A DNA stretch of 64,000 bases from Candidatus Oxydemutator sp. GTDB lineage: Bacteria; Pseudomonadota; Gammaproteobacteria; Poriferisulfidales; Oxydemutatoraceae. Each line of letters opens with the position of its first letter. Within the stretch, counting starts at the first letter, position 1. The notes beneath the pieces were generated by a model. It was not told the DNA's origin. It was given only the letters and a program-made list of their open reading frames with translations, and did no database searches. Made by a program: the position numbers and the translations under genes. The DNA lies in contig OZ241883.1 in NCBI GenBank assembly GCA_965203445.1, positions 1,664,001 to 1,728,000 of the forward strand. The letters run 5' to 3'. Positions 1 to 64,000 of the stretch are shown one piece after another.

Positions 1-57
1 GGCAAGTGCTACCATAGCGGTTTCGTTTTCGATGATCTCCTACCTCCGGATTATTCC

Positions 58-945
58 ATGAGCGCGAACGGCGGCAAAGTGCGCAAGGCCGTGTTTCCGG
101 TGGCTGGCCTGGGCAGCCGGTTTTTGCCGGTGACCAAGTCCAGCCCGAAGGAAATGCTGCCGATCGTGGACAAGCCGCTGATTCAGTACGCGGTCGAGGA
201 AGCGATCGCGGCCGGCATCGAAGTGCTGATCTTCGTCAACAGCAAGAGCAAGAGAAGCATCGAGGATTATTTCGACGACGCGCGCGAGCTGCGCGAACAC
301 CTGAGGGACAAGAACAAGCCCGAGCTGCTGGACAAAATCGCCGCCATCGTCCCGCCCGAGGCGTCGTGCGTAAATCTGCGCCAGCCGCACGCGAGCGGTT
401 TGGGCGACGCGGTGCTGTGCGCCGAGTCGGTGATCCACGACGAGCCTTTTGCGGTGCTGCTGGCGGACGATCTGCTGCGCGCCGAGGGGCCTGGTTGTCT
501 GGAGCAGTTGTTGCGCGTCTATGCGGACACGCGCGGCACGGTGCTGGCGCTGGAGGAAGTCGCCACCGATGCGACCGACCACTACGGCGTCATCGGCGGG
601 ACGCGCGCCGGCGACGGCCTGTGGCGCGTCGAGCGGTTGGTCGAGAAGCCGCGCCCGGCCGAGGCGCCGAGCCGCATGGCCGTCATCGGCCGCTACGTGT
701 TGCAGCCCGAGGTGTTCGATCACCTGAAGAACGTGCCGCCCGGCGTCGGCGGCGAGTTGCAGCTGACCGACGCGATCGCGAGACAGATAGGCTCGCAGCC
801 GGTGCACGGCCTGGTCTATCGCGGGCGGCGCTACGATTGCGGCGACAAGCTCGGCTACCTGCGCGCCAACGTCGAGTACGCGCTCGAGCACCCCGACGTC
901 GGCGACGATTTCCGCGCCTATCTGGCGAGTCTCGGGCGCGTTTAG
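58..945 (+). CDS. galU: UTP--glucose-1-phosphate uridylyltransferase
   Basis: KAVFPVAGLGSRFLPVTK..PKEMLPIVDKPLIQY, VEKP and GELQLTDAI motifs. Confidence 0.96.
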   Translation: MSANGGKVRKAVFPVAGLGSRFLPVTKSSPKEMLPIVDKPLIQYAVEEAIAAGIEVLIFVNSKSKRSIEDYFDDARELREHLRDKNKPELLDKIAAIVPPEASCVNLRQPHASGLGDAVLCAESVIHDEPFAVLLADDLLRAEGPGCLEQLLRVYADTRGTVLALEEVATDATDHYGVIGGTRAGDGLWRVERLVEKPRPAEAPSRMAVIGRYVLQPEVFDHLKNVPPGVGGELQLTDAIARQIGSQPVHGLVYRGRRYDCGDKLGYLRANVEYALEHPDVGDDFRAYLASLGRV

Positions 946-2804
946 GCGCGCGCCAGGAAGGCGCCGACGTTGCGGCTTATGCCGGCGGCGTCGAGTTGCG
1001 CCTCCGCCAGCTGCTGCTCGCGCGTGCCGTGCTCCTGAAAACGGTCCGGCAGCCCCAGATGCAGCACCTTGGCCGCGACGCCGGCGCGCGCCAGGCACTC
1101 GCTGACGGCGCCGCCGGCGCCGCCGTGCACCGTGTTGTCCTCGATGGTGACCAGGTGCCGATGGGTGGCCGCGACCTCGCGCAGCAGCGTCTCGTCCAAC
1201 GGCTTGACGAAGCGCATGTCCACGACGGTCGCGTCCCATTCCGCGGCCGCCGCCAACGCCGTCGCCACCGGGCTGCCGAAGCCGAGCAGCGCGACGTCGC
1301 GCCCGTGGCGCAGCGTCTTCGCCTTGCCGACGGCGATCGTGTCGAGATCGTCGCCGGGCGCGACGCCGGCGCCCGTGCCGCGCGGGTAGCGCACCGCGGC
1401 CGGCGCCTCGAGGGCCAGCGCGGTGGACAGCATGCGTCGCGTCGCGCGCTCGTCCATCGGCGTCATCACGACGACGTTCGGGAGGCAGCGCAGGTAGCTC
1501 AGGTCGAAGGCGCCGGCGTGGGTCGGGCCGTCGCCGCCGACGACGCCGGCGCGGTCTATCGCGAGCACGACCGGCAGCCCTTGCAGCGCGACGTCGTGTA
1601 TCAGCTGATCGTAGCCGCGCTGCAGAAAGGTGGAGTAGATCGCGACCACCGGGCGCAGGCCGGCGCAGGCCAGGCCCGCCGCCAGCGTCAGCGCGTGCTG
1701 CTCGGCGATGCCCACGTCGAAATACCGTCCCGGAAAACGCCGCTCGAACTCGACCAGCCCGGAACCTTCGCGCATCGCCGGCGTGATCGCGACTACGCGC
1801 GGGTCGCGCGCGGCCACGTCGCAGATCCAGCGCCCGAACACGCCGCTGTAGGTCGGTGCGTCGTCGGGTCGCGGTTCGCGCTTGCGCACGCCCGCTTTGG
1901 GCTCGAAGTTCGGCACCGCGTGGTAGCCGACCGGGTCGGCCTCGGCGCGCGCGTAGCCCTGGCCCTTGCGGGTGACGACGTGGAGCAGGCGCGGGCGCCG
2001 CATCTGCCTCATGTTCTCGAGCGTCTTCACCAGCGCCACGACGTTGTGGCCGTCCACCGGCCCGTAGTAGTGGACGTTGAGCTCCTCGAACAGCGTGCCC
2101 GGTACGATCAGGCCCTTGATGTGCTCCTTGGTGCGCCTTGCGAACTCGCTCACCGGCGGCAGCGGGCCCAGCAGCCTCTTGCCGCCGGCGACGACCTGGG
2201 TGTAGGCGCGACTCGACAGGATGCGCGTCAGATAGTTGCTCATCGCGCCGACGTTGGGCGAGATCGACATCTCGTTGTCGTTGAGCACGATCAGCACGTC
2301 GTCCTGGAGCGCGCCGAGATGGTTCATGGCCTCGTAGGCGAGGCCCGCGGTCATGCCGCCGTCGCCGATGATCGCGACCGCCTTGCGCCGCTCGCCCAGC
2401 AGGCGCAGGCCCGCGGCGACGCCGGTCGCGGCGCTGATCGAGGTGCTCGAGTGACCGACGCCGAAGACGTCGTACTCGCTTTCGGCGCGCGCCGGGAACG
2501 GCGCCAGGCCGCCTCGTTTGCGGATGCTCCCGAGCGCGCGCTTGCGTCCGGTCAGGATCTTGTGCGGATAACACTGGTGGCCCACGTCCCACACCAGCGC
2601 GTCGCGCGGGGCGTCGAACACGTAGTGCAGCGCCACCGTCAGCTCGACCGCGCCCAGGCCGGCCGCGAAATGTCCGCCGCTGCGCGCCACCGAATGCACC
2701 AGGTAGTCGCGCAGCTCGGCGCACAGGCGCGGCAGCTGCTCGCGCCGCAGCCGTTTCAGGTCGTGCGGATAGTCAATCGAATCGAGCAGCCGTGCGGTCG
2801 TCAT
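942..2804 (-). CDS. dxs: 1-deoxy-D-xylulose-5-phosphate synthase
   Basis: GGHFAAGLG, WDVGHQCYPHKILTGR, GDG..NDN TPP motif, GIAEQH, DRAG; start taken at MTTARLL (2804); follows ispA. Confidence 0.96.
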   Translation of the reverse strand: MTTARLLDSIDYPHDLKRLRREQLPRLCAELRDYLVHSVARSGGHFAAGLGAVELTVALHYVFDAPRDALVWDVGHQCYPHKILTGRKRALGSIRKRGGLAPFPARAESEYDVFGVGHSSTSISAATGVAAGLRLLGERRKAVAIIGDGGMTAGLAYEAMNHLGALQDDVLIVLNDNEMSISPNVGAMSNYLTRILSSRAYTQVVAGGKRLLGPLPPVSEFARRTKEHIKGLIVPGTLFEELNVHYYGPVDGHNVVALVKTLENMRQMRRPRLLHVVTRKGQGYARAEADPVGYHAVPNFEPKAGVRKREPRPDDAPTYSGVFGRWICDVAARDPRVVAITPAMREGSGLVEFERRFPGRYFDVGIAEQHALTLAAGLACAGLRPVVAIYSTFLQRGYDQLIHDVALQGLPVVLAIDRAGVVGGDGPTHAGAFDLSYLRCLPNVVVMTPMDERATRRMLSTALALEAPAAVRYPRGTGAGVAPGDDLDTIAVGKAKTLRHGRDVALLGFGSPVATALAAAAEWDATVVDMRFVKPLDETLLREVAATHRHLVTIEDNTVHGGAGGAVSECLARAGVAAKVLHLGLPDRFQEHGTREQQLAEAQLDAAGISRNVGAFLARA

Positions 2805-2844
2805 TGTTCGGAAAAATGGCCGGGCAGCGTCGCGTCCGCGCGCG

Positions 2845-3726
2845 TCACGAGTCCCTCTCGGCGATGTAGCGCGTAAGGCGCCGCAAGGTATCGGCGCCGG
2901 TGCCGGTGCGTTCGAGCCGTCGCAGGCAGCGCGCGCCGAGCGCCGCCGCCGCGCGGCGCGCGCCGTCGACGCCGAGCACCGACGCATAGGTCGGCTTGCC
3001 GTTGCGCTGGTCCGAACCGCGCCGCCTGCCGAGGGCCGCGGTCGCGGTGTCGACGTCTATCAGATCGTCGCGGATCTGAAAGCACAGGCCGATGTCCGAG
3101 GCGTAGCCGCGCAGGCCGTCGCGCGTCTCTTGCGGCGCGCCGCCGCAGGCGAGCGTCATCGTCACGCACGCCGCCATCAGCGTGCCGGTCTTCAACCGAT
3201 GGATGTGCTCGACGTGGGCGACGTCGGCGGTCGAGCCGGTGGCCGCCACGTCCAGCGCCTGGCCGGCGGCCATGCCCGCCGGCCCGGCGGTGCCCGCCAG
3301 TATGCCGATGGCTTCTACTTTTTGCGTCGCGTCCAGGCACGGGTCGCGCGCCAGGCGCTCGAACGCCAGCGCCTGCATCGCGTCGCCGGCCAGGATGGCC
3401 ACGGCCTCGCCGAACGCCTTGTGGCACGCCGGCTTGCCGCGTCTTATATCGTCGTCGTCCATCGCCGGCAGGTCGTCGTGGATCAGCGAATAGCAGTGCA
3501 TCAATTCGATCGCGCAGGCCACGGCGTCGACGCGCGCGAAGTCCAGACCGATGGCCAGCGCCGTCGCGTACGTCAACGCCGGACGGATTCTCTTGCCTTC
3601 GCCGGTGCTCGCGTAGCGTATCGCTTGCGTCAGATCGCCGGCGGAGTATCTCTCGAGCTGTCTGCCGATGTCGCCGTCGACGCGGCTGGCGCAGTCCGTC
3701 AGAAAGGCGCCGACCTCAGGCGTCAT
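2845..3726 (-). CDS. ispA: Farnesyl diphosphate synthase (geranyltranstransferase)
   Basis: GKRIRP, SLIHDDLPAMDDDDIRRGKP, FQIRDD; xseB-ispA-dxs order. Confidence 0.94.
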   Translation of the reverse strand: MTPEVGAFLTDCASRVDGDIGRQLERYSAGDLTQAIRYASTGEGKRIRPALTYATALAIGLDFARVDAVACAIELMHCYSLIHDDLPAMDDDDIRRGKPACHKAFGEAVAILAGDAMQALAFERLARDPCLDATQKVEAIGILAGTAGPAGMAAGQALDVAATGSTADVAHVEHIHRLKTGTLMAACVTMTLACGGAPQETRDGLRGYASDIGLCFQIRDDLIDVDTATAALGRRRGSDQRNGKPTYASVLGVDGARRAAAALGARCLRRLERTGTGADTLRRLTRYIAERDS

Positions 3727-3961
3727 GTTCGCCGTTTTGTTCGAGATCTTGCAGCGCCAGGCGCCCGTTTTTCTCCATCAGCACCTGCACGCGCTTGTCG
3801 GCGCGCGCGAGCGCGTCGCGGCAGTCCTTGACCAGCGCCACGCCGCGCTCGAACTGCTCGAGCGCCTGCTCCAGCGTCAGCTCGCCCGCCTCCAGGCGCG
3901 CGACGATTTGCTCCAGTTCGGCGACGGCTTGCTCGAAGTCCGGTTTGCTTTTTTGTGCCAC
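3716..3961 (-). CDS. xseB: Exodeoxyribonuclease VII small subunit
   Basis: FEQAVAELEQIVARLEAGELTLEQALEQFERGV; synteny with ispA. Confidence 0.94.
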   Translation of the reverse strand: MAQKSKPDFEQAVAELEQIVARLEAGELTLEQALEQFERGVALVKDCRDALARADKRVQVLMEKNGRLALQDLEQNGEHDA

Positions 3962-4103
3962 GTTATCGAAATTCTATTGTTTCGATGAGGATAACCCATT
4001 GATCGGCGTATTGTCAGTTCGCCGCCGAAAGCATATCATGTAAGGGGCGCGCGCGGCACAGGGGGTGCCGCCCGTCCCGTACTAGTTACCCAAGGGAGGA
4101 GAC

Positions 4104-4526
4104 ATGGCAGCACTAAAAGGCAGCAGCACCGAAAAGAACCTGAAGGATGCCTTCGCCGGCGAATCGCAGGCCAACCGCAGGTACTTGTATTTTGCCGCCA
4201 AGGCCGACGTCGAGGGCTACAACGACGTGTCCGCGGTGTTTCGCTCGACCGCGGAGGGCGAGACCGGTCACGCCCACGGCCACCTCGAGTATCTCGAGGA
4301 GTGCGGCGATCCGGCCACCGATCTGCCGATCGGCGGCACCGCCGACAACCTGAAAGCGGCGATAGCGGGCGAGACGCACGAGTACACCGACATGTATCCG
4401 GGCATGGCCAGGACCGCCCGCGACGAGGGTTTCGAGGAAGTCGCCGACTGGTTCGAGACGCTGGCCAAGGCCGAGCGTTCCCACGCGAACCGTTTCCAGA
4501 AAGCGCTCGACTCGCTCGACGGTTGA
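4104..4526 (+). CDS. Rubrerythrin (short type, no rubredoxin domain)
   Basis: AFAGESQANRRYLYFA, EGETGHAHGH, GETHEYTDMYP, AERSHA; GGAGG RBS. Confidence 0.92.
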   Translation: MAALKGSSTEKNLKDAFAGESQANRRYLYFAAKADVEGYNDVSAVFRSTAEGETGHAHGHLEYLEECGDPATDLPIGGTADNLKAAIAGETHEYTDMYPGMARTARDEGFEEVADWFETLAKAERSHANRFQKALDSLDG

Positions 4527-4590
4527 CGTTGCCAGCGGGCGGCGCGCAACGCGCCGCCCGCCCGCGACCGACCCGCCACACCAACGTCCG

Positions 4591-5931
4591 ATGGCGTCGC
4601 CTCCCGAACGGGAAGGAAGCTGCAAGGCGCCGACGCGCCACCCGATAGCTTGGCGCGACCCCGATTATTACGACGAGCAGGCGCTCAACCGCGAGCTGGC
4701 GAGAGTCTTCGACGTCTGTCACGGCTGCCGCCGCTGCGTCAACCTGTGCGGCGCGTTCCCGACCTTGTTCGACCTCGTTGATGAATCGCAGACGATGGAG
4801 GTGGACGGCGTCGCCGCCGAGGACTACGTCAAGGTCGTGGACCACTGCTATCTGTGCGACCTGTGTTTCATGAGCAAATGCCCGTACGTGCCGCCGCACG
4901 AGTGGAACGTGGATTTTCCGCACCTGATGCTGCGCGCGAAGGCGGTCAAGTTCCGCGGCGGGCGCGCGCCCTGGCGCGACCGCGTGATGACCTCGACCGA
5001 CGCCGTCGGCAGGCTGGCCGCGATCCCGGTCGTCCACCGCGCCGTCAACGCGGCGCTCGCCAACGAGACGGTGCGCGCCGGCCTCGAGCGCGGCTTGGGC
5101 GTCTCGGCCAAGGCGCGTCTGCCGCGCTACCGGGCGAAGCCGCTCTCGGCGGAGCTGGCGAAGCGCGCGCCGCCGCCGCCGCGGGCGCGACCGGCGGGCG
5201 CCACCTCGGGCAAGGTCGCGCTGTTTGTGACCTGCTACTGCGACTACAACGAGGCCGACGCGGCCAACGACCTGCTGGCGGTGTTCGAGCACAACGGTAT
5301 CGCGTGCACGCCGCTGAGCGACGCGCGTTGCTGCGGTATGCCCAAGCTCGAGCTGGGCGATCTCGACGCCGTGTGCGCGATGAAGGAAGCCAACGCGCCG
5401 TTGCTTGCCGACCACGTCGCGCGCGGCTACGACGTGGTTGCGCCGGTGCCGTCGTGCACGCTGATGTTCCGCCAGGAACTGCCGTTGATGTTTCCCGAGG
5501 ACGAGGACCTGCGGGCGCTCGCCGGGCGTATTTTCGATCCGTGCGAGTACTTGTGGCTGCGCTACAAGAGCGACGCGCTGAACCTCGATTTCAAGCAGCC
5601 GCTGGGGCGGGTGCTTTACCACGCCGCCTGTCACCAGCGCGTGCAGAACGTCGGCCCGAAGACGCGCGATCTGCTGTCGCTGGTGCCGGACACCGAGGTC
5701 GAGACCGTCGAGCGCTGCTCCGGGCACGACGGCGTCTATGCGATGCGCGCCGAGGCGCGCGCGACGGCGCTCAAGATCGCGCGCCCGGTCGCGCGCAAGC
5801 TCGACGCCGCGCACCCGGATTATTTCACCAGCGATTGCGCGTTGGCCGGCCACCACGTCGCCGACGTCGCCGCCGGCGAGTTTCGCGCGCGCGCTCCCTT
5901 GAGCCTGTTGCGCGTCGCCTACGCGATCTGA
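4591..5931 (+). CDS. Rubrerythrin-associated Fe-S oxidoreductase (GlpC/HdrD-like, CCG domains)
   Basis: CHGCRRCVNLC, CYLCDLC..KCPY, CCGMP, CSGH motifs. Confidence 0.88.
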   Translation: MASPPEREGSCKAPTRHPIAWRDPDYYDEQALNRELARVFDVCHGCRRCVNLCGAFPTLFDLVDESQTMEVDGVAAEDYVKVVDHCYLCDLCFMSKCPYVPPHEWNVDFPHLMLRAKAVKFRGGRAPWRDRVMTSTDAVGRLAAIPVVHRAVNAALANETVRAGLERGLGVSAKARLPRYRAKPLSAELAKRAPPPPRARPAGATSGKVALFVTCYCDYNEADAANDLLAVFEHNGIACTPLSDARCCGMPKLELGDLDAVCAMKEANAPLLADHVARGYDVVAPVPSCTLMFRQELPLMFPEDEDLRALAGRIFDPCEYLWLRYKSDALNLDFKQPLGRVLYHAACHQRVQNVGPKTRDLLSLVPDTEVETVERCSGHDGVYAMRAEARATALKIARPVARKLDAAHPDYFTSDCALAGHHVADVAAGEFRARAPLSLLRVAYAI

Positions 5932-5939
5932 CGTCGGCG

Positions 5940-6521
5940 ATGCGCAAGCTGCGGCGCTTGGATCTGCACGGTCTCGAGGAATACGCCGCCGCGCGCGACG
6001 AGTTTCGCGCGCGCGTCATCGCCCACAAGAAGCACCGCGTCGTCGCCGTCGGCGATCACGTGACGCTGCATTTCGAGGATCGTCTTACGATGCACTACCA
6101 GGTGCAGGAGATGCTGCGCGCCGAGAAAATTTTCGAGGCCGCGGCCATCGAGGAGGAGCTCGCCGCCTACAATCCGCTGATACCCGACGGCGCCAACTGG
6201 AAGGCGACGATGATGATCGAGTATCCCGACCGCGCGCACCGCGTCGCGCGTCTGCGCGCGCTGGTCGGCATAGACCGCGCCACCTGGATGCGCGTCGGGA
6301 AACACGCGGCGGTGGCGGCCATATCGAACGAGGACCTGGAGCGCGAGACGCCGGACAAGACGTCCGCGGTGCACTTTCTGCGTTTCGAGCTGACGCCCGA
6401 AATGGTCGCCGACGCCAGGCAGGGCGCCGCCATCGAGGCCGGCGTCTCGCACGCAAACTACACGGCGACGACGCGCTTGAGCGCGGCGGCGTGCCGGTCG
6501 CTGGCGGCCGATCTGGAATAA
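5940..6521 (+). CDS. DUF3501 family protein
   Basis: LHFEDRLTMHYQVQEMLRAE, YNPLIP, KTSAVHFLRF; third gene of the rubrerythrin operon; ATG at 5940. Confidence 0.85.
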   Translation: MRKLRRLDLHGLEEYAAARDEFRARVIAHKKHRVVAVGDHVTLHFEDRLTMHYQVQEMLRAEKIFEAAAIEEELAAYNPLIPDGANWKATMMIEYPDRAHRVARLRALVGIDRATWMRVGKHAAVAAISNEDLERETPDKTSAVHFLRFELTPEMVADARQGAAIEAGVSHANYTATTRLSAAACRSLAADLE

Positions 6522-6522
6522 C

Positions 6523-6551
6523 GAACCCCTCTCCCTCTGGGAAAGGGGTTC
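6523..6551. repeat. CCCTCTCC..GGAGAGGG-type palindromic intergenic repeat (REP-like, possible terminator)
   Basis: gaacccctctccc-tct-gggaaaggggttc; related hairpins near 7312-7337, 48831-48849, 49636-49658, 55162-55180, 55228-55248 and 56132-56150. Confidence 0.6.
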
Positions 6552-6615
6552 AGGGGGAGCTTGCCACGGGCCACGTGGCGCTTGTTCTTGCCCTTGCTTT
6601 CAGCCGACAACGCCT

Positions 6616-7182
6616 TCAGCCGGCAATGGGCGTGCCGAAAAACGCCGCGAACAGCGCCACGATGATGGCGACCGTCGAAAAGCCCATGGAAAACGCCATG
6701 TACTTCAGGTTCGTGCCCAGCTTCTCGGTGAGCTCGCCCCGGAGAAGCGCTATTTGCGCGTTGGTACGTTCCACTTGCGCGTCGTGGGAAGCTTTGAGTT
6801 CGACCAAGCCGGCCTTGACTTCCAAAATCTGCGCCCTCAGATCGGCCAGTTCATTCCTGGTCGCCGTATGCTGCGCGTCAACGTGCGCCCTCAGATCGGC
6901 CAGTTCATTCCTGATCGCCGTATGCTGCGCGTCGACGTGCGCTCTCAGTTCGGCCAGTTCGGCCTTGGTCGCCATATGGGTCGCCACGTGCTGCCTGAGA
7001 TCGGCCAATTCGGCCCTGATCGCCAGCAGCTGCGCGTCGACTTCGGCCTTGGTCGCCAGATGCTGTACAGCCTCGGCAACCGAATCGCGCACCAGTTTTG
7101 TCAGGGCCTCGGCCTGCCTTCGGCTCATGCCGGTGCTCTCCAGGTTATGAACGTTGTCTATCACGTTGCTTGTCTGGCGCAT
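6616..7182 (-). CDS. CCDC90/DUF1640-like coiled-coil membrane-anchored protein, paralog A
   Basis: Head LESTGMSRRQAEAL, repeated (L/M)ATKAE motifs, 18-aa repeats, C-terminal TM helix; GGAGG RBS before ATG 7182. Confidence 0.72.
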   Translation of the reverse strand: MRQTSNVIDNVHNLESTGMSRRQAEALTKLVRDSVAEAVQHLATKAEVDAQLLAIRAELADLRQHVATHMATKAELAELRAHVDAQHTAIRNELADLRAHVDAQHTATRNELADLRAQILEVKAGLVELKASHDAQVERTNAQIALLRGELTEKLGTNLKYMAFSMGFSTVAIIVALFAAFFGTPIAG

Positions 7183-7352
7183 CGCCGTTCCTCCTTTTCG
7201 GATTGAAAAGGATCGTTGTAACGCGCCTCCAGAGCATAGCAGGGATTTATCAGATAAGCGGTGCCATATGGCCGACAAATGACTTTTTCCGACGAACGGT
7301 ACTCATGGAAGTTCCCCTCGCATGACGGGAGAGGGTGGCCGCAGCCTTGCTT

Positions 7353-8207
7353 TTACGGGGATGCCGGCGGTGCTGGCGGCGGGCGCGGCGGCGGCGCGTC
7401 GTAGATGATGTTTTTTTCGCCGTGGTAGGCGAGGAAGGATTTTCCCCTGGCGCGCGCGATCATCGTGACGTTCAGGTCGCGCGCGAACTCCAGCCCCAGA
7501 TGGGTGATACCCGAGCGCGACAGCAGCACCGGTATGCCCATGTGCGCGGTCTTCATCACGATCTCCGACGTCAGCCGCCCGGTGGTGTAGAAGATCTTGT
7601 CGCCGCCGTCCACGCCTTCGAGCCACATCATGCCGGCGATTGCGTCGGCGGCGTTGTGGCGCCCGACGTCCTCGACGAAGGTCAGCACCTCGGCGCCGGC
7701 GCACAGCGCGCAGCCGTGCACCGCGCCGGCGCGCTTGTAGATCTCGTTGTGGCGCGCGATGGCGCGCAGCAGCTCGTAGATCACGTTCTGGCGTAGCGTT
7801 ACGTCCGGCAGACGCCGATCGTAGAGCTTGTCCAGGGTGCAGCTGAAAATCGTGCCCTGGCCGCAGCCGCTGGTGACGGTGCGCCGCGCCAGCTTCTCCC
7901 GCCAGTCGCCGGCGGCGCGCCCCGGACGCAGGCGCACTTCCACGGCCTCCCGATCCCAGTCGACCGCGACCGATTCGATGGCCTCGACGTCGTCCACCAG
8001 GCGCTGGTTGCGCAGGTAGCCGACCGCCAGTTCCTCGGGGAAGGTTCCGAGCGTCATCAGCGTCACCAGTTCGCGCCCGTCCACGATCAGCGTCAGCGGC
8101 GATTCGCCGGCGACGTGTACCGTGCGCGCGTCGCCCCACTGGTCGCGCGCCTCGATCGAAAACGTCGGCGACAGCCGCTTGCGCGTCATGGACGGGCGCC
8201 GCGTCAT
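7353..8207 (-). CDS. fdhD: Formate dehydrogenase accessory sulfurtransferase
   Basis: TSGCGQG, GAVHGCAL, EDVGRHNAAD, TTGRLTSEIV; ATGA overlap with the upstream gene. Confidence 0.9.
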   Translation of the reverse strand: MTRRPSMTRKRLSPTFSIEARDQWGDARTVHVAGESPLTLIVDGRELVTLMTLGTFPEELAVGYLRNQRLVDDVEAIESVAVDWDREAVEVRLRPGRAAGDWREKLARRTVTSGCGQGTIFSCTLDKLYDRRLPDVTLRQNVIYELLRAIARHNEIYKRAGAVHGCALCAGAEVLTFVEDVGRHNAADAIAGMMWLEGVDGGDKIFYTTGRLTSEIVMKTAHMGIPVLLSRSGITHLGLEFARDLNVTMIARARGKSFLAYHGEKNIIYDAPPPRPPPAPPASP

Positions 8208-10711
8208 CGCCCCGGTGCCTCGGCGGCAGCCTTGCCGAGCGGCTTGAACAGCAGCAGCAGCGACGGCAGCAGCGTCAGCGACGCCACCAGCGCCGCGGCC
8301 ATGGCCAGCCCGATCAGCAGGCCGAAGCGGATGGTCGGAATGAAATTCGACAGCGCCAGGATCGAGAAGCCGAAGATGATCGTGATCGAGGTGTAGTACA
8401 TCGCCTTGCCGATGCTGCCGTGGCAGCGCTCGACCGCGGCGCAATAATCGCGGTCCTTCGGGAACTCGCGCTGGAAGCGGATTACGTAGTGGATCGTGTT
8501 GTCGACCGCGATGCCGATGCTGATCGCGGCTATCGTGATCGTCATCATGTCGAGCGGGATGCCGCGCCAGCCCATGAAGCCGAGCACCAGGGCCGCCGCC
8601 AGCGCGTTCGGAAAGATCGCGATCAGCGCCAGCGGCAGCGAGCGGAACAACACGATGAACATCAGCAGGATCGCCAAAAACACCGTGCCCATGGTCAGGA
8701 TCTGCGACGCATAGAGGCTTTGCAGCATGTTGTTGTAGAGCACCAACATGCCGCTCAGGCGGAAGCGATCCTCGTCGTAGCCCAGGTCCTCAAGCCCGGC
8801 GCGCACGCGCTCGAGAAATTCCTTGCGGCTCAGATCCTTGTTCGAGTCTATGATGCGCGCGTTGAAGCGCAATTCGTTGCCGTCCTCGGAGATGTACGGC
8901 GTGTACAGCACGCTCCTGACGTCGTCGGGCAGCAGCCTGCCGATCAGCGCCGCCTCGAAGTCGTCCAGCGGGCGTCCGTCTTGCAGCGTCTGGGCGATAC
9001 GCGCAAGCGTCGCCAGCGACAGCACCTTGCCGGTCTCGGCCTGCGCCTCCAGGTAGTCGTGCACGCGCGCGGCCTCCTCGAGTTTGCGCGGGTTCAGCCA
9101 GTAGTTTGCGGTCTCGCCGCGGTCGTCGTCGAAGTATCCGCCGAGCGCGAAGTCGTCTTCGCCCGCGTCGGTCGCGGGTGCCGCGGCGGGCGCCGCGTCG
9201 GCCTTCAAAATCACGTCGAACGGCGTCGTGCCGCCCAACTTGCGGTCTATCAGCAGCATGCCGCGGTGGATTTCGGTGTCGCTGCGGAAGTAGTCTATGA
9301 AGCGGTTCTCGACCTCGAGGCGGCTGATGCCGAAGGCGCTTGCGAGCGCCGCCGCCAGCCCGAGCACGGCGATCGCGCGGTAGCGGCGCCGCGACAGGCG
9401 CGCGAGGGCGCCGGTCAGGCGCGTCGTGAAGTCGTTTTCCCGGCGGTCGCGGCGCGGTTTCAGCACCATCAGGAAGCTCGGAAACAGCGTGAAGATCAGC
9501 ACGAAGGCGAACACCACGCCGAGCGTCATCAGGTAGCCGAAGTCTATCACCGGGCGTATGCCGCTGGTGATCAGCGATACGAAGGCGACGATGGTCGTGA
9601 GCGAGGTATACACGCACGGGCGGAACATGAAACGCACGGTCTCGCGCAGCAGGCGGCGTTGATCGTCGCCGGCGCGCGCCGCCTGCAACTCGCGCAGGCG
9701 CACCGTCAGGTGTATGGTCATGGACATCGCGATGATCAGGATCAGCGCGACGTAGTTCGACGAGATCACCGTCGCGCGCCAGTCGAGCAGGCCGAGCAGG
9801 CCGGTCAGGGCCAGCGCCGACAGCCCGCAGCACAGCAGCGGCAGCGCGACCCAGCGCGGGCTGCGGAAGATCACCGCCAGCGTCAGCACCAGGAACGCGA
9901 GCACCGCGGCGCCGAACGTGACGAGGTCGTTCTCGATCATCGCGATCATGTCGGCGATGATCATCGGCACGCCGCCGAGCGCCAGTTGCGCCGCCGCGCG
10001 CGCGCGGTGGTCGTCCAGGACCGCGCGGATGCGCGCGATGGTCGCGCGCCCGGCCTGCACGTGCCCGGCCTGGCGTTGCTTGAAGCGCCGCGATACTTCG
10101 TCGAGCCGCCGCGCGCCCGCGTCCTCGAGGCGGCCGTCGCGCTCGAGCAGGCGCAGGTGCTCGCGCTCGGTCAGCAGCTCCTCGAGTTCGGCGTCGGTCT
10201 CGAGATAGGCGAGCATCATCGTTGTGCCGCCGTCCTCGCTCAGCAGCAAATTGCGGTAGAGCGGGCTGTTTTGCAGTTCGCGCCGCGCCAGCGCCGGATC
10301 CACGCCGGGCGTGCGCAGCGTGCGCGCCTCGCGCGACAATTCGGACGGGCGCACGCGCGGGCTCTCGAGCAGCGGCACGTCGAGCAGCGACAGCACGCGG
10401 CGCACGCCGGGAACCGAGGCGAGGTGCCGCTGTAGCGCGTCGAGGCGCGCCAGCGTCCGCGGCGCGAACACGTCGGCCGCGGGCGTGTAGGTGACGGCGA
10501 CGAAGTCGTCGCCGCCGTAGCGTCGCGTGATCGAACGGTAGTAGCGCAGATCGTCGTCGTCCTCGAGCAGCAGCGAGTCGGCCGAGGCGTCGAGTTTGAA
10601 GTGCGCGGCCTGCGTCGCCAGCGCCGCGACCAGCACCAGCAACGAGATCAGCACGAGGCGCGGGCGCTCCAGCACCAGGGCCTCGTAGCAGCGCCACAGC
10701 CGGTCGCTCAC
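8204..10711 (-). CDS. MMPL/RND family transporter
   Basis: Two TM bundles separated by large loops, GIAVDNTIHY, GGTTPFDV; GTG start overlaps the stop of the corC-like gene. Confidence 0.85.
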   Translation of the reverse strand: MSDRLWRCYEALVLERPRLVLISLLVLVAALATQAAHFKLDASADSLLLEDDDDLRYYRSITRRYGGDDFVAVTYTPAADVFAPRTLARLDALQRHLASVPGVRRVLSLLDVPLLESPRVRPSELSREARTLRTPGVDPALARRELQNSPLYRNLLLSEDGGTTMMLAYLETDAELEELLTEREHLRLLERDGRLEDAGARRLDEVSRRFKQRQAGHVQAGRATIARIRAVLDDHRARAAAQLALGGVPMIIADMIAMIENDLVTFGAAVLAFLVLTLAVIFRSPRWVALPLLCCGLSALALTGLLGLLDWRATVISSNYVALILIIAMSMTIHLTVRLRELQAARAGDDQRRLLRETVRFMFRPCVYTSLTTIVAFVSLITSGIRPVIDFGYLMTLGVVFAFVLIFTLFPSFLMVLKPRRDRRENDFTTRLTGALARLSRRRYRAIAVLGLAAALASAFGISRLEVENRFIDYFRSDTEIHRGMLLIDRKLGGTTPFDVILKADAAPAAAPATDAGEDDFALGGYFDDDRGETANYWLNPRKLEEAARVHDYLEAQAETGKVLSLATLARIAQTLQDGRPLDDFEAALIGRLLPDDVRSVLYTPYISEDGNELRFNARIIDSNKDLSRKEFLERVRAGLEDLGYDEDRFRLSGMLVLYNNMLQSLYASQILTMGTVFLAILLMFIVLFRSLPLALIAIFPNALAAALVLGFMGWRGIPLDMMTITIAAISIGIAVDNTIHYVIRFQREFPKDRDYCAAVERCHGSIGKAMYYTSITIIFGFSILALSNFIPTIRFGLLIGLAMAAALVASLTLLPSLLLLFKPLGKAAAEAPGR

Positions 10712-11994
10712 GTCGCGTCCGCGGCCGCGCCGGGCGTCTTCAGGCGCGGCGATATGCGCACGATCTTGACCGCGTTGCGGTGGGTCTTGAGCACCTCGAA
10801 CGGGTGGCCGTCTATCAGCGCGCAGGTCGCCGACTGCGGTATCATCTCCAGTTTTTCGAGCACCAGCCCGTTGATCGTCTTCGGGCCGTCCTCGGCCAGG
10901 CGCCACCCCAGCAGCTGGTTCAACTCACGCACGTGGCAGCTGCCGTCCACGATCACGCTGCCGTCGTCGCGGCGCACGATCTCCAGGTCGTAGGCGCCGG
11001 GGTCGTTGGTGAAGTCGCCGACGATCTCCTCGAGCAGGTCCTCCATCGTAACCAGCCCGAGGATGTCGCCGTACTCGTCGACGATCAGCCCGTGGCGGCG
11101 CTTGTGCTTCTTGAAGTTGCGCAGCGCCTCCATCAGCGGCGCGTTCTTCGAGATGAAGTGCGGTTCGCGCGCGGCTTTTTCGAGGGTCTCGACGGTCGCG
11201 CGGCCGTCGTCGTCGGTTTGCAGCAGTTTCTTCAGGTGGACGAAGCCGGTGACGTTGTCTATGCTGCCGCGGTACAACGGCACGCGCGTGTAGGCGACGT
11301 TGGCGAGAGCGTCCTCGATCTCCTCCCATTCGTCGTCGAGGTTGATGCCGACGATCTCGTGGCGCGGGATCATGATGTCCTCGACCGTCTTGTTCTCGAG
11401 GTCGAGTATGCCGATCAGCATGTCCTGGTATTCCTCGGAGATCACGCTGCCCGAGATCGCCAGCGCCGCGCGCAATTCCTCGCGCGTCAGCGAGTGCGCC
11501 GCGCCCATGGTCTGCGGCGCACCGAACGGCCTGAGCAGCGCGTGCGTCAGGCGCGTGCCGAGCAGCACGAACGGGTAGAGCGGCGCGCGCAGCACGTGGT
11601 AGATCGCGCTCGCCGGCAGCGCCAGGCGTTGCGGCCACAGCGCGGCGAAGGTCTTGGGCGTGAGTTCGGCGAAGATCAGCAAAAGCAGCGTCAGCGCCGC
11701 GGTGGCCACGGCGATCCCAAGATCGCCATAGACGCGGTAGCCGATGTACGCGGTCAGCTGTGCGATCAGGATGTTCGTGAAGTTGTTGCCGAGCAGGATC
11801 AGCGTGATCAACTGATCCGGTTTTTCGAGCAGCCTGAGGGTGCGCCTGGCGCCGGCGTGGCCGTGCTTCGCCATGTGCTCCAGGCGGTAGCGGTTGACCG
11901 TCATCAGCGCGGTCTCGGAGCCGGAGAAGAACGCCGACAGCACGAACAGCGTCGCCAGGACGGCGCCGAGCGCGTAGAGCGGAATGCCTTCCAT
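10708..11994 (-). CDS. HlyC/CorC (CNNM + CBS) family transporter, YfjD/CorB-like
   Basis: SAFFSGSETA, ILLGNN, FAELTPK, VDEYGDILGLVTMEDLLEEIVG; next to ypjD. Confidence 0.9.
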   Translation of the reverse strand: MEGIPLYALGAVLATLFVLSAFFSGSETALMTVNRYRLEHMAKHGHAGARRTLRLLEKPDQLITLILLGNNFTNILIAQLTAYIGYRVYGDLGIAVATAALTLLLLIFAELTPKTFAALWPQRLALPASAIYHVLRAPLYPFVLLGTRLTHALLRPFGAPQTMGAAHSLTREELRAALAISGSVISEEYQDMLIGILDLENKTVEDIMIPRHEIVGINLDDEWEEIEDALANVAYTRVPLYRGSIDNVTGFVHLKKLLQTDDDGRATVETLEKAAREPHFISKNAPLMEALRNFKKHKRRHGLIVDEYGDILGLVTMEDLLEEIVGDFTNDPGAYDLEIVRRDDGSVIVDGSCHVRELNQLLGWRLAEDGPKTINGLVLEKLEMIPQSATCALIDGHPFEVLKTHRNAVKIVRISPRLKTPGAAADAT

Positions 11995-12007
11995 CGGGGC
12001 GCGCGCG

Positions 12008-12808
12008 TCAGACGCGCTGCAGAATCAGTTCCAGCGCCATCTTGCTGCCGAAATAGGCGAGTGCCAGCAGCGCGGTGCCGGTCAGCACCAGTCCCAACAC
12101 GGCCCTGCCGCGCCAGCCGAGCAGTCTCCTGCCGATCAACAGCCCGCTGAAGAACACCCACGCCGCCGCCGACAACACCGTCTTGTGCATCAGATGCTGC
12201 GCCAGCAGGTCGTCGTGGTAGAGCCAGCCGCTGACGAGGCTTGCGGTCAGCAGCACGACGCCGATGCCGACCAGGTGAAACAGGAAACTCTCCATCGCGT
12301 CGAGCGACGGCAGGTTCGTCAGCAGCACCGACGGGCGGCTGACCTTGAGGCTACGCCCCTGCAGGTACACCGTGATCGCCTGTACGCCGGCGAGGCTCAG
12401 GAAACTGTAGGCCAGAAACGACAGCAGGATGTGCGCCTGGATGCCGGGCCGCGCGGCGCCGGCGACGAGGACGCGGCTGGTGTCGGTGAGGCTGATCAAC
12501 AGGGACAAGGCCGCGAGCGGCAGCACCACCAGCCCCAGCAGCGCGACCGGCAGCCGCAGGCAACTGACGAGCAGCGTGGCCGCGATCAGCAGCGCCGCGA
12601 GCGACACCGCCTGAAAGAAGGCGAGGTTCAGACCGTGCTCGGTAAGCACCGCCGGCGCCAGGCCGGCGGCATGGCAAACCAGCGCGGCGCCCCAGGCCAG
12701 CAGCGTTTTCCCGTTCGGCTTCGGTGCATCCTGCCACATCCGGCGCCACAGCAGCGACACCGTCAGCAGGTAGAGGAAAACGGCCGACAGGTTGAGGGTC
12801 AGCACCAT
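12008..12808 (-). CDS. ypjD: Inner membrane protein YpjD (CcsA-like cytochrome c assembly family)
   Basis: Multi-TM protein; HILLSFLAY, LPSLDAME, HKTVLS..W, GWRGR, LAYFGSK; adjacent to the yfjD-like gene. Confidence 0.85.
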   Translation of the reverse strand: MVLTLNLSAVFLYLLTVSLLWRRMWQDAPKPNGKTLLAWGAALVCHAAGLAPAVLTEHGLNLAFFQAVSLAALLIAATLLVSCLRLPVALLGLVVLPLAALSLLISLTDTSRVLVAGAARPGIQAHILLSFLAYSFLSLAGVQAITVYLQGRSLKVSRPSVLLTNLPSLDAMESFLFHLVGIGVVLLTASLVSGWLYHDDLLAQHLMHKTVLSAAAWVFFSGLLIGRRLLGWRGRAVLGLVLTGTALLALAYFGSKMALELILQRV

Positions 12809-12931
12809 GAGGGTTGTAGCGCGTTCATCGCTTACCCGGATTATACTCCGCCTTGCCCGGTATTTTCAGCGGTGCGAAAAGTCATCGAACCGCTGCGGCA
12901 GCCCCCTCGTTTCTTCCGTCGCCGCCGTCGC
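12803..12931 (+). repeat. Degenerate direct repeat of about 130 bp, copy 1 (copy 2 at 50451-50580)
   Basis: Collinear shared blocks ttgtagcgcgt, ggatta, ccgcct(t/g)gcccggtattttcagcgg, gcgaaaa, tcgaacc, gtcgccgcc. Confidence 0.8.
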
Positions 12932-12959
12932 CCGCGCCCCGGGCTTTCCCGAAAGGCAA

Positions 12960-12983
12960 GGGAACGCCCCCGCGGGCGTTCCC
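12960..12983. repeat. REP-like hairpin GGGAACGCCC-ccgc-GGGCGTTCCC, copy 1
   Basis: Perfect 10-bp stem with 4-nt loop; five copies in the window. Confidence 0.85.
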
Positions 12984-12994
12984 GAAGCAACGTA

Positions 12995-13882
12995 TCAGCT
13001 GGGAATGTAGCGCAGGTGCTCGACGTCGGCGCGCACCTTCTGGCCGTCGGGCAACAGCACCGCGTAGCCGCATTCGTGCGCCAGGGCGACGGCGTCCTGA
13101 TCCGCGGTCATGCCCGCCACCGCCGGCACCAGCGTCTTGTCGTTGTACTCACATAGAAAACTTCGGAAGTTCGGCAACGTCACGTCGCGCATTTTCTCCA
13201 CGTCTTCGCGCCGCAGCTTGTGCTTGACCTCGATGACCGCGACCATCTCGCCGTTCAGCAGCAGCAGATCGTACTCGGCGTGTTTGCCGTCGGGACGGGC
13301 GGCCCCGACGTTGGAGCGGACATGGCCGAACTCCGCGTCGCCGAGACGCGGCGCCTCGAGCAACGCCTGGTGGTAGAACTCTTCGGCGACGCGGCCCTGG
13401 GTCTGGCCCATGCCTCCTATCTCCTTGCAGACCTCGTGCATGATTCTGGATGCTTCCTTTACTTGTTTCTCGGTTTCCTTTACTTGTTTCTCGGTTTCCT
13501 CGATCTGTTTATCGGTTTTCTCGATCTGTTTATCGGTTTTCTCGATCTGTTTCTCGAGTGATCGTTTGGACTCCTCGGCTTTGGCGTGACGGGCCTCCGC
13601 ACGGGCCTCCGACTCGACGCGCCATTGCTCATACTTGGCGCGCCATTGATCAGACTCGGCACGCCATTGATCAGACTCGGCACGCCATTGCTCATACTTG
13701 GCGCGCCATTGATCAGACTCGGCACGCCATTGATCAGACTCGGCGCGCCATTGATCAGACTCGGCACGCCATTGCTCAGACTTGGCGCGCCATTGATCCC
13801 ACTGGGCGCGCCACGCCGCCGCCTCGGCGTTGCTTCTGGCGATCTGTTCCAGGTGTTCTTGTACTCTGTCGAGTGCGTCCAT
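12995..13882 (-). CDS. Coiled-coil + PD-(D/E)XK nuclease-like protein (DUF3782-like), paralog 1
   Basis: N-terminal heptad repeats; EEF..EYDLLLLNG..VIEVK restriction-endonuclease-fold motif; ATG at 13882. Confidence 0.75.
   Translation of the reverse strand: MDALDRVQEHLEQIARSNAEAAAWRAQWDQWRAKSEQWRAESDQWRAESDQWRAESDQWRAKYEQWRAESDQWRAESDQWRAKYEQWRVESEARAEARHAKAEESKRSLEKQIEKTDKQIEKTDKQIEETEKQVKETEKQVKEASRIMHEVCKEIGGMGQTQGRVAEEFYHQALLEAPRLGDAEFGHVRSNVGAARPDGKHAEYDLLLLNGEMVAVIEVKHKLRREDVEKMRDVTLPNFRSFLCEYNDKTLVPAVAGMTADQDAVALAHECGYAVLLPDGQKVRADVEHLRYIPS
13455..13815 (-). repeat. Two in-frame 21-bp tandem repeat arrays (10 WRAESDQ-type heptads; 5 TDKQIEK-type heptads)
   Basis: gccattgatcagactcggc(a/g)c and tcgatctgtttatcggttttc units in the DNA. 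Confidence 0.9.
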
Positions 13883-14049
13883 AGTCGTTATTATATGGTC
13901 GCGCGTACTGCATGCAACCGGGTGATGCCGAAAATTGGGGGTGAAAATCGCCAAGTCGTTGTCGCGTTCGGCGAATACATCTGACGAACGGTTTTTCCGA
14001 AGTAACGCCTGTTGCCGTCGCCCGGGTCCCGGGCGTCCCCGAGAGGCAA

Positions 14050-14073
14050 GGGAACGCCCCCGCGGGCGTTCCC
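14050..14073. repeat. REP-like hairpin, copy 2
   Basis: Identical to 12960-12983, including flanks aggcaa..gaagcaa. Confidence 0.85.
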
Positions 14074-14095
14074 GAAGCAATGTATCAGTAACGTA

Positions 14096-14815
14096 TCAGC
14101 TGGGAATGTAGCGCAGGTGCCCGATGTCGGCGCGCACCTTCTGGCCGTCGGGCAGCAGCACCGCGTAGCCGCACTCGTGCGCCAGGGCGACGGCGTCCTG
14201 ATCCGCGGTCATGCCCGCCACCGCCGGCACCAGCGTCTTGTTGTTGTGCTCCCATAGAAAACGCCGGAAGTTCGGCAACGTCACGTCGCGCATTCTCTCC
14301 ACGTCTTCGCGCCGCAGCTTGATCTCGATCTCGATGACCGCGACCATCTCGTCGTTCAGCAACAGCAGATCGTACTTGGCGCTTTTGCCGTTGCGATGGG
14401 TGGCCTCGATATTGGCGCGCACCCCGCCGAACTTCACGTCGCCGAGGCGCGGCGCCTTGCAAAACGCCTGGTAATAGAACTCTTCGATGAGGCTGTCCTG
14501 GGTTTGGCCCACGTCTCTCCATTTCCCGAAGATCTCGCGCGCGACCCTGGAGGTTTCCTTTACTTGTTTCTCGGTTTCCTTGATCTGTTTATCGGTTTTC
14601 TCGATCTGTTTCTCGAGTGATCGTTTGGACTCCTCGGCTTTGGCGTGACGGGCCTCCGCACGGGCCTCCGACCCGACGCGCCATTGCTCATACTTGGCGC
14701 GCCATTGATCAGACTCGGCGCGCCATTGATCAGACTCGGCACGCCACGCCGCCGCCTCGGCGTTGCTTCTGGCGATCTGTTCCAGGTGCTCTTGTACTCT
14801 GTCGAGTGCGTCCAC
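14096..14815 (-). CDS. Coiled-coil + PD-(D/E)XK nuclease-like protein, paralog 2 (tandem duplicate, EIE in place of EVK)
   Basis: Near-identical termini to paralog 1 with fewer heptads; GTG start. Confidence 0.72.
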   Translation of the reverse strand: MDALDRVQEHLEQIARSNAEAAAWRAESDQWRAESDQWRAKYEQWRVGSEARAEARHAKAEESKRSLEKQIEKTDKQIKETEKQVKETSRVAREIFGKWRDVGQTQDSLIEEFYYQAFCKAPRLGDVKFGGVRANIEATHRNGKSAKYDLLLLNDEMVAVIEIEIKLRREDVERMRDVTLPNFRRFLWEHNNKTLVPAVAGMTADQDAVALAHECGYAVLLPDGQKVRADIGHLRYIPS

Positions 14816-14882
14816 AGTCGTTATTGTATGCCCGTGCGCACCGCACGCAACCGCCCGCGCCCCTGGTCTTCCCGAGAGGCAA

Positions 14883-14939
14883 GGGAACGCCCCCGCGAGC
14901 CTTCCCGAGAGGTAAGGGAACGCCCCCGCGGGCGTTCCC
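14883..14939. repeat. REP-like hairpin, copies 3 (imperfect) and 4 in tandem
   Basis: gggaacgcccccgcgagccttccc at 14883-14906 and a perfect copy at 14916-14939. Confidence 0.82.
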
Positions 14940-15034
14940 GAATCGGTGTGATATAGTAAGCGTGCCCATTGTCGCTTTGTGGCTGACGCCTCTGACGCCT
15001 GTATAATGCCCCTGTATAAGGCCGACCATTATTT

Positions 15035-18000
15035 TTGATGCTCTACCAGGAGATTAAGCGCACGCGCGCGCGCGCGCGCCGATCAGGATTGCTTGTGTGC
15101 CTCTTCGTCGGGGGGGCGCTCGTCGCCACGCCGTCTTTTGCGCAAACCAGCACGCAGGCGGTCGCAGTGGGTTTTTCTTCCACGGGCTACAGCGTGCGCG
15201 AGGGCGACTCGCTTCCCGTGTGCGTGGCGATTACGTCACCGTCGGACACGGTCACGCTGGCGCGCGAATTTTCGCTGCAGGTGGCAACCAGGCCGGGCAC
15301 CGCCGGCACCAATGACTTCACCAACTTCGGCGATTTCTTCAATCCTGATCCGAAGATCGTCACGTTCGGCGACAGCACGCGCAGCGCCTGTTTCGACCTC
15401 GCGACCACCGAGGACGAAATCGCCGAAGAGACTGAGGAATTGTTTCTCGATCTGACGATGCCGCCTGCGAACGTTGTCATCAACCCGGCCGTGGCCCAGG
15501 TTACGATAGCGGACAACGATCTGGTGACCGTCGGCTTCGAGGCCGCCGAGTTGACCGTGGGCGAGAGTCTGGCCGAGGGCCCTTCGACGGCCACGGTGTG
15601 CGCCCAGGCTTTGAGTCCGCCCGTCATAGAGCGCAACCTCTCGCTGTCGTTGCGCACCACGGACGGCACTACCTCGGGCGCCGCCGACTACACGGCGCCG
15701 ACCACGCCGACGGTGGCCTTGGGTTCCTCCGTGCGCCGCGCGTGTCTGGACTTTCCGATAGTGGACGACGACCTCCGCGAGAGCGATGAATTTTTCACGG
15801 TGGACTTTTCCGGCGCGCCGCTGCCGACAACGGTGGTGCCGGGCGCCGTCTCCGAGGTGCGGGTCACGATAGTGGACGACGACGCCAGTTTCGGTTTTGA
15901 GCAGACCACGCTGACGGTGGCCGAGGGCGCCGCCGCCTCGGCGTGCATCTCGATAGACTCGGCCGAGGCGATTACCGCGACCGTGCGCATCGGCGACGGC
16001 AGCGCGACGTCGCCGGACGACTACACGCCCGGCGCGGTTACCCGCACCCTGGTGCTGCAACCCGACTCGCGCTCGTGCGTCGAAGTGGCCACCGTTGAAG
16101 ACGACGACTACGAATACGGCGGCGAGACTTTCACGCTGTCCTTCGTCGGCGCCCACCGCGCGCTGATCGCCGCCAGCGCCAGCGTGACGGTCGTGGTAGA
16201 CGACGGCCTGCAACCGATCACGATAGGTTCCCAGCAGGAGCTTTACCGCACGGATGAAGACAGCGGCGGCTTTTCCGTCTGCATGGTCGTGACGGATCCG
16301 ATTTCCACCTCCAGCATGCACCGCACCATCTCCCTGCGGGTGTCCACGGTAGAGGGAAGCGCGAGCGAAGGCACCGACTACGTGGCCATCTCGAATCAAG
16401 ACGTCGGGTCGTTCCATCAGATGACCCGCCGTCAATGTTTTGCCATCGAAATTTCGGACGACTCGATTCCGGAGGGAGATGAATCGTTCACCCTGGCCTA
16501 TGCGCTGGCTCCGGGCGTGGACGCGCGCCGCCTGACGATCAACCCGGCCGTCACCCGGGCACAGATCGCCGACAACGACGCCGCCGAGGTCGCCTTTGAG
16601 CACACCGCCCTGTCGGTGAGCGAGGGCGCCGGCGCCGAGGTGTGCGTGATCACGACCGAACCGGCCGACACCGAGCCCCTGGGCGACGCGTCGTACGCCG
16701 GTTTCAACGCCGTCGTCAACTCGGCGCCCGGCAGCGCTTCCGCCGCTGACTTCACCGCCATCAGCGGTCTGTCGGTCGGGCCCTTCAACAACGCCAACCG
16801 CGAGCGTTGTTTTCGCGTCCAGACCACCGACGACGACGTGTTCGAGAACCGCGAGTCGTTCACGTTGTCCCTCGGCCTGCCCGCGGGCCTGGGCAACGTC
16901 TCGGTCAAGGAGAGCGCCGCTGCGGTCGTCGTAACGATAGAGGACAATGAGCTGCTGGCGGCGCACGACGCCGACGGCGACGGCCTGCTCGAGGTGGACA
17001 CCCTCGAAAAACTCAACGCCATCCGTTGGGACACGAACGGCGACGGCGCCGCCGACTCCGCCGACGACACCGCGGCCTACGCCGCCGCTTTTCCCGGTAT
17101 CGCGCTGGCCCAGGGCTGTCCGCCGTCCGGCTGTTTCGGCTATGAGCTGACCGCGGACCTCGATTTCAACACCGGCGCCGCCGCGCGCACCGACGATCTG
17201 TATTACAACGCCAACGAAGGCTGGCTGCCGATAGGTTCGGGCGCCGCCAATTTCGCGGCGACCTTCCGCGGCAACGGCCACACGCTGTCCAATCTGTACA
17301 TCCGCAGAAGCGGCAACACGATAGGATTGTTCGAGGAACTGGCCGCCGGCGGCCGGATCGAGAGCGTAGGCATCGTCGGCGCGAACCTGGAGGCCAGGGT
17401 CATCGGCGCGATAGCCGGCGTCAACCGCGGCACGATAGCGGCCAGTTACGTGCTGAATGCGATGGGTACGGCGTCGGGTTCGCAACCCCGCGACGGCCCC
17501 GTGGTCGGCATCAACCGCGGCACGGTAGTCGCCTGTTACGCCGACCGGGTCATAGACAGCGAAGCTCACGGCGGCCTGATCGCCGCCAATTACGGCATCA
17601 TAAGCGCGAGTTACACGCTGGCCAGAGAAGGCTCCCCCGCCGATACCAACCCCGTGGCGGGCCTATGGCCGGGCGGCGTGATTCAGGCCACCTATTATGA
17701 TCGCAGCGTAAGCGGCGTCTCGCCCAATACCGGTCGCGACAGCGAAGCGCGCACCACGGCCGAGTTGCAGTCGCCGACCGGCTACACCGACCTCTACGCC
17801 GGCTGGAACGTGGACACCGACGGCGACGGCACGCCCGACAACCCGTGGGACTTCGGCACCGCGCTGGAATATCCGGCGTTGCGCTTCGCGCGCTTCACGG
17901 GCGCGGCGTTGCGCCGCGACCTGAGCCGCCAGCGCGACCGCCTGCAAGGTTCGGCACCGCGCCCGCAGCACGACGCCGACGGCGACGGCCTGATAGAAGT

Positions 18001-21000
18001 GGACAGCCTTGAGAAGCTGAACGCGATGCGCTGGGATGTGGACGGCGACGGCGTGCCCGCGGTCGCCGCCAGCGACACCTATGTCCAGGCCTTCCCGAGC
18101 ATAGGCGCCGACGGCTGCGCGTGCACCGGTTATGAGCTGACCGCACACCTCGACTTCGACACCAGCGCCACCGGCGTGCGCACCGACGACGCCTATTACA
18201 ACGACGGCGCCGGCTGGTCGCCGATAGGCACCGACGCCGAACCGTTCGACGCGGTGTTTCGCGGCAACGGCCACCTGCTCGAGAACCTCTACGCGCGTGG
18301 CGGCACCGAGACCCGCGCCGGTCTGTTCGGCGCGCTCGGCGCGTCGGCGCACGTGGAGGGCGTCGGCCTGATCGCCGCCGACGTGTCCGGCGCGCTCGCC
18401 GGCGCGCTCGCCGGTTCCGCCCAGGGCGGCGTCGTCGTCGCCAATTTCGCGCACGGCCACGTGCGCGCCGAGACGTCCTATGCCGGCTGTCTGATCGGGC
18501 GCATGGGCGGCGGGCTGGTAATCTCGAATTACGCCGCCTGCCGCGCCGTGTCCGGCCCCGACGGCGCCGGCGTCGGCGGGCTGATCGGCGCGATGGCCGG
18601 CGGCGCGTTGACCGCCAACTATTCGGTCGCGCCGGTCGCCGCGTCCACCGGCAGCGCCGGCGGCGTCGTCGGTTCCGCCACCGGCGGTTCGGCGTCGGCA
18701 AACTTCTATGATGCCGAGGCCGCCGGCGTTGCGACCTCGGCGCGTGGCGCCGCCAGAAGCGGCGCTGCGTTGCGCGCCCACATCACCTACAGCGGCGACT
18801 TCGCGTCCTTTGACGTCGACGTCGACGGCGACGGCAACGCCGACGACCCGTGGGATTTCGGCAGCGCGCGCCAATACCCGGTGCTGAAGCTCGCGCGCTT
18901 TGGCGACGTCGTCGCGCGCCAGCGCGCGCTGCTGCCGCACCCGCACGATCTCGACCGCGACCGCCTGATAGAGGTGGACAGCCTGGCCGGGCTGAACGCG
19001 ATGCGTTGGGATCTGGACGGCGACGGCGCCGCCGACGACGCCGCCAATGCCGCCGACTACGCCGAGGTCTTCCCCGATATGGACGCCAGTCCGTGCGACT
19101 GCATCGGCTACGAGTTGAGCGCGTCGCTCGATTTCGACACCGACGGCGACGGCGCGGTGACGCGCTACGACGCCGGCGGCGCGTACTACGACGGCGGCGC
19201 CGGCTGGCTGCCGATAGGCACCGTCGCCGCGCCCTTCAACACGGTGTTGGAGGGCAACGGCCATACCATCGCAAACCTGACGATAAACCGCACCCGAAAC
19301 ATCGCCGGCCTGTTCGGGCGCGTGGGCGCCGCCGGCGTCGTGCGCAACCTCGGCCTGATCGCCCCGAATGTAACGGTGGTCGGCAACACCGTCGGCGCGC
19401 TCGCCGGCAACAACAGCGGCGCGATCTATGCATCCTACGTCGCCGGCGGCAACGTGCGCGGCGGCTGGGGCACCGGCGGTCTGGTCGGTTACCTGGTCGG
19501 AACCGTAACCGCAAGCTACACCTACGTAGCGGTTTCCAACACCAGCCACGCGCTCGGCGGCCTGGTCGGTGCGATGGGCGTCTCCGCCAGGATCGCCGCC
19601 AGCTACGCGATCGGGAGCGTGTCCAGCAGTGGCGACAACCCAGGCAGAGTCGGCGGTCTCGTCGGCCATCTTGACGGTGCCAGCACCGGGCGCACGGTAA
19701 CCGCCAGTTACTGGGATACCGGCTTAACCGGGCAGAGCGACAGCCGCCTGGCCGGCGCCGACGGCACGCAGACGACCACGGCCCTGCGCACGCCGACCTC
19801 CTATACCGGCATCTACGCCACCTGGAACCTCGACCTCGACGGCGACGGCACGCCCGACAACCCGTGGGCCTTCGGCGACGCGTTCCAGTTTCCGGTATTG
19901 CGCGGTGCCGGCCACGACGTGGCCGCGCAGTTCGCGGCCCAGCCGAGCCGCGACGCGCGCCTGCGTTCATGGCGCGTGACCAATCTGGGTCTCGAGCTGC
20001 CGCTGCGCGAACGGGACTACTCGACGCTGTCGTTGGCGAGCCAGTTCGTGCGGCTGGTAGCCGTGGCCGAGCATCCGGGCGCGTCGGCGATGCAGGCGGA
20101 CGTGTCACGCTATCTGCCGGCCGACGGCACCAGCGGCACCTACGAGGTTACGGTAACCGCCGAGGACGGCGTTGCGACCAGGACCTACGGCGTGATTCTG
20201 TCTTGGGACGGGGAAATAGCGCTCAGCCTGTCCGGATCGGACAGCGGCGAGTTGTGCGCCACCGAGAATCTGGCGGCGGTCGGTGGCGGGCGGACGCGCG
20301 TGCGCGAGAGCGACGTGCGCGCCTGCTTTACGCTGGAACTTTCGCTGCCGTCGGGCCAGACGCTGGAGACGACGCGCACCGCCGTCGTAACGATAGAAAG
20401 CGCCGCGACCACCGGCTACGACGCCGCCGAAGCCGGCCTCGATTTCGTCGCCGCGGCCAGGAGAGTCGCGTTCTCGATAAACGCCAATAGTGGCAGCCAC
20501 GACGTATTTTTCGATCTGCTGGACGACCGCGTGGTCGAGCTCAGGCCCGAGCAATTCCGCGTCGTCGCGCGCCTTGCGGATGACGCCGGCGTGCCCGGCG
20601 ACGTGCTTGCGAGCACCTACGTCGACCTCGTCGAGGACGACGTGCTGCGCCTTGTGCCCGGTGCCGTGACGTCGCCGGTGGCCGAGGACGCGGGCGTCGC
20701 GTCGGTGTGCGTGCGCGCCGAGGTCGCCGCCGATGAGGCCGTGGACGTGATCGTCGCGGCGCGCGAGAGCGACCCGCCGTCGGCGCGCGCCGGCCTCGAC
20801 TTCGTCGCCGCGACGACGACGCTGACCTTCGCGGCGAATATCGCGGGCCAGACGCGGTGCGCCGTGGTGCCGATAGTCGACGACGCGCTGGTCGGCGAGG
20901 GCGACGAGACCTTCGTCGCGTCGGCGTACTATGCGCCGGGCGTGCCCGCCGCCGTGCGCGGCGCCGACGTCGCGGCCGTCGTGACCATCCGCGACGACGA

Positions 21001-24000
21001 GCCGATGCCCGAGAGGCCGCTGCTGCTCGACGCCGACGCCTACCGCGTCGCCGAGGGCAATGCCGCCGCGGTAACGGTGCGTCTGGCACCGGAATTGGCG
21101 CGCGTTCGCGGCTACGAGGCGGACGGCGTGCTGACCGTGGTGGCGGGCAGCGCGCGCCCCGGCGCCGACTACCGCGGCGTGGGCTATCCGTTCACGCTGC
21201 GCGCCGATCAGGGCGGTGCCGCGACGGTGCGCGTCGCGACCCTCGCCGACGACGTGCCCGAGAACACCGAAAGCTTCACGATAATCGCAACCAGCGAGGT
21301 CCTGGACGCCGAGACCACGGCGTTGGCCACGGCCGTGGTGACGATAGACGACGACGACGCGCTGGCGATCGCGCTCGAACCGACGGCCGTCGAGATGGCT
21401 GAGGGCAACGCGGTGTCGACGCGCGCGGTGTGCGCCGCGATCACCGAGCCGCCGGCGACGGCGCCGATGGAGCGCCGCTTCTCGCTGACGTTGACGGCCG
21501 AGGGCAGCGCCACTCTGGGCGGCGAATACGACTTCCCGGCGACGCTGGGGCCGTTCGATAACGACAACCGCAGACGCTGCGGCGAGGTCGCCCTCTACGG
21601 CGACGCGGTTTCCGAGGACGACGAATACTTCACGCTGCGCGTGACGCCGCTGCCGCCGCGCGTGACCGCGCCGGGCGACGCCGCGCGCGCGAACTTCATC
21701 ATCCGCGACGACGACGACCAGCCGCTGACCGCGTTCGCGCGCCGCCAGGTGGAGGAGCCGCCCGCGGCCGTTCCCGACGATCCGCGCCTGATCAACGTGC
21801 GCTCGGCGACCCAACTGCATCTGATGCGCTTTGACTTGAACGGCGACGGCGTCATTGACGCCGGTGTTTCCGGACAAGACAGAATAAGCTACGGCAACTA
21901 CATTTGGGGCGAGGCCGACCATTGCGGGCGCGTCGCCGGCGGTTGCATCGGCTATGAGTTGCGCGGCGATCTCGACCTCCGATCAAACTTGTTTGGAGCG
22001 ACCTGGAATCCGGTAGGCACCTCGGCGGCCCCGTACACCGGGCGCCTCGAGGGCAACGGCTACGTGCTCTCGGGGCTTTCGGTAAGCGCCGGTACCGGCG
22101 CCGGGCTGTTCGGCCACCTCGGTGATGGCGCCGAGGTGACCAACGTCGGCCTGGCCGACGTCTCGGTACGCGGCGGCGACCACGTCGGCGCGCTGGCCGG
22201 GCACACCACCGGCAGGGTGACGGTGCGCGCGGTCTACGCCGTCGGCGGCGACGTGCGCGGCACCGCCGGCGTCGGCGGCCTGATCGGCTTTGCCAGCACC
22301 CACGGGCGCACAAGCGTCGTCGCAAGCTACGCCAACGTGTCGGTGGCCGGCGCCGGCGCCGGCGTCGGCGGCCTGGTCGGAACGCTCGCGGGCGACGCGC
22401 TGATCCGCACCAGTTACGCCGCGGGCGCGATCACCAATACCGCGGCCGCACCGGGCGGCCTGGTCGGGCGCGCCGGGGCCGAGGCCGCGGCCACCGCCAG
22501 TTATTGGAACGTCGGCGGCGGCGCCGCCCACAGCGCGCTCGGCGTCGGCACGTCGGCGACCGCGCTGCAAACGCCGGCCGGCTACGACGGCATCTACGCC
22601 GCGTGGAACCTGGATCTGGACGACGACGGCGCCGCCGATAATCCGTGGGACTTCGGCGCCGCCGACCAGTATCCGGTGCTGCGCGTCGCCGGCCACGACG
22701 CGCGCGTCCAGTTTCTGTCGCAGCACGCGGGCGACGCCGCCATCGCCGACTACGACGACGACGACGACAACCTGATAGACGTGCGCACCGGCGCTCAGCT
22801 CTATGCGATGCGCTGGGACCTCGACGGCGACGGCGCGCCGAGCGACGCGACCGCCTACGCGCGCGCGTTTCCGCGCGCCATGGCCGGCATGGGCTGTCCC
22901 TCGGGGTGCGCCGGCTACGAGTTGCGCGCCGACGTGGCGGCGACGCGCTACCCGTGGTATTCGATCGGTTCGGACGCGTCGCCGTTTCGGACGACCTTCG
23001 ACGGCGGCGGCCATACGATTACGCGTATGCTGATACATCACACCAATGCCGACAAAGGCATGTTCGGGGTGATCGGCGAAGGCGCCAGGGTCGGCAACGT
23101 TACGTTGAACCGCTTCGATATACGGTTTGGCGGCACCAACGCGTCCTACGACACCGCCGGTGCGCTGGCCGGCGAATTGCGCCAGGGCTTCGTCGAAAAC
23201 GTCGGCGTCCTGGATCTGTATATGGGCTGCAACCAGAACGGGTGTGAGCGCGCAGGCGCGTTGCTCGGCCGGTTGACCGGCGGCACCGTCATAACCTCGT
23301 ACGCGCTCGGAGGAACAACCGAGGGCGGCGGTCTGATCGGCCAGTTGACCGGCAACGGCCGCCTCATCGCCAGTTACGCGCACGGTGTACGCGTCAGATC
23401 TCGGGAGCCCGAGGGCGGCCTGGTCGGGCGCAACGAGCGCTCCGAGATCGTCGCCAGTTACACCGCGGCCACCTACGGCGGGCGGGGACAGAACAAATAC
23501 GGCGGTCTGGCCGGGATCGACGTCGGCGGCCGCGTGCGCGCCAGTTACTTTGACGCCGACGCGCTGCGCACCTTCACCGGCGCGTGGAGCGATGCCGTAT
23601 TCGACAACCAAGGGTTGAGGCGGCGCGCTGCAGGCGTCAGACGGACTCCGGACGACGTGCGTGGCCAGGCCAGGCGCGCGTCGGAACTGACGCGCCCGAC
23701 CCGCTATACCGGTATCTACGCCGACTGGAACGTGGATCTCGACGGCGACGGCGCCGGCGACGACCCGTGGTACTTCGGTGACGACGACCAGTATCCGGTG
23801 CTGCGCTACGCGGCCGCCGGCATCGAGCGCCAGCTCGCGGCCCAGCGGACGCCGCCGCCGCTGCCGGTGGCCACGGTCAGCGCGCCGGCTGTGCACACGC
23901 GGCGCTACGAACCGGTGCGCTTCACGATCACGCTCGACACCGCGGTCGCGGTGTCGACTACCGTGTCGTATTATCTGACGCAGCCCGACGGCGGCGCCCT

Positions 24001-27000
24001 GGCCGAGGTCGACCTGGGTGCTACGACGCCGACCGCGGTCGAGGTGTTCAACGACGGCGACGTTGCTACCTTAGCGCCGCTGCCGGTGCGCACGGTCGTA
24101 CTGGCGCCGGGGCAGAGAACGGCGACGGTCGAGGTCAAGCTGAGCGGCGCCGGCGCCGGCGCCGACGGCGCGTTGAGCCTGTTTCTGGCGGCCGGCGACG
24201 GCTTCATCGTCGGCGTCGAATCCGATGCCCGCGTGACGGTGCACGGGCGCCAGCGCTACCTCGCGCCGAACCTGCTGCTCGCGCGCACCGTGGTGGCGGA
24301 ATCGAACGCCCGACCGACGATGCTGACGCTGCAAACCCTGCGCGTCGCGGCCGCTTCCTTCGGCAGGGCCGGGGTGCCGGGCGACTTCACGCCCGAGGCC
24401 GCGCCGGCCGATCTGCGCGTAAGCTACACCCTGGCCGGCAGCGCGCGCGGCGGCGCCGCGTGCGACGGCGATACCGATTTCCTGTGGCCGCCGGGCTACG
24501 ACGCCGGCCTCGGGCGCGGTGTCGCGAGCGCCGCGCCGCTGCCGCTCACCGTCTGCGCCGACGGCGTGCGCGACTACGCGCGCGAGGAGACGATCCTCTT
24601 TGAACTGGTCGAGGTGCTGGCGCCGACCCGGGCCAACCGCGCCGCCGCGAACGCGAACTACGTCGTGCCGCTGACCGGCTATCCGGCGTATCCGGTGGTC
24701 ATCCAGGACGACGACCCGATCAGGGTCGGCTTTGAGCGCGCCGCGTACGTCTTCGCCGAGGGCCAAAGCGGCGAGATGTGCGTCGTCTCCAAGGGCCCGA
24801 TAGCGGAGCCGTTTCAGCGCGGCGACGTCGAAAGCTTCCGCCTGACGGCCGACTTCGCCGGCCCCGGCGTCGCCGACTTCGCCGGCGACTTCCCGCTGCG
24901 CATCGGTTCCTTCAGCCGCGTTTCGACGCGCCACTGCGTCACGCTGACGCCGCTGGACGACGGCCTCGACGACGAGGGCGAGACCCTTGTGCTGGAGTTG
25001 GCGCGCCTGGACGCGGTGCTCGAGAGCGACGGCCGCGTCGACAACTACGCGCCCGATCATGATCCGCCCGGCGACGCCGAACCCTATGCGACGCAGGTCG
25101 CCTTCGCGCAACAGACCGCGACGGTAACGATCACGCGCGCCGGCTACGACTACGACGACGACAACGACAACCTGATCGAGGTGCGCACGCGCGCGCAACT
25201 CGACGCGCTGCGTTGGGATCTGGACGGCGACGGCGCGCCCGACGACGCGGACTTTGCGCCGGCCTATGCGCGCGCCTTCCCGGGCGCCGCGCCGGGCATG
25301 GGTTGCGCGGTGCGCTGCGCCGGCTACGAATTGCGCGCCGACCTCGACCTAGGCGACGCGCCGTGGCGTCCCATCGGCACCGCCGCGGCACCGTTTGCGG
25401 CGCGTCTCGTCGGCAACCGCCACGTGATCGCGAACCCGTCCATCACAACCACCGGAAACGACGTCGGTCTGATCGGCGTGCTTGGCGCGGGCGGCGTGCT
25501 CGAGTCGCTCGGCGTCGCAGGCGCCGCGATCAGCGGCGGCGCGCGCACGGGCGGCCTGGTCGGTCGCATGACCGGCGGCGCCGTCGTCGCCGCCTACGTC
25601 GCCGGCGGGCGCGTCGCCGGCGCGCGCGACGTCGGCGGCCTGGTCGGTCGCGTCGCCGGCGGGCGCATCGTCGCTTCCTGGGCCGGCGCGACCGTCGCCG
25701 CGCGCAGTTTCTGCGCCGGCCTGGCCGGTTCGCTCGCGGGCGGCGCCCGCGTCGAGGCCGGTTACGCCAGGGGCGAGGTCGAGGGCGTCGCCTGTCGCGG
25801 CCTGGTCGGCGGCGCCGCGGCCACGGCCCAGGTGAGCGCCTCGTACTGGGACGACGACGTCGCCGGCGGGCGCGTCAGCGACGGCGCGCCCGCGGCCGAA
25901 CCCAAGACCACCTCCGAATTGCAGACGCCGGTCGGCTACGACGGCATCTACGCCGCCTGGAACCTGAACCTGGACGGCCTTGCGGGCGCCGACAACCCGT
26001 GGCATTTCGGCACCACCCGCCAGTACCCGGTGTTGCGCTACGGCGACCCCGGCGACGGACGCGCGGTCATCGGCGTCCAGCGCGGCGATTACGACCAGGA
26101 TCGCGACAACCTGATCGAGATCCGCACCGCGTCCCAGCTGAACGCGATGCGCTGGGACCTGGACGGCGACGGCGTGCCGACGCCGGCGAACGCCGACGCC
26201 TACCGCAGCGCGTTCGCGGGTGCGCCCGCGGCCGGGGTGCGCTGTGCCTCGGCCTGCGAAGGCTATGAATTGGGCGCCGACGTCGACCTGGCGCCCGCCT
26301 TTGGCGCGGGCTACGACGGCGGGCGCGGCTTTCGCCCGATAGGCGGCGATTTTGCGGCCGTGTTCGACGGCAACGGGCGCGTCATTTCGGGCCTGTCCAT
26401 GCGCCGCCCGGACGCCGACGAAGTCGGCCTGTTCTCGGCTCTTAATGGCGCCGAAATCCGCAACGTGGGCCTGGTCAACGTCGACCTGGTCGGCGGCGAC
26501 AGAGTCGGCGCGTTGGCCGGCAGGACTACGGGTAGCGTGGTCGTGCGCACCGTCTACGTCGTCGGCGGCGTCGTTTCCGGCGACGCCGACGTCGGCGGCC
26601 TGATCGGCGAGCTGCGCGGCGACCACAGTAGAGAGAATCCTCGAATCGTGAGCGCAAGCTACGTCAACGTCCGCGTCGAAGGCCGGAGCAACGTCGGCGG
26701 CCTGATCGGGCGCGCGGCTGAGCCGGCGCTGCGCGCGGTCTATTCGGCGGGCGCCGTCGCCGCCGGCGGCGGCGGCCTCCTCGGCGCGGCCGACGAGGGC
26801 GTCGTCGCCAGCGACGCCTATTGGGACGTCACCGCGTCGGGGTTGCGCGACAGCGCCGCCGGCACCGGCCACGTTACCAGCGCGTTGCAGACGCCCGCCG
26901 GCTACACCGGCATCTACGCCGGCTGGAACCTGGATCTCGACGGCGACAACAATGCCGACGACCCGTGGGACTTCGGCGACGCCAACCAGTATCCGGTGCT

Positions 27001-30000
27001 CAAGGCCGGCGACCACGATACCGCGCTCCAATTCGCGGCGCAGCCGTCGTTGCAGGGGCTGCCGGTGGCGACGATCACCGGCCCCGGAGGATTGAGCGAG
27101 GCCGAATTGAACGACGTCGAAAGAGTGCAGGCGATCCATTTCACGGTGGCCCTCGATCGCGCGGCGGCGGCCGAGACGACGGTGTTCTACGACGTTTTGA
27201 ATCTCGGTTCGTCGGGGGGCGAAATCGTCGCCCAGGAAGACGCGGTGGCGGGCGATTCGCCTTTCATCAACGGCTACATTGCCGGCAGTACGCGCCCGGG
27301 CGACGCGCCGCCGGAACCGATCACGCAGGCCCTGGTGGACGTGAGGCCGTCCGTCGTCGCCAGGCCGCTGCCGGCGAGGCTCAGCGTCGCGATCCCGGCC
27401 GGGCGGATGAGCGCGCAGTTCTTTATCCGTTTGTCGGACATCGCAATTTCCGCCGAGACCTTGCGCCTGCGTCTGCGCCTGAGTCACAGAAGCGCGGGCG
27501 TGCTGATCGGGGAGCCGTCGTCGGCGATCGTGTTCAACGTGCGCAACGGCCGGCCTCTGTATCTGTCTCCTTATGCCAGCCTCGCTCCTGCCGTGGCCGA
27601 ATCGGCCGGCACGGTCACTCCGGATTTCCGGGCGTTTCGCTTCCAGACCAACCGGGTTCCGTACATTATTTCGGCCAACGGTTTCCTGCCGCGCCCGGTG
27701 CAGCCGCTGAGCCTGCGCTTCATCTATACGTTTGGGGGCACCGCCGAGGGCGGGTTTTCCTGCTCCGGTTCGACCGATTACCTGTGGCCGGCAGGCTACG
27801 ATCCCGTTGCGAACCAGGGCCTCGGGCAGCCCGCGGCACCGGGACTCGGGCGCTTCGGCGGCGCATTGCGGTTGTGCGACGACGACCGCAACGAGCCGAC
27901 CGAGACCATCTTCCCGCAGCTGCTACGGGTAACCACGCCGACGGCGGCGGCCACCACCGGCGGAACTTTCTTCGTGTTGCTGCCCGATTTTGAACATACC
28001 GTCTCGACCGCGGTGCGCATCATAGACGACGACCCGGCCACTATCGGCTTTGAGCGCGACCTGTATCCGATGACGGAGCGCGTCGCCGCGCCGGTGTGCG
28101 TCGTGATGCAGACACCTGCGCCGGCCATAACCGGCGGCGTGACGCTGACGGTCAGCGCCGAGGCCGGCGCGCGCGCCGAGTTGTCGGCGTCCGAGTTGGG
28201 GCCGTTTTCCGAGGACGCCGCGCGCCACTGCGTGGACGTAACGCCGCTCGATGAGGCCGGATTTGCGCTGTCGCTGGCGCCGACCGCGCCGCTGCCCGCA
28301 AGCATGGTGGTGATCGAGCCTGCGACGGCCGAGGTCGTGCTGGCGCCGCGCGTGGATTACGACGACGACGACGACAACCTGATCGAGGTGCGCACGCCGG
28401 CCCAGCTGAACGCGCTGCGCTGGGATCTGAACGGCGACGGCGTCGCCGATGCACCCCTCTACGGGCGCGCCTACGCGCGCGCGTTCCCGCGCGCCGCCGC
28501 GCGCATGGGCTGCGCCGGCACCTGCGCCGGTTATGAACTGCGCGCCGATATGGATCTAGAGGTACTGCGCGTCTCCACCGCCACCACCACCGTGAACTGG
28601 TCGGCGATAGGCGCCGAGCGCGACGGCGAACCGTTTCGCGCGATCCTCGAAGGCAACGGCAACGTGATCTACGGTCTCTACACCAGCGCCACCAACGCCG
28701 TCGGCGCGACGGGCGATGCGGCCAACGGCCTGTTCCACGCGATCGCCGCCGGCGCGCACGTCCGCTCGCTCGGCTTCGCCGGCTACTCGAACGCGACCCG
28801 CACCGCGGGCATCACGGTCGCCGGGCGCGACAACGTCGGCGTGCTCGCCGGGCGCATGAGCGGCGGTTTTGTCACCGCGGTGCACGTCGCCGCCGGTGCG
28901 CGCGTGATCGCGCACGGCGACGCCGCCGGCGGCCTGATCGGACGGATGACCGGCGGCACCATCCGCGCCAGTTACGCCGCGGCCTTGGTCGACGCCGGCG
29001 ACGGCGCCTGCGGCGGCCTGGTCGGGCGCATCGCGGGCGGCGGCGCCACGCCGCCGCGCATCGAGGCGAGCTACGCGCGCGGCGCGGTCGGCGCCGGCGC
29101 CTCAGGCGGCGACTGCGCCACGGGCGCGGCCGCCGGCGGCCTGATCGGCGCGACCGATACGGGCGCAAGCCCTGCGATAACGGCCTCGTATTGGGACGCT
29201 TCGGCTACGACCCATACCGGCGGCGGCGGCGCCAGCCGCACCACGGCGCAACTACGGGAACCGCAAACCTACGTCGGCATTTACGCCGCCTGGAACCTCG
29301 ACCTGGACGGTCAGGGCGGCGGCGACACGCCGTGGTATTTCGGCGCCACCGACCAGTATCCGGTGCTGCGCTACGGGCGCGACTTGCCGGCGTTGGCGGT
29401 GCAGCACGGCGACTACGACCATGACGACGACAACCTGATCGACGTCCACGTGCCGGTGCAGCTCGACGCGATCCGGTGGGACAAAAACGGCGACGGCGTG
29501 CCCGACGACGCGAGCGCCGCCGGCGCGGCCGCCCATGGCGCCGCGTTTTACGGCGCCGTCGCCGGCATGGGCTGCGCGACGACCTGCACCGGCTTTGAAC
29601 TGGTAAGCGATCTGGATGTGGCCGCCAGCCGCTACGCCGAAAGTGTCGCGGACGCCGGGTGGCGCCCGATTGCGCGCACGAACAACGTGGCGGACGCTTT
29701 TGGCGCAACCTTCGACGGCGGCGGTTACGTCGTCTCGAACCTGGTCGTCAACTCCGGCGGCGACGCGCCCGCGGGCCTGTTCGGCCTCGTGTCCGCGGGC
29801 ACGATAGCGAACGTCGGTCTGGTCAATGCGCGGGTCGCCGCCTTCGAGGGCGCCGCCGGCGCGCTGGCGGGCGCCGTGCTTGGCGGGCGCTCGACGATCA
29901 CGGCCGTGTACGCGGTGGACGGCAGGGTAGAGGCCGCCAACGCCCCCGTCGGCGGTCTCGTCGGTAGCATCGGCAACGACGCCGAGCCGTCCGACGCGCG

Positions 30001-33000
30001 CGTCATCGCCGCCTACGCGAATCTTCGCGTGGACGGCACGACGACGCCTACCGGCGGCCTCGTCGGCTCCGTCGCCGGCGACGCGAGCATCGTCGCCAGT
30101 TACGCGGCCGGGCCGCTCATCGTCACGACCGCGACCACGACCGTGACCGGCGGTGGCCTGGTCGGGGAAGTCACCTCGGGCAGTCCCGAGGCCGTCGACA
30201 GTTATTGGGACGCGGCCGCGGCCGGCATAGCCCAGAGCGCCCTCGGCGTCAGCAGGACCACGGTCGAATTGCAGGCGCCGACCGGCTACGACGGCATCTA
30301 CGCCGCCTGGAACGTGGATCTCGACGGCGACGGCAGCGGCGACAATCCGTGGAACTTCGGCGCCGCCGACCAGTATCCGGTGCTGCGCCACGCCGGGCGC
30401 CTCGGCGCGCGCCAGCTGGCGGCGCAACTGGCGGCGCGGCCTCAGGTGGCGCTGCGCGTGTGGCCCGGCGCGACCGACCGCGACCCGGTATGGCCCGGCT
30501 TGCAGGTGGACGAGGGCGACGTGGTCAGCGAACTCTACACGGTGCGCCGCGCGCTGCCGTCGGGCGCGCCGCTGCAATTCGTCGTGCGTTCCTTCGGCAC
30601 GGCCTATAGCGCGGACGACCTCGGCCTGGCGGCCGCACCGCCTGCCGAACGCACGCTTGCGCTGGAACCGATGGAGCTGACGCTGGTGGTTACGCGCTCG
30701 TTTGTCAACGACGGGCGCGACGGCGAGGACGACGAGACCTTCGGCGTCTCGCTCGAGCGCATCGCCGCCGATAGCGCGGGACTCAATTATTTCATCGGCG
30801 TGCCGTCGTCGTTCACGCTGACCGTGCGCGGCGCCGACGTGGCGCCGACGTTCGGCGCCGCCGACCTGCCGCTGGCGGCCGTCGGCGAGCGCTACCTCGA
30901 GCGCCTGCCGGCGGCGACGGGCGGCAACGGCGGCGTCGTCGCGTACAACGCGATTGCGGTGCCGGACTGGCTGGCGTTCGACGCCGACGGCGCCGGCGTC
31001 TGCGGCGTGGCGCTCGCGGTTTGCGGCACGCCGCAGGCCGCCGATACCGGCACCGACGTGCTGCTGATCACCGCCGACGACGCCGACGCCAACGTGGCCC
31101 TCTCCGACCGCGCCCAGCTGCGGGTTGCGATAGAGGTCGGCGTGCGCCCGCCGCCGCCCGCGGCGCCGCAAAACCTGATAGCGCTGCCCGGCGACGGCAC
31201 CGTGTTCCTGTCGTGGGACGCCTCCGGGATTGACCCCGCAAACGACCCGAACCGGGAGGCGATCACGTCGTACGAAACGCGCCTGTTGGACGGCGCTTGC
31301 ACGGGCGTCCCGGGCGCCGCCGCGGGCGCCGCCTGGACGCGCATCCCGGCCAGCGACTTCGCCACCGTCGCCCATACGATTACCGGGCTGGTCAACGGCG
31401 TGCGCGTGTGCGTGGAAGTGCGCGCGCGCAACCGCGGCGGCGTCGGCGCCGCGGCCGCGGCCGCCGCGACGCCCTCCGACCGGCAACCGGCGTTCGTGGG
31501 CGCGGCCGCCGAATTGACCTTTGTCGCCAGTTCCGACGTGGGCACGGTCGCGCTGCCGTCGGTGCGCGGCGGCGACGGCGCGCTGCGCTTTCGCATAGAC
31601 CGCCTCGGGCGGCTGCCGGGCTTGGTTGTGACCTACGCGCGCGACGCGGCCGCCGGCGACGGCCCCAATCTGTATCGCGGCGTGATCACCGGCGTGCCGG
31701 GCGATCCGCCACAGCCGCTTGCGCGGCGCCGCGCGGTGCTGCTGGTTACGGTAACCGACGCCGACGGCGACGTCGCGTCGCTCGACGTTCCGATAACGGT
31801 CATCCGCGACGCGACGCCGGCCTTTGATCCGGACGCGCCGACCGAATTCATCTTCGCCCGAGGGCGCGCCACCACCCATGTGCTGCCCGTGGTCGCCGGC
31901 GGGGTCGCAGGCGGCGGCAACCTGCCGCTGCGCTACTCGCTGCGCGCGCGGGTGGTTACGGGCACGTTGCCGTCGTGGCTTGCGTATCGCGCGCCGGCAT
32001 CGCCCGAGGACGGCGGCGGCACCCTGATCGGCATGCCCGGTTCGGGCGACGCCGACGCCGAACTGACGCTGGTCGCCACCGACGCCGACGGCGACGACGC
32101 GAACCTGGAGGTGCGCGCCGTGGTCGGCGGCGCCGACGGCGTGCCGCGCTTTGCCGTCGCCTCCAGCGACGTGCGCGTGACCGCCGGCGAGACGTTTCGC
32201 ACGCCGCTGCCGGTCGCCGCCGGCGGCGACGGCGCGATCCGTTACCTGTCCGAGCCGCCGCCTCCGCTGCTGGATGGGGTGACGCTGCTGCTGCCGTCGG
32301 TGCTGTTGCCGGGCCACGCCGAGGGCGCGGTGCTCGAAGGAAGCGCGCCGTTTGCCGACGTCACGCGAAGCTTCGTGCTCGTCGCAAGGGACGTGGACGG
32401 CGAGGAAGCGCGCCTGGCGGTGCGCCTGATCGTCACCGGCCAGATGCCGCCGACGTTTGCGGATGCTTCCGTGGCCGCGGCCTGGGCGGTGACGACGCGC
32501 GCCGACGCGGTCCGGCTGCATCTGCCGGCGGCGACGCCGCCGGCGGGCGCGACCGCGGCCGATCTGGACTATGCGTTGGCGCCGCCGCTGCCGTCGTCGC
32601 TGACCTATAGCGCGCCGGCGGGTGCGATCACCGGCGGCGGCGTGATCACCGGCGTGCCGCGCGACGGCGTCGCGACGACCTACACGCTGACCGCCACCGA
32701 CCGGCGCAGCGGCCTCGCCGCCGGCCTGCCGGTGCGCCTGACGATAAGCGACAAAGCGCCAACCTTCGGCGACGTCGTCCTCGGGCCGTTCCGGTGGATG
32801 GATGGGGTCGCCCTTGGTTCCGCGAGCTACGACGTCAGCAACCGGATGTTGCGCCTGCCGCGCGCCGTCGGTGGCGACGGCATGCTGCGCTACCGCCTGG
32901 AACCGAAATTTTTTTCCTGCTGTGACGACTTCAGCGACGATCCCACGCCCTATGTAGGGAGCTACCGGTTGGGCGCGGTAACGGGCGTCTTCGATGGCGT

Positions 33001-36000
33001 TTCCCTGGGCGTGCACGAAATCACCTGGAGCGCGACCGACGAAGATGGAGATACCGCGACGCTGCGCTTCACGGCCGAAGTGGTGGATCGCATTTCTTCC
33101 GGTGCAGGCGGTTTAGACCTCGTCACGGGAAGATTTGCCTGGGGGAGTTCCGTCAACCGCCGTCTCGGGGGAACGGCAAACAACACTTTCCGATCCGTCC
33201 GCATTGACGGGTTGCCGCTCGGCTTGCGCATCGAGTCGCCGCCCCCACACCTGGTGCCGACGCAGGGCGTGGGCACCGTTGTCGGAAGAGCGCTGTCGGT
33301 CCTGGGCGAGCCTCCCGACGGCAACACGCAGCTGAATATCATCGTTGATACAAGTTTCGCTGCCGCGAATATTCCGTGGTACGTAGGGGTTGCGCCGCCC
33401 GCAACGCCCGGCATCGTCGCCGCCTCGACCGAGACCATCGTGCTTTATGCCGATGAGGCCGTGGCGCCGCGGCCGACCTTGGCCTGGGTCGCCGGACGCA
33501 CCACCGACACCGACGCCGGCCTGCAAATTGCGCTGTCGCCGCTGCCGCAGGGCGTAAGCCGCACCGCCGCGCGCACCGGCACCCACACCGGCGGCAGAGA
33601 CGGCGAGGACGGCGTAAGCCACGTGATCGAGTTGTTCGGCACGCCGGCGCGCGCGGCGAACACCGCAAGCTACACGCTGACGGTCACCGACCAGGCCGGC
33701 AACTACGCCACCCAAAGCTTCGCACTGGTCGTGCGCGGCGAGCGCCCGAAAGTGAACACGCTGACGGTGACCAGCGTCGCCGCCGACGGCGAGGCCTATC
33801 GCGCCGGCGAGCGCGTAACGCTCAGGCTCGGCTTTGATCGTGCGGTCGTGGTCGAAACCGCGCGCGGCGCGCCGCGCCTTGTGCTCGACGTCGGCGGTAG
33901 CGCGCGCACCGCGCCCTTGAGCGCGCGCGCGCGTGCAGACGCGGACGTGCTGCATTTTGAATACGAGGTGAACGCGCTGGATTCCGACGCCGACGGACTG
34001 AGCGTTTCGGCCCTCGACCTGAACGGCGCGCGCATCACCGCAGTCGCCGACGGCGCCGACGGCGCCGACGCGCGCACGGCACTCGGCGCGTTTGCGCGGC
34101 GCGCGCTCGGCCAGCCGCTGATCGGCGGCTCCGATCAGCCGGTGCGCTGGCGACCGGATACCATCGTCGCGCGCTACCGCGTGGGCGAAGCGTTCTCGCT
34201 GGCGCTGCCGGCGCCTGCGAGCGGCAACGCGTCGTTTTCGTATAGCTTTGGCGGCGTCGCGCCGTTTGCGTTCGAGCAGCCGCCGGCGCTGCCGCCCGGG
34301 CTGCGCTGGCAGCCTCCTCCGGCGATGGGCCCGCTCGGCGCGGGCGGCGCGGGCGGCACGATAGCCGGCACCCCGAGCGCGAGCACCCCGTCCACGCTCT
34401 ATCGCCTGACGGCCACCGACGAAGACGGCGACGTCGGTTTCCTCGACGTGCGCCTGACGCCGGCGGCGCCGTCGTTCGGCGACGCCATGCTGGCGACCCA
34501 GACGCTGGTCGTCGGCAGCCGCGCCGGCCTGCCGCTGGCGCTGCCGGCCGCCGACGGCGACCCGGTCTATACGCTGGCGCCGGCGTTGCCGGCGGGCTTG
34601 GCGTTCGACGCCGCCATGCGGCTCATCTTCAGCGCCGCCGGGCCAACGACGCCGACGTCGGTGACGCGCTACACGCTGACCGCGAGCGGTGCCGGCGGCG
34701 TCGGCGAACTGCACTTCGGCCTCGAGGTCGCAACCGATACGGCGCCGATCCTGGTCGGCGGCATCGCCGGCGAACAGCAGCTGTTCGACGACGTGCCGGC
34801 CAACCTGCGCCTGGCCGCGGCCGCCGCCGGCAATCCGCCGTACGCGTACTCGCTGCGCCCGCAACTGCTGCCCGACGGCCTGTCGCTCGACGTCGCCGGG
34901 CGCGGCGCGTGCGCCGACGCGCGCACCATATGCGGCACCGCGGCCGTTGCGGTCGAGCTTGCGCGCTACACGTGGCGCGCCGCCGACTTCGACGGCGACG
35001 CCGCCGCGCGCGCTTTTGCGATTACCGTGCTGGGCAAGCCGCCGCGCCCGAGCGGCCTGGTCAAGGCCGAGGCCAACCGCAGCTTCAGCGTGCGCTGGGA
35101 CGCCGGCATCGCCGATATAACGCGCTATGAGTACCGCGTGGTTACCAACGGTGTCGTCATCAACGCGCGCTGGCTGACGGTGGACGGCGGCGGCGACGCG
35201 CGCGAGGTTGTGATTACCGAACCGGCCGGCGGCGGGCGCCTTGCCAACGGCCAGTCCTACCTGTTCCAGCTGCGCGCGGTCAATAGCTACGATTTCTCGG
35301 ATCCGGCCCAGCTGATCGTTACGCCCGCGGCGCCGCCGACCTTCGAGGGCGTGGAGCCGGTCGTCGTTACGCTGATGTTGGGTGAGCCGATGGAGACGCT
35401 GGTGCTGCCGTCCGCGCGCGGCGGCGCCCTGCCGCTGCGCTGCGACCTGTCGCCGGTGCCGCCCGGTCTGGAATACGCGCGCCCGAGCGTGTTCGACGCC
35501 CACTGCGGCCTGCTCGAGGGCACGCCGCGCGAGGCCGGCGTGTTCGACGCGGTGCTGACCGCGACCGCGAACGACGGCGAACGCGCGTCCACCGGCGTGC
35601 GCGTTACCGTGGTCTCGGACCACGACGCCGACCGCAACGGCCTGATCGAGATCGAGAACCTCGATCAGCTGAACGCGATACGCTGGGATCTGGACGGCGA
35701 CGGCGTCCCTGACGCCGGGCTGTCCGAAAACGACGTCGCGGCCTACGAGGCCGCGTTCGCGCGCTCCTCGACGCAGACGCGCTGTGCGCTCTCGCAATGC
35801 GCCGGCTATGAACTGGTGCGCGACCTTGATTTTGACACCGACGGGGATGGTAGTTTCTGGTCCGTGGTGGGAGTAGGACCAGTAACGCAGCAGCTACAAC
35901 TGGATTCCGACGACAGTTACGGCGCCGGCTTTGCGCCGATAGGCCGCGGCCAGATGTTTTTCAGCGCGACGTTTCGCGGCAACGGCCATACCATTTCCAA

Positions 36001-39000
36001 TCTGGGTATACGAGGTTTCGCGACGGGAGGCACCGCGTTGTTTGCGGGCCTGGCGGCAGGCGGCAGAATCGAGGGTCTGGGCGTGCTGAATGCGGCCATT
36101 GACACGAACTCCGCCGGCGCCCTGCTGGTCGGTACCAGCCGCGGCACGATAGCGGCCAGTTTCGCGCGCCGCCACGGATATTTATTCTGCAGCAGTGTAT
36201 GCGGAGGCATAGCCGCATTAAATTACGGAACGATAGTCGCCAGTTATAGTGATTCGGATGCGGCTAACCGACAGAGTAATTATGCCGGTTTGGCCGGGTT
36301 CAACGGTGGTACGATCAGGGCGAGTTACGCGCTGATCTCGGGCGGCGGCGACGCCGTACGGGGGTTGGTGCGTTTTCTGGAATCCACCGCGACCGCCGCG
36401 GACGCCGAGTTCAGTTACTACCGCGGTGAGTTCATAAGCGCCGGTGGCACGCGCAAAACGACGGCCGAATTGCAGGCGCCCGTCGGCTATACCGGCATCT
36501 ACGCCGACTGGAACGTGGACACCGACGGCGACGGTGTGCCGGATAACCCGTGGTACTTCGGTTCGTCCGACGAATATCCGCAGTTGCGGCTGTTTGCGCC
36601 CGAGTTCGCGGTCGCAGGCCCGGTCGCGGTGCGCGAGGATGCCGCCGCCGCGCGCTTCTGGATCACATACAACGGCGCCGAACCGCTCGCGCGCGGGCGC
36701 CGCGTCGGCGTGGCGGCGCGCGCGATCACCGGCACCGCGGTATCGCCGGCCAGGGCCGGCGTTGATTTCACCGCGCGCGCGGGCGAGGTCGCGTTCTTCC
36801 GCGGCAGCGCGCGCGGCACCACGCGCGCGTTTGCGGTCGCCGTGGCCGACAACGCCAAGGTGCGCGTGCCCGGCGATCCGCTGCGCTTTGCGGTCGTCGT
36901 CGGCGACGGCGCCGCGTCCTCGCGCACCACAGCGATTGCCGACGACGACACCTTGACGATCCGCCCGCAACGAAGCGCCTATACCTTCGAGGAATACGCC
37001 GGCGACGAAAACGTGTGTCTCACGCCCCGAATACCGGCGGCGGGGACGCCTTGCGGCAGAAACGCGGGCCGACGGGAGGTGTGCTTCACGCACCAGGAGA
37101 TAGACCCGCCGGGCGGCATAACCCTGAATCCCGTTTTCACTTACAGCGAAGGCGATGCGCCCGACGCCCGCCTGAACCACGATCGGGACTGCCTGCTGTT
37201 CGAGGGCTCGAGAATTGGCGGGACGTCGCGCTGCGACGTCTCCGCCGGTGGCACCAACTATCGGTTGAATCCCAACCCTCGGTTGATTCTAAACCCAGGC
37301 TTGAATTCCGCCTTTGCGGCAAACCGTGGGTTGAGCGGAGGATTTCACGCGAGAGGTGACGAACTCGCGCTCACCTGCGTAGATCTGGCCATAACCGACG
37401 ATAGGGACTATGAAATGCTCGTTGAATCGGCATTTTTGACCCTTTCCAGCGCTATTACGCGCACCGATTCGGGTGCAAACCTGATATCCAGCGTCTCAAG
37501 TGCCGAAATTTCGATTCGAGACAACGAAAACATACTCTCAATTGCCCAAATTGGCGGTTCGGGGACCATCCGCGAAGGCGAGACCGCGCGCTACCGCCTG
37601 ACGCTGGCGCGTCCGGTGCGCACAAACAGTGCACCGGTTGCCATTCCATGGCGCGTTGCGCCGGCCACCGCCGGCGCCGCCGCCAGTGCCGCCGACTTCG
37701 CCGGCGGCGTGCTGCCGCAGGGCCGCGCGGTCATCGAGCGCGGCGCCCAAGACGTAATCTTCGAGGTTACGCCGATCCAGGACGGCATGCCGGAGGTGGC
37801 CGAGGCCTACCGGATTACGACCCAGACCGGCGTTACGATAACCGCCGGCTTCGGAAGCAATTCGGTGCTCGATACCGGGGGTATTTCGACGCAGACGACG
37901 ATCCTCGTCAACGACGCGCATATCCAGATCGCGGCCACCACCGCCGATGACGACTCGGGACTCGTGCGCGAGGGCCAGCGCCTGACGGTTTTAGTGCGCT
38001 CCAGCGTATTCGTCAACGGCAACGTCCAGTGTCGGGTGGCGCCCGATGAAAGCCGCCCGAGCGCGGCGCGCACCGCGGCCGACGACTTCGCGGCTACAAC
38101 CACTACCGCGGTGTTCCCCAACCAGACCGATGCGATCTGCGACTTCGACGTGGCGCGCGACGATGCGGGCACTCTCGCCGAGGGCCTCGAGCACTTCCTG
38201 TTGATCATCGAGGCCGACCCGAGCTCGCCGATAGCCAATGCGAGCTACGGCGCGCCGCGCGCGTTGCGCATTGCACCCGACCCGATGGCCGTGCCGATCA
38301 CCGTAAGCGGCCCGCCGAGCGCGGTCGTCGAGGGCGCCGACGCCGTATTCCTGATCACGCTGCAAGGCACCGTAACCAGCCGCACCGAGGTCGTCTATGC
38401 GCTCGAGGACGCAAGCGCCACCGGCGGACGCGATGCGAACGCGCCCGGCGCCGACTTTTATCCGAGCGGCCAGCGCCGCGTGATGCTCGCGCCCGGCACC
38501 GATCCGAGCGCCGAGATCGCGGTTGCGACGATAGCCGACGGCGTCGCCGAGGGCGTGGAGAGCTTCCGCCTGCGCGTGGTGAGCGCCGCGACCAACGGCT
38601 TTAACGAGTTCGGCGTCGGCTACCGCGCGACCGTCTTTGCGCGCGACGCGACCGCGACCGCGGCCGTGGCGCTGATCAGCGACGGCATGGTCTCGATCAC
38701 GCGCGTCGGTTCGGGCGACGTAATCGAGGGCGAGCGCGTCGCGTTCGATCTGACGCTGAACCGCGCGCTGCCGGCGCCGCTTGCGGTGCGCACGCGCGTA
38801 ACGCGGCTGCCCGACGGCGCCGCGGCCGCCGCCGACGTGACCGACGCGACCTTGTCCACGTTCCATCCGGGCGCGCCGCTGGTGCAGAGAATTACGCTGG
38901 CGACGGTGGACGACGGCGACGCCGAGGGGCGCGAGCGCTTCCGCGTCGCGATCACGCCGCCGGAAGTCGGCGGCGGCGGCTACGCCGACTTTGCGATTGC

Positions 39001-42000
39001 CACCAGCACGCTGGCGCGCGGGCGCGTGAACCTGGCGTGCGACGAGACCGTGGTCGAGGGTGACGACTTTGCGTGCCGCGTGCGCGTCGGCGCGCCCGCC
39101 GGCGCGCCCGCCGACGTCGACGTGACCATAGCCGTCGGCGCGCCCGGCGACGCCGCCACGCGCGCTGAGGACTACGTGCCGCCGGCCGCGGCGTGCGCCG
39201 CGGGCGTATGCGCCGTGACCATCGCCGCCGGCACGGACACCGCCGCGCTGACGTTTGCGACGCGCGGCGACGACGGTCTCGAGGCCGACGAGCAGGCGAC
39301 GGTCTCGCTTGCCGCGGTGCGCGGCGGCGGCGATCTTGCGCCGACGCTGCCGCGCGCCGGCAGCGACGCGCGCGAGAGCGTGGTGCGCATCGTCGACGAT
39401 GGCAAGATCGCAGGCCTGGTCGGTATCGCCGGTTTCGTCGACGCCGACGGCGCCGCGCTGCCCGCCGAGACGCTCGCCGACGGCGTGCGCGCGACGTTCG
39501 CCGAAGGCGCGCGCGTCGCCGTCCGCGTGGCGTTCGACGGCGTGATTCCGCAAGGCGTCATGGTACCGTTCGACTACCGCGTCGGCGCCGCCGGCGACAG
39601 CGCCGGGCGCGACGACTACGCGCCGTCGGCGCCCGCGCTGCGGCGCGCTTCGTTGACCGGCCCGGTCACCGACACCGTCATCGCGCTCAGCCTCGCCGAC
39701 GACGATTTCGCCGAGAGCGCCGAGACCCTGACCATCGAGCTGGTGGCTACCGCCGGCGACCTGTCGTCGCTTGCGGTGCGCGCCAGCAGCCGCCGCGCGG
39801 TCGTCGTCATCGCCGCCGGCGACGCCGCCGGCGCGCGCACGCTGCGCCTGTCGCGCGACGCTGCGGTGCGCGTCAGCGAGACCCTGACCTATTACCCGAC
39901 GTCGACCGCGCGCACGCGCGCCATAACGCGCGACGCCGTGGTCACGCGCGACGTCGCGCTGACGCCGGCGTCGCCGACCGTGGACGTGTTCGAGGGCGAG
40001 CGCTTGGCGTTCTACGTAACGGTCGGCGGCGCGCCGCCTGGCGAGGCCCTCGAAGTGCACTGGAGCGTGCGCGCCGCCGGCGGGCGCGCCTTCGCCGATG
40101 CCGCCGACTTCGACTTTGCCGACGCCAACGCCGACGGCGACTACGACCCGCTGACCGGCGTGCTGCGCGTACCGCGCCACCGCATCGGGCAACGCCTGCC
40201 GCTGGTGGTGCCCGTCGCCGCCGACGCCGTGGCCGAGGATTCCGAGGCTTTCGAGGTCGCGGTGTCGCTGCGCGACCCGGATAGCGGCGACGACTTTGCG
40301 ACCTCGTTTTCCGCGCGCATCGCGCCCTCGGCCGCGTTGCGCGTCGGCGTGGACGGCCCGGCCGAGATTGACGAGGGCGCGACCGCGACCTACGTGTTGA
40401 CCAATCTGTCCGGCACCGACGCCGCCCGTGACCTGTCCTGGAGCATCAACGGCGTCGGCGAGGGCGACGTTTCGGTGTGCGCGCCCGAGGCCGCCGGCTT
40501 CGGGCAGGGCGCGTGCACGCGGATGGCGACCGCCGCGGCCACCACCTCGACCGACGTTGCGAATATGACCACGAATGATTTCAGCGACAACGTGGGCACG
40601 GTGCAACTGCCGCCGGCGGTGGGCGCGACCGCGACGATCTCGGTGCGCGCGGTGGCCGACGGCAACTACGAGGACTTCGAGCGTTACCGCTTTGTGCTCA
40701 CCGCGGACAACGTCGTCGTGGCCGACCTGCCCGGAGTGATCAGGCCGGCGCGCCTGCTCTATCTGCAAAGCTTCGGCGTCGGCAGCACCGACGACACCGG
40801 CGTCGGCGCGCGGCGCATCGGCCGCGCCGCCGAGGGCGGCGCCAACGCGCTGTTGCTGTCCACCGACACGGCCGTCGCCGTCGCCTACGGCGCGGACTAC
40901 GACGCGCCGCTGCCACGCTCGCGCAATCCCTGCGACAGCGCCTCGGGCGCGGACTTCGGCGCCGCCACCAGCGCCACCGTGAATCAGAACCTGCTGCTGT
41001 TCCGGGCGGTAACCGACGACGACAGCCGCGGCGTGGCCGCGTGCAGCGACGGCGCACCGGAGGGCAACCCCGAGTACTTCGCGCTCTACGTGCGTCCATC
41101 GCCGACGCTGACCGACGCCCACCCGTACATCGTGAATCTGAACGTGGCGCGCAATGAGCTGTTCGCGCATCGCCCGGTTACCGGCGGCGCGGTTATTTCC
41201 GGCGAGATCGCCGAGCGCGACTACGGCGCCGTGGCGTTGCGCGCCGACGCCGCCGCCGCCGTCGAAGAGGGCGGCGCCGCGGCGTTCACCGTTACCTATC
41301 GCGGCCCGGCGCAGACCTGGCCGGTGCGCGTGCCGTGGCGCGTCGCCGCGGCCGCCGCCGACGCCGCCGAGCCGACGGCGCACGCCGACGACTTCCCGCT
41401 GGCGAACGCCGAGCGCGCCCTGGTGCGGATAGACGACGGCGTCGAGCGCGGCGACCCGCTGTTCCCGTCCGGCGTCGTTACCTTCGCCGCCGGCACCGCC
41501 GACGGCACCACCGCGACCGTCGTCGTGCGCGTGCGCGACGACCGCGAGCGCGAGCCGCGCGAACGCTTCTCGGTGGTGCTCGGCGCGCCGACGGTGCCCG
41601 AGACGACCACCGCGCCGGCGCCGATAGTGACGCGCGGCTACGGGCGCGCCGTTGCGGTCATCGCCGCCAGTGACGATCCGGCCTTCGCTCTCGACAGCAT
41701 CGTCGGCAACGAGGTGCGCGAGGGCGCCACGCTGACGGTCGTGGTGCGCGCGGCCGCGGCCGCGAATGCCGCGCGCGACCTGCGGTGCGCGATCACGCAG
41801 CCTGACGATCCGTCGGCCCAGTCCGCGGGCGCGGCGCGCACCGCGGCCGTGGCCTCGGACTTCGACGCCACCGAGGTCGAGGTGCGCCTGGCACCCGGCG
41901 CGCGCACCGCGACGTGCGAGTTCCCGGTTCGTGACGATACCGAGACCGAGGGCTATGAATACTTCGGCGTGGCGCTTACCGTCGACGGCGTCGACGTCGG

Positions 42001-45000
42001 CGCGCACCGCGAGTTTCGCGTCGCCCCCTCCGACGCTTCGGTAACGGTGTCCGGGCCGCGCACCGCTCCCGAGGGCACGACCCGGACCTATACCGTCGTA
42101 CGGCGCGGCGCCGCGGGCGTGGCCTCGCGGTTGTCGTGGCGCACCACGGGCACGTCGGCGGGATTTGCCGCGGCCGATCTACAGTCGGGCTTCCAAAGCG
42201 GCGTCGTCACGCTGCCGGCGTCGCCGGCGGCGCTGACCAGCGCGACGTTCCAGGTCAAGGTGGTAGATGACACCGCGGCCGAGGTCGCCGAACGCTTCGC
42301 TATCGTGCTGGCCGTTGTCGCCGGCGACGCGCGCCTGGGCGAAGGCTCGTCGCTGACGGTCGTGATACCGGCCAGCGACGTGGTCATCGAGCCGCTGGCG
42401 CTGCGCTTCGACGCCTCGAGCTACACCGTGGTCGAGGACACCGGCGATCTGGCCTTCGAGCTGATAGATTCGCGCTCGTTCCGGCCGCCGGCGTCGGCCA
42501 CGCTGACGTTCGAGTTCTCGGCGGCGCACAACACCAGCGACGTGTCCAGCGTCGTCATCGGCGGCGAGCGCCGCCGCTACCCGGCCGCCGGGGCCGCGGT
42601 CGCGGTCGGCTTTGACCTGGACGGCGCCACCCGCACGCGGGTTACGGTCGACATCCGCGCCGATACCATCGCCGAGGAAAACGAGAGCTTCCTGCTGCGC
42701 GTAACCGACGCCGGCGGCGCCGAGATGGACACCGCGACGGTCACCATCGTGGACGATGAAACGGTGGTGATGGGCTTTACATTCGAGGACACCATAGCCG
42801 AAACCAGGGTCAATTTCTCAGTCTGTGCGGTGGTGCTCCGGCCGCTCTCCACGCAGCTCCTGGAGCGCAGGCTCAATTTTGCTTTTGCGCTTGAGGAGGA
42901 GCTGGTGGCCCCGCTTGACCCGGGCGAGTACAACTTCCCGGTCGGTCAGGACGTTGGTCCGTTTTTCCAGATGACCCGCCGCCAATGCTTCGCGGTAGAA
43001 TTTGGCGGCGACGACGACGTCGTCGAGGGCACCGAGTATTACATTCCGAGCCTGACCGGTGTGGGCGGCGGCAGTCTGCCGGAGCGGGTCACCCTTACCC
43101 GCACCAGATACGCCGTGACCAGCGAAGACCTGCCGCTGATGGCTTTTGATCCCACCACCTACACCATCGCCGAGGGCGACGTCGCGCAAGTGTGCGCCCA
43201 AGCCGTCGGCCCCACGGACCCGGCGCTGATAGACCAGACGCCGCCGTGGGATTTCCGCTTCGAGCTGACCGACACCTTGGGCCTGTTGCGACCGGCGATG
43301 GCCGAGTTCGGGCCGTACGCCGGCGTCACCAGCGCCAGTTGCGTCGACATGCACGTCTCGTCCTTGGGCGGTAGCGTCGCGACGACGCGCGTCGCCACGC
43401 TCGGTCTGCAAGACACCACGGCCCGGGCCACGGTCGTGATCCCGCCGACGCCGCTGGTTACGATAGAGGCGCTGCCGTCCGTCGGCGAGAGCGTCGGCGG
43501 TATCGTGGACGAGGGCGGCGTGCTGCGCTTTCGGGCGGTCAAGACGCGCGCCACCAACGAGCCGGTGACGGTGGCTTGGCGCATCAGCGCCGATGCAAAC
43601 GTTGAAACGGCCGGGAGCGTGCTGGCACAACCCGCCGATCTGGTCGGTTACGACGCGCTGCCGGCGATAGGCACCGTCGTGATAGCGGCCGGGACGACGA
43701 AATCGGAGGTCATCCTGATACGCACCGCGAACGTCGCCGGCGAAAGGCCGACGCGCACGTTCGTCGTGACGCTGTTCTCGCTTGTCGGCGTTGGCGGCCG
43801 CCTGGGCACGCCGGACGCGCTCGAGGCCACCGCGACGATCCGCGCCGCCGGCGACGCACCGACCTGGCGGCTTGCGCTCGAACCCGTCGGCGGCGACGAC
43901 TTGACGCTGGACGAGCAGGCGGCCGCGGCCGCGCAGTTCCGAGTCGTGCTGCGGCGCGTCTCCGGCAGCGGCGCGTTGGCGAGCGATCTGGGTTTTGCGG
44001 TGAGCATCGAAGCCGACGCCGGCAGCGCCAATCCGATCGAGGCCGACGACCTCGCGTCTTCGTCCGCCTTGAGCGGGACTTTTAACGCGAACCAAAGCAG
44101 CGGCAGTGTCATTACCTTTTCGCTGACCGCGAACGACGACGATCTCAACGAGGGCGCCGAAGGGTTTTTGATACGCCTGAACAGCACCGATACGCGCGTC
44201 GTAACCACCGCCACCCTGGGCGGCACCATTGCGCCCGACGCCGACGACGCCGTGCACGTCTCCCTGGCGCTGGCCACGACCCGCAACGTGGCCGAGCCGG
44301 GACGCGCGCTGGTGACGACGATGACGTGGGGCGGCGCGACCCTGAGCGAGGACCTGGTGCTGCCGTTTGTGACGACCGCCGGGGATCCCTATTTTAATCC
44401 CTCGGACGACTACCGCATCGTAGTGCCCGCCGCCAGCGACGGCTACCGCGTGCGCGGTGGCGCGCTGGTCGTCTCGCCGGGCGCCGTCACCTCGAGCGCG
44501 GTGCTGTTCGAGGCGCGCGACGACGTATATAACGAAAGCACCGAGAGCGCGGTCTTCGGCTGGCGCGTGCCGCGATTCGAGAGCGCGGGCGCCGTCACCG
44601 CGACCGTTACCGCGCCACCGTCCGGCGGCGGCGAGGTAACGGTGTGGATAGCCCAGAACGACCGCGTGGTGTACTCCCTGGGCGCTTTTTCCAGAGCGGT
44701 GGTAGCCAAAGGCGGCGAACTCCAAGCCAGGCTTGGCGTGGACAAGGTGAACGTCGACTATACCGCGCCTGCGACGAGGACCCTGGTTTTGAGTGGCCCG
44801 TTCTTTGAGACCGTCACTCGCACGGTGGTCAATGAACCGCCGGATAGCACGCGCCCCCGGGATATATATATTTCTTTTCCTGATGACGGCTTGGAGACGC
44901 CGCAGACCGAGGTGACGCTCACACTGCACGACGCCGTCGGCGGGCGTCCGGGCGGCGGCGGGGTCGCGATTGACCCGGCGCGCTCGGCCGCCACCGTGAT

Positions 45001-48000
45001 TCAGCTGGCGGGCGAGGCGGTCGCGGCGTCGCTGTCGGGGCCGGCCGAGGTGCGCGAGGGTGCGACCGCGACCTATACGCTGTCGCTGAGCAGGGCCTGG
45101 ACGCACCCGACGACGGTGGAGTACCGGATTACGACGGCCGCGGTTGCCGGCGCGGCCGCGACGCCGCGCGACCTGCGTGGCGTCGCCGCCTTCCCGACGA
45201 CCGCCAGCGCGGTGATCCCGGCGGCGCGCACGACGGTGCCGATTCTGATCCACGCGCTGGACGACGGCCTGTTCGAGGGCCGCGAGCACTTTGTTCTCGA
45301 GCTGCTGTCGGCGCGCGATACGCGCGGCAACGACTGGCCGCTCAGCGACGCGCGGCGCACCGTGGCCATCGCCGCCAGCGACCCGCCGCGCGCCGGCTTC
45401 GAGGCGTCGCGCTACGTCGTGCGCAACGGTTCGACGCTGACCGCGTGCGTCAGCGTGGACGTCGCGTCGGTGCGCGGCGGCGGCGACTTCTCGCTGACGG
45501 TGACCAGCGCCGACGGCGTCGGCGCCGACGGCGCCGTCGCCGGCGCCGACTACGTGGCGCTGTCGGGCGCGCCGCTCGGTCCGTTCAGCGCGACCACGCC
45601 GCGCCACTGTGTGCGCGTGCCGATCACGCGCGACGGCGCCGAGATCGAGCGCAACGAGGAATTCACGCTGACGCTGGCGGCCGCCACGACCAACGTCGAA
45701 CTGACGCGCGCCGAGGCCACGGTCGAGATCCGCGCGACCGACCGCGTGCCGCCGTACTTCATCTACAGCGGACGCGACGCGATTGCGTACGCGGGCGGCC
45801 AGTCCAGGCTGTGGCTGCCGCTGAACGAACCGGTCAAGATCTTAGGCCGCGGCGAGGCCATGGCCGCGGCCACCGCGAGCGGGCTGGGCCGCGACGCGCG
45901 TCTCGGCGGCTTCGTCGTGTTGCGCCGCCTGTTGGGCACCTTCGACGCGTGCGCGGTGGACGCGATGGCGACGACGATTGCGGTGACGCGCGCGTATTAC
46001 GAGGCCGTGACTCCGAGCGTGGTGCTCGAGTTGGCGCGCCCGATTCCGTACACCGACGACCGCCTGTGGGCGAGTTACTGTTACCAGAGCGGCCCCGGCA
46101 TCTACGATCTGGCGGTCGAGAGCGGCATGGCCGACCCCGAGATCGGGCGCAACCAGCTGACGCGCTCGCTCGGTATGATGGAATACGACCCGATCAAGGA
46201 CTCCGACGGCGACGGTCTGCCCGACGCGCTGGAGGCGCGCTTGGGCGGCGATCCGCTGTCGCCCGCGGGCGCCCCCGACGACGTGCCGCGCGTGACGCTG
46301 ACGCGCGGCGTCGCCGACACCGCGCTGATCGCGTATGCGGGCATCCGCGAGCACGGCGCGCGCCGCCACCTGGGCGTCGAGGTCAGCGCCGCCGGCGGCT
46401 ACACCCTGCGCGCCTACTACCTGTCGGATACCTTCGGCTACACCGGCGACGCGGCCTACGGTTGCCGCGGACGCTTCCCGTCGAATTACGCCGCGCCGCT
46501 GGCGGCCGGCGGCTGCGCCGAGGTCGACTTCGCGAATATCCCGGCGGGCGTGGATCACGTCATCGGCTGGTTTGCCGCCGGGCCTTCGGGCTACTGGTTC
46601 GCGGCGCCGACCGCAAGCGGCCTGCCACAGCAGACCATCCGCCGCGTGCCGGAATTGAACGTCGCGTCGCGGCTCGCCTATCTGGCGCGCGCCGGCGCCG
46701 CCGGCGGCGAAGGCGTCGTCCTCGAGGTGAACCAGGACGTCGCGCCCACGGTGCCGCTGCAACTGCTGCTCGAGGTGCGCACGGCCACCGACGTCGAGAC
46801 GCGGCGCGTGCCGCTGCCGACGGTGCGCGGGCGCGTCGCGGTCGTAACCGCGACCGCCGCCGGCACCTACGGCATCGCCGGCGTCGCCAGCGGCACCGCG
46901 AACCTGCTGTGGCACCCGGCGCGCGGCGTCGCCGCGCTGGCCGAGACCAGCTACTCGCTGGGCGTCGCGACGCGCACGCGCGTGTCGCTGTTGCCCGACG
47001 TGTCGCTGCTGCTGGGGCCGATGGCGCTGACCCAGGACGGCGCGCCGCGCACCGTACTGCACAGCGGCGGCTACGGCTACCGCCTCGAGCTGCCGGTCAG
47101 CAACCCGGCGTCGCGCGCGACGATGAGCGACGTCCACACGGTCATAGCGGGCGGCGACGTGGCGTTGCGGGTTATGCGCGACGCCGCCGGTGTTTCCGGC
47201 AGGGTCGCCAGCAGGGACGAGTTTGAGATCAAGGGCGACGCCCACGAGCGCGTCGCCACGGCCGAGTTCCTGGTCGGTTTTTCCGACGTCCGCCCAGACT
47301 TCGAGGAGTTCGCCGCACCGGCGCGCTACAGTTGGCCGGTGATCGCGCCGCGCGACGCCGACGCCGACGGCGTCCCGGACGATCAGGACGACTACGCGGG
47401 CGCGTCGCTGCTGCCGGTGCGCGTTGCACGCACCACGGACATCGAGACCTGGCACCACCTGCGCACGGTGCTGCCGACGCATCGCCTGCATACCGGGGCC
47501 GCCACGCGCGAGCGCGTGCGTGCGCGCGCCCGCGCCGGCCAAGCCGTGGCCTACGCCGACTATCTGGCGACGTTGGACGCCGCCGACGACGCCCTCTACG
47601 CCGAATACCCGGTGGTCTATGACTTTGAGATCTACGGCGTCGCGCCGGCGACGTTCACCGCCGCCGGGCGCACCGTCGGCGGCGCCGCCGGCGTGATCGT
47701 GCCGCTGCCGGAGACGGTGCGCGCGATGGTCGGGCGCGGGCTGGTGCCGAGCAAACTGTCTCCGGCCGGCGACCGGAGAAGTTTCGACGTCGCCGGCGAA
47801 AACGGCTTCGGCTTCGCGCCGCTGGACGACCAGGCGCAGTGCCCCGACGACGTCGCGGGCGCCGGCTACCGCAATGACGACGGCAGCCTCGAGAACCGGC
47901 CGTCCGACCCGCGCGACGCCTGTCTGCTGATGTGGATCGTGGACGGCGGCGCCAACGACGCCGACGGCGTCGCCGACGGCGTAATCCGCGATCCGACCGT

Positions 48001-48808
48001 GGTCGCCCAACCGGTGGTGATGATGCCGCCGCCGGCGGCGCCGACCGGCTTGGCCGCCGCCACCGCCAGCGAAAGCGTGACCCTGACGTGGAACGACCCG
48101 GGCGATGACGCGATCATGGAATATCAATACTGCGTCCGCGCCGCCGGCGCCGGCGTCTGCGCCGATGCCGACTGGGTGACGATCACGGGCAGCGACGCCG
48201 ACACCGTGCGCTACACGGTTACCAATCTGATGAACGGCACGCGCTATACCTTCGAGTTGCGCGCGGTCAACGCCGGCGGCCCCGGCGCCGCCGCCAACGT
48301 GGACGCGACGCCGATGGCGCCGAGCATGCCGCTGGCGCGGCCCGCGGCGCCGATTGGCTTGGCAGTGATCACCACCCCCGGCGTGCCCCGCGCGACCCTT
48401 GTATGGGAAAACCCGGGCGATCCGACGATCTCGTCCTATCGATACAGCGTCAACGGCGGAAGCACCTGGATCTCGATACCGAACAGCAGCTCCGCCACGG
48501 TGGGCTACACGGTGACGGGCCTGACGCTCGGCGAGACCTATGACTTCCGTCTGCACGCGGGCAACGCCGCTGGCTTCGGCACCGCCTCCCCGGACCCGAT
48601 GAACTCGATAATGAGAATGCTCATGACCTCCGACTCGACCGATCGGACCGATCCGCCTGGCCCGCCCGGCCCCCCGCCGCCCGCACAACCCGCGCGCACC
48701 TCCAGCCACGGCGGCGCCTTCGGGCCGGGTGGCCTGCTGTTCCTGCTGCTGACGCTGACAACCCTGCTGCTACGCCGCCGCGCCCATACCCCCTGTCCCA
48801 AAGGGTGA
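15035..48808 (+). CDS. Giant (11,257 aa) surface protein/adhesin: Sec signal, many Calx-beta domains, 10 GLUG-type repeat modules, Ig-like and FN3 domains, choice-of-anchor-U-like motif, GlyGly-CTERM
   Basis: Uninterrupted 33.8-kb ORF; signal peptide ending PSFA-Q; DD..E..E.F.L Calx-beta motifs; GGLVG repeats; PAAPTGL..LTW FN3; DGGANDADGVADGVIRDP; tail SSHGGAFGPGGLLFLLLTLTTLLLRRR. Confidence 0.9.
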   Translation: MMLYQEIKRTRARARRSGLLVCLFVGGALVATPSFAQTSTQAVAVGFSSTGYSVREGDSLPVCVAITSPSDTVTLAREFSLQVATRPGTAGTNDFTNFGDFFNPDPKIVTFGDSTRSACFDLATTEDEIAEETEELFLDLTMPPANVVINPAVAQVTIADNDLVTVGFEAAELTVGESLAEGPSTATVCAQALSPPVIERNLSLSLRTTDGTTSGAADYTAPTTPTVALGSSVRRACLDFPIVDDDLRESDEFFTVDFSGAPLPTTVVPGAVSEVRVTIVDDDASFGFEQTTLTVAEGAAASACISIDSAEAITATVRIGDGSATSPDDYTPGAVTRTLVLQPDSRSCVEVATVEDDDYEYGGETFTLSFVGAHRALIAASASVTVVVDDGLQPITIGSQQELYRTDEDSGGFSVCMVVTDPISTSSMHRTISLRVSTVEGSASEGTDYVAISNQDVGSFHQMTRRQCFAIEISDDSIPEGDESFTLAYALAPGVDARRLTINPAVTRAQIADNDAAEVAFEHTALSVSEGAGAEVCVITTEPADTEPLGDASYAGFNAVVNSAPGSASAADFTAISGLSVGPFNNANRERCFRVQTTDDDVFENRESFTLSLGLPAGLGNVSVKESAAAVVVTIEDNELLAAHDADGDGLLEVDTLEKLNAIRWDTNGDGAADSADDTAAYAAAFPGIALAQGCPPSGCFGYELTADLDFNTGAAARTDDLYYNANEGWLPIGSGAANFAATFRGNGHTLSNLYIRRSGNTIGLFEELAAGGRIESVGIVGANLEARVIGAIAGVNRGTIAASYVLNAMGTASGSQPRDGPVVGINRGTVVACYADRVIDSEAHGGLIAANYGIISASYTLAREGSPADTNPVAGLWPGGVIQATYYDRSVSGVSPNTGRDSEARTTAELQSPTGYTDLYAGWNVDTDGDGTPDNPWDFGTALEYPALRFARFTGAALRRDLSRQRDRLQGSAPRPQHDADGDGLIEVDSLEKLNAMRWDVDGDGVPAVAASDTYVQAFPSIGADGCACTGYELTAHLDFDTSATGVRTDDAYYNDGAGWSPIGTDAEPFDAVFRGNGHLLENLYARGGTETRAGLFGALGASAHVEGVGLIAADVSGALAGALAGSAQGGVVVANFAHGHVRAETSYAGCLIGRMGGGLVISNYAACRAVSGPDGAGVGGLIGAMAGGALTANYSVAPVAASTGSAGGVVGSATGGSASANFYDAEAAGVATSARGAARSGAALRAHITYSGDFASFDVDVDGDGNADDPWDFGSARQYPVLKLARFGDVVARQRALLPHPHDLDRDRLIEVDSLAGLNAMRWDLDGDGAADDAANAADYAEVFPDMDASPCDCIGYELSASLDFDTDGDGAVTRYDAGGAYYDGGAGWLPIGTVAAPFNTVLEGNGHTIANLTINRTRNIAGLFGRVGAAGVVRNLGLIAPNVTVVGNTVGALAGNNSGAIYASYVAGGNVRGGWGTGGLVGYLVGTVTASYTYVAVSNTSHALGGLVGAMGVSARIAASYAIGSVSSSGDNPGRVGGLVGHLDGASTGRTVTASYWDTGLTGQSDSRLAGADGTQTTTALRTPTSYTGIYATWNLDLDGDGTPDNPWAFGDAFQFPVLRGAGHDVAAQFAAQPSRDARLRSWRVTNLGLELPLRERDYSTLSLASQFVRLVAVAEHPGASAMQADVSRYLPADGTSGTYEVTVTAEDGVATRTYGVILSWDGEIALSLSGSDSGELCATENLAAVGGGRTRVRESDVRACFTLELSLPSGQTLETTRTAVVTIESAATTGYDAAEAGLDFVAAARRVAFSINANSGSHDVFFDLLDDRVVELRPEQFRVVARLADDAGVPGDVLASTYVDLVEDDVLRLVPGAVTSPVAEDAGVASVCVRAEVAADEAVDVIVAARESDPPSARAGLDFVAATTTLTFAANIAGQTRCAVVPIVDDALVGEGDETFVASAYYAPGVPAAVRGADVAAVVTIRDDEPMPERPLLLDADAYRVAEGNAAAVTVRLAPELARVRGYEADGVLTVVAGSARPGADYRGVGYPFTLRADQGGAATVRVATLADDVPENTESFTIIATSEVLDAETTALATAVVTIDDDDALAIALEPTAVEMAEGNAVSTRAVCAAITEPPATAPMERRFSLTLTAEGSATLGGEYDFPATLGPFDNDNRRRCGEVALYGDAVSEDDEYFTLRVTPLPPRVTAPGDAARANFIIRDDDDQPLTAFARRQVEEPPAAVPDDPRLINVRSATQLHLMRFDLNGDGVIDAGVSGQDRISYGNYIWGEADHCGRVAGGCIGYELRGDLDLRSNLFGATWNPVGTSAAPYTGRLEGNGYVLSGLSVSAGTGAGLFGHLGDGAEVTNVGLADVSVRGGDHVGALAGHTTGRVTVRAVYAVGGDVRGTAGVGGLIGFASTHGRTSVVASYANVSVAGAGAGVGGLVGTLAGDALIRTSYAAGAITNTAAAPGGLVGRAGAEAAATASYWNVGGGAAHSALGVGTSATALQTPAGYDGIYAAWNLDLDDDGAADNPWDFGAADQYPVLRVAGHDARVQFLSQHAGDAAIADYDDDDDNLIDVRTGAQLYAMRWDLDGDGAPSDATAYARAFPRAMAGMGCPSGCAGYELRADVAATRYPWYSIGSDASPFRTTFDGGGHTITRMLIHHTNADKGMFGVIGEGARVGNVTLNRFDIRFGGTNASYDTAGALAGELRQGFVENVGVLDLYMGCNQNGCERAGALLGRLTGGTVITSYALGGTTEGGGLIGQLTGNGRLIASYAHGVRVRSREPEGGLVGRNERSEIVASYTAATYGGRGQNKYGGLAGIDVGGRVRASYFDADALRTFTGAWSDAVFDNQGLRRRAAGVRRTPDDVRGQARRASELTRPTRYTGIYADWNVDLDGDGAGDDPWYFGDDDQYPVLRYAAAGIERQLAAQRTPPPLPVATVSAPAVHTRRYEPVRFTITLDTAVAVSTTVSYYLTQPDGGALAEVDLGATTPTAVEVFNDGDVATLAPLPVRTVVLAPGQRTATVEVKLSGAGAGADGALSLFLAAGDGFIVGVESDARVTVHGRQRYLAPNLLLARTVVAESNARPTMLTLQTLRVAAASFGRAGVPGDFTPEAAPADLRVSYTLAGSARGGAACDGDTDFLWPPGYDAGLGRGVASAAPLPLTVCADGVRDYAREETILFELVEVLAPTRANRAAANANYVVPLTGYPAYPVVIQDDDPIRVGFERAAYVFAEGQSGEMCVVSKGPIAEPFQRGDVESFRLTADFAGPGVADFAGDFPLRIGSFSRVSTRHCVTLTPLDDGLDDEGETLVLELARLDAVLESDGRVDNYAPDHDPPGDAEPYATQVAFAQQTATVTITRAGYDYDDDNDNLIEVRTRAQLDALRWDLDGDGAPDDADFAPAYARAFPGAAPGMGCAVRCAGYELRADLDLGDAPWRPIGTAAAPFAARLVGNRHVIANPSITTTGNDVGLIGVLGAGGVLESLGVAGAAISGGARTGGLVGRMTGGAVVAAYVAGGRVAGARDVGGLVGRVAGGRIVASWAGATVAARSFCAGLAGSLAGGARVEAGYARGEVEGVACRGLVGGAAATAQVSASYWDDDVAGGRVSDGAPAAEPKTTSELQTPVGYDGIYAAWNLNLDGLAGADNPWHFGTTRQYPVLRYGDPGDGRAVIGVQRGDYDQDRDNLIEIRTASQLNAMRWDLDGDGVPTPANADAYRSAFAGAPAAGVRCASACEGYELGADVDLAPAFGAGYDGGRGFRPIGGDFAAVFDGNGRVISGLSMRRPDADEVGLFSALNGAEIRNVGLVNVDLVGGDRVGALAGRTTGSVVVRTVYVVGGVVSGDADVGGLIGELRGDHSRENPRIVSASYVNVRVEGRSNVGGLIGRAAEPALRAVYSAGAVAAGGGGLLGAADEGVVASDAYWDVTASGLRDSAAGTGHVTSALQTPAGYTGIYAGWNLDLDGDNNADDPWDFGDANQYPVLKAGDHDTALQFAAQPSLQGLPVATITGPGGLSEAELNDVERVQAIHFTVALDRAAAAETTVFYDVLNLGSSGGEIVAQEDAVAGDSPFINGYIAGSTRPGDAPPEPITQALVDVRPSVVARPLPARLSVAIPAGRMSAQFFIRLSDIAISAETLRLRLRLSHRSAGVLIGEPSSAIVFNVRNGRPLYLSPYASLAPAVAESAGTVTPDFRAFRFQTNRVPYIISANGFLPRPVQPLSLRFIYTFGGTAEGGFSCSGSTDYLWPAGYDPVANQGLGQPAAPGLGRFGGALRLCDDDRNEPTETIFPQLLRVTTPTAAATTGGTFFVLLPDFEHTVSTAVRIIDDDPATIGFERDLYPMTERVAAPVCVVMQTPAPAITGGVTLTVSAEAGARAELSASELGPFSEDAARHCVDVTPLDEAGFALSLAPTAPLPASMVVIEPATAEVVLAPRVDYDDDDDNLIEVRTPAQLNALRWDLNGDGVADAPLYGRAYARAFPRAAARMGCAGTCAGYELRADMDLEVLRVSTATTTVNWSAIGAERDGEPFRAILEGNGNVIYGLYTSATNAVGATGDAANGLFHAIAAGAHVRSLGFAGYSNATRTAGITVAGRDNVGVLAGRMSGGFVTAVHVAAGARVIAHGDAAGGLIGRMTGGTIRASYAAALVDAGDGACGGLVGRIAGGGATPPRIEASYARGAVGAGASGGDCATGAAAGGLIGATDTGASPAITASYWDASATTHTGGGGASRTTAQLREPQTYVGIYAAWNLDLDGQGGGDTPWYFGATDQYPVLRYGRDLPALAVQHGDYDHDDDNLIDVHVPVQLDAIRWDKNGDGVPDDASAAGAAAHGAAFYGAVAGMGCATTCTGFELVSDLDVAASRYAESVADAGWRPIARTNNVADAFGATFDGGGYVVSNLVVNSGGDAPAGLFGLVSAGTIANVGLVNARVAAFEGAAGALAGAVLGGRSTITAVYAVDGRVEAANAPVGGLVGSIGNDAEPSDARVIAAYANLRVDGTTTPTGGLVGSVAGDASIVASYAAGPLIVTTATTTVTGGGLVGEVTSGSPEAVDSYWDAAAAGIAQSALGVSRTTVELQAPTGYDGIYAAWNVDLDGDGSGDNPWNFGAADQYPVLRHAGRLGARQLAAQLAARPQVALRVWPGATDRDPVWPGLQVDEGDVVSELYTVRRALPSGAPLQFVVRSFGTAYSADDLGLAAAPPAERTLALEPMELTLVVTRSFVNDGRDGEDDETFGVSLERIAADSAGLNYFIGVPSSFTLTVRGADVAPTFGAADLPLAAVGERYLERLPAATGGNGGVVAYNAIAVPDWLAFDADGAGVCGVALAVCGTPQAADTGTDVLLITADDADANVALSDRAQLRVAIEVGVRPPPPAAPQNLIALPGDGTVFLSWDASGIDPANDPNREAITSYETRLLDGACTGVPGAAAGAAWTRIPASDFATVAHTITGLVNGVRVCVEVRARNRGGVGAAAAAAATPSDRQPAFVGAAAELTFVASSDVGTVALPSVRGGDGALRFRIDRLGRLPGLVVTYARDAAAGDGPNLYRGVITGVPGDPPQPLARRRAVLLVTVTDADGDVASLDVPITVIRDATPAFDPDAPTEFIFARGRATTHVLPVVAGGVAGGGNLPLRYSLRARVVTGTLPSWLAYRAPASPEDGGGTLIGMPGSGDADAELTLVATDADGDDANLEVRAVVGGADGVPRFAVASSDVRVTAGETFRTPLPVAAGGDGAIRYLSEPPPPLLDGVTLLLPSVLLPGHAEGAVLEGSAPFADVTRSFVLVARDVDGEEARLAVRLIVTGQMPPTFADASVAAAWAVTTRADAVRLHLPAATPPAGATAADLDYALAPPLPSSLTYSAPAGAITGGGVITGVPRDGVATTYTLTATDRRSGLAAGLPVRLTISDKAPTFGDVVLGPFRWMDGVALGSASYDVSNRMLRLPRAVGGDGMLRYRLEPKFFSCCDDFSDDPTPYVGSYRLGAVTGVFDGVSLGVHEITWSATDEDGDTATLRFTAEVVDRISSGAGGLDLVTGRFAWGSSVNRRLGGTANNTFRSVRIDGLPLGLRIESPPPHLVPTQGVGTVVGRALSVLGEPPDGNTQLNIIVDTSFAAANIPWYVGVAPPATPGIVAASTETIVLYADEAVAPRPTLAWVAGRTTDTDAGLQIALSPLPQGVSRTAARTGTHTGGRDGEDGVSHVIELFGTPARAANTASYTLTVTDQAGNYATQSFALVVRGERPKVNTLTVTSVAADGEAYRAGERVTLRLGFDRAVVVETARGAPRLVLDVGGSARTAPLSARARADADVLHFEYEVNALDSDADGLSVSALDLNGARITAVADGADGADARTALGAFARRALGQPLIGGSDQPVRWRPDTIVARYRVGEAFSLALPAPASGNASFSYSFGGVAPFAFEQPPALPPGLRWQPPPAMGPLGAGGAGGTIAGTPSASTPSTLYRLTATDEDGDVGFLDVRLTPAAPSFGDAMLATQTLVVGSRAGLPLALPAADGDPVYTLAPALPAGLAFDAAMRLIFSAAGPTTPTSVTRYTLTASGAGGVGELHFGLEVATDTAPILVGGIAGEQQLFDDVPANLRLAAAAAGNPPYAYSLRPQLLPDGLSLDVAGRGACADARTICGTAAVAVELARYTWRAADFDGDAAARAFAITVLGKPPRPSGLVKAEANRSFSVRWDAGIADITRYEYRVVTNGVVINARWLTVDGGGDAREVVITEPAGGGRLANGQSYLFQLRAVNSYDFSDPAQLIVTPAAPPTFEGVEPVVVTLMLGEPMETLVLPSARGGALPLRCDLSPVPPGLEYARPSVFDAHCGLLEGTPREAGVFDAVLTATANDGERASTGVRVTVVSDHDADRNGLIEIENLDQLNAIRWDLDGDGVPDAGLSENDVAAYEAAFARSSTQTRCALSQCAGYELVRDLDFDTDGDGSFWSVVGVGPVTQQLQLDSDDSYGAGFAPIGRGQMFFSATFRGNGHTISNLGIRGFATGGTALFAGLAAGGRIEGLGVLNAAIDTNSAGALLVGTSRGTIAASFARRHGYLFCSSVCGGIAALNYGTIVASYSDSDAANRQSNYAGLAGFNGGTIRASYALISGGGDAVRGLVRFLESTATAADAEFSYYRGEFISAGGTRKTTAELQAPVGYTGIYADWNVDTDGDGVPDNPWYFGSSDEYPQLRLFAPEFAVAGPVAVREDAAAARFWITYNGAEPLARGRRVGVAARAITGTAVSPARAGVDFTARAGEVAFFRGSARGTTRAFAVAVADNAKVRVPGDPLRFAVVVGDGAASSRTTAIADDDTLTIRPQRSAYTFEEYAGDENVCLTPRIPAAGTPCGRNAGRREVCFTHQEIDPPGGITLNPVFTYSEGDAPDARLNHDRDCLLFEGSRIGGTSRCDVSAGGTNYRLNPNPRLILNPGLNSAFAANRGLSGGFHARGDELALTCVDLAITDDRDYEMLVESAFLTLSSAITRTDSGANLISSVSSAEISIRDNENILSIAQIGGSGTIREGETARYRLTLARPVRTNSAPVAIPWRVAPATAGAAASAADFAGGVLPQGRAVIERGAQDVIFEVTPIQDGMPEVAEAYRITTQTGVTITAGFGSNSVLDTGGISTQTTILVNDAHIQIAATTADDDSGLVREGQRLTVLVRSSVFVNGNVQCRVAPDESRPSAARTAADDFAATTTTAVFPNQTDAICDFDVARDDAGTLAEGLEHFLLIIEADPSSPIANASYGAPRALRIAPDPMAVPITVSGPPSAVVEGADAVFLITLQGTVTSRTEVVYALEDASATGGRDANAPGADFYPSGQRRVMLAPGTDPSAEIAVATIADGVAEGVESFRLRVVSAATNGFNEFGVGYRATVFARDATATAAVALISDGMVSITRVGSGDVIEGERVAFDLTLNRALPAPLAVRTRVTRLPDGAAAAADVTDATLSTFHPGAPLVQRITLATVDDGDAEGRERFRVAITPPEVGGGGYADFAIATSTLARGRVNLACDETVVEGDDFACRVRVGAPAGAPADVDVTIAVGAPGDAATRAEDYVPPAAACAAGVCAVTIAAGTDTAALTFATRGDDGLEADEQATVSLAAVRGGGDLAPTLPRAGSDARESVVRIVDDGKIAGLVGIAGFVDADGAALPAETLADGVRATFAEGARVAVRVAFDGVIPQGVMVPFDYRVGAAGDSAGRDDYAPSAPALRRASLTGPVTDTVIALSLADDDFAESAETLTIELVATAGDLSSLAVRASSRRAVVVIAAGDAAGARTLRLSRDAAVRVSETLTYYPTSTARTRAITRDAVVTRDVALTPASPTVDVFEGERLAFYVTVGGAPPGEALEVHWSVRAAGGRAFADAADFDFADANADGDYDPLTGVLRVPRHRIGQRLPLVVPVAADAVAEDSEAFEVAVSLRDPDSGDDFATSFSARIAPSAALRVGVDGPAEIDEGATATYVLTNLSGTDAARDLSWSINGVGEGDVSVCAPEAAGFGQGACTRMATAAATTSTDVANMTTNDFSDNVGTVQLPPAVGATATISVRAVADGNYEDFERYRFVLTADNVVVADLPGVIRPARLLYLQSFGVGSTDDTGVGARRIGRAAEGGANALLLSTDTAVAVAYGADYDAPLPRSRNPCDSASGADFGAATSATVNQNLLLFRAVTDDDSRGVAACSDGAPEGNPEYFALYVRPSPTLTDAHPYIVNLNVARNELFAHRPVTGGAVISGEIAERDYGAVALRADAAAAVEEGGAAAFTVTYRGPAQTWPVRVPWRVAAAAADAAEPTAHADDFPLANAERALVRIDDGVERGDPLFPSGVVTFAAGTADGTTATVVVRVRDDREREPRERFSVVLGAPTVPETTTAPAPIVTRGYGRAVAVIAASDDPAFALDSIVGNEVREGATLTVVVRAAAAANAARDLRCAITQPDDPSAQSAGAARTAAVASDFDATEVEVRLAPGARTATCEFPVRDDTETEGYEYFGVALTVDGVDVGAHREFRVAPSDASVTVSGPRTAPEGTTRTYTVVRRGAAGVASRLSWRTTGTSAGFAAADLQSGFQSGVVTLPASPAALTSATFQVKVVDDTAAEVAERFAIVLAVVAGDARLGEGSSLTVVIPASDVVIEPLALRFDASSYTVVEDTGDLAFELIDSRSFRPPASATLTFEFSAAHNTSDVSSVVIGGERRRYPAAGAAVAVGFDLDGATRTRVTVDIRADTIAEENESFLLRVTDAGGAEMDTATVTIVDDETVVMGFTFEDTIAETRVNFSVCAVVLRPLSTQLLERRLNFAFALEEELVAPLDPGEYNFPVGQDVGPFFQMTRRQCFAVEFGGDDDVVEGTEYYIPSLTGVGGGSLPERVTLTRTRYAVTSEDLPLMAFDPTTYTIAEGDVAQVCAQAVGPTDPALIDQTPPWDFRFELTDTLGLLRPAMAEFGPYAGVTSASCVDMHVSSLGGSVATTRVATLGLQDTTARATVVIPPTPLVTIEALPSVGESVGGIVDEGGVLRFRAVKTRATNEPVTVAWRISADANVETAGSVLAQPADLVGYDALPAIGTVVIAAGTTKSEVILIRTANVAGERPTRTFVVTLFSLVGVGGRLGTPDALEATATIRAAGDAPTWRLALEPVGGDDLTLDEQAAAAAQFRVVLRRVSGSGALASDLGFAVSIEADAGSANPIEADDLASSSALSGTFNANQSSGSVITFSLTANDDDLNEGAEGFLIRLNSTDTRVVTTATLGGTIAPDADDAVHVSLALATTRNVAEPGRALVTTMTWGGATLSEDLVLPFVTTAGDPYFNPSDDYRIVVPAASDGYRVRGGALVVSPGAVTSSAVLFEARDDVYNESTESAVFGWRVPRFESAGAVTATVTAPPSGGGEVTVWIAQNDRVVYSLGAFSRAVVAKGGELQARLGVDKVNVDYTAPATRTLVLSGPFFETVTRTVVNEPPDSTRPRDIYISFPDDGLETPQTEVTLTLHDAVGGRPGGGGVAIDPARSAATVIQLAGEAVAASLSGPAEVREGATATYTLSLSRAWTHPTTVEYRITTAAVAGAAATPRDLRGVAAFPTTASAVIPAARTTVPILIHALDDGLFEGREHFVLELLSARDTRGNDWPLSDARRTVAIAASDPPRAGFEASRYVVRNGSTLTACVSVDVASVRGGGDFSLTVTSADGVGADGAVAGADYVALSGAPLGPFSATTPRHCVRVPITRDGAEIERNEEFTLTLAAATTNVELTRAEATVEIRATDRVPPYFIYSGRDAIAYAGGQSRLWLPLNEPVKILGRGEAMAAATASGLGRDARLGGFVVLRRLLGTFDACAVDAMATTIAVTRAYYEAVTPSVVLELARPIPYTDDRLWASYCYQSGPGIYDLAVESGMADPEIGRNQLTRSLGMMEYDPIKDSDGDGLPDALEARLGGDPLSPAGAPDDVPRVTLTRGVADTALIAYAGIREHGARRHLGVEVSAAGGYTLRAYYLSDTFGYTGDAAYGCRGRFPSNYAAPLAAGGCAEVDFANIPAGVDHVIGWFAAGPSGYWFAAPTASGLPQQTIRRVPELNVASRLAYLARAGAAGGEGVVLEVNQDVAPTVPLQLLLEVRTATDVETRRVPLPTVRGRVAVVTATAAGTYGIAGVASGTANLLWHPARGVAALAETSYSLGVATRTRVSLLPDVSLLLGPMALTQDGAPRTVLHSGGYGYRLELPVSNPASRATMSDVHTVIAGGDVALRVMRDAAGVSGRVASRDEFEIKGDAHERVATAEFLVGFSDVRPDFEEFAAPARYSWPVIAPRDADADGVPDDQDDYAGASLLPVRVARTTDIETWHHLRTVLPTHRLHTGAATRERVRARARAGQAVAYADYLATLDAADDALYAEYPVVYDFEIYGVAPATFTAAGRTVGGAAGVIVPLPETVRAMVGRGLVPSKLSPAGDRRSFDVAGENGFGFAPLDDQAQCPDDVAGAGYRNDDGSLENRPSDPRDACLLMWIVDGGANDADGVADGVIRDPTVVAQPVVMMPPPAAPTGLAAATASESVTLTWNDPGDDAIMEYQYCVRAAGAGVCADADWVTITGSDADTVRYTVTNLMNGTRYTFELRAVNAGGPGAAANVDATPMAPSMPLARPAAPIGLAVITTPGVPRATLVWENPGDPTISSYRYSVNGGSTWISIPNSSSATVGYTVTGLTLGETYDFRLHAGNAAGFGTASPDPMNSIMRMLMTSDSTDRTDPPGPPGPPPPAQPARTSSHGGAFGPGGLLFLLLTLTTLLLRRRAHTPCPKG

Positions 48809-49036
48809 GGGGGTACGGGTACCCTTTTTCACTCTTCTCTGAGAGAGGGCTGACGCTGCCGGGCTTTCCCTCCCCAATCATTCTCCCGTAACGCGATGGG
48901 GGTTTCGCTTCTTAGGAATGCCGTTCGTCGGAAAAGTCATTCGTCGGCTATATGACACCGTTTGTCTGCCGCGTTCCATGCTATATTGCGACGCGTGTTA
49001 CACCGTTTCTTTTCCATGCAAACTGGAGGAACGGAA

Positions 49037-49600
49037 ATGCATCAGACAACCAACGTGATAGACAGCGTCCATAACCTGGAGAACGCCGATATGAACCGGG
49101 AGCAGGCCGAGGCCCTGACAAAACTGGTGCGCGATTCGGTTGCCGAGGGCGTCCAGCATCTGGCGACCAAGGCCGAAGTTGCCGCGCAGCTTATGGCGAT
49201 CAAGGCCGAATTGGCCGATCTCAGGGTGCACGTTGACGCGCAGCTTCTGGCGACCAAAGCCGAAGTTGCCGCGCAGCTTATGGCGATCAAGGCTGAGCTG
49301 ATCGATCTCAGGCAGCATATGGCGACCAAGGCCGAGCTGGCCGAACTGAGAGAGCAGGTTTTGGAGCTCAGGGAACAGGTTTTGGAGGTCAGGGAGCAGG
49401 TTTCGGAGATCAAGGCCGGATTGGTCGAACTCAAAGCTTCCCACGAAGCGCAGGTGGCGCATAGCGACGCGCAGATAGCGCTTCTCAGGGGCGAGATTAC
49501 CGAGAAGCTGGGCGCGAACCTGAAGTACATGGCGCTCTCCATAGGTTTTTCGACGGTCGCGATCATCGCGGCGCTGTTTGCCGTGCCCACCGTCGGCTGA
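49037..49600 (+). CDS. CCDC90/DUF1640-like coiled-coil membrane-anchored protein, paralog B
   Basis: Homologous to 6616-7182; GGAGG RBS; ATKAE motifs; C-terminal TM helix. Confidence 0.72.
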   Translation: MHQTTNVIDSVHNLENADMNREQAEALTKLVRDSVAEGVQHLATKAEVAAQLMAIKAELADLRVHVDAQLLATKAEVAAQLMAIKAELIDLRQHMATKAELAELREQVLELREQVLEVREQVSEIKAGLVELKASHEAQVAHSDAQIALLRGEITEKLGANLKYMALSIGFSTVAIIAALFAVPTVG

Positions 49601-49819
49601 AGGCAGGGGAAGGCAAGGCCACCCGGCCCGTGGCCACCCTCTCCTGAAGGGAGAGGGTTGCTTTATTGGCCTTCTCCCATCACGCGATGGGGCTTTCAGG
49701 AATGCCGTTCGTCGGAAAAGTCATTCGTCGGCCATATGACACCGTTTGTCCGGCACGTTCCATGCTATATTGCGACGCGTGTTACACCGTTCCTTTCCAT
49801 GCAAACTGGAGGAGCGGAA

Positions 49820-50353
49820 ATGCATCAGACAACCAACATGATAGACAGCGTCCACAACCTGGAGAACGCCGGTATAAACCGAAAGCAGGCCGAGGCCCTG
49901 ACAAAACTGGTGCGCGATTCGGTTGCCGAGGGCGTCCAGCATCTGGCGACCAAGGCCGAAGTCGCCGCGCAGCTTATGGCGATCAAGGCCGAATTGGCCG
50001 ATCTCAGGGCGCACGTTGACGCGCAGCTTCTGGCGACCAAGGCTGAGCTGGTCGCTCTCAGGCAGCATATGGCGACCAAGGCCGAGCTGGCCGAACTGAG
50101 AGAGCAGGTTTTGGAGCTCAGGGAACAGGTTTTGGAGCTCAGGGAGCAGGTTTCGGAGATCAAGGCCGGATTGGTCGAACTCAAAGCTTCCCACGAAGCG
50201 CAGGTGGCGCATAGCGACGCGCAGATAGCGCTTCTCAGGGGCGAGATTACCGAGAAGCTGGGCGCGAACCTGAAGTACATGGCGCTCTCCATAGGTTTTT
50301 CGACGGTCGCCATCATCGCGGCGCTGTTTGCCGTGCCCACCGTCGGCTCGTGA
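49820..50353 (+). CDS. CCDC90/DUF1640-like protein, paralog C (tandem duplicate of B, 11 aa shorter in the stalk)
   Basis: Near-identical DNA to paralog B, including about 140 bp upstream. Confidence 0.72.
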   Translation: MHQTTNMIDSVHNLENAGINRKQAEALTKLVRDSVAEGVQHLATKAEVAAQLMAIKAELADLRAHVDAQLLATKAELVALRQHMATKAELAELREQVLELREQVLELREQVSEIKAGLVELKASHEAQVAHSDAQIALLRGEITEKLGANLKYMALSIGFSTVAIIAALFAVPTVGS

Positions 50354-50450
50354 CCTGTCCCCGATAATCAGGGTCGCGCCTACTACAACCACGTCAGGGC
50401 GCGTAGTTCTCCGGGTTATGTCGCGTCAGCCGCATTCCTGGGGAAGGCGA

Positions 50451-50580
50451 CACCGTGGGGTTTGTAGCGCGTCTATCGCCTGCGGGGATTAGGCCCCGCC
50501 TGGCCCGGTATTTTCAGCGGCGCGAAAAAGGCCTCGAACCATTGCGGCGGCGCTCCCGTCTCCAGGGTCGCCGCCATCGC
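50451..50580 (+). repeat. Degenerate direct repeat of about 130 bp, copy 2 (overlaps the MTase 3' end)
   Basis: Collinear with 12803-12931. Confidence 0.8.
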
Positions 50581-52125
50581 TTCGGCGACCTTTTGCGCGG
50601 GTATCGAATCGAACAGATCGGGGGTCGGAACCCAGGCGCCGTTCAGATCGTTGGGTTCGAACTTGTCGAGCGAATCGCCGTATTTGCGCATCGAAAGCGA
50701 GACGATGTCTCTGCCCGTTTGCGATGCAAGATAAAGGAAAAGACGCTCGACGTAGCGGCGCCCGAACCCGTTCGGCTGAAAGCCGTGGAAGCAGGTCAGG
50801 TTCAGCGCGTCGCTGCGGTTGAGGACGACTTTGTATCCTCCGCGCGAGAACACCCCCAGCAGCAGAGGAGCGGGGCGCCTTTTTTCGGTCTTGTACCAGG
50901 GCTTGCGGCTTTTCGTCAGATAGCGCTTATGGAAGCCGGCGCCTTCCCCGAAGCGGATGTATCTTTCGGCGCCCTCGGCACGTGCGTCGGTGGCGGAAAA
51001 CAGCAGCACCGGTTTGTCCGCTGCATACAGCGCGTCGTAATCGGCGGCGTCGAACACCGGGCCGCGAATCTGCGCACTTCTGGTAATGCACGGAACGCAC
51101 TCGGATTTCCGGTCTATGCCGCCGGCCTTGCCTCCGGCCTCGGCGTCGGACGGGCGCAGCACAAAAAACTCGTTCGCGCCGGTGGCGATGCCTCTGCCGA
51201 ACCTGCCGAACGTGTCGAGGGTCGTGGCGCGCGCCGGATGGATTTGAAATTCCCGCCGCTGAAAGAAGGGCAGCCATTTGGATGCGGGATCCAGTTGGTT
51301 GCAGGGCACCTCCGAAACCGGTTCCATCTTGTCGAACGCCGCGAGTTCGGCGATGGATCGGGCTGCATAAAATTGCACCGAGGCGTGGGTGGCCGCGTTG
51401 TCGTACAGGATGACGCCTACTGATGTGATCGCGTCCGGGAACACGTCCTTTTCGCAGTCGAGGCGGATAACGGCGAACAGATGGCCGGCGGCAAGAAGCC
51501 GCTCTTTCACTATCGTTCCGTAGCCGGTGTTCAGGAACTCAAGCGGCATGATGTAGGCCATCCGTCCGCGCGGCTCCAGTTCCGACAGCGACTTCAGCAG
51601 GAAGGCCGACGCGACGTTGGTATAGCCTGATAGTCTGAGGCCGAGGCGCCGCCGGAATTCGCCGATTACGGCGTTGCGGTCGGGGAAGTTCTGAAAGCGC
51701 ATATAGGGAGGGTTGCAGACGATATTTGCGTGCCGCCGGCCCCACGACAGCAGGTAATTTTCGACGGCGATGAACGCCGTGCTCGCGCCGGTTTCCCGCT
51801 CCCAGAACTCGACGATGGCGGGGTCGACCTCGAGCGCCGAAAACTCGATGCCGGAGTCGCGCGGGATCGCATCGCAAAACGCGCCCAGGCCGAAGGCCGG
51901 ATCGAACAGCGACTTTTGCCCGGAAGCAAGCACCCAACGCACCATGAACCCGGCGACCCCCGGAGGGGTAAAAAACTGCCCGAGCGCTTTGCGGTGGCTT
52001 GCGTCGAGCCGCGACACGTCCGGCGTTCTATGCACCGCGCCGCCGGACGGCGCCGCTTGGCCGGCATTGCGATCCGGGGTGTGGGCAGTGGAAAGGATGG
52101 GCGGGTTCAGGTCGGGAGAAGGCAA
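50473..52125 (-). CDS. N6-adenine DNA methyltransferase, gamma class (Eco57I/TaqI/AccI-like), orphan
   Basis: GQFFTP, FDPAFGLG (SAM binding), NPPY, GRGIATGANEFF, KFEPNDLN; true start may be GTG at 52035. Confidence 0.88.
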   Translation of the reverse strand: MPSPDLNPPILSTAHTPDRNAGQAAPSGGAVHRTPDVSRLDASHRKALGQFFTPPGVAGFMVRWVLASGQKSLFDPAFGLGAFCDAIPRDSGIEFSALEVDPAIVEFWERETGASTAFIAVENYLLSWGRRHANIVCNPPYMRFQNFPDRNAVIGEFRRRLGLRLSGYTNVASAFLLKSLSELEPRGRMAYIMPLEFLNTGYGTIVKERLLAAGHLFAVIRLDCEKDVFPDAITSVGVILYDNAATHASVQFYAARSIAELAAFDKMEPVSEVPCNQLDPASKWLPFFQRREFQIHPARATTLDTFGRFGRGIATGANEFFVLRPSDAEAGGKAGGIDRKSECVPCITRSAQIRGPVFDAADYDALYAADKPVLLFSATDARAEGAERYIRFGEGAGFHKRYLTKSRKPWYKTEKRRPAPLLLGVFSRGGYKVVLNRSDALNLTCFHGFQPNGFGRRYVERLFLYLASQTGRDIVSLSMRKYGDSLDKFEPNDLNGAWVPTPDLFDSIPAQKVAEAMAATLETGAPPQWFEAFFAPLKIPGQAGPNPRRR

Positions 52126-52376
52126 AGGAGGACTGCTACGAGCAACGCGCTTTGGATGGCGAGAACCCCAAAGAGGGAATTTTGCCCGCTCTCCAGCTTG
52201 GCCAATTTTTCCCTGATGTCGGCGAGTTCGACCTGGAGGGGCGCGAGTTCGGTCCGGAGGATCGGCCGGGTAACCATCTCATTCTTCTGGGCGATGGAGT
52301 CCGCCGCCGCCTTCGCCTGTTCCTCGGTGACGTCGGGGATCCGTCTGAAGATCTGATATAGATCTATCGTGCTCAT
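52107..52376 (-). CDS. Small coiled-coil membrane protein (mini CCDC90/DUF1640-like)
   Basis: Head IDLYQIF..VTEEQAKAAA, MVTR neck, short coiled coil, C-terminal hydrophobic helix; TATAAT 8 nt before the ATG. Confidence 0.6.
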   Translation of the reverse strand: MSTIDLYQIFRRIPDVTEEQAKAAADSIAQKNEMVTRPILRTELAPLQVELADIREKLAKLESGQNSLFGVLAIQSALLVAVLLCLLPT

Positions 52377-52492
52377 GGGCAAGGATTATAGCAGGCGGGG
52401 CAGGCAGGGACGCCTCCGCACGTCGGCGCGTCAAACCAGAGCACAAATGTCCCGTTGCCGGCAGCGCCCGGCGCTTGTGCTATTCTGCGACG

Positions 52493-53140
52493 ATGACATC
52501 GGCGGAAGTGGATCAAGGCGCGTTTGATTTTCGGCCCGAGAGCAGGTCGCCGCTCGCCGCGCGCGGCGACGCTCCGCCGCAACCGCCCATCCCCGGCCTG
52601 CACTACTTTCCGGCGTTCCTCGACGACCAGCAGCAGAGGAGCGCGATCAGGCAGATAGACCGGTCGGCGTGGCTGACCGATCTGGAGCGGCGCGTGCAGC
52701 ATTACGGATGGCGCTACGACTACCGCGCCCGCACGATAGACCGGAGTATGCGGATCGGGCCGCTGCCCGAGTGGCTGGCGGAGATCGCCGCCTCGCTGCA
52801 TGAGCGCACCGGGCTGTTCGACGGCGTGCCGAACCAGGCCATCGTCAACGAGTACGAACCGGGACAAGGCATTGCGATGCACGCCGACCGGCAATGCTTC
52901 GGCCCGGCCGTCGCCACCGTATCGCTGGGCGACGACTGGACGATGGACTTTCGCGCCGTCGGCGGCAAACAAAAGGCGCAGATGCTGCTTGTGCGCGGCT
53001 CGGCCCTGGTGCTCACCGGAGAAGCCAGAAACCACTGGCTCCACGGCATCGCCAAACGCAAATCCGAAACCACCGCCTCAACCCCAAGACCAAGAACACG
53101 CCGCCTGTCGCTGACCTTCCGAACGGCGGATTTCGCATGA
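52493..53140 (+). CDS. AlkB-family 2OG-Fe(II) dioxygenase
   Basis: RRVQHYGWRYDY, NQAIVNEYEPGQGIAMHAD (HxD), WLHGI, RLSLTFR. Confidence 0.9.
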   Translation: MTSAEVDQGAFDFRPESRSPLAARGDAPPQPPIPGLHYFPAFLDDQQQRSAIRQIDRSAWLTDLERRVQHYGWRYDYRARTIDRSMRIGPLPEWLAEIAASLHERTGLFDGVPNQAIVNEYEPGQGIAMHADRQCFGPAVATVSLGDDWTMDFRAVGGKQKAQMLLVRGSALVLTGEARNHWLHGIAKRKSETTASTPRPRTRRLSLTFRTADFA

Positions 53141-53268
53141 CCGAAAGCAGGCGCATTGTATGCCTTGCGAATTCCCGGAAGCTGGCGGGTCGCTGTATCG
53201 CGGGCCGCGAGTGGAGCGAGGAGCGGGGAGCAGGGTGCTGGATTCGGCCGGCCTCGAATGCGGACTAA
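53137..53268 (+). pseudogene. Truncated dual-OB-domain protein (N-terminal 43 aa only)
   Basis: IVCLANSRKLAGRCIAG..WIRP resembles the family N-terminus; ATGA-coupled to alkB; stops early. Confidence 0.7.
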
Positions 53269-53287
53269 CGTCGGTTGGGCGGCGGAT

Positions 53288-53905
53288 ATGATGAACCATC
53301 CGATTTTTACCGTTGGTCATTCCAATCACTCGCTGGAGGACTTTCTGGCGTTGTTGTCGAAGCATCGGGTAACGGCCGTGGCCGACGTGCGCTCGGTGCC
53401 GTGGAGTCGTTACAACTCTCATTTCAACCGCGACGCGCTGGCCGCGGCGCTGAAGGCCGAGGGTGTCCATTACGTCTATCTTGGGCACGTGCTTGGCGGG
53501 CGTCCGCAAGATCCGTCCCTGTATGACGACGGCGGGCGTGTCCGTTATGAGCGGGTCGTCGAAACGAGCGATTTTCGGGACGGCGTTGCGCGCGTCGTCG
53601 GCGGCGCCGCGGAACATCGCATTGCGCTGATGTGCGCGGAGAAGGAGCCGCTGGACTGTCACCGGACGCATCTGGTCGCGCGGGCGCTTGCTGCCGAAGG
53701 CGTCGAGGTGGTGCACATCCTGGCCGACGGCGCGCTCGAACGGCACGCGGCGACGATGGAGCGATTGACCGCGGATGCGGGCGGCAGGCCGGATGAGGAC
53801 TTGTTTCCCGAGGAACTGATCGAGGAGACGGCGAAGAAGCGCGCCCGGCGCATCGCCTATGCCGGCGGCGATCACGCACCGGAAGCGGGACCGAAAGGGC
53901 GATGA
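53288..53905 (+). CDS. DUF488 family protein 1
   Basis: IFTVGHSNH, DVRSVPWS, LGGRP, LMCAEKEPLDCHR. Confidence 0.88.
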   Translation: MMNHPIFTVGHSNHSLEDFLALLSKHRVTAVADVRSVPWSRYNSHFNRDALAAALKAEGVHYVYLGHVLGGRPQDPSLYDDGGRVRYERVVETSDFRDGVARVVGGAAEHRIALMCAEKEPLDCHRTHLVARALAAEGVEVVHILADGALERHAATMERLTADAGGRPDEDLFPEELIEETAKKRARRIAYAGGDHAPEAGPKGR

Positions 53906-54366
53906 AACTGTCCACCATCGGCTTCACTAAAAAATCCGCGCGCCGGTTTTTCGAGTTGCTCAGGGCTTCGGGCGTCAAGCGCGTGGTCGACGTGAGATTG
54001 AACAATGGTTCGCAGCTCGCCGGTTTTGCCAAGAGGGATGACCTCGCGTGGTTCCTCGACGAGATTTGCGGCATCGAGTACGTCCACCTGCCGAGTCTCG
54101 CGCCCACCGCGGACATACTCGGCGACTACCGGAAGAAGCGCATCGGCTGGGGCACCTGTGAAGACCGCTTTTTGGAGCTGATGCGCGAGCGGCGGATCGA
54201 GGAGACGATCCCCAAAAAAGTCTTGAACGGGGGCTGCCTGCTGTGCAGCGAGGATCAGCCCCACCACTGCCACCGCCGCTTGGTCGCCGAATATCTGAAC
54301 GCGCACTGGGGCGACGTCGAGATCGAGCATCTGGGGATGAAGGGCCCCGAAGGAACCGGCACGTGA
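53902..54366 (+). CDS. DUF488 family protein 2
   Basis: TIGFTKKSA, DVRLNNGSQLAGFAK, LLCSEDQPHHCHRRLVAEYL; ATGA overlap. Confidence 0.88.
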   Translation: MKLSTIGFTKKSARRFFELLRASGVKRVVDVRLNNGSQLAGFAKRDDLAWFLDEICGIEYVHLPSLAPTADILGDYRKKRIGWGTCEDRFLELMRERRIEETIPKKVLNGGCLLCSEDQPHHCHRRLVAEYLNAHWGDVEIEHLGMKGPEGTGT

Positions 54367-54370
54367 TCGC

Positions 54371-55144
54371 GTGATAAGGCGCGGCGATGTTCCAGGCACG
54401 CCGGTCGCGCGACCGACCCCGGATCGAGTCGCCGACACCGTCCGCTTCTACGAGATCATGCGCCGGATAGAGGCCGGCGTCGGCGGCTGCCGGCGGCTTG
54501 CCGAATGCACGGGTCGCATGGACTGGCCGCGGCGGGGTGCGTACTTCTTCTTCGAGGCCGGCGAGGCGCGCGCCGCGTCGGGCAGCGGCGGTCGCATCGT
54601 GCGCGTCGGTACCCACGCGCTGAGAAGCCAGGCGTACACCATGTTGTGGAATCGGCTTAAAGGTCATCGCGGCGTCGCCAACGGCGGCGGCAATCATCGA
54701 GGCTCGATCTTCCGTCTGCTCGTCGGTCGGGCGTTGGCCGGTCGCGGCGATTGTCCTCTGCCGTGCTCCTGGGGAATCGGTGGCTCTCCTGGTGAGGCGG
54801 CGCGCCGGCTGGGGCTTCCATCAAGTGCCGCGGTAAAGAACGCGGAAGCGGACCTGGAACGGCGCGTCAGCGACACTATCGGCCAAATGCCCTTCCTGTG
54901 GCTGAACGTGCCGGATGCGCCGGGCCCGAAAAGTGCCCGCGGATACATCGAACGCAACGCCATCGCGCTGTTAAGCCACGCGCGCACGCCCGCCGCGGAC
55001 CGTCCCTCTCCCGACTGGCTTGGGAGCCACAGCGACCGGCCGAAGGTGCGTGCCTCGGGGTTGTGGAACAGCGACCACGTAGAGGAAGACTATGACGCGG
55101 CTTTCCTGGATGAGGTGGCCGCATTGGTGAAAGCCTGGCCGTAA
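54371..55144 (+). CDS. Conserved hypothetical protein, possible GIY-YIG-like nuclease
   Basis: GAYFFF..IVRVG..L..RL..H..GGNHRGSIFR..IERNAI pattern resembles GIY-YIG spacing. Confidence 0.5.
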   Translation: MIRRGDVPGTPVARPTPDRVADTVRFYEIMRRIEAGVGGCRRLAECTGRMDWPRRGAYFFFEAGEARAASGSGGRIVRVGTHALRSQAYTMLWNRLKGHRGVANGGGNHRGSIFRLLVGRALAGRGDCPLPCSWGIGGSPGEAARRLGLPSSAAVKNAEADLERRVSDTIGQMPFLWLNVPDAPGPKSARGYIERNAIALLSHARTPAADRPSPDWLGSHSDRPKVRASGLWNSDHVEEDYDAAFLDEVAALVKAWP

Positions 55145-55208
55145 AACGAAGGCCCCCGGCCATCTCCCGGAGGGAGAGGGAGGATAAAGAGGCAGCGGGA
55201 GAAGTTGT

Positions 55209-55242
55209 CCGCAGGCCCGTGATGTAACCCTCTCCCCCTAGG
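55209..55242 (+). repeat. 34-bp direct repeat, copy 1 (copy 2 at 56113-56146)
   Basis: ccgcaggcccgt-gatgtaa-ccctctccccctagg versus ccgcaggcccgt-aacgtag-ccctctccccctagg, 3 mismatches. Confidence 0.85.
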
Positions 55243-55936
55243 AGAGGGTGGGCCGATGTCGACGCCTCGGCAGGTAGCGCAGGTGGCTTACGTCGGCGTG
55301 CACCCGCTGGCCGCCCGGGCGCAGCACCGCGTAGCCGTACTGGTGCGCCAATGCCAGCGCGTCCCTTTGTGCGATTATGCACGCCATCGCCGGCGCCAGC
55401 GTATTGTCGTCGTATTCGCGCATGAGACGCCGAAAGTTGGGCAGCGTCCACTCGCGCATCCGCTCGACGTCCTCGCAGCGCAGTTTGTGCTTGACCTCGA
55501 TGACCGCGACGACCTCGCCGTTCATCATCAGGATGTCAAACTCGCCTTCTCGGCCGCGACGGCTGACTCTGACGTTGGCGCGGACGTACTCGAACTCCAG
55601 GTCGCCGAGGCGCGGTTCCTTGTTCAATGCCCGGAAGAAGAACTCCTCGGTGGCGCTTCCCCGGGTGTTGGTTATACCGCCGATTTCCTTGTACATTTCG
55701 CGCTTGGCTTCGGCCGCTTTCGCGATTGCTTTTTGGAGTTTTTTGTTGGCCGCCTTGTTAGCCGCCTCGGACTCGGCGTGTCGCTTATCAGCCACGGCGC
55801 GCCACGCCTCCGCTTTGGCGCGCCACTTATCCAATTCGGCGCGCCATGCATCCAATTCGGCACGCCACGCGGCCGCCTCGGCGTTGCTTTTGGCAATTTG
55901 TTCGAGACTCCGTTTTACTGATTCGAGTTCGTTCAT
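55238..55936 (-). CDS. Coiled-coil + PD-(D/E)XK nuclease-like protein, paralog 3
   Basis: WRAELD heptads; EEFF..EFDILMMNG..VIEVKHKL; homologous to 12995-13882. Confidence 0.75.
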   Translation of the reverse strand: MNELESVKRSLEQIAKSNAEAAAWRAELDAWRAELDKWRAKAEAWRAVADKRHAESEAANKAANKKLQKAIAKAAEAKREMYKEIGGITNTRGSATEEFFFRALNKEPRLGDLEFEYVRANVRVSRRGREGEFDILMMNGEVVAVIEVKHKLRCEDVERMREWTLPNFRRLMREYDDNTLAPAMACIIAQRDALALAHQYGYAVLRPGGQRVHADVSHLRYLPRRRHRPTLS

Positions 55937-56112
55937 GGCCGTCATTGTACGCCCGTACGCGCGGTGCGCAAGCGGACAAAATCGAAAATCGAGGGTAAAA
56001 ACAGCCAAGTCGTTGGCATGTTCGGCAAATAAACCTGACGAACGGTTTTGCCCGAACAGGAAACCCTGCTCCCCCTCCCAAAGGGATAGGGAGCAAGGAG
56101 TGGGAAAGAGGA

Positions 56113-56146
56113 CCGCAGGCCCGTAACGTAGCCCTCTCCCCCTAGG
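56113..56146 (+). repeat. 34-bp direct repeat, copy 2
   Basis: Matches 55209-55242. Confidence 0.85.
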
Positions 56147-56211
56147 GGAAGGCGGGCGGAACCTATGCTATTCTGGGGAATTATATACATGACACCACCA
56201 GACGAGATTGA

Positions 56212-57432
56212 ATGAAGACACACCGAACAATCAGATACCGTTTGCATCCGCAGACACGGGCCAAGGCCCGCAAGTTGGCGGGTTTGGCGGGTGCGTGCAG
56301 GTTTGCGTGGAATCATTTCGTGGGTAAGTTGCGGGATGAGTATGCCGAGGACGGCGAGCGTGATTACCGGTTTTATTCGCTTGGTAAGAGGTTCACAGCG
56401 TTGCGAAGGGATGACGCCACGTGGTTGCAGGAGTACTCCATGGCAATAGTGCGCCAGGCGTTGAAGCCGATAGAGACTGCATACAGGCAATTCTTCAAGA
56501 AGGAGGGCGGCCTGCCGAGGTTTCACGCCAAGTATGTCCGCCCGGATAGTTTCCCGTTATGCGCCGGCGCATTCCGTATGCGCGGGCGCTATCTGTACAT
56601 CGCCAAGGTTGGCGAGGTGCTGCTACTTGGCCACAATCCCTATCCGGACGGCGTGCCCAAGTCGGGCACGGTCAAGCGGGAATGCGGCAGGTGGTATGCG
56701 TATATCACGTACGAAGTGGAACAATCCGAAGCATTGAAACCTGTAAGAGAAGTCGGCATAGACCGCAACGTCGGTCAGGTAACATTATCCGACGGGACGA
56801 TGTATCGTATGCCGGATACGGCAAAACATGAACGTCGCGTCAGGCGTTATCAGAAGAAGATGGCCAGGCGTCAGAGGCCGAACCACAAGAAGGGGATCAA
56901 GGCGTCGAACCGATGGCTACGCGCACAGTTGCTTCACCAGAAGGCACAGGCCACGTTGCGACACGTCAGACGGAATTGGTGCCATGGCGTATCAAGGCAA
57001 GTAGCTGATAAATACTCCCTTGTGCACCTGGAGCAGTTGAACAATCCAGGGATGACAAGAAGCGCCAAGGGAACAAAGGAGAAACCCGGAACCAGCGTTC
57101 GCGCGAAGACCGGACTGAACCGCGTGATCCTGGCGTCATGCTGGGGCAAGTTTCACCAGTGCCTGGACTACAAGACGAATACGAATTACATAAACCCCGC
57201 ATACACAAGTCAGACGTGCAATAAATGTGGGAACGTAGATAAAGAAAACAGAAAGACGCAGGCGGCGTTTATTTGCACCGCTTGCGGTCATCGGGACAAT
57301 GCGGATGTAAATGCCGCATTGAATATATTGGCCCTCGGGAATAGGGCTGCTGGACGTGGAGGCGGCGAGGTTACTTGGCCCATGAAGCGTCAAATGGATA
57401 CACGGCACCACTTGGTGGTGTCATGTATATAA
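56212..57432 (+). CDS. tnpB: RNA-guided endonuclease TnpB
   Basis: YRLHP..GACRFAWN, LPRFH, RuvC-I GIDRN, RuvC-II HLEQL, Zn finger CNKC/CTAC, RuvC-III NADVNAALNI. Confidence 0.93.
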   Translation: MKTHRTIRYRLHPQTRAKARKLAGLAGACRFAWNHFVGKLRDEYAEDGERDYRFYSLGKRFTALRRDDATWLQEYSMAIVRQALKPIETAYRQFFKKEGGLPRFHAKYVRPDSFPLCAGAFRMRGRYLYIAKVGEVLLLGHNPYPDGVPKSGTVKRECGRWYAYITYEVEQSEALKPVREVGIDRNVGQVTLSDGTMYRMPDTAKHERRVRRYQKKMARRQRPNHKKGIKASNRWLRAQLLHQKAQATLRHVRRNWCHGVSRQVADKYSLVHLEQLNNPGMTRSAKGTKEKPGTSVRAKTGLNRVILASCWGKFHQCLDYKTNTNYINPAYTSQTCNKCGNVDKENRKTQAAFICTACGHRDNADVNAALNILALGNRAAGRGGGEVTWPMKRQMDTRHHLVVSCI

Positions 57433-57437
57433 TTCCC
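57340..57437 (+). ncRNA. Putative omegaRNA (reRNA) scaffold overlapping the tnpB 3' end; 5' limit uncertain
   Basis: Expected position for TnpB; terminal hairpin 57398-57428 (14-bp stem with one mismatch and one G-U). Confidence 0.5.
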
Positions 57438-57450
57438 CTATTCTGAAACG

Positions 57451-58806
57451 ATGTTTGATCACGTTGCCGGGCGCCTGACGGCGCTTGCCGAGCGCCTGCG
57501 CGGCGAGGTGCGGCTTACCGAGGACAATATCGCGGACACGTTGCGCGAGGTGCGCGCGGCGTTGCTCGAGGCCGACGTCGCGGTGTCGGTGGTCGGCGAT
57601 TTCATCGAGACGGTGCGCGGGCGCGCGCTCGGCGCCGAAGTGAACCGCAGTCTGACGCCCGGCCAGGCGCTGATCAAACTGGTGCGCGAGGAGTTGACCG
57701 CGCTGATGGGCGGCGCGTGTGCGACGCTCGCGCTCAACGTGCAACCGCCGGCGGTGGTGCTGCTCGCCGGCCTGCAAGGCGCCGGCAAGACGACGACCGC
57801 GGCCAAACTCGCGCTCCATCTGCGCGAAAAGAAAAAATCGGTCGCGCTGGTCAGTTGCGACGTCCATCGCCCGGCCGCGATCGAGCAGCTGGCGCAACTC
57901 GCGCGGCAGTGCGACGCCGCATGCTACCCGACCGACGCCGCGGCGCCGCCGGTGGTCGCGGCGCGCGCCGCGCTCGAACGCGCGCGCCTCGATTTTCAGG
58001 ACGTGTTGATCGTGGATACCGCGGGCCGCCTGCACGTGGACGACGCGATGATGGACGAGATCAGGGAGTTGCACGCGGCGTTGTCGCCGGTCGAGGTATT
58101 GTTCGTCGTGGACGCGATGACCGGGCAGGACGCGGTGGTCGCGGCGCGCGCCTTCGGCGAGGCGCTGCCGCTGACCGGCGTCATTCTGACCAAGGCCGAC
58201 GGCGACGCGCGCGGCGGCGCCGCGTTGTCGGTGCGCGCCGTGACCGGCAAGCCGATCAAGATGATCGGCGTCGGCGAGAAACTCGACCGGCTGGAACCGT
58301 TTTATCCGGAGCGCATAGCGTCGCGCATCCTCGGCATGGGCGAGATCGAGAGTCTGATAGATCAGATTGAGAGCAAAAGCGACGCCAAAAAGACGCGCAA
58401 ACTCGCCGCCAAGATCAAAAAGCGCAAGGGTCTCGACCTCGAGGACGTGCGCGATCAGCTGCGTCAGATGCAGGACATGGGCGGCGTCGCCGGGCTGCTC
58501 GACAAACTCCCCGCGGCGATGGTCGGCAAGGTCGCGGCCAAGGCCGATACCGCGTTTGGCGACCGCCAGACCAAGGCCATGGTGGCCGTCATAGATTCGA
58601 TGACGCCGCAGGAGCGCCGTCGCCCCGAGATCCTGAACGGCTCGCGCAAAAAACGCATAGCCGCCGGTTCCGGCACCTGTATCCAGGACGTCAACCGCGT
58701 GCTGAAGCAGCACAAGACGCTGCAAAAGACGATGAAGAAGTTCGGCCGCGGCGGCGCCCGCCAGATGATGCGCGGGCTGGGGGGAGGGCCCTTTCCCGGC
58801 CGCTGA
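57451..58806 (+). CDS. ffh: Signal recognition particle protein
   Basis: [39 protein letters not shown]. Confidence 0.97.
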
Positions 58807-58863
58807 AAGTCGGGGTAGTTCAGTGCGCCGCAGGGTTGCCCTGCCGCCCGGCGCCCCAAGCAA

Positions 58864-58887
58864 GGGAACGCCCCCACGGGCGTTCCC
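58864..58887. repeat. REP-like hairpin, copy 5 (ffh-purF intergenic)
   Basis: gggaacgccc-ccac-gggcgttccc. Confidence 0.85.
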
Positions 58888-58921
58888 GATGTATAATATC
58901 TCCATCACTCCACACAAGCCT

Positions 58922-60418
58922 ATGTGCGGTATTCTCGGTATCTACAGCCACGCCCCGATCAGCCAGTCCTTGTACGACGGTCTGGTGCTGTTGCAGCATC
59001 GCGGCCAGGACGCCGCCGGCATCGTCACCTGCGACGGCGGCAGGATCTACCAGCGCAAGGGCAACGGCCTGGTGCGCGACGTGTTCGATTCCGGCCAGCT
59101 GCACGAATTGCGTGGGTGCGTCGGCATCGGCCACGTGCGTTATCCGACCGCGGGCAGCAGCAGCGAGTCCGAGGCGCAGCCGTTTTACGTCAACAGCCCG
59201 TACGGCATCACCCTCGCGCACAACGGCAACCTGACCAATTCCGAGCGGTTGGTCGTCGAGCTGTTCGACCAGGACCGGCGCCACATCAACACCGATTCCG
59301 ACTCCGAGATTCTGCTGAACGTGCTCGCGCACGAGCTGCTGAACCAGCGCTCGCTGGTGCCCGGGCCGCGCGAGATTTTCAACGCGGTGCGCCGCGTCCA
59401 CGACCGCTGCCGCGGCGCCTACGCCGCGGTTGGGCTGCTCGCCGGCCACGGCTTGCTGGCGTTCCGCGACCCGCACGGCATCCGCCCGCTGATCTACGGC
59501 GTGCGCGACGGCGCCGCCGGGCCCGAGTACATGTTCGCGTCGGAGAGCGCCGCGTTGCACGCCTTCGGCTTCGAGATCGCGCGCGACGTGGCACCCGGCG
59601 AGGCCATCTACATAGACGGCGACGGCGCGTTCTACGCCGAGCAGTGCGCGCGCGCGGCGCGCTACAACGGTTGTATCTTCGAATACGTCTATTTCGCGCG
59701 CCCCGACTCGGTGCTCGACCGGGTGTTCGTCCACCAGGCGCGCATGCGCATGGGCCGCAGCCTCGCGCGCAAAGTCGAGAAACAATGGCCCGACCACGAC
59801 ATAGACGTAGTGATACCGGTGCCCGACACCAGCCGCACCGCGGCCCTCGAGTTCGCGGTGCGCCTGGGCGTCTGCTACCGCGAGGGCTTCATCAAGAACC
59901 GCTACATCGGGCGCACCTTCATCATGCCGTGGCAGACCGAGCGCCAGAAGTCGGTGCGCCAGAAACTGAACCCGCTGGAGCCCGAGTTCAAGGGCAAGAA
60001 CGTGCTGTTGGTGGACGACTCTATCGTGCGCGGCACGACCTCGAAGCAGATCATCCAGATGGCGCGCGACGCCGGCGCCAACAAGGTCTATTTCATGTCG
60101 GCGTCGCCGCCGGTGCGCCACCCGAACATCTACGGCATAGACATGCCGGTGGCCGGCGAACTGATCGCGCACGAGCGCTCGGTCGAGGAGGTGCGCCGCG
60201 CGATCGGCGCCGACCGTCTGATCTACCAGAACCTGAAGGCGTTGGTGGACTCGGTCAAGGAAGGCAACCCGGCGCTGAAGAAGTTCGACTGCTCGGTGTT
60301 CGACGGGCGCTACGTGGTCGAACCGCAGCCGGACTACTTCGCCCGGCTCGAACGTCGCCGCCGCGAACTCGCGCGGCGCCCGCATGGACGCGCATCGTCG
60401 CTGCGCAGCGTCGGCTGA
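58922..60418 (+). CDS. purF: Amidophosphoribosyltransferase
   Basis: MCGI N-terminus, [26 protein letters not shown]. Confidence 0.97.
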
Positions 60419-60476
60419 GCGGCGCCGGGCGTCGCCGCTGCGTCCGTCGCTGCGCCCGAACTTCCGCTGGCGCGGT

Positions 60477-61007
60477 ATGGCGCAACGCCTGTGCCGCAGG
60501 TATCCGCGGCGCGCGCGCCTGCCGCTGGCGTTGGTGGACACCGCGTCGCAACGCCTGTGCGTCGTCTTCGGGCGCTCTCTGCTGGCGTGCTATCCGGTGT
60601 CGACGTCGCGCTACGGCGTCGGTTCCGCGTCGGGGTCGTACCGGACGCCGCCGGGGGCGCATTACGTGTTTGACAAGATCGGCGCCGGCCAGCCGCCGGG
60701 CGCGCGCTTCGTCGCGCGCGCGCCGACCGGAGAGGTGCTCGAGGTGCGGCCGCGCCGCGCCGCCGCAAGCGACGTCATCTGCACGCGCATCCTGCGCCTG
60801 GCCGGACTTGTGCCGCGCGTCAACCGCGGCGGCGGGCGCGACTCGCTTGGGCGCCACGTCTATATACACGGCACCACGGACGAGGGGCGCGTCGGCGCGC
60901 GCGCCTCGATTGGCTGCATCCGCATGAGAAACGACGACGTCGTCGCGCTGTTCGACGCGCTGCCGCGCGGCGCGCTGGTGCATATCGCGCCCGGCGCGCC
61001 GAAGTGA
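60477..61007 (+). CDS. L,D-transpeptidase (YkuD) family protein
   Basis: YPVSTS, TPPG, YIHGT..ASIGCIRM; start uncertain. Confidence 0.85.
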   Translation: MAQRLCRRYPRRARLPLALVDTASQRLCVVFGRSLLACYPVSTSRYGVGSASGSYRTPPGAHYVFDKIGAGQPPGARFVARAPTGEVLEVRPRRAAASDVICTRILRLAGLVPRVNRGGGRDSLGRHVYIHGTTDEGRVGARASIGCIRMRNDDVVALFDALPRGALVHIAPGAPK

Positions 61008-62257
61008 GCGCGCCGCCCGCGGCGCGGCGCGCGCGCGCGCACCTGTCCGAAATTTTCGACGCCGGCCTTGCGCGCGTGCGCGGGCGCGACGCGGTGCGCT
61101 CCTACTTCGCGCGCAACCCGCCGCCGCCGGCGCCGCTGCATCTGGTCGCGGTCGGCAAGGCCGCGTCGGCGATGACCTTGGGGGCGCTCGACGCGCTCGA
61201 CGCGCGCCTCGAGGCCGCTCTGGTCGTCACCAAGCACGGCCACGTGGACGACGAACTCGCGCGCACCGGCGCCGTCGAGTGTCTCGAATCGGATCATCCG
61301 GTTCCGGGCGCGGCCAGCCTGGCCGCGGGCGCCGTGCTGCTCGAGCGCGTGGATGCGTGGGCGGCGCGCCCCGGCGCGCGCTTTTTGTTTTTGCTGTCGG
61401 GCGGCGCTTCGAGCCTGGTCGAGGTGCCGGCGCCGCCGCTGCAACTGGACGACCTTGCGAGGATTACCCGGAGCCTGCTTGAAAACGGCCTCGACGTCGC
61501 ACGCATGAACACGGTGCGGCGCGCGCTCTCGCGTATCAAGGGCGGGCGGCTTGCGGCGCACCTGCGCGGTCGCCCGACGCTCAACCTGCTGATCTCGGAC
61601 GTGCCGGGCGACGACCCGGGCGTCGTCGGTTCGGGCCTGTTGACGCCGGTGCGCGAGACCCTGCGCCTGGAACGGTACCCGGCGCCGGTCGCCGCGGTGC
61701 TGCGCGCGACGCCGCTCGCGCCAGTGCCCGAAGAGGCCGCGTTCGCCTCGATTGCGACGCGCATCGTCGCGCGGCTGGAGGACGCGAAACGGGCGTGTGC
61801 GCGCAAGGCCCGGGCGCTCGGATACGAGACCGCCGTCGCCGGCGCTTTCCTGGGCGGCGACGCCAACGAAGCCGCGCGCATGGTCTGCCGCGATTTGTGC
61901 GCGGGCGTGCCCGGCGTGCATATATGGGGCGGCGAGACCCTGATGCACCTGCCGCCCGATCCGGGGCGCGGCGGCCGCAACCAGCACTTGGCGCTGGCGG
62001 CGGCGGTGGCGCTCCGGGGGCGCGACGATCTGTTCGTGCTGGCGGCCGGCACCGACGGCACCGACGGCCCGACCGCGGCCGCCGGCGGCCTGGTGGACGG
62101 CGCCACCGTCGCGCGCGGCGAGGCCGCCGGGCGCTCCGCCGAGAACAGCCTGGCGCGCGCCGACAGCGGCACTTTTCTCGAAGCCGCCGGCGACCTCGTC
62201 GTGACCGGCCCGACCGGCACCAACGTGATGGATCTGGTCATCGGCTTGCGCCGGTGA
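61004..62257 (+). CDS. Glycerate kinase type 2 (DUF4147/MOFRL, TtuD-like)
   Basis: GKAA, LSGGASSL, IKGGRL, ISDVPGDD, GGET, GRGGRNQ, TDGTDG, TGTNVMD. Confidence 0.9.
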   Translation: MSAPPAARRARAHLSEIFDAGLARVRGRDAVRSYFARNPPPPAPLHLVAVGKAASAMTLGALDALDARLEAALVVTKHGHVDDELARTGAVECLESDHPVPGAASLAAGAVLLERVDAWAARPGARFLFLLSGGASSLVEVPAPPLQLDDLARITRSLLENGLDVARMNTVRRALSRIKGGRLAAHLRGRPTLNLLISDVPGDDPGVVGSGLLTPVRETLRLERYPAPVAAVLRATPLAPVPEEAAFASIATRIVARLEDAKRACARKARALGYETAVAGAFLGGDANEAARMVCRDLCAGVPGVHIWGGETLMHLPPDPGRGGRNQHLALAAAVALRGRDDLFVLAAGTDGTDGPTAAAGGLVDGATVARGEAAGRSAENSLARADSGTFLEAAGDLVVTGPTGTNVMDLVIGLRR

Positions 62258-62326
62258 TGAAAGGAGGATCGGGTATTGCGGCGTGCGTGTCCGAGGCGCC
62301 GGCCCAAAGGCGCCGCGTTTCTTCCG

Positions 62327-63040
62327 CTACAGGGTCAGTTGGGTGGGGCGCCCCTGGCGTAGTTCGAGCACGCTGCCTTGTTCGTACCAGTCGCCCAGGA
62401 CTATGCGCTGCGCGGGCTCGCCGTCCACCGTCAGGTCGTGGATCGCGGGGCGGTGGGTATGGCCGTGAATCAGGCGGCGCACCGCGTAGCCGCGCATGTA
62501 GGCGATGACGGTGTCCTGGTTGACGTCCATAATCGCGGCCGGCTTGTGCTCGATTGCGCGCCGGCTGCCGCGCCGCAGCGTCTTGGCCAGGCGACGGCGC
62601 CAGCCCGGCCTCAGACTTTGTATCGCCGCCAGCGTCAGCGGATGGCGCACGATGCGCCGGTAGCGCAGGTAGGCGGTATCGTCGGTGCACAGCAGGTCGC
62701 CGTGCATCAGCAGCGTCGGGCCGGCGTTCGTGTTGATGACGTGCGCGTCCGGCAGCAGGCGGCAGCCGGTGCGGCGCGCGAAGCGCTCGCCGATCAGAAA
62801 GTCGCGGTTGCCGGCGATGAAGTGCACCGGCGTGCTTCTGGTCAGCGCCGCCAGCGCCTCGACGACGCCCTCGAACTCGCGCGCCGGGGCGTCGTCTCCG
62901 ATCCAGTAGTCGAACAGGTCGCCCAGGATGTACAGCCGCTCGGCGTGCCTCGCGCGCCCCCGCAGAAAGCCGACGAAGCGCTCGATGGCGTGCGGCCGCC
63001 CGGGACTGAGGTGGCAGTCCGAGACGAACAGCTCGGCCAT
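62327..63040 (-). CDS. lpxH: UDP-2,3-diacylglucosamine hydrolase
   Basis: SDCHL, LGDLFDYWIGDD, GNRDF, HGDLLCTDD, IHGHTHRP, LGDW. Confidence 0.95.
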   Translation of the reverse strand: MAELFVSDCHLSPGRPHAIERFVGFLRGRARHAERLYILGDLFDYWIGDDAPAREFEGVVEALAALTRSTPVHFIAGNRDFLIGERFARRTGCRLLPDAHVINTNAGPTLLMHGDLLCTDDTAYLRYRRIVRHPLTLAAIQSLRPGWRRRLAKTLRRGSRRAIEHKPAAIMDVNQDTVIAYMRGYAVRRLIHGHTHRPAIHDLTVDGEPAQRIVLGDWYEQGSVLELRQGRPTQLTL

Positions 63041-63622
63041 TCAGTCGCCCGTGACGGTCGCCTTGTATATCGTGACGGTCTTTTTGGGCACGTCGTTGTA
63101 AGGGCCGACCGTACCCGTCTCCAGCGCGGCGATTTTGTCCACGACCTCCAAGCCCTCGATGACCCTGCCGAACACGCAGTAGCCCCAGCCTTGCGCGTTC
63201 TTCTCCTTGAAGTCGAGAAAGGCGTTGTCTTTCAGGTTGATAAAGAACTGCGAGGTCGCCGAGTGCGGGTCCGAGGTGCGCGCCATCGCGACCGTGCCGC
63301 GCAGATTGCGCAGGCCGTTGTCGGCCTCGTTTTTTATCGGCGGGCGCGTCTGGCGCTGTTGCATGTCTTTCTTGAAGCCGCCGCCCTGGATCATGAAGTC
63401 GGCGATCACGCGGTGGAAGATCAGGTCCTTGTAAAACCCGTCGCGCGCGTAGGCGATGAAGTTTTCGCTAGTGGCCGGCGCTTTTTGCCGGTCGAGCTCG
63501 ATGACGATGTCGCCGTGGTTGGTCACCAGGCGCACGCGCGGGGCGCCGTCGGTACACGCCGCGTTGCCGGCGACGAGCAGCGTGCAGCAGGCGGCAGCCA
63601 TGTGTCGGAATAATTTGGGCAT
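63041..63622 (-). CDS. Cyclophilin-type peptidyl-prolyl isomerase (PpiA/PpiB) with N-terminal signal-like segment
   Basis: FHRVI..FMIQGGG, AMARTSDPHSATSQFFIN, GYCVFG; directly upstream of lpxH. Confidence 0.92.
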   Translation of the reverse strand: MPKLFRHMAAACCTLLVAGNAACTDGAPRVRLVTNHGDIVIELDRQKAPATSENFIAYARDGFYKDLIFHRVIADFMIQGGGFKKDMQQRQTRPPIKNEADNGLRNLRGTVAMARTSDPHSATSQFFINLKDNAFLDFKEKNAQGWGYCVFGRVIEGLEVVDKIAALETGTVGPYNDVPKKTVTIYKATVTGD

Positions 63623-63796
63623 AGGAAAAATCCGCTGGTCTGGTACTGGCAAGAGAGCGGATACTATCCGTTTTCGGCGCCGGTTTCCACCCGCCGGGCC
63701 GATGGGAGAAGCGCCCGGGAAGCGCCCGCGCCCCGATTTTGCCGTGGCGCAGCCGCCGGCCCGGGGCGCCTCGCCCGTGGGCTATAATCACCGCTT

Positions 63797-63873
63797 CGGG
63801 GCATAGCGCAGTCTGGCAGCGCGCCTGCTTTGGGAGCAGGAGGTCGGAGGTTCAAGTCCTCTTGCCCCGACCA
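63797..63873 (+). tRNA. tRNA-Pro(TGG)
   Basis: CGGGGCA..TGCCCCG acceptor stem, TTTGGGA loop, GGTTCAAGTCC, CCA end; TATAAT upstream. Confidence 0.95.
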
Positions 63874-63875
63874 TC

Positions 63876-63952
63876 GCGCCTGTAGCTCATCTGGATAGAG
63901 CATCGGTCTTCTAAACCGGAGGTAGCAGGTTCGAGTCCTGCCAGGCGCGCCA
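63876..63952 (+). tRNA. tRNA-Arg(TCT)
   Basis: GCGCCTG..CAGGCGC acceptor stem, CTTCTAA loop, GGTTCGAGTCC, CCA end. Confidence 0.95.
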
Positions 63953-63954
63953 GA

Positions 63955-64000
63955 GGTGGGCGTAGCTCAGTTGGTAGAGCACAGGATTGTGGCTCCTGAG
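63955..64000 (+). tRNA. tRNA-His(GTG), truncated by the window end
   Basis: GGTGGGCGTAGCTCAGTTGGTAGAGC, anticodon loop TTGTGGC; Pro-Arg-His cluster order. Confidence 0.88.

Follow-up and report, generated by a model that had tools for sequence, protein, structure and literature searches.

Introduction

TnpB, the ancestor of Cas12, is a compact genome-editing nuclease whose accepted role is to restore an IS200/IS605 element after its scarless excision; a role that does not readily transfer to cut-and-paste DDE transposons. In eukaryotes, Fanzor1 and Fanzor2* are said to have been placed in cut-and-paste transposons by Bao and Jurka in 2013. The IS1595 family of DDE elements, for its part, includes passenger-gene forms (the ISNwi1 group), the end consensus of which we take to be ggnnatTAT, and the element described here, ending in GGGAATTAT, fits it. 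As in IS1595-family insertion sequences (ISs), the terminal inverted repeats (TIRs) are of ~25 nt with GGnnATTAT ends, the target-site duplication (TSD) is of 8 bp, and some family members have cargo; unlike them, our element has no transposase, and its cargo is an RNA-guided nuclease whose predicted RNA appears to absorb one of the repeats.

Three other groups invite comparison. The tnpB-only (IS1341-type) members of IS200/IS605 resemble our element in consisting of a single tnpB, in being multi-copy, in having no transposase of their own and in a 3′ RNA module, which for ours is predicted. As characterised in the relevant part of a 2026 review (PMC13565253), however, they have asymmetric hairpin ends, no TIR or TSD, and insertion beside a TAM-like target that a Y1 enzyme selects for transposition, whereas ours has TIRs and an 8-bp duplication and sits in a genome without a Y1 enzyme.

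The literature has covered the occurrence of TnpB within DDE-linked elements, in broad outline, since 2023, when Altae-Tran et al. (PNAS, PMC10691335) described DDE-associated TnpBs with inverted ends (branches DDE-1 to DDE-6), together with solo TnpBs lying between the ends of transposase-bearing relatives, for which mobilisation in trans was proposed; by that account, the premise of a preliminary description of our locus, that tnpB elements lack TIRs, is outdated. IS630 (DDE-6) is the sole family named in the main text of that paper, where ‘IS1595’ occurs 0 times, and ISL2, IS630 and IS1031 are listed for DDE-associated TnpB in the corresponding section of the 2026 review (PMC13565253); reviews rate such prokaryotic associations as rare and unexplained. 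Common to those branches and our element are a TnpB inside inverted repeats, a tnpB 3′ end near the transposon end, and solo copies, while a predicted repeat-containing RNA fold, a flank purine and matched inner repeats are, relative to the parts of that paper that deal with the DDE branches, found here only.

For the third group, Yoon et al. (2023, PMC10711439) describe, in the portion concerned with the reRNA, a scaffold that includes the TIR and an RNA that runs ~15 nt past the element. Fanzor1 and Fanzor2* share with our element a TnpB-family nuclease within TIR/TSD transposons that are often non-autonomous, and a scaffold containing the TIR (predicted in our case); they are, however, eukaryotic or viral, whereas ours is bacterial and its reRNA is a prediction. 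The same portion of the Fanzor1 account assigns the TSD to the scaffold, whereas the flank signal reported below suggests that, here, the duplicated 8-mer forms the beginning of the guide.

Results

The element, of ~1.26 kb, lies directly upstream of the ffh gene in a complete genome of 2.38 Mb, within the 64,000-nt stretch of DNA that was analysed (‘the window’); its features are collected in Table 1. Perfect 25-nt inverted ends and an exact 8-bp duplication, CTATTCTG, are both present, as the preliminary description held, and tnpB is intact, is the sole long ORF and only gene between them, and has its stop codon (TAA, 57430-57432) inside the right TIR. A repeat finder returned inverted arms of 26 nt (56175-56200 and 57413-57438) with 100% complementarity, the outermost G/C pair of which can be assigned to either repeat or flank; 25-nt arms (56176-56200, 57413-57437) leave the exact flanking duplication. 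A 21-nt portion of the arm is present twice in the window, as against 0 times in 100 shuffles. A scan of this copy for a promoter and a terminator found neither, and specifically no sigma-70-like promoter; a ~45-nt left-end segment, promoter-bearing in other subfamilies, is missing from it.

Table 1. Positions of the features of the element within the window
Feature	Position	Strand	Basis
Candidate TAM position, purine (G) directly 5′ of the left duplication	56167	+	flank comparison; TAM role inferred
Left target-site duplication CTATTCTG, 8 bp	56168..56175	.	sequence; single-copy in empty sites
Left terminal inverted repeat GGGAATTATATACATGACACCACCA	56176..56200	+	sequence and repeat finder
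tnpB, 406 aa; RuvC D184/E274/D365 and CxxC..CxxC zinc finger intact	56212..57432	+	ORF, profiles, structure alignment
Predicted omegaRNA (reRNA) scaffold	57330..57437	+	conserved fold, covariation; covariance model 107.5 bits
Predicted stem 1	57331-57334 with 57344-57347	+	fold model
Stem 1 loop GGGAAT, predicted pseudoknot partner of ATTCCC 57432-57437 (last six bases)	57337..57342	+	covariation
Predicted stem 2	57353-57357 with 57387-57391	+	fold model
Predicted terminal hairpin; tail	57398-57428; 57429-57437	+	fold model
Right terminal inverted repeat	57413..57437	-	sequence and repeat finder; contains tnpB stop codon
Right target-site duplication CTATTCTG, 8 bp	57438..57445	.	sequence; single-copy in empty sites
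Predicted omegaRNA guide: duplication and flank, into ffh start at 57451; length assumed	57438..57457	+	inferred

The ‘empty’ ffh allele that the preliminary description proposed to look for is present in three congeneric genomes (G034, G035 and G036), where a single CTATTCTG lies 6 nt upstream of the ffh start with no element, so that the duplication derives from the target. Since the site is empty only in species with an ffh 81-82% identical to ours, the recent movement that had been read from the perfect ends is not established. In the contigs of four sequencing runs, which are fragmentary, no joint across the element (and hence no empty allele) was found; in one run, from the probable source sample, contigs span both element junctions with zero differences. 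Of 11 sequencing runs listed for the locus, none was of RNA.

The product of tnpB matches Pfam PF12323 (HTH_OrfB_IS605), PF01385 (OrfB_IS605) and PF07282 (Cas12f1-like_TNB), all reaching their cut-offs, and scores 212.6 bits against NCBIfam guided_TnpB (cut-off 100). It aligns over its full length with the solved ISDra2 TnpB (8exa/8h1j; E = 1.1e-17), such that D184, E274 and D365, along with C336/C339/C355/C358, fall where TnpBs of known structure have their catalytic and zinc-finger residues; these positions are conserved in 45-47 of the 47 proteins of the clade.

A search of the genome for sibling copies, and for an IS1595 transposase with the same ends, had been suggested, and both were found. 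All 13 full-length paralogous TnpB cassettes have GGGAATTATATAC-type ends, with duplications that agree at 8/8 positions in eight of them, 7/8 in two, 6/8 in two and 4/8 in one. There is one IS1595-family transposase element (G000:C1:1978350-1980965; 2616 bp), with TIR GGGAATTATATACTTAAATCTACAAA and 8-bp duplication ATCAGAAA, the transposase of which (314 aa, G000:C1:1979907-1980851) scores 205.9 bits against NCBIfam IS1595 and also matches Pfam DDE_Tnp_IS1595 and Zn_ribbon_IS1595. The outer 13 nt of the window’s TIR are identical to those of this resident element, and the two duplications are equal in length at 8 bp; a DDE transposase with the same outer ends is thus present in the genome. 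A profile search of the complete genome gave no match to PF01797 (Y1_Tnp) or PF00239 (Resolvase).

As regards classification, the presence of a TIR and a TSD, in a genome without a Y1 or serine transposase, does not agree with IS200/IS605 or IS607. Nor does the element itself encode the zinc-ribbon DDE transposase that defines IS1595; its sole ORF being tnpB, it is only a non-autonomous IS1595 derivative. An element holding transposase and tnpB together was not found, the long candidates (L232, 2680 bp; L242, 2409 bp) consisting of a transposase and a DNA methyltransferase, which is carried as other cargo by IS1595 elements in these genomes.

Across this genome and its relatives, 54 non-duplicate TnpB elements have a TIR pair, with a duplication of 8/8 in 29 and 7/8 in ten; in every one, including relatives of only ~40% identity and members of two phyla, the gene is flush with such ends, so that, with the 13/13 paralogs, close homologs cannot be said to lack the TIRs. 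The same architecture and ends are seen in relatives at 40-42% identity and in a Chloroflexota MAG. Of the 53 genomes of the order, 19 contain the TnpB clade and 30 a PF12762 match; both are present in 18, and G047 has TnpB and no PF12762 match. All five of the other genomes in which relatives were first found contain IS1595 transposases, several inside the same end type, which surrounds transposases in G001, G002/G041, G029, G038, G039, G046, G048 and G051; at 21 transposase-bearing sites the duplication is at least 7/8. Plasmid-borne TnpB relatives, at ~34% identity, are without such ends and of IS200/IS605 type, one of them beside a Y1 tnpA. In a metagenome scan with the right-end pattern, the matches listed were of chance type; none of 80 loci among them had a matching left end by the filter applied, and the sole TnpB relative encoded in those 80 (L106, 34% identity) has loosely similar ends and no clear duplication.

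With the same ends recurring in relatives as distant as ~40% identity, within the order (19 of its 53 genomes) as well as in the Chloroflexota MAG, the association of TnpB with IS1595 ends is old and not a recent capture. The earlier idea of capture by a non-autonomous DDE element that is moved in trans retains its support, with the qualification that the capture was not a fresh one.

Turning to the 3′ end of the element, an omegaRNA scaffold is predicted in which the right inverted repeat would contribute its inner part to the terminal hairpin, as the 3′ arm, and its tip to the pseudoknot. RNAalifold, applied to 16 elements, gave 17 pairs, ten of them with compensatory changes; with the pseudoknot included, 93.5% of cells are paired, versus 79.1% in shuffles and 18-50% when the fold is slid, and the covariation score of 0.395 (0.139 in shuffles) was attained by 0/500 shuffles. 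In the pseudoknot helix (helix 2), 92.7% of cells are paired; columns 12/119 change from AU to CG in five sequences, and copy e0895k pairs GGGAAC with GTTCCC, covariation that amounts to two events only, one in a single five-sequence clade and the other in e0895k. A covariance model recovers all 13 copies and two deletion derivatives. Folding energies alone are a weak signal: Z-scores range between -3.35 and +0.08, and for only 4 of 20 sequences did no more than 2 of 200 shuffles fold as well. A search of Rfam with positions 55900-57700, at E up to 5, returned only a chance-level match to Termite-leu (17.8 bits; gathering score 51). As modelled, a conserved 3′ fold that includes the right inverted repeat, its last six bases paired with an upstream loop, would be new here.

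The inner-repeat hairpin is also found at one end of 7/10 transposase-bearing ISs, so the terminal stem may have been inherited from the IS end, and not have evolved for the RNA. We also considered that the guide might be the 5′ arm of the terminal hairpin, which is variable, and be aimed at the element’s own repeats; this was rejected, as the arm shows mismatches and indels against the left repeat in several subfamilies, and as it leaves the flank purine unexplained.

That purine emerged from the comparison of 5′ flanks for a TAM consensus that had been proposed at the outset, which yielded a single-base signal at position -1 and, in it, a candidate TAM, new here. Position -1 is a purine in 38/39 TnpB insertions versus 13/21 transposase-bearing relatives (Fisher p = 5.6e-4), the control set being small, with 8 of its 21 sites from one IS; read in the opposite orientation, the same set has a purine in 6/21. 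For the TnpB insertions alone, a comparison of purine at -1 with pyrimidine at +1 yields p = 1.2e-8. Where only the AACTTGACA-type repeat is considered, the counts are 9/9 for TnpB cassettes versus 4/10 for transposase-bearing ISs, and in the three empty alleles position -1 is G. Characterised TnpBs have TAMs of 4-5 nt, next to which a purine at one position is a far weaker signal. Two further readings of the purine were rejected: that it is part of the tnpB promoter (the position is in neither hexamer), and that it is part of a longer duplication (its right-hand counterpart is always C). The predicted guide is placed at 57438 onward because the pseudoknot adjoins the element end, and by analogy with published TnpB/Fanzor reRNAs as set out in the pertinent portion of PMC10711439.

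The inner half of the window’s repeat (CATGACACCACCA) matched no transposase-bearing element found, and its 20-nt inner-repeat pattern, sought with up to 3 mismatches in the 53 genomes of the order, occurs in its own genome only, besides two chance-like 3-mismatch matches; as its inner repeat is so confined, this copy may be immobile at present. In 21/39 cassettes the inner repeat is at least 11/13 identical to that of a sampled transposase-bearing IS, and this match between the inner repeats of many cassettes and those of IS1595 variants appears to be new here.

Discussion

Synthesising the above, we propose, with a probability that we would put at about 0.8, that the element belongs to a non-autonomous IS1595-type lineage (DDE, TIR, 8-bp duplication), the sole gene of which encodes a catalytically intact TnpB, that it is mobilised in trans, and that an omegaRNA and a TAM play a part in its life cycle. 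Its outer ends and duplication length are common to IS1595-family transposase elements in this and related genomes, and the TnpB clade to which it belongs is old, multi-copy and invariably bounded by ends of this kind.

We envisage that IS1595 transposases supplied in trans would excise and insert the cassette, and that its last ~108 nt, right inverted repeat included, would fold as an omegaRNA scaffold, with the repeat tip AUUCCC pairing as a pseudoknot with the upstream GGGAAU loop. Transcription would continue into the flank, such that the guide opens with the right-hand duplication; the uninterrupted (empty) allele would then be recognised by TnpB in complex with this RNA, with the -1 purine as at least part of the TAM, while the occupied site would be protected, the repeat ending in C. 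By cutting empty alleles, the nuclease would promote restoration of the element by copying (‘homing’ or retention). As to how a TAM could be satisfied without TAM-directed insertion, we offer an answer only tentatively, holding it at rather less than even odds: the DDE transposase may insert into A/T-rich 8-mers regardless of TAM, and only those insertions with a 5′ purine (TA in one subfamily), in the correct orientation, would be defended by empty-allele cutting. Were this so, only purine-flanked insertions would be defensible, and 38/39 surviving copies would for that reason carry the purine.

Other explanations have been put to the same evidence. That an ordinary IS200/IS605-type (IS1341-like) tnpB element landed in a pre-existing IS1595-derived miniature, the repeats being an unrelated ‘shell’, might be entertained, given that tnpB-only IS200/IS605 elements are common (Altae-Tran et al. 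2023, PMC10691335, in the part that treats them), that the closest relatives with a name (~34% identity) belong to this type, and that miniature elements bearing the same ends occur in the genome (e.g. 113341-113503). The fit of gene to repeats speaks otherwise: the tnpB ATG follows the left repeat after only 11 nt, the stop codon lies within the right repeat, and the gene is flush with its ends in all 54 non-duplicate relatives, at identities down to ~40% and across two phyla. The conserved RNA fold, moreover, pairs the repeat tip with compensatory changes, and the genome is without a Y1 or serine transposase. No nested IS605-type element, of the kind that the preliminary description had named as a counter-indication, was found, the inverted repeat itself serving the predicted RNA scaffold as well as the stop codon, and we regard this explanation as already close to refuted. 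Movement by an enzyme other than the IS1595 transposase, with the likeness of the ends being convergent or due to an unrecognised transposase, strikes us as highly improbable in view of the identical outer 13 nt and equal 8-bp duplication of the resident IS1595 element, the inner-repeat matches (at least 11/13) of 21/39 cassettes to transposase-bearing ISs, and the 18/19 genomes that contain both TnpB and PF12762; on its side are that movement of the cassettes is itself read from sequence, that the window copy’s inner repeat is on no transposase-bearing element, and that G047 has TnpB with no PF12762 match.

It is also conceivable that TnpB is cargo only, without a part in the element’s life cycle, the RNA fold and the -1 purine reflecting, respectively, the IS end and the target preference of the transposase. 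The catalytic triad, however, has been kept across a clade diverged to 40% identity; stems 1 and 2 and the pseudoknot, situated within the coding region or adjacent to it, covary, and in e0895k a synonymous AAT-to-AAC change is matched by A-to-G in the right end. The terminal hairpin does recur in 7/10 transposase-bearing ISs, and the purine signal is of one base with a small control sample, yet the -1 preference is missing in transposase-bearing ISs in either orientation (4/10 versus 9/9 for the AACTTGACA-type). DNA methyltransferase cargo in IS1595 elements here, and the point, made in the relevant passage of PMC13565253, that a homing nuclease brings little benefit to a DDE element, lend the idea of plain cargo some weight; on balance we consider it unlikely.

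Should the tentative reading in which TnpB defends only purine-flanked insertions be correct, these insertions would document, in nature, how an OMEGA nuclease decides which cut-and-paste insertions persist, and would be a bacterial counterpart of Fanzor1. The genome and its relatives provide a dense natural data set, with dozens of intact cassettes, several end-subfamilies, probable transposases and an empty allele, as well as an orientation-specific signal in the flank and a predicted guide RNA into which the transposon end is incorporated. We note that cut-and-paste excision leaves a break in any case, such that the benefit conferred by TnpB is not obvious, a view with which the corresponding section of the 2026 review (PMC13565253) agrees. 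If the TAM is truly a single purine, then the targeting requirements of this nuclease would be unusually loose.

The element and its empty site

The tnpB gene upstream of ffh had been read, in a preliminary description, as the passenger of an IS1595-type element, and the present analysis confirms the observation and supports that reading. The 1262 bp element is bounded by inverted arms that a repeat finder returns as 26 nt and 100% complementary (25 nt if an ambiguous outer G/C is counted as flank), each flanked by the exact 8-mer CTATTCTG; two exact copies of a 21-nt portion of the arm are present in the window, and none in 100 shuffles. The sole long ORF encodes a 406-aa TnpB and ends in a TAA stop codon within the right arm, so that arms, duplication, single gene and stop had all been described correctly. 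The protein has three Pfam domains, scores 212.6 bits against NCBIfam guided_TnpB and matches the solved ISDra2 TnpB over its full length; D184, E274 and D365 are present, as are both CxxC pairs, in keeping with the claim of an intact RuvC acidic triad and zinc finger.

A search with the 5' part of ffh against the three other congeneric genomes (ffh 81-82% identical) recovered an empty allele in each: every one reads ...GTGTGCTATTCTGCGCGCC and then the ATG of ffh, contains CTATTCTG once and lacks the element, which identifies CTATTCTG as a true target duplication. The insertion is therefore specific to the source lineage; it need not be recent, because the empty-site genomes belong to other species, and the recent movement that had been drawn from the perfect ends is thus not required.

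In these empty alleles (L300-L302), TGCTATTCT sits 6 nt upstream of the ffh ATG, and looks like the extended -10 box of a leaderless ffh mRNA, with the element inserted inside it; at the right end of the window copy, the second copy of the duplication restores TATTCT ahead of ffh. Directly left of the element are G/C-rich palindromic units (CTCCCCC...GGGGAG), which may be REP-like repeats, and a similar unit lies right of another cassette copy (e0025k). Further left, four tandem 21-nt repeats within an ORF code for a repeated AEAWRAELDKWR-like peptide.

Features of the element, its genome and its predicted RNA module (G000:C1, single contig of the source genome; L numbers, individual loci)
Feature	Location	Remarks
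tnpB element	window 56176-57437	
TnpB ORF	window 56212-57432	
Region with restored TATTCT ahead of ffh	window 57438-57453	
ORF with tandem repeats	window 55238-56008	minus strand
Four tandem 21-nt repeats	window 55800-55883	
G/C-rich palindromic units	window 56060-56160	
Left-end stretches compared	window 56201-56211; L008 1448-1500	
Resident transposase element (L083/L006)	G000:C1:1978350-1980965	2616 bp, outside window
Neighbouring cassette, first	G000:C1:970249-971503	duplication 4/8
Neighbouring cassette, second	G000:C1:975120-976431	opposite orientation
Internally deleted cassettes	G000:C1:248235-248387; 2222918-2223028	786 bp and ~510 bp
Metagenome TnpB locus (L106)	L106 1700-3060	
RNA module part 1		short stem, loop C-GGGAAU-A (predicted fold)
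RNA module part 2		stem GACGU/ACGUC around variable stem (predicted fold)
RNA module part 3		linker AAAUGGAUAC (predicted fold)
RNA module part 4		hairpin, 3' arm = inner right repeat (predicted fold)
RNA module part 5		9-nt tail AUAAUUCCC (predicted fold)

Sibling copies and the resident transposase

The source genome, a single contig of 2.38 Mb that is 100% complete by marker genes, gave 18 matches in a protein search with TnpB, 13 of them full-length and stop-free (59-100% identity) and the remaining five partial, from four decayed copies. Siblings with the same ends were thus found: each of the 13 full-length copies lies between repeats starting GGGAATTATATAC or a near variant, with duplications matching at 8/8 in eight, 7/8 in two, 6/8 in two and 4/8 in one. 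The last of these lies 3.6 kb from a second cassette, and its unmatched duplication suggests rearrangement between copies. Two internally deleted cassettes retain their two termini along with the 3' RNA module (65-88 bits); they may be stand-alone carriers of guide RNA.

A candidate for the transposase that had been sought is present too, as exactly one DDE_Tnp_IS1595 (PF12762) match in the genome (151 bits): a 314-aa protein with the family zinc ribbon, at 205.9 bits against NCBIfam IS1595, whose source-named relatives, among the 120 listed, are called IS1595 family transposase. Its element reads GGGAATTATATACTTAAATCTACAAA at both ends, is flanked on each side by ATCAGAAA and also encodes an HNH-domain DNA methyltransferase. 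Y1_Tnp and Resolvase had no match in the complete genome (control genomes matched in 6/14 and 12/14), so that, of the recognisable transposases there, none but the IS1595 enzyme has fitting ends. No element holding both transposase and tnpB was found, including among the long candidates checked (L232 and L242). An N6/N4 DNA methyltransferase lies as cargo downstream of the transposase in IS1595 elements of three genomes (the resident one, L232 and L242), with a C-terminal HNH nuclease domain in two of the three.

Depth of the association

Scanning one genome per species gave 11 TnpB loci, the closest being from sponge-type Gammaproteobacteria MAGs, with one from a Caldilineaceae MAG. Loci whose flanks are complete share the end type and have 8-bp duplications, and IS1595 transposases are present in all five relative genomes, several of them lying between GGGAATTATATAC-type repeats. 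Of the 53 genomes in the order, 19 have TnpB matches at E <= 1e-60 (8/18, 10/16 and 0/17 in families f1, f4 and f2) and 30 have PF12762 matches; 18 of the 19 TnpB genomes have the latter, four as a fragment only, a descriptive count given that the genomes are related and not independent.

Pooling the 13 own copies with relative loci from the scan and from the order, and counting non-duplicates, gave 54 elements with a repeat pair, the duplication matching at 8/8 in 29, 7/8 in 10 and lower in 15. This census dropped L049, L073, L213 and L214, whose ends were mis-set by the script, and is without L072, L074, L075, L218, L219, L221, L223 and L230, for which no repeat pair was found automatically; eight of these and six further loci, inspected by eye, all proved to have a family-type right end, and L214, L223 and L230 to have 8/8 duplications.

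The same plan recurs in a deeper TnpB clade, at 40-42% identity (L290: left end GGGAATTGTATACGATAATCCGCAA, duplication CTATAAAT). The best plasmid matches are ~34% identical, one of them, from Xylella, adjoining a divergent IS200/IS605 tnpA, and neither plasmid relative examined has IS1595-type ends. On this distribution, the link between the TnpB clade and IS1595-type ends is old and stable, and does not represent a one-off capture. A metagenome TnpB (L106), 34% identical to the window copy, has loosely similar ends (GGGAATTATAATACGACAGTACCCA and GGGGATGATATACGAAAGTACCCA) with no clear duplication at them, and may be a deeper member.

The element is also less surprising than first thought, as its kind of architecture is already known. 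Altae-Tran et al. 2023 (PMC10691335) describe six branches of DDE-associated TnpBs, each of them with inverted terminal repeats, along with solo TnpBs between the same ends for which mobilisation in trans is suggested; the main text names IS630 alone, with 0 occurrences of 'IS1595'. A 2026 review (PMC13565253), which lists ISL2, IS630 and IS1031, describes such an association as rare among prokaryotes. No paper on this architecture was listed by full-text searches on TnpB/IS1595, ISNwi1 or TnpB/sponge symbionts. What is added here is a resident same-end transposase, an empty allele, a predicted RNA module that absorbs the repeat, and a testable candidate TAM (target-adjacent motif).

Inner halves of the repeats

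Across elements the repeat is near-constant in its outer 13 nt, and positions 13-25 vary by subfamily (CATGACACCACCA in the window copy; CTAAATCTACAG, TTTAATCCGTGA or GCAAAATCCGCAA elsewhere), with both ends of any one element in agreement. Transposase-bearing ISs carry the same inner variants, and in 21 of 39 cassettes the inner repeat agrees with that of one of ~20 sampled ISs at >=11/13 positions, as would be expected of non-autonomous elements tracking particular autonomous partners. The window copy is exceptional: it has the outer 13 nt in common with the resident transposase element, but its best inner match to the sampled ISs is 7/13, and among the 53 genomes of the order its inner repeat is present in the source genome only.

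A candidate TAM

In the 39 non-duplicate cassettes with duplications of at least 7/8, the base 5' of the left duplication (position -1) is G in 25, A in 13, T in one and C in none, and the duplication's first base is never G. The mirror position beyond the right duplication (+1) is not complementary, with a pyrimidine in 15/39 (Fisher test for asymmetry within cassettes, p = 1.2e-8). Of 21 insertions of transposase-bearing elements that share this end type (three poor-end loci dropped), 13 have a purine at -1, or six when read in the opposite orientation; cassettes differ from these at p = 5.6e-4 (Fisher), on 21 control sites of which eight come from one IS. For the AACTTGACA-type repeat alone, the purine is found in 9/9 cassettes vs 4/10 transposase-bearing insertions. 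By subfamily, the flank is TA in one and mostly G in others.

A symmetric DDE transpososome should be blind to orientation. As the -1 purine is, by contrast, orientation-specific and tied to TnpB, we infer a candidate TAM, or part of one; the 5' flanks thus yield a signal in 38/39 cassettes, but one of a single base. At the empty allele, the purine lies directly 5' of the sequence which a flank-derived guide would match; at the occupied site, the C ending the repeat takes its position.

A predicted 3' RNA module

Nucleotide-level conservation extends over the final 105-152 nt of the elements, which also fold alike (see table), with the right-repeat hairpin in the minimum-energy fold of 20/20 sequences. 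Folding energies alone are unconvincing (z-scores -3.35 to +0.08; <=2/200 shuffles as stable in only 4/20), and the fold draws its support from covariation. In a MAFFT alignment of 16 short-type elements of the 54, RNAalifold gave 17 pairs, 10 with double changes. When the loop GGGAAU was also paired with the terminal AUUCCC as a pseudoknot, 93.5% of cells pair vs 79.1% when shuffled and 18-50% with the partner slid, and the covariation score is 0.395 vs 0.139, matched by 0/500 shuffles. An A-U to C-G change in the pseudoknot, seen in five Chloroflexota sequences, counts as one event; in cassette copy e0895k, GGGAAC (synonymous, in an Asn codon) is accompanied by a right-end GUUCCC, the left end still reading GGGAAT. 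A covariance model from the alignment recovers all 13 copies and the two internal-deletion derivatives at 64.8-107.5 bits.

According to PMC10711439, the pseudoknot of published TnpB reRNAs involves the nucleotides immediately 5' of the guide, and the TIR is contained in Fanzor1 reRNAs, much as the module predicted here includes the right repeat. By analogy, the predicted RNA should have its guide start at the first base past that repeat. A promoter scan predicted none in the window copy, and this copy is without the ~45-nt left-end segment that holds a promoter-like site (TTGATT-16-TATGAT) in other subfamilies; the window copy shares this absence with a copy of its own subfamily at 2.27 Mb. 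Among 11 sequencing runs, no RNA run contained the locus.

An inner-repeat hairpin occurs in cassettes at the right end in 27/37 and the left end in 14/37, and in transposase-bearing ISs at the end upstream of the transposase gene in 7/10 vs 1/10 at the other. The module's terminal stem may have been inherited from an IS end and then co-opted. Hairpins formed from the inner repeat and adjacent DNA were seen at the ends upstream of the transposase in L083, L027, L035, L232, L239 and L242.
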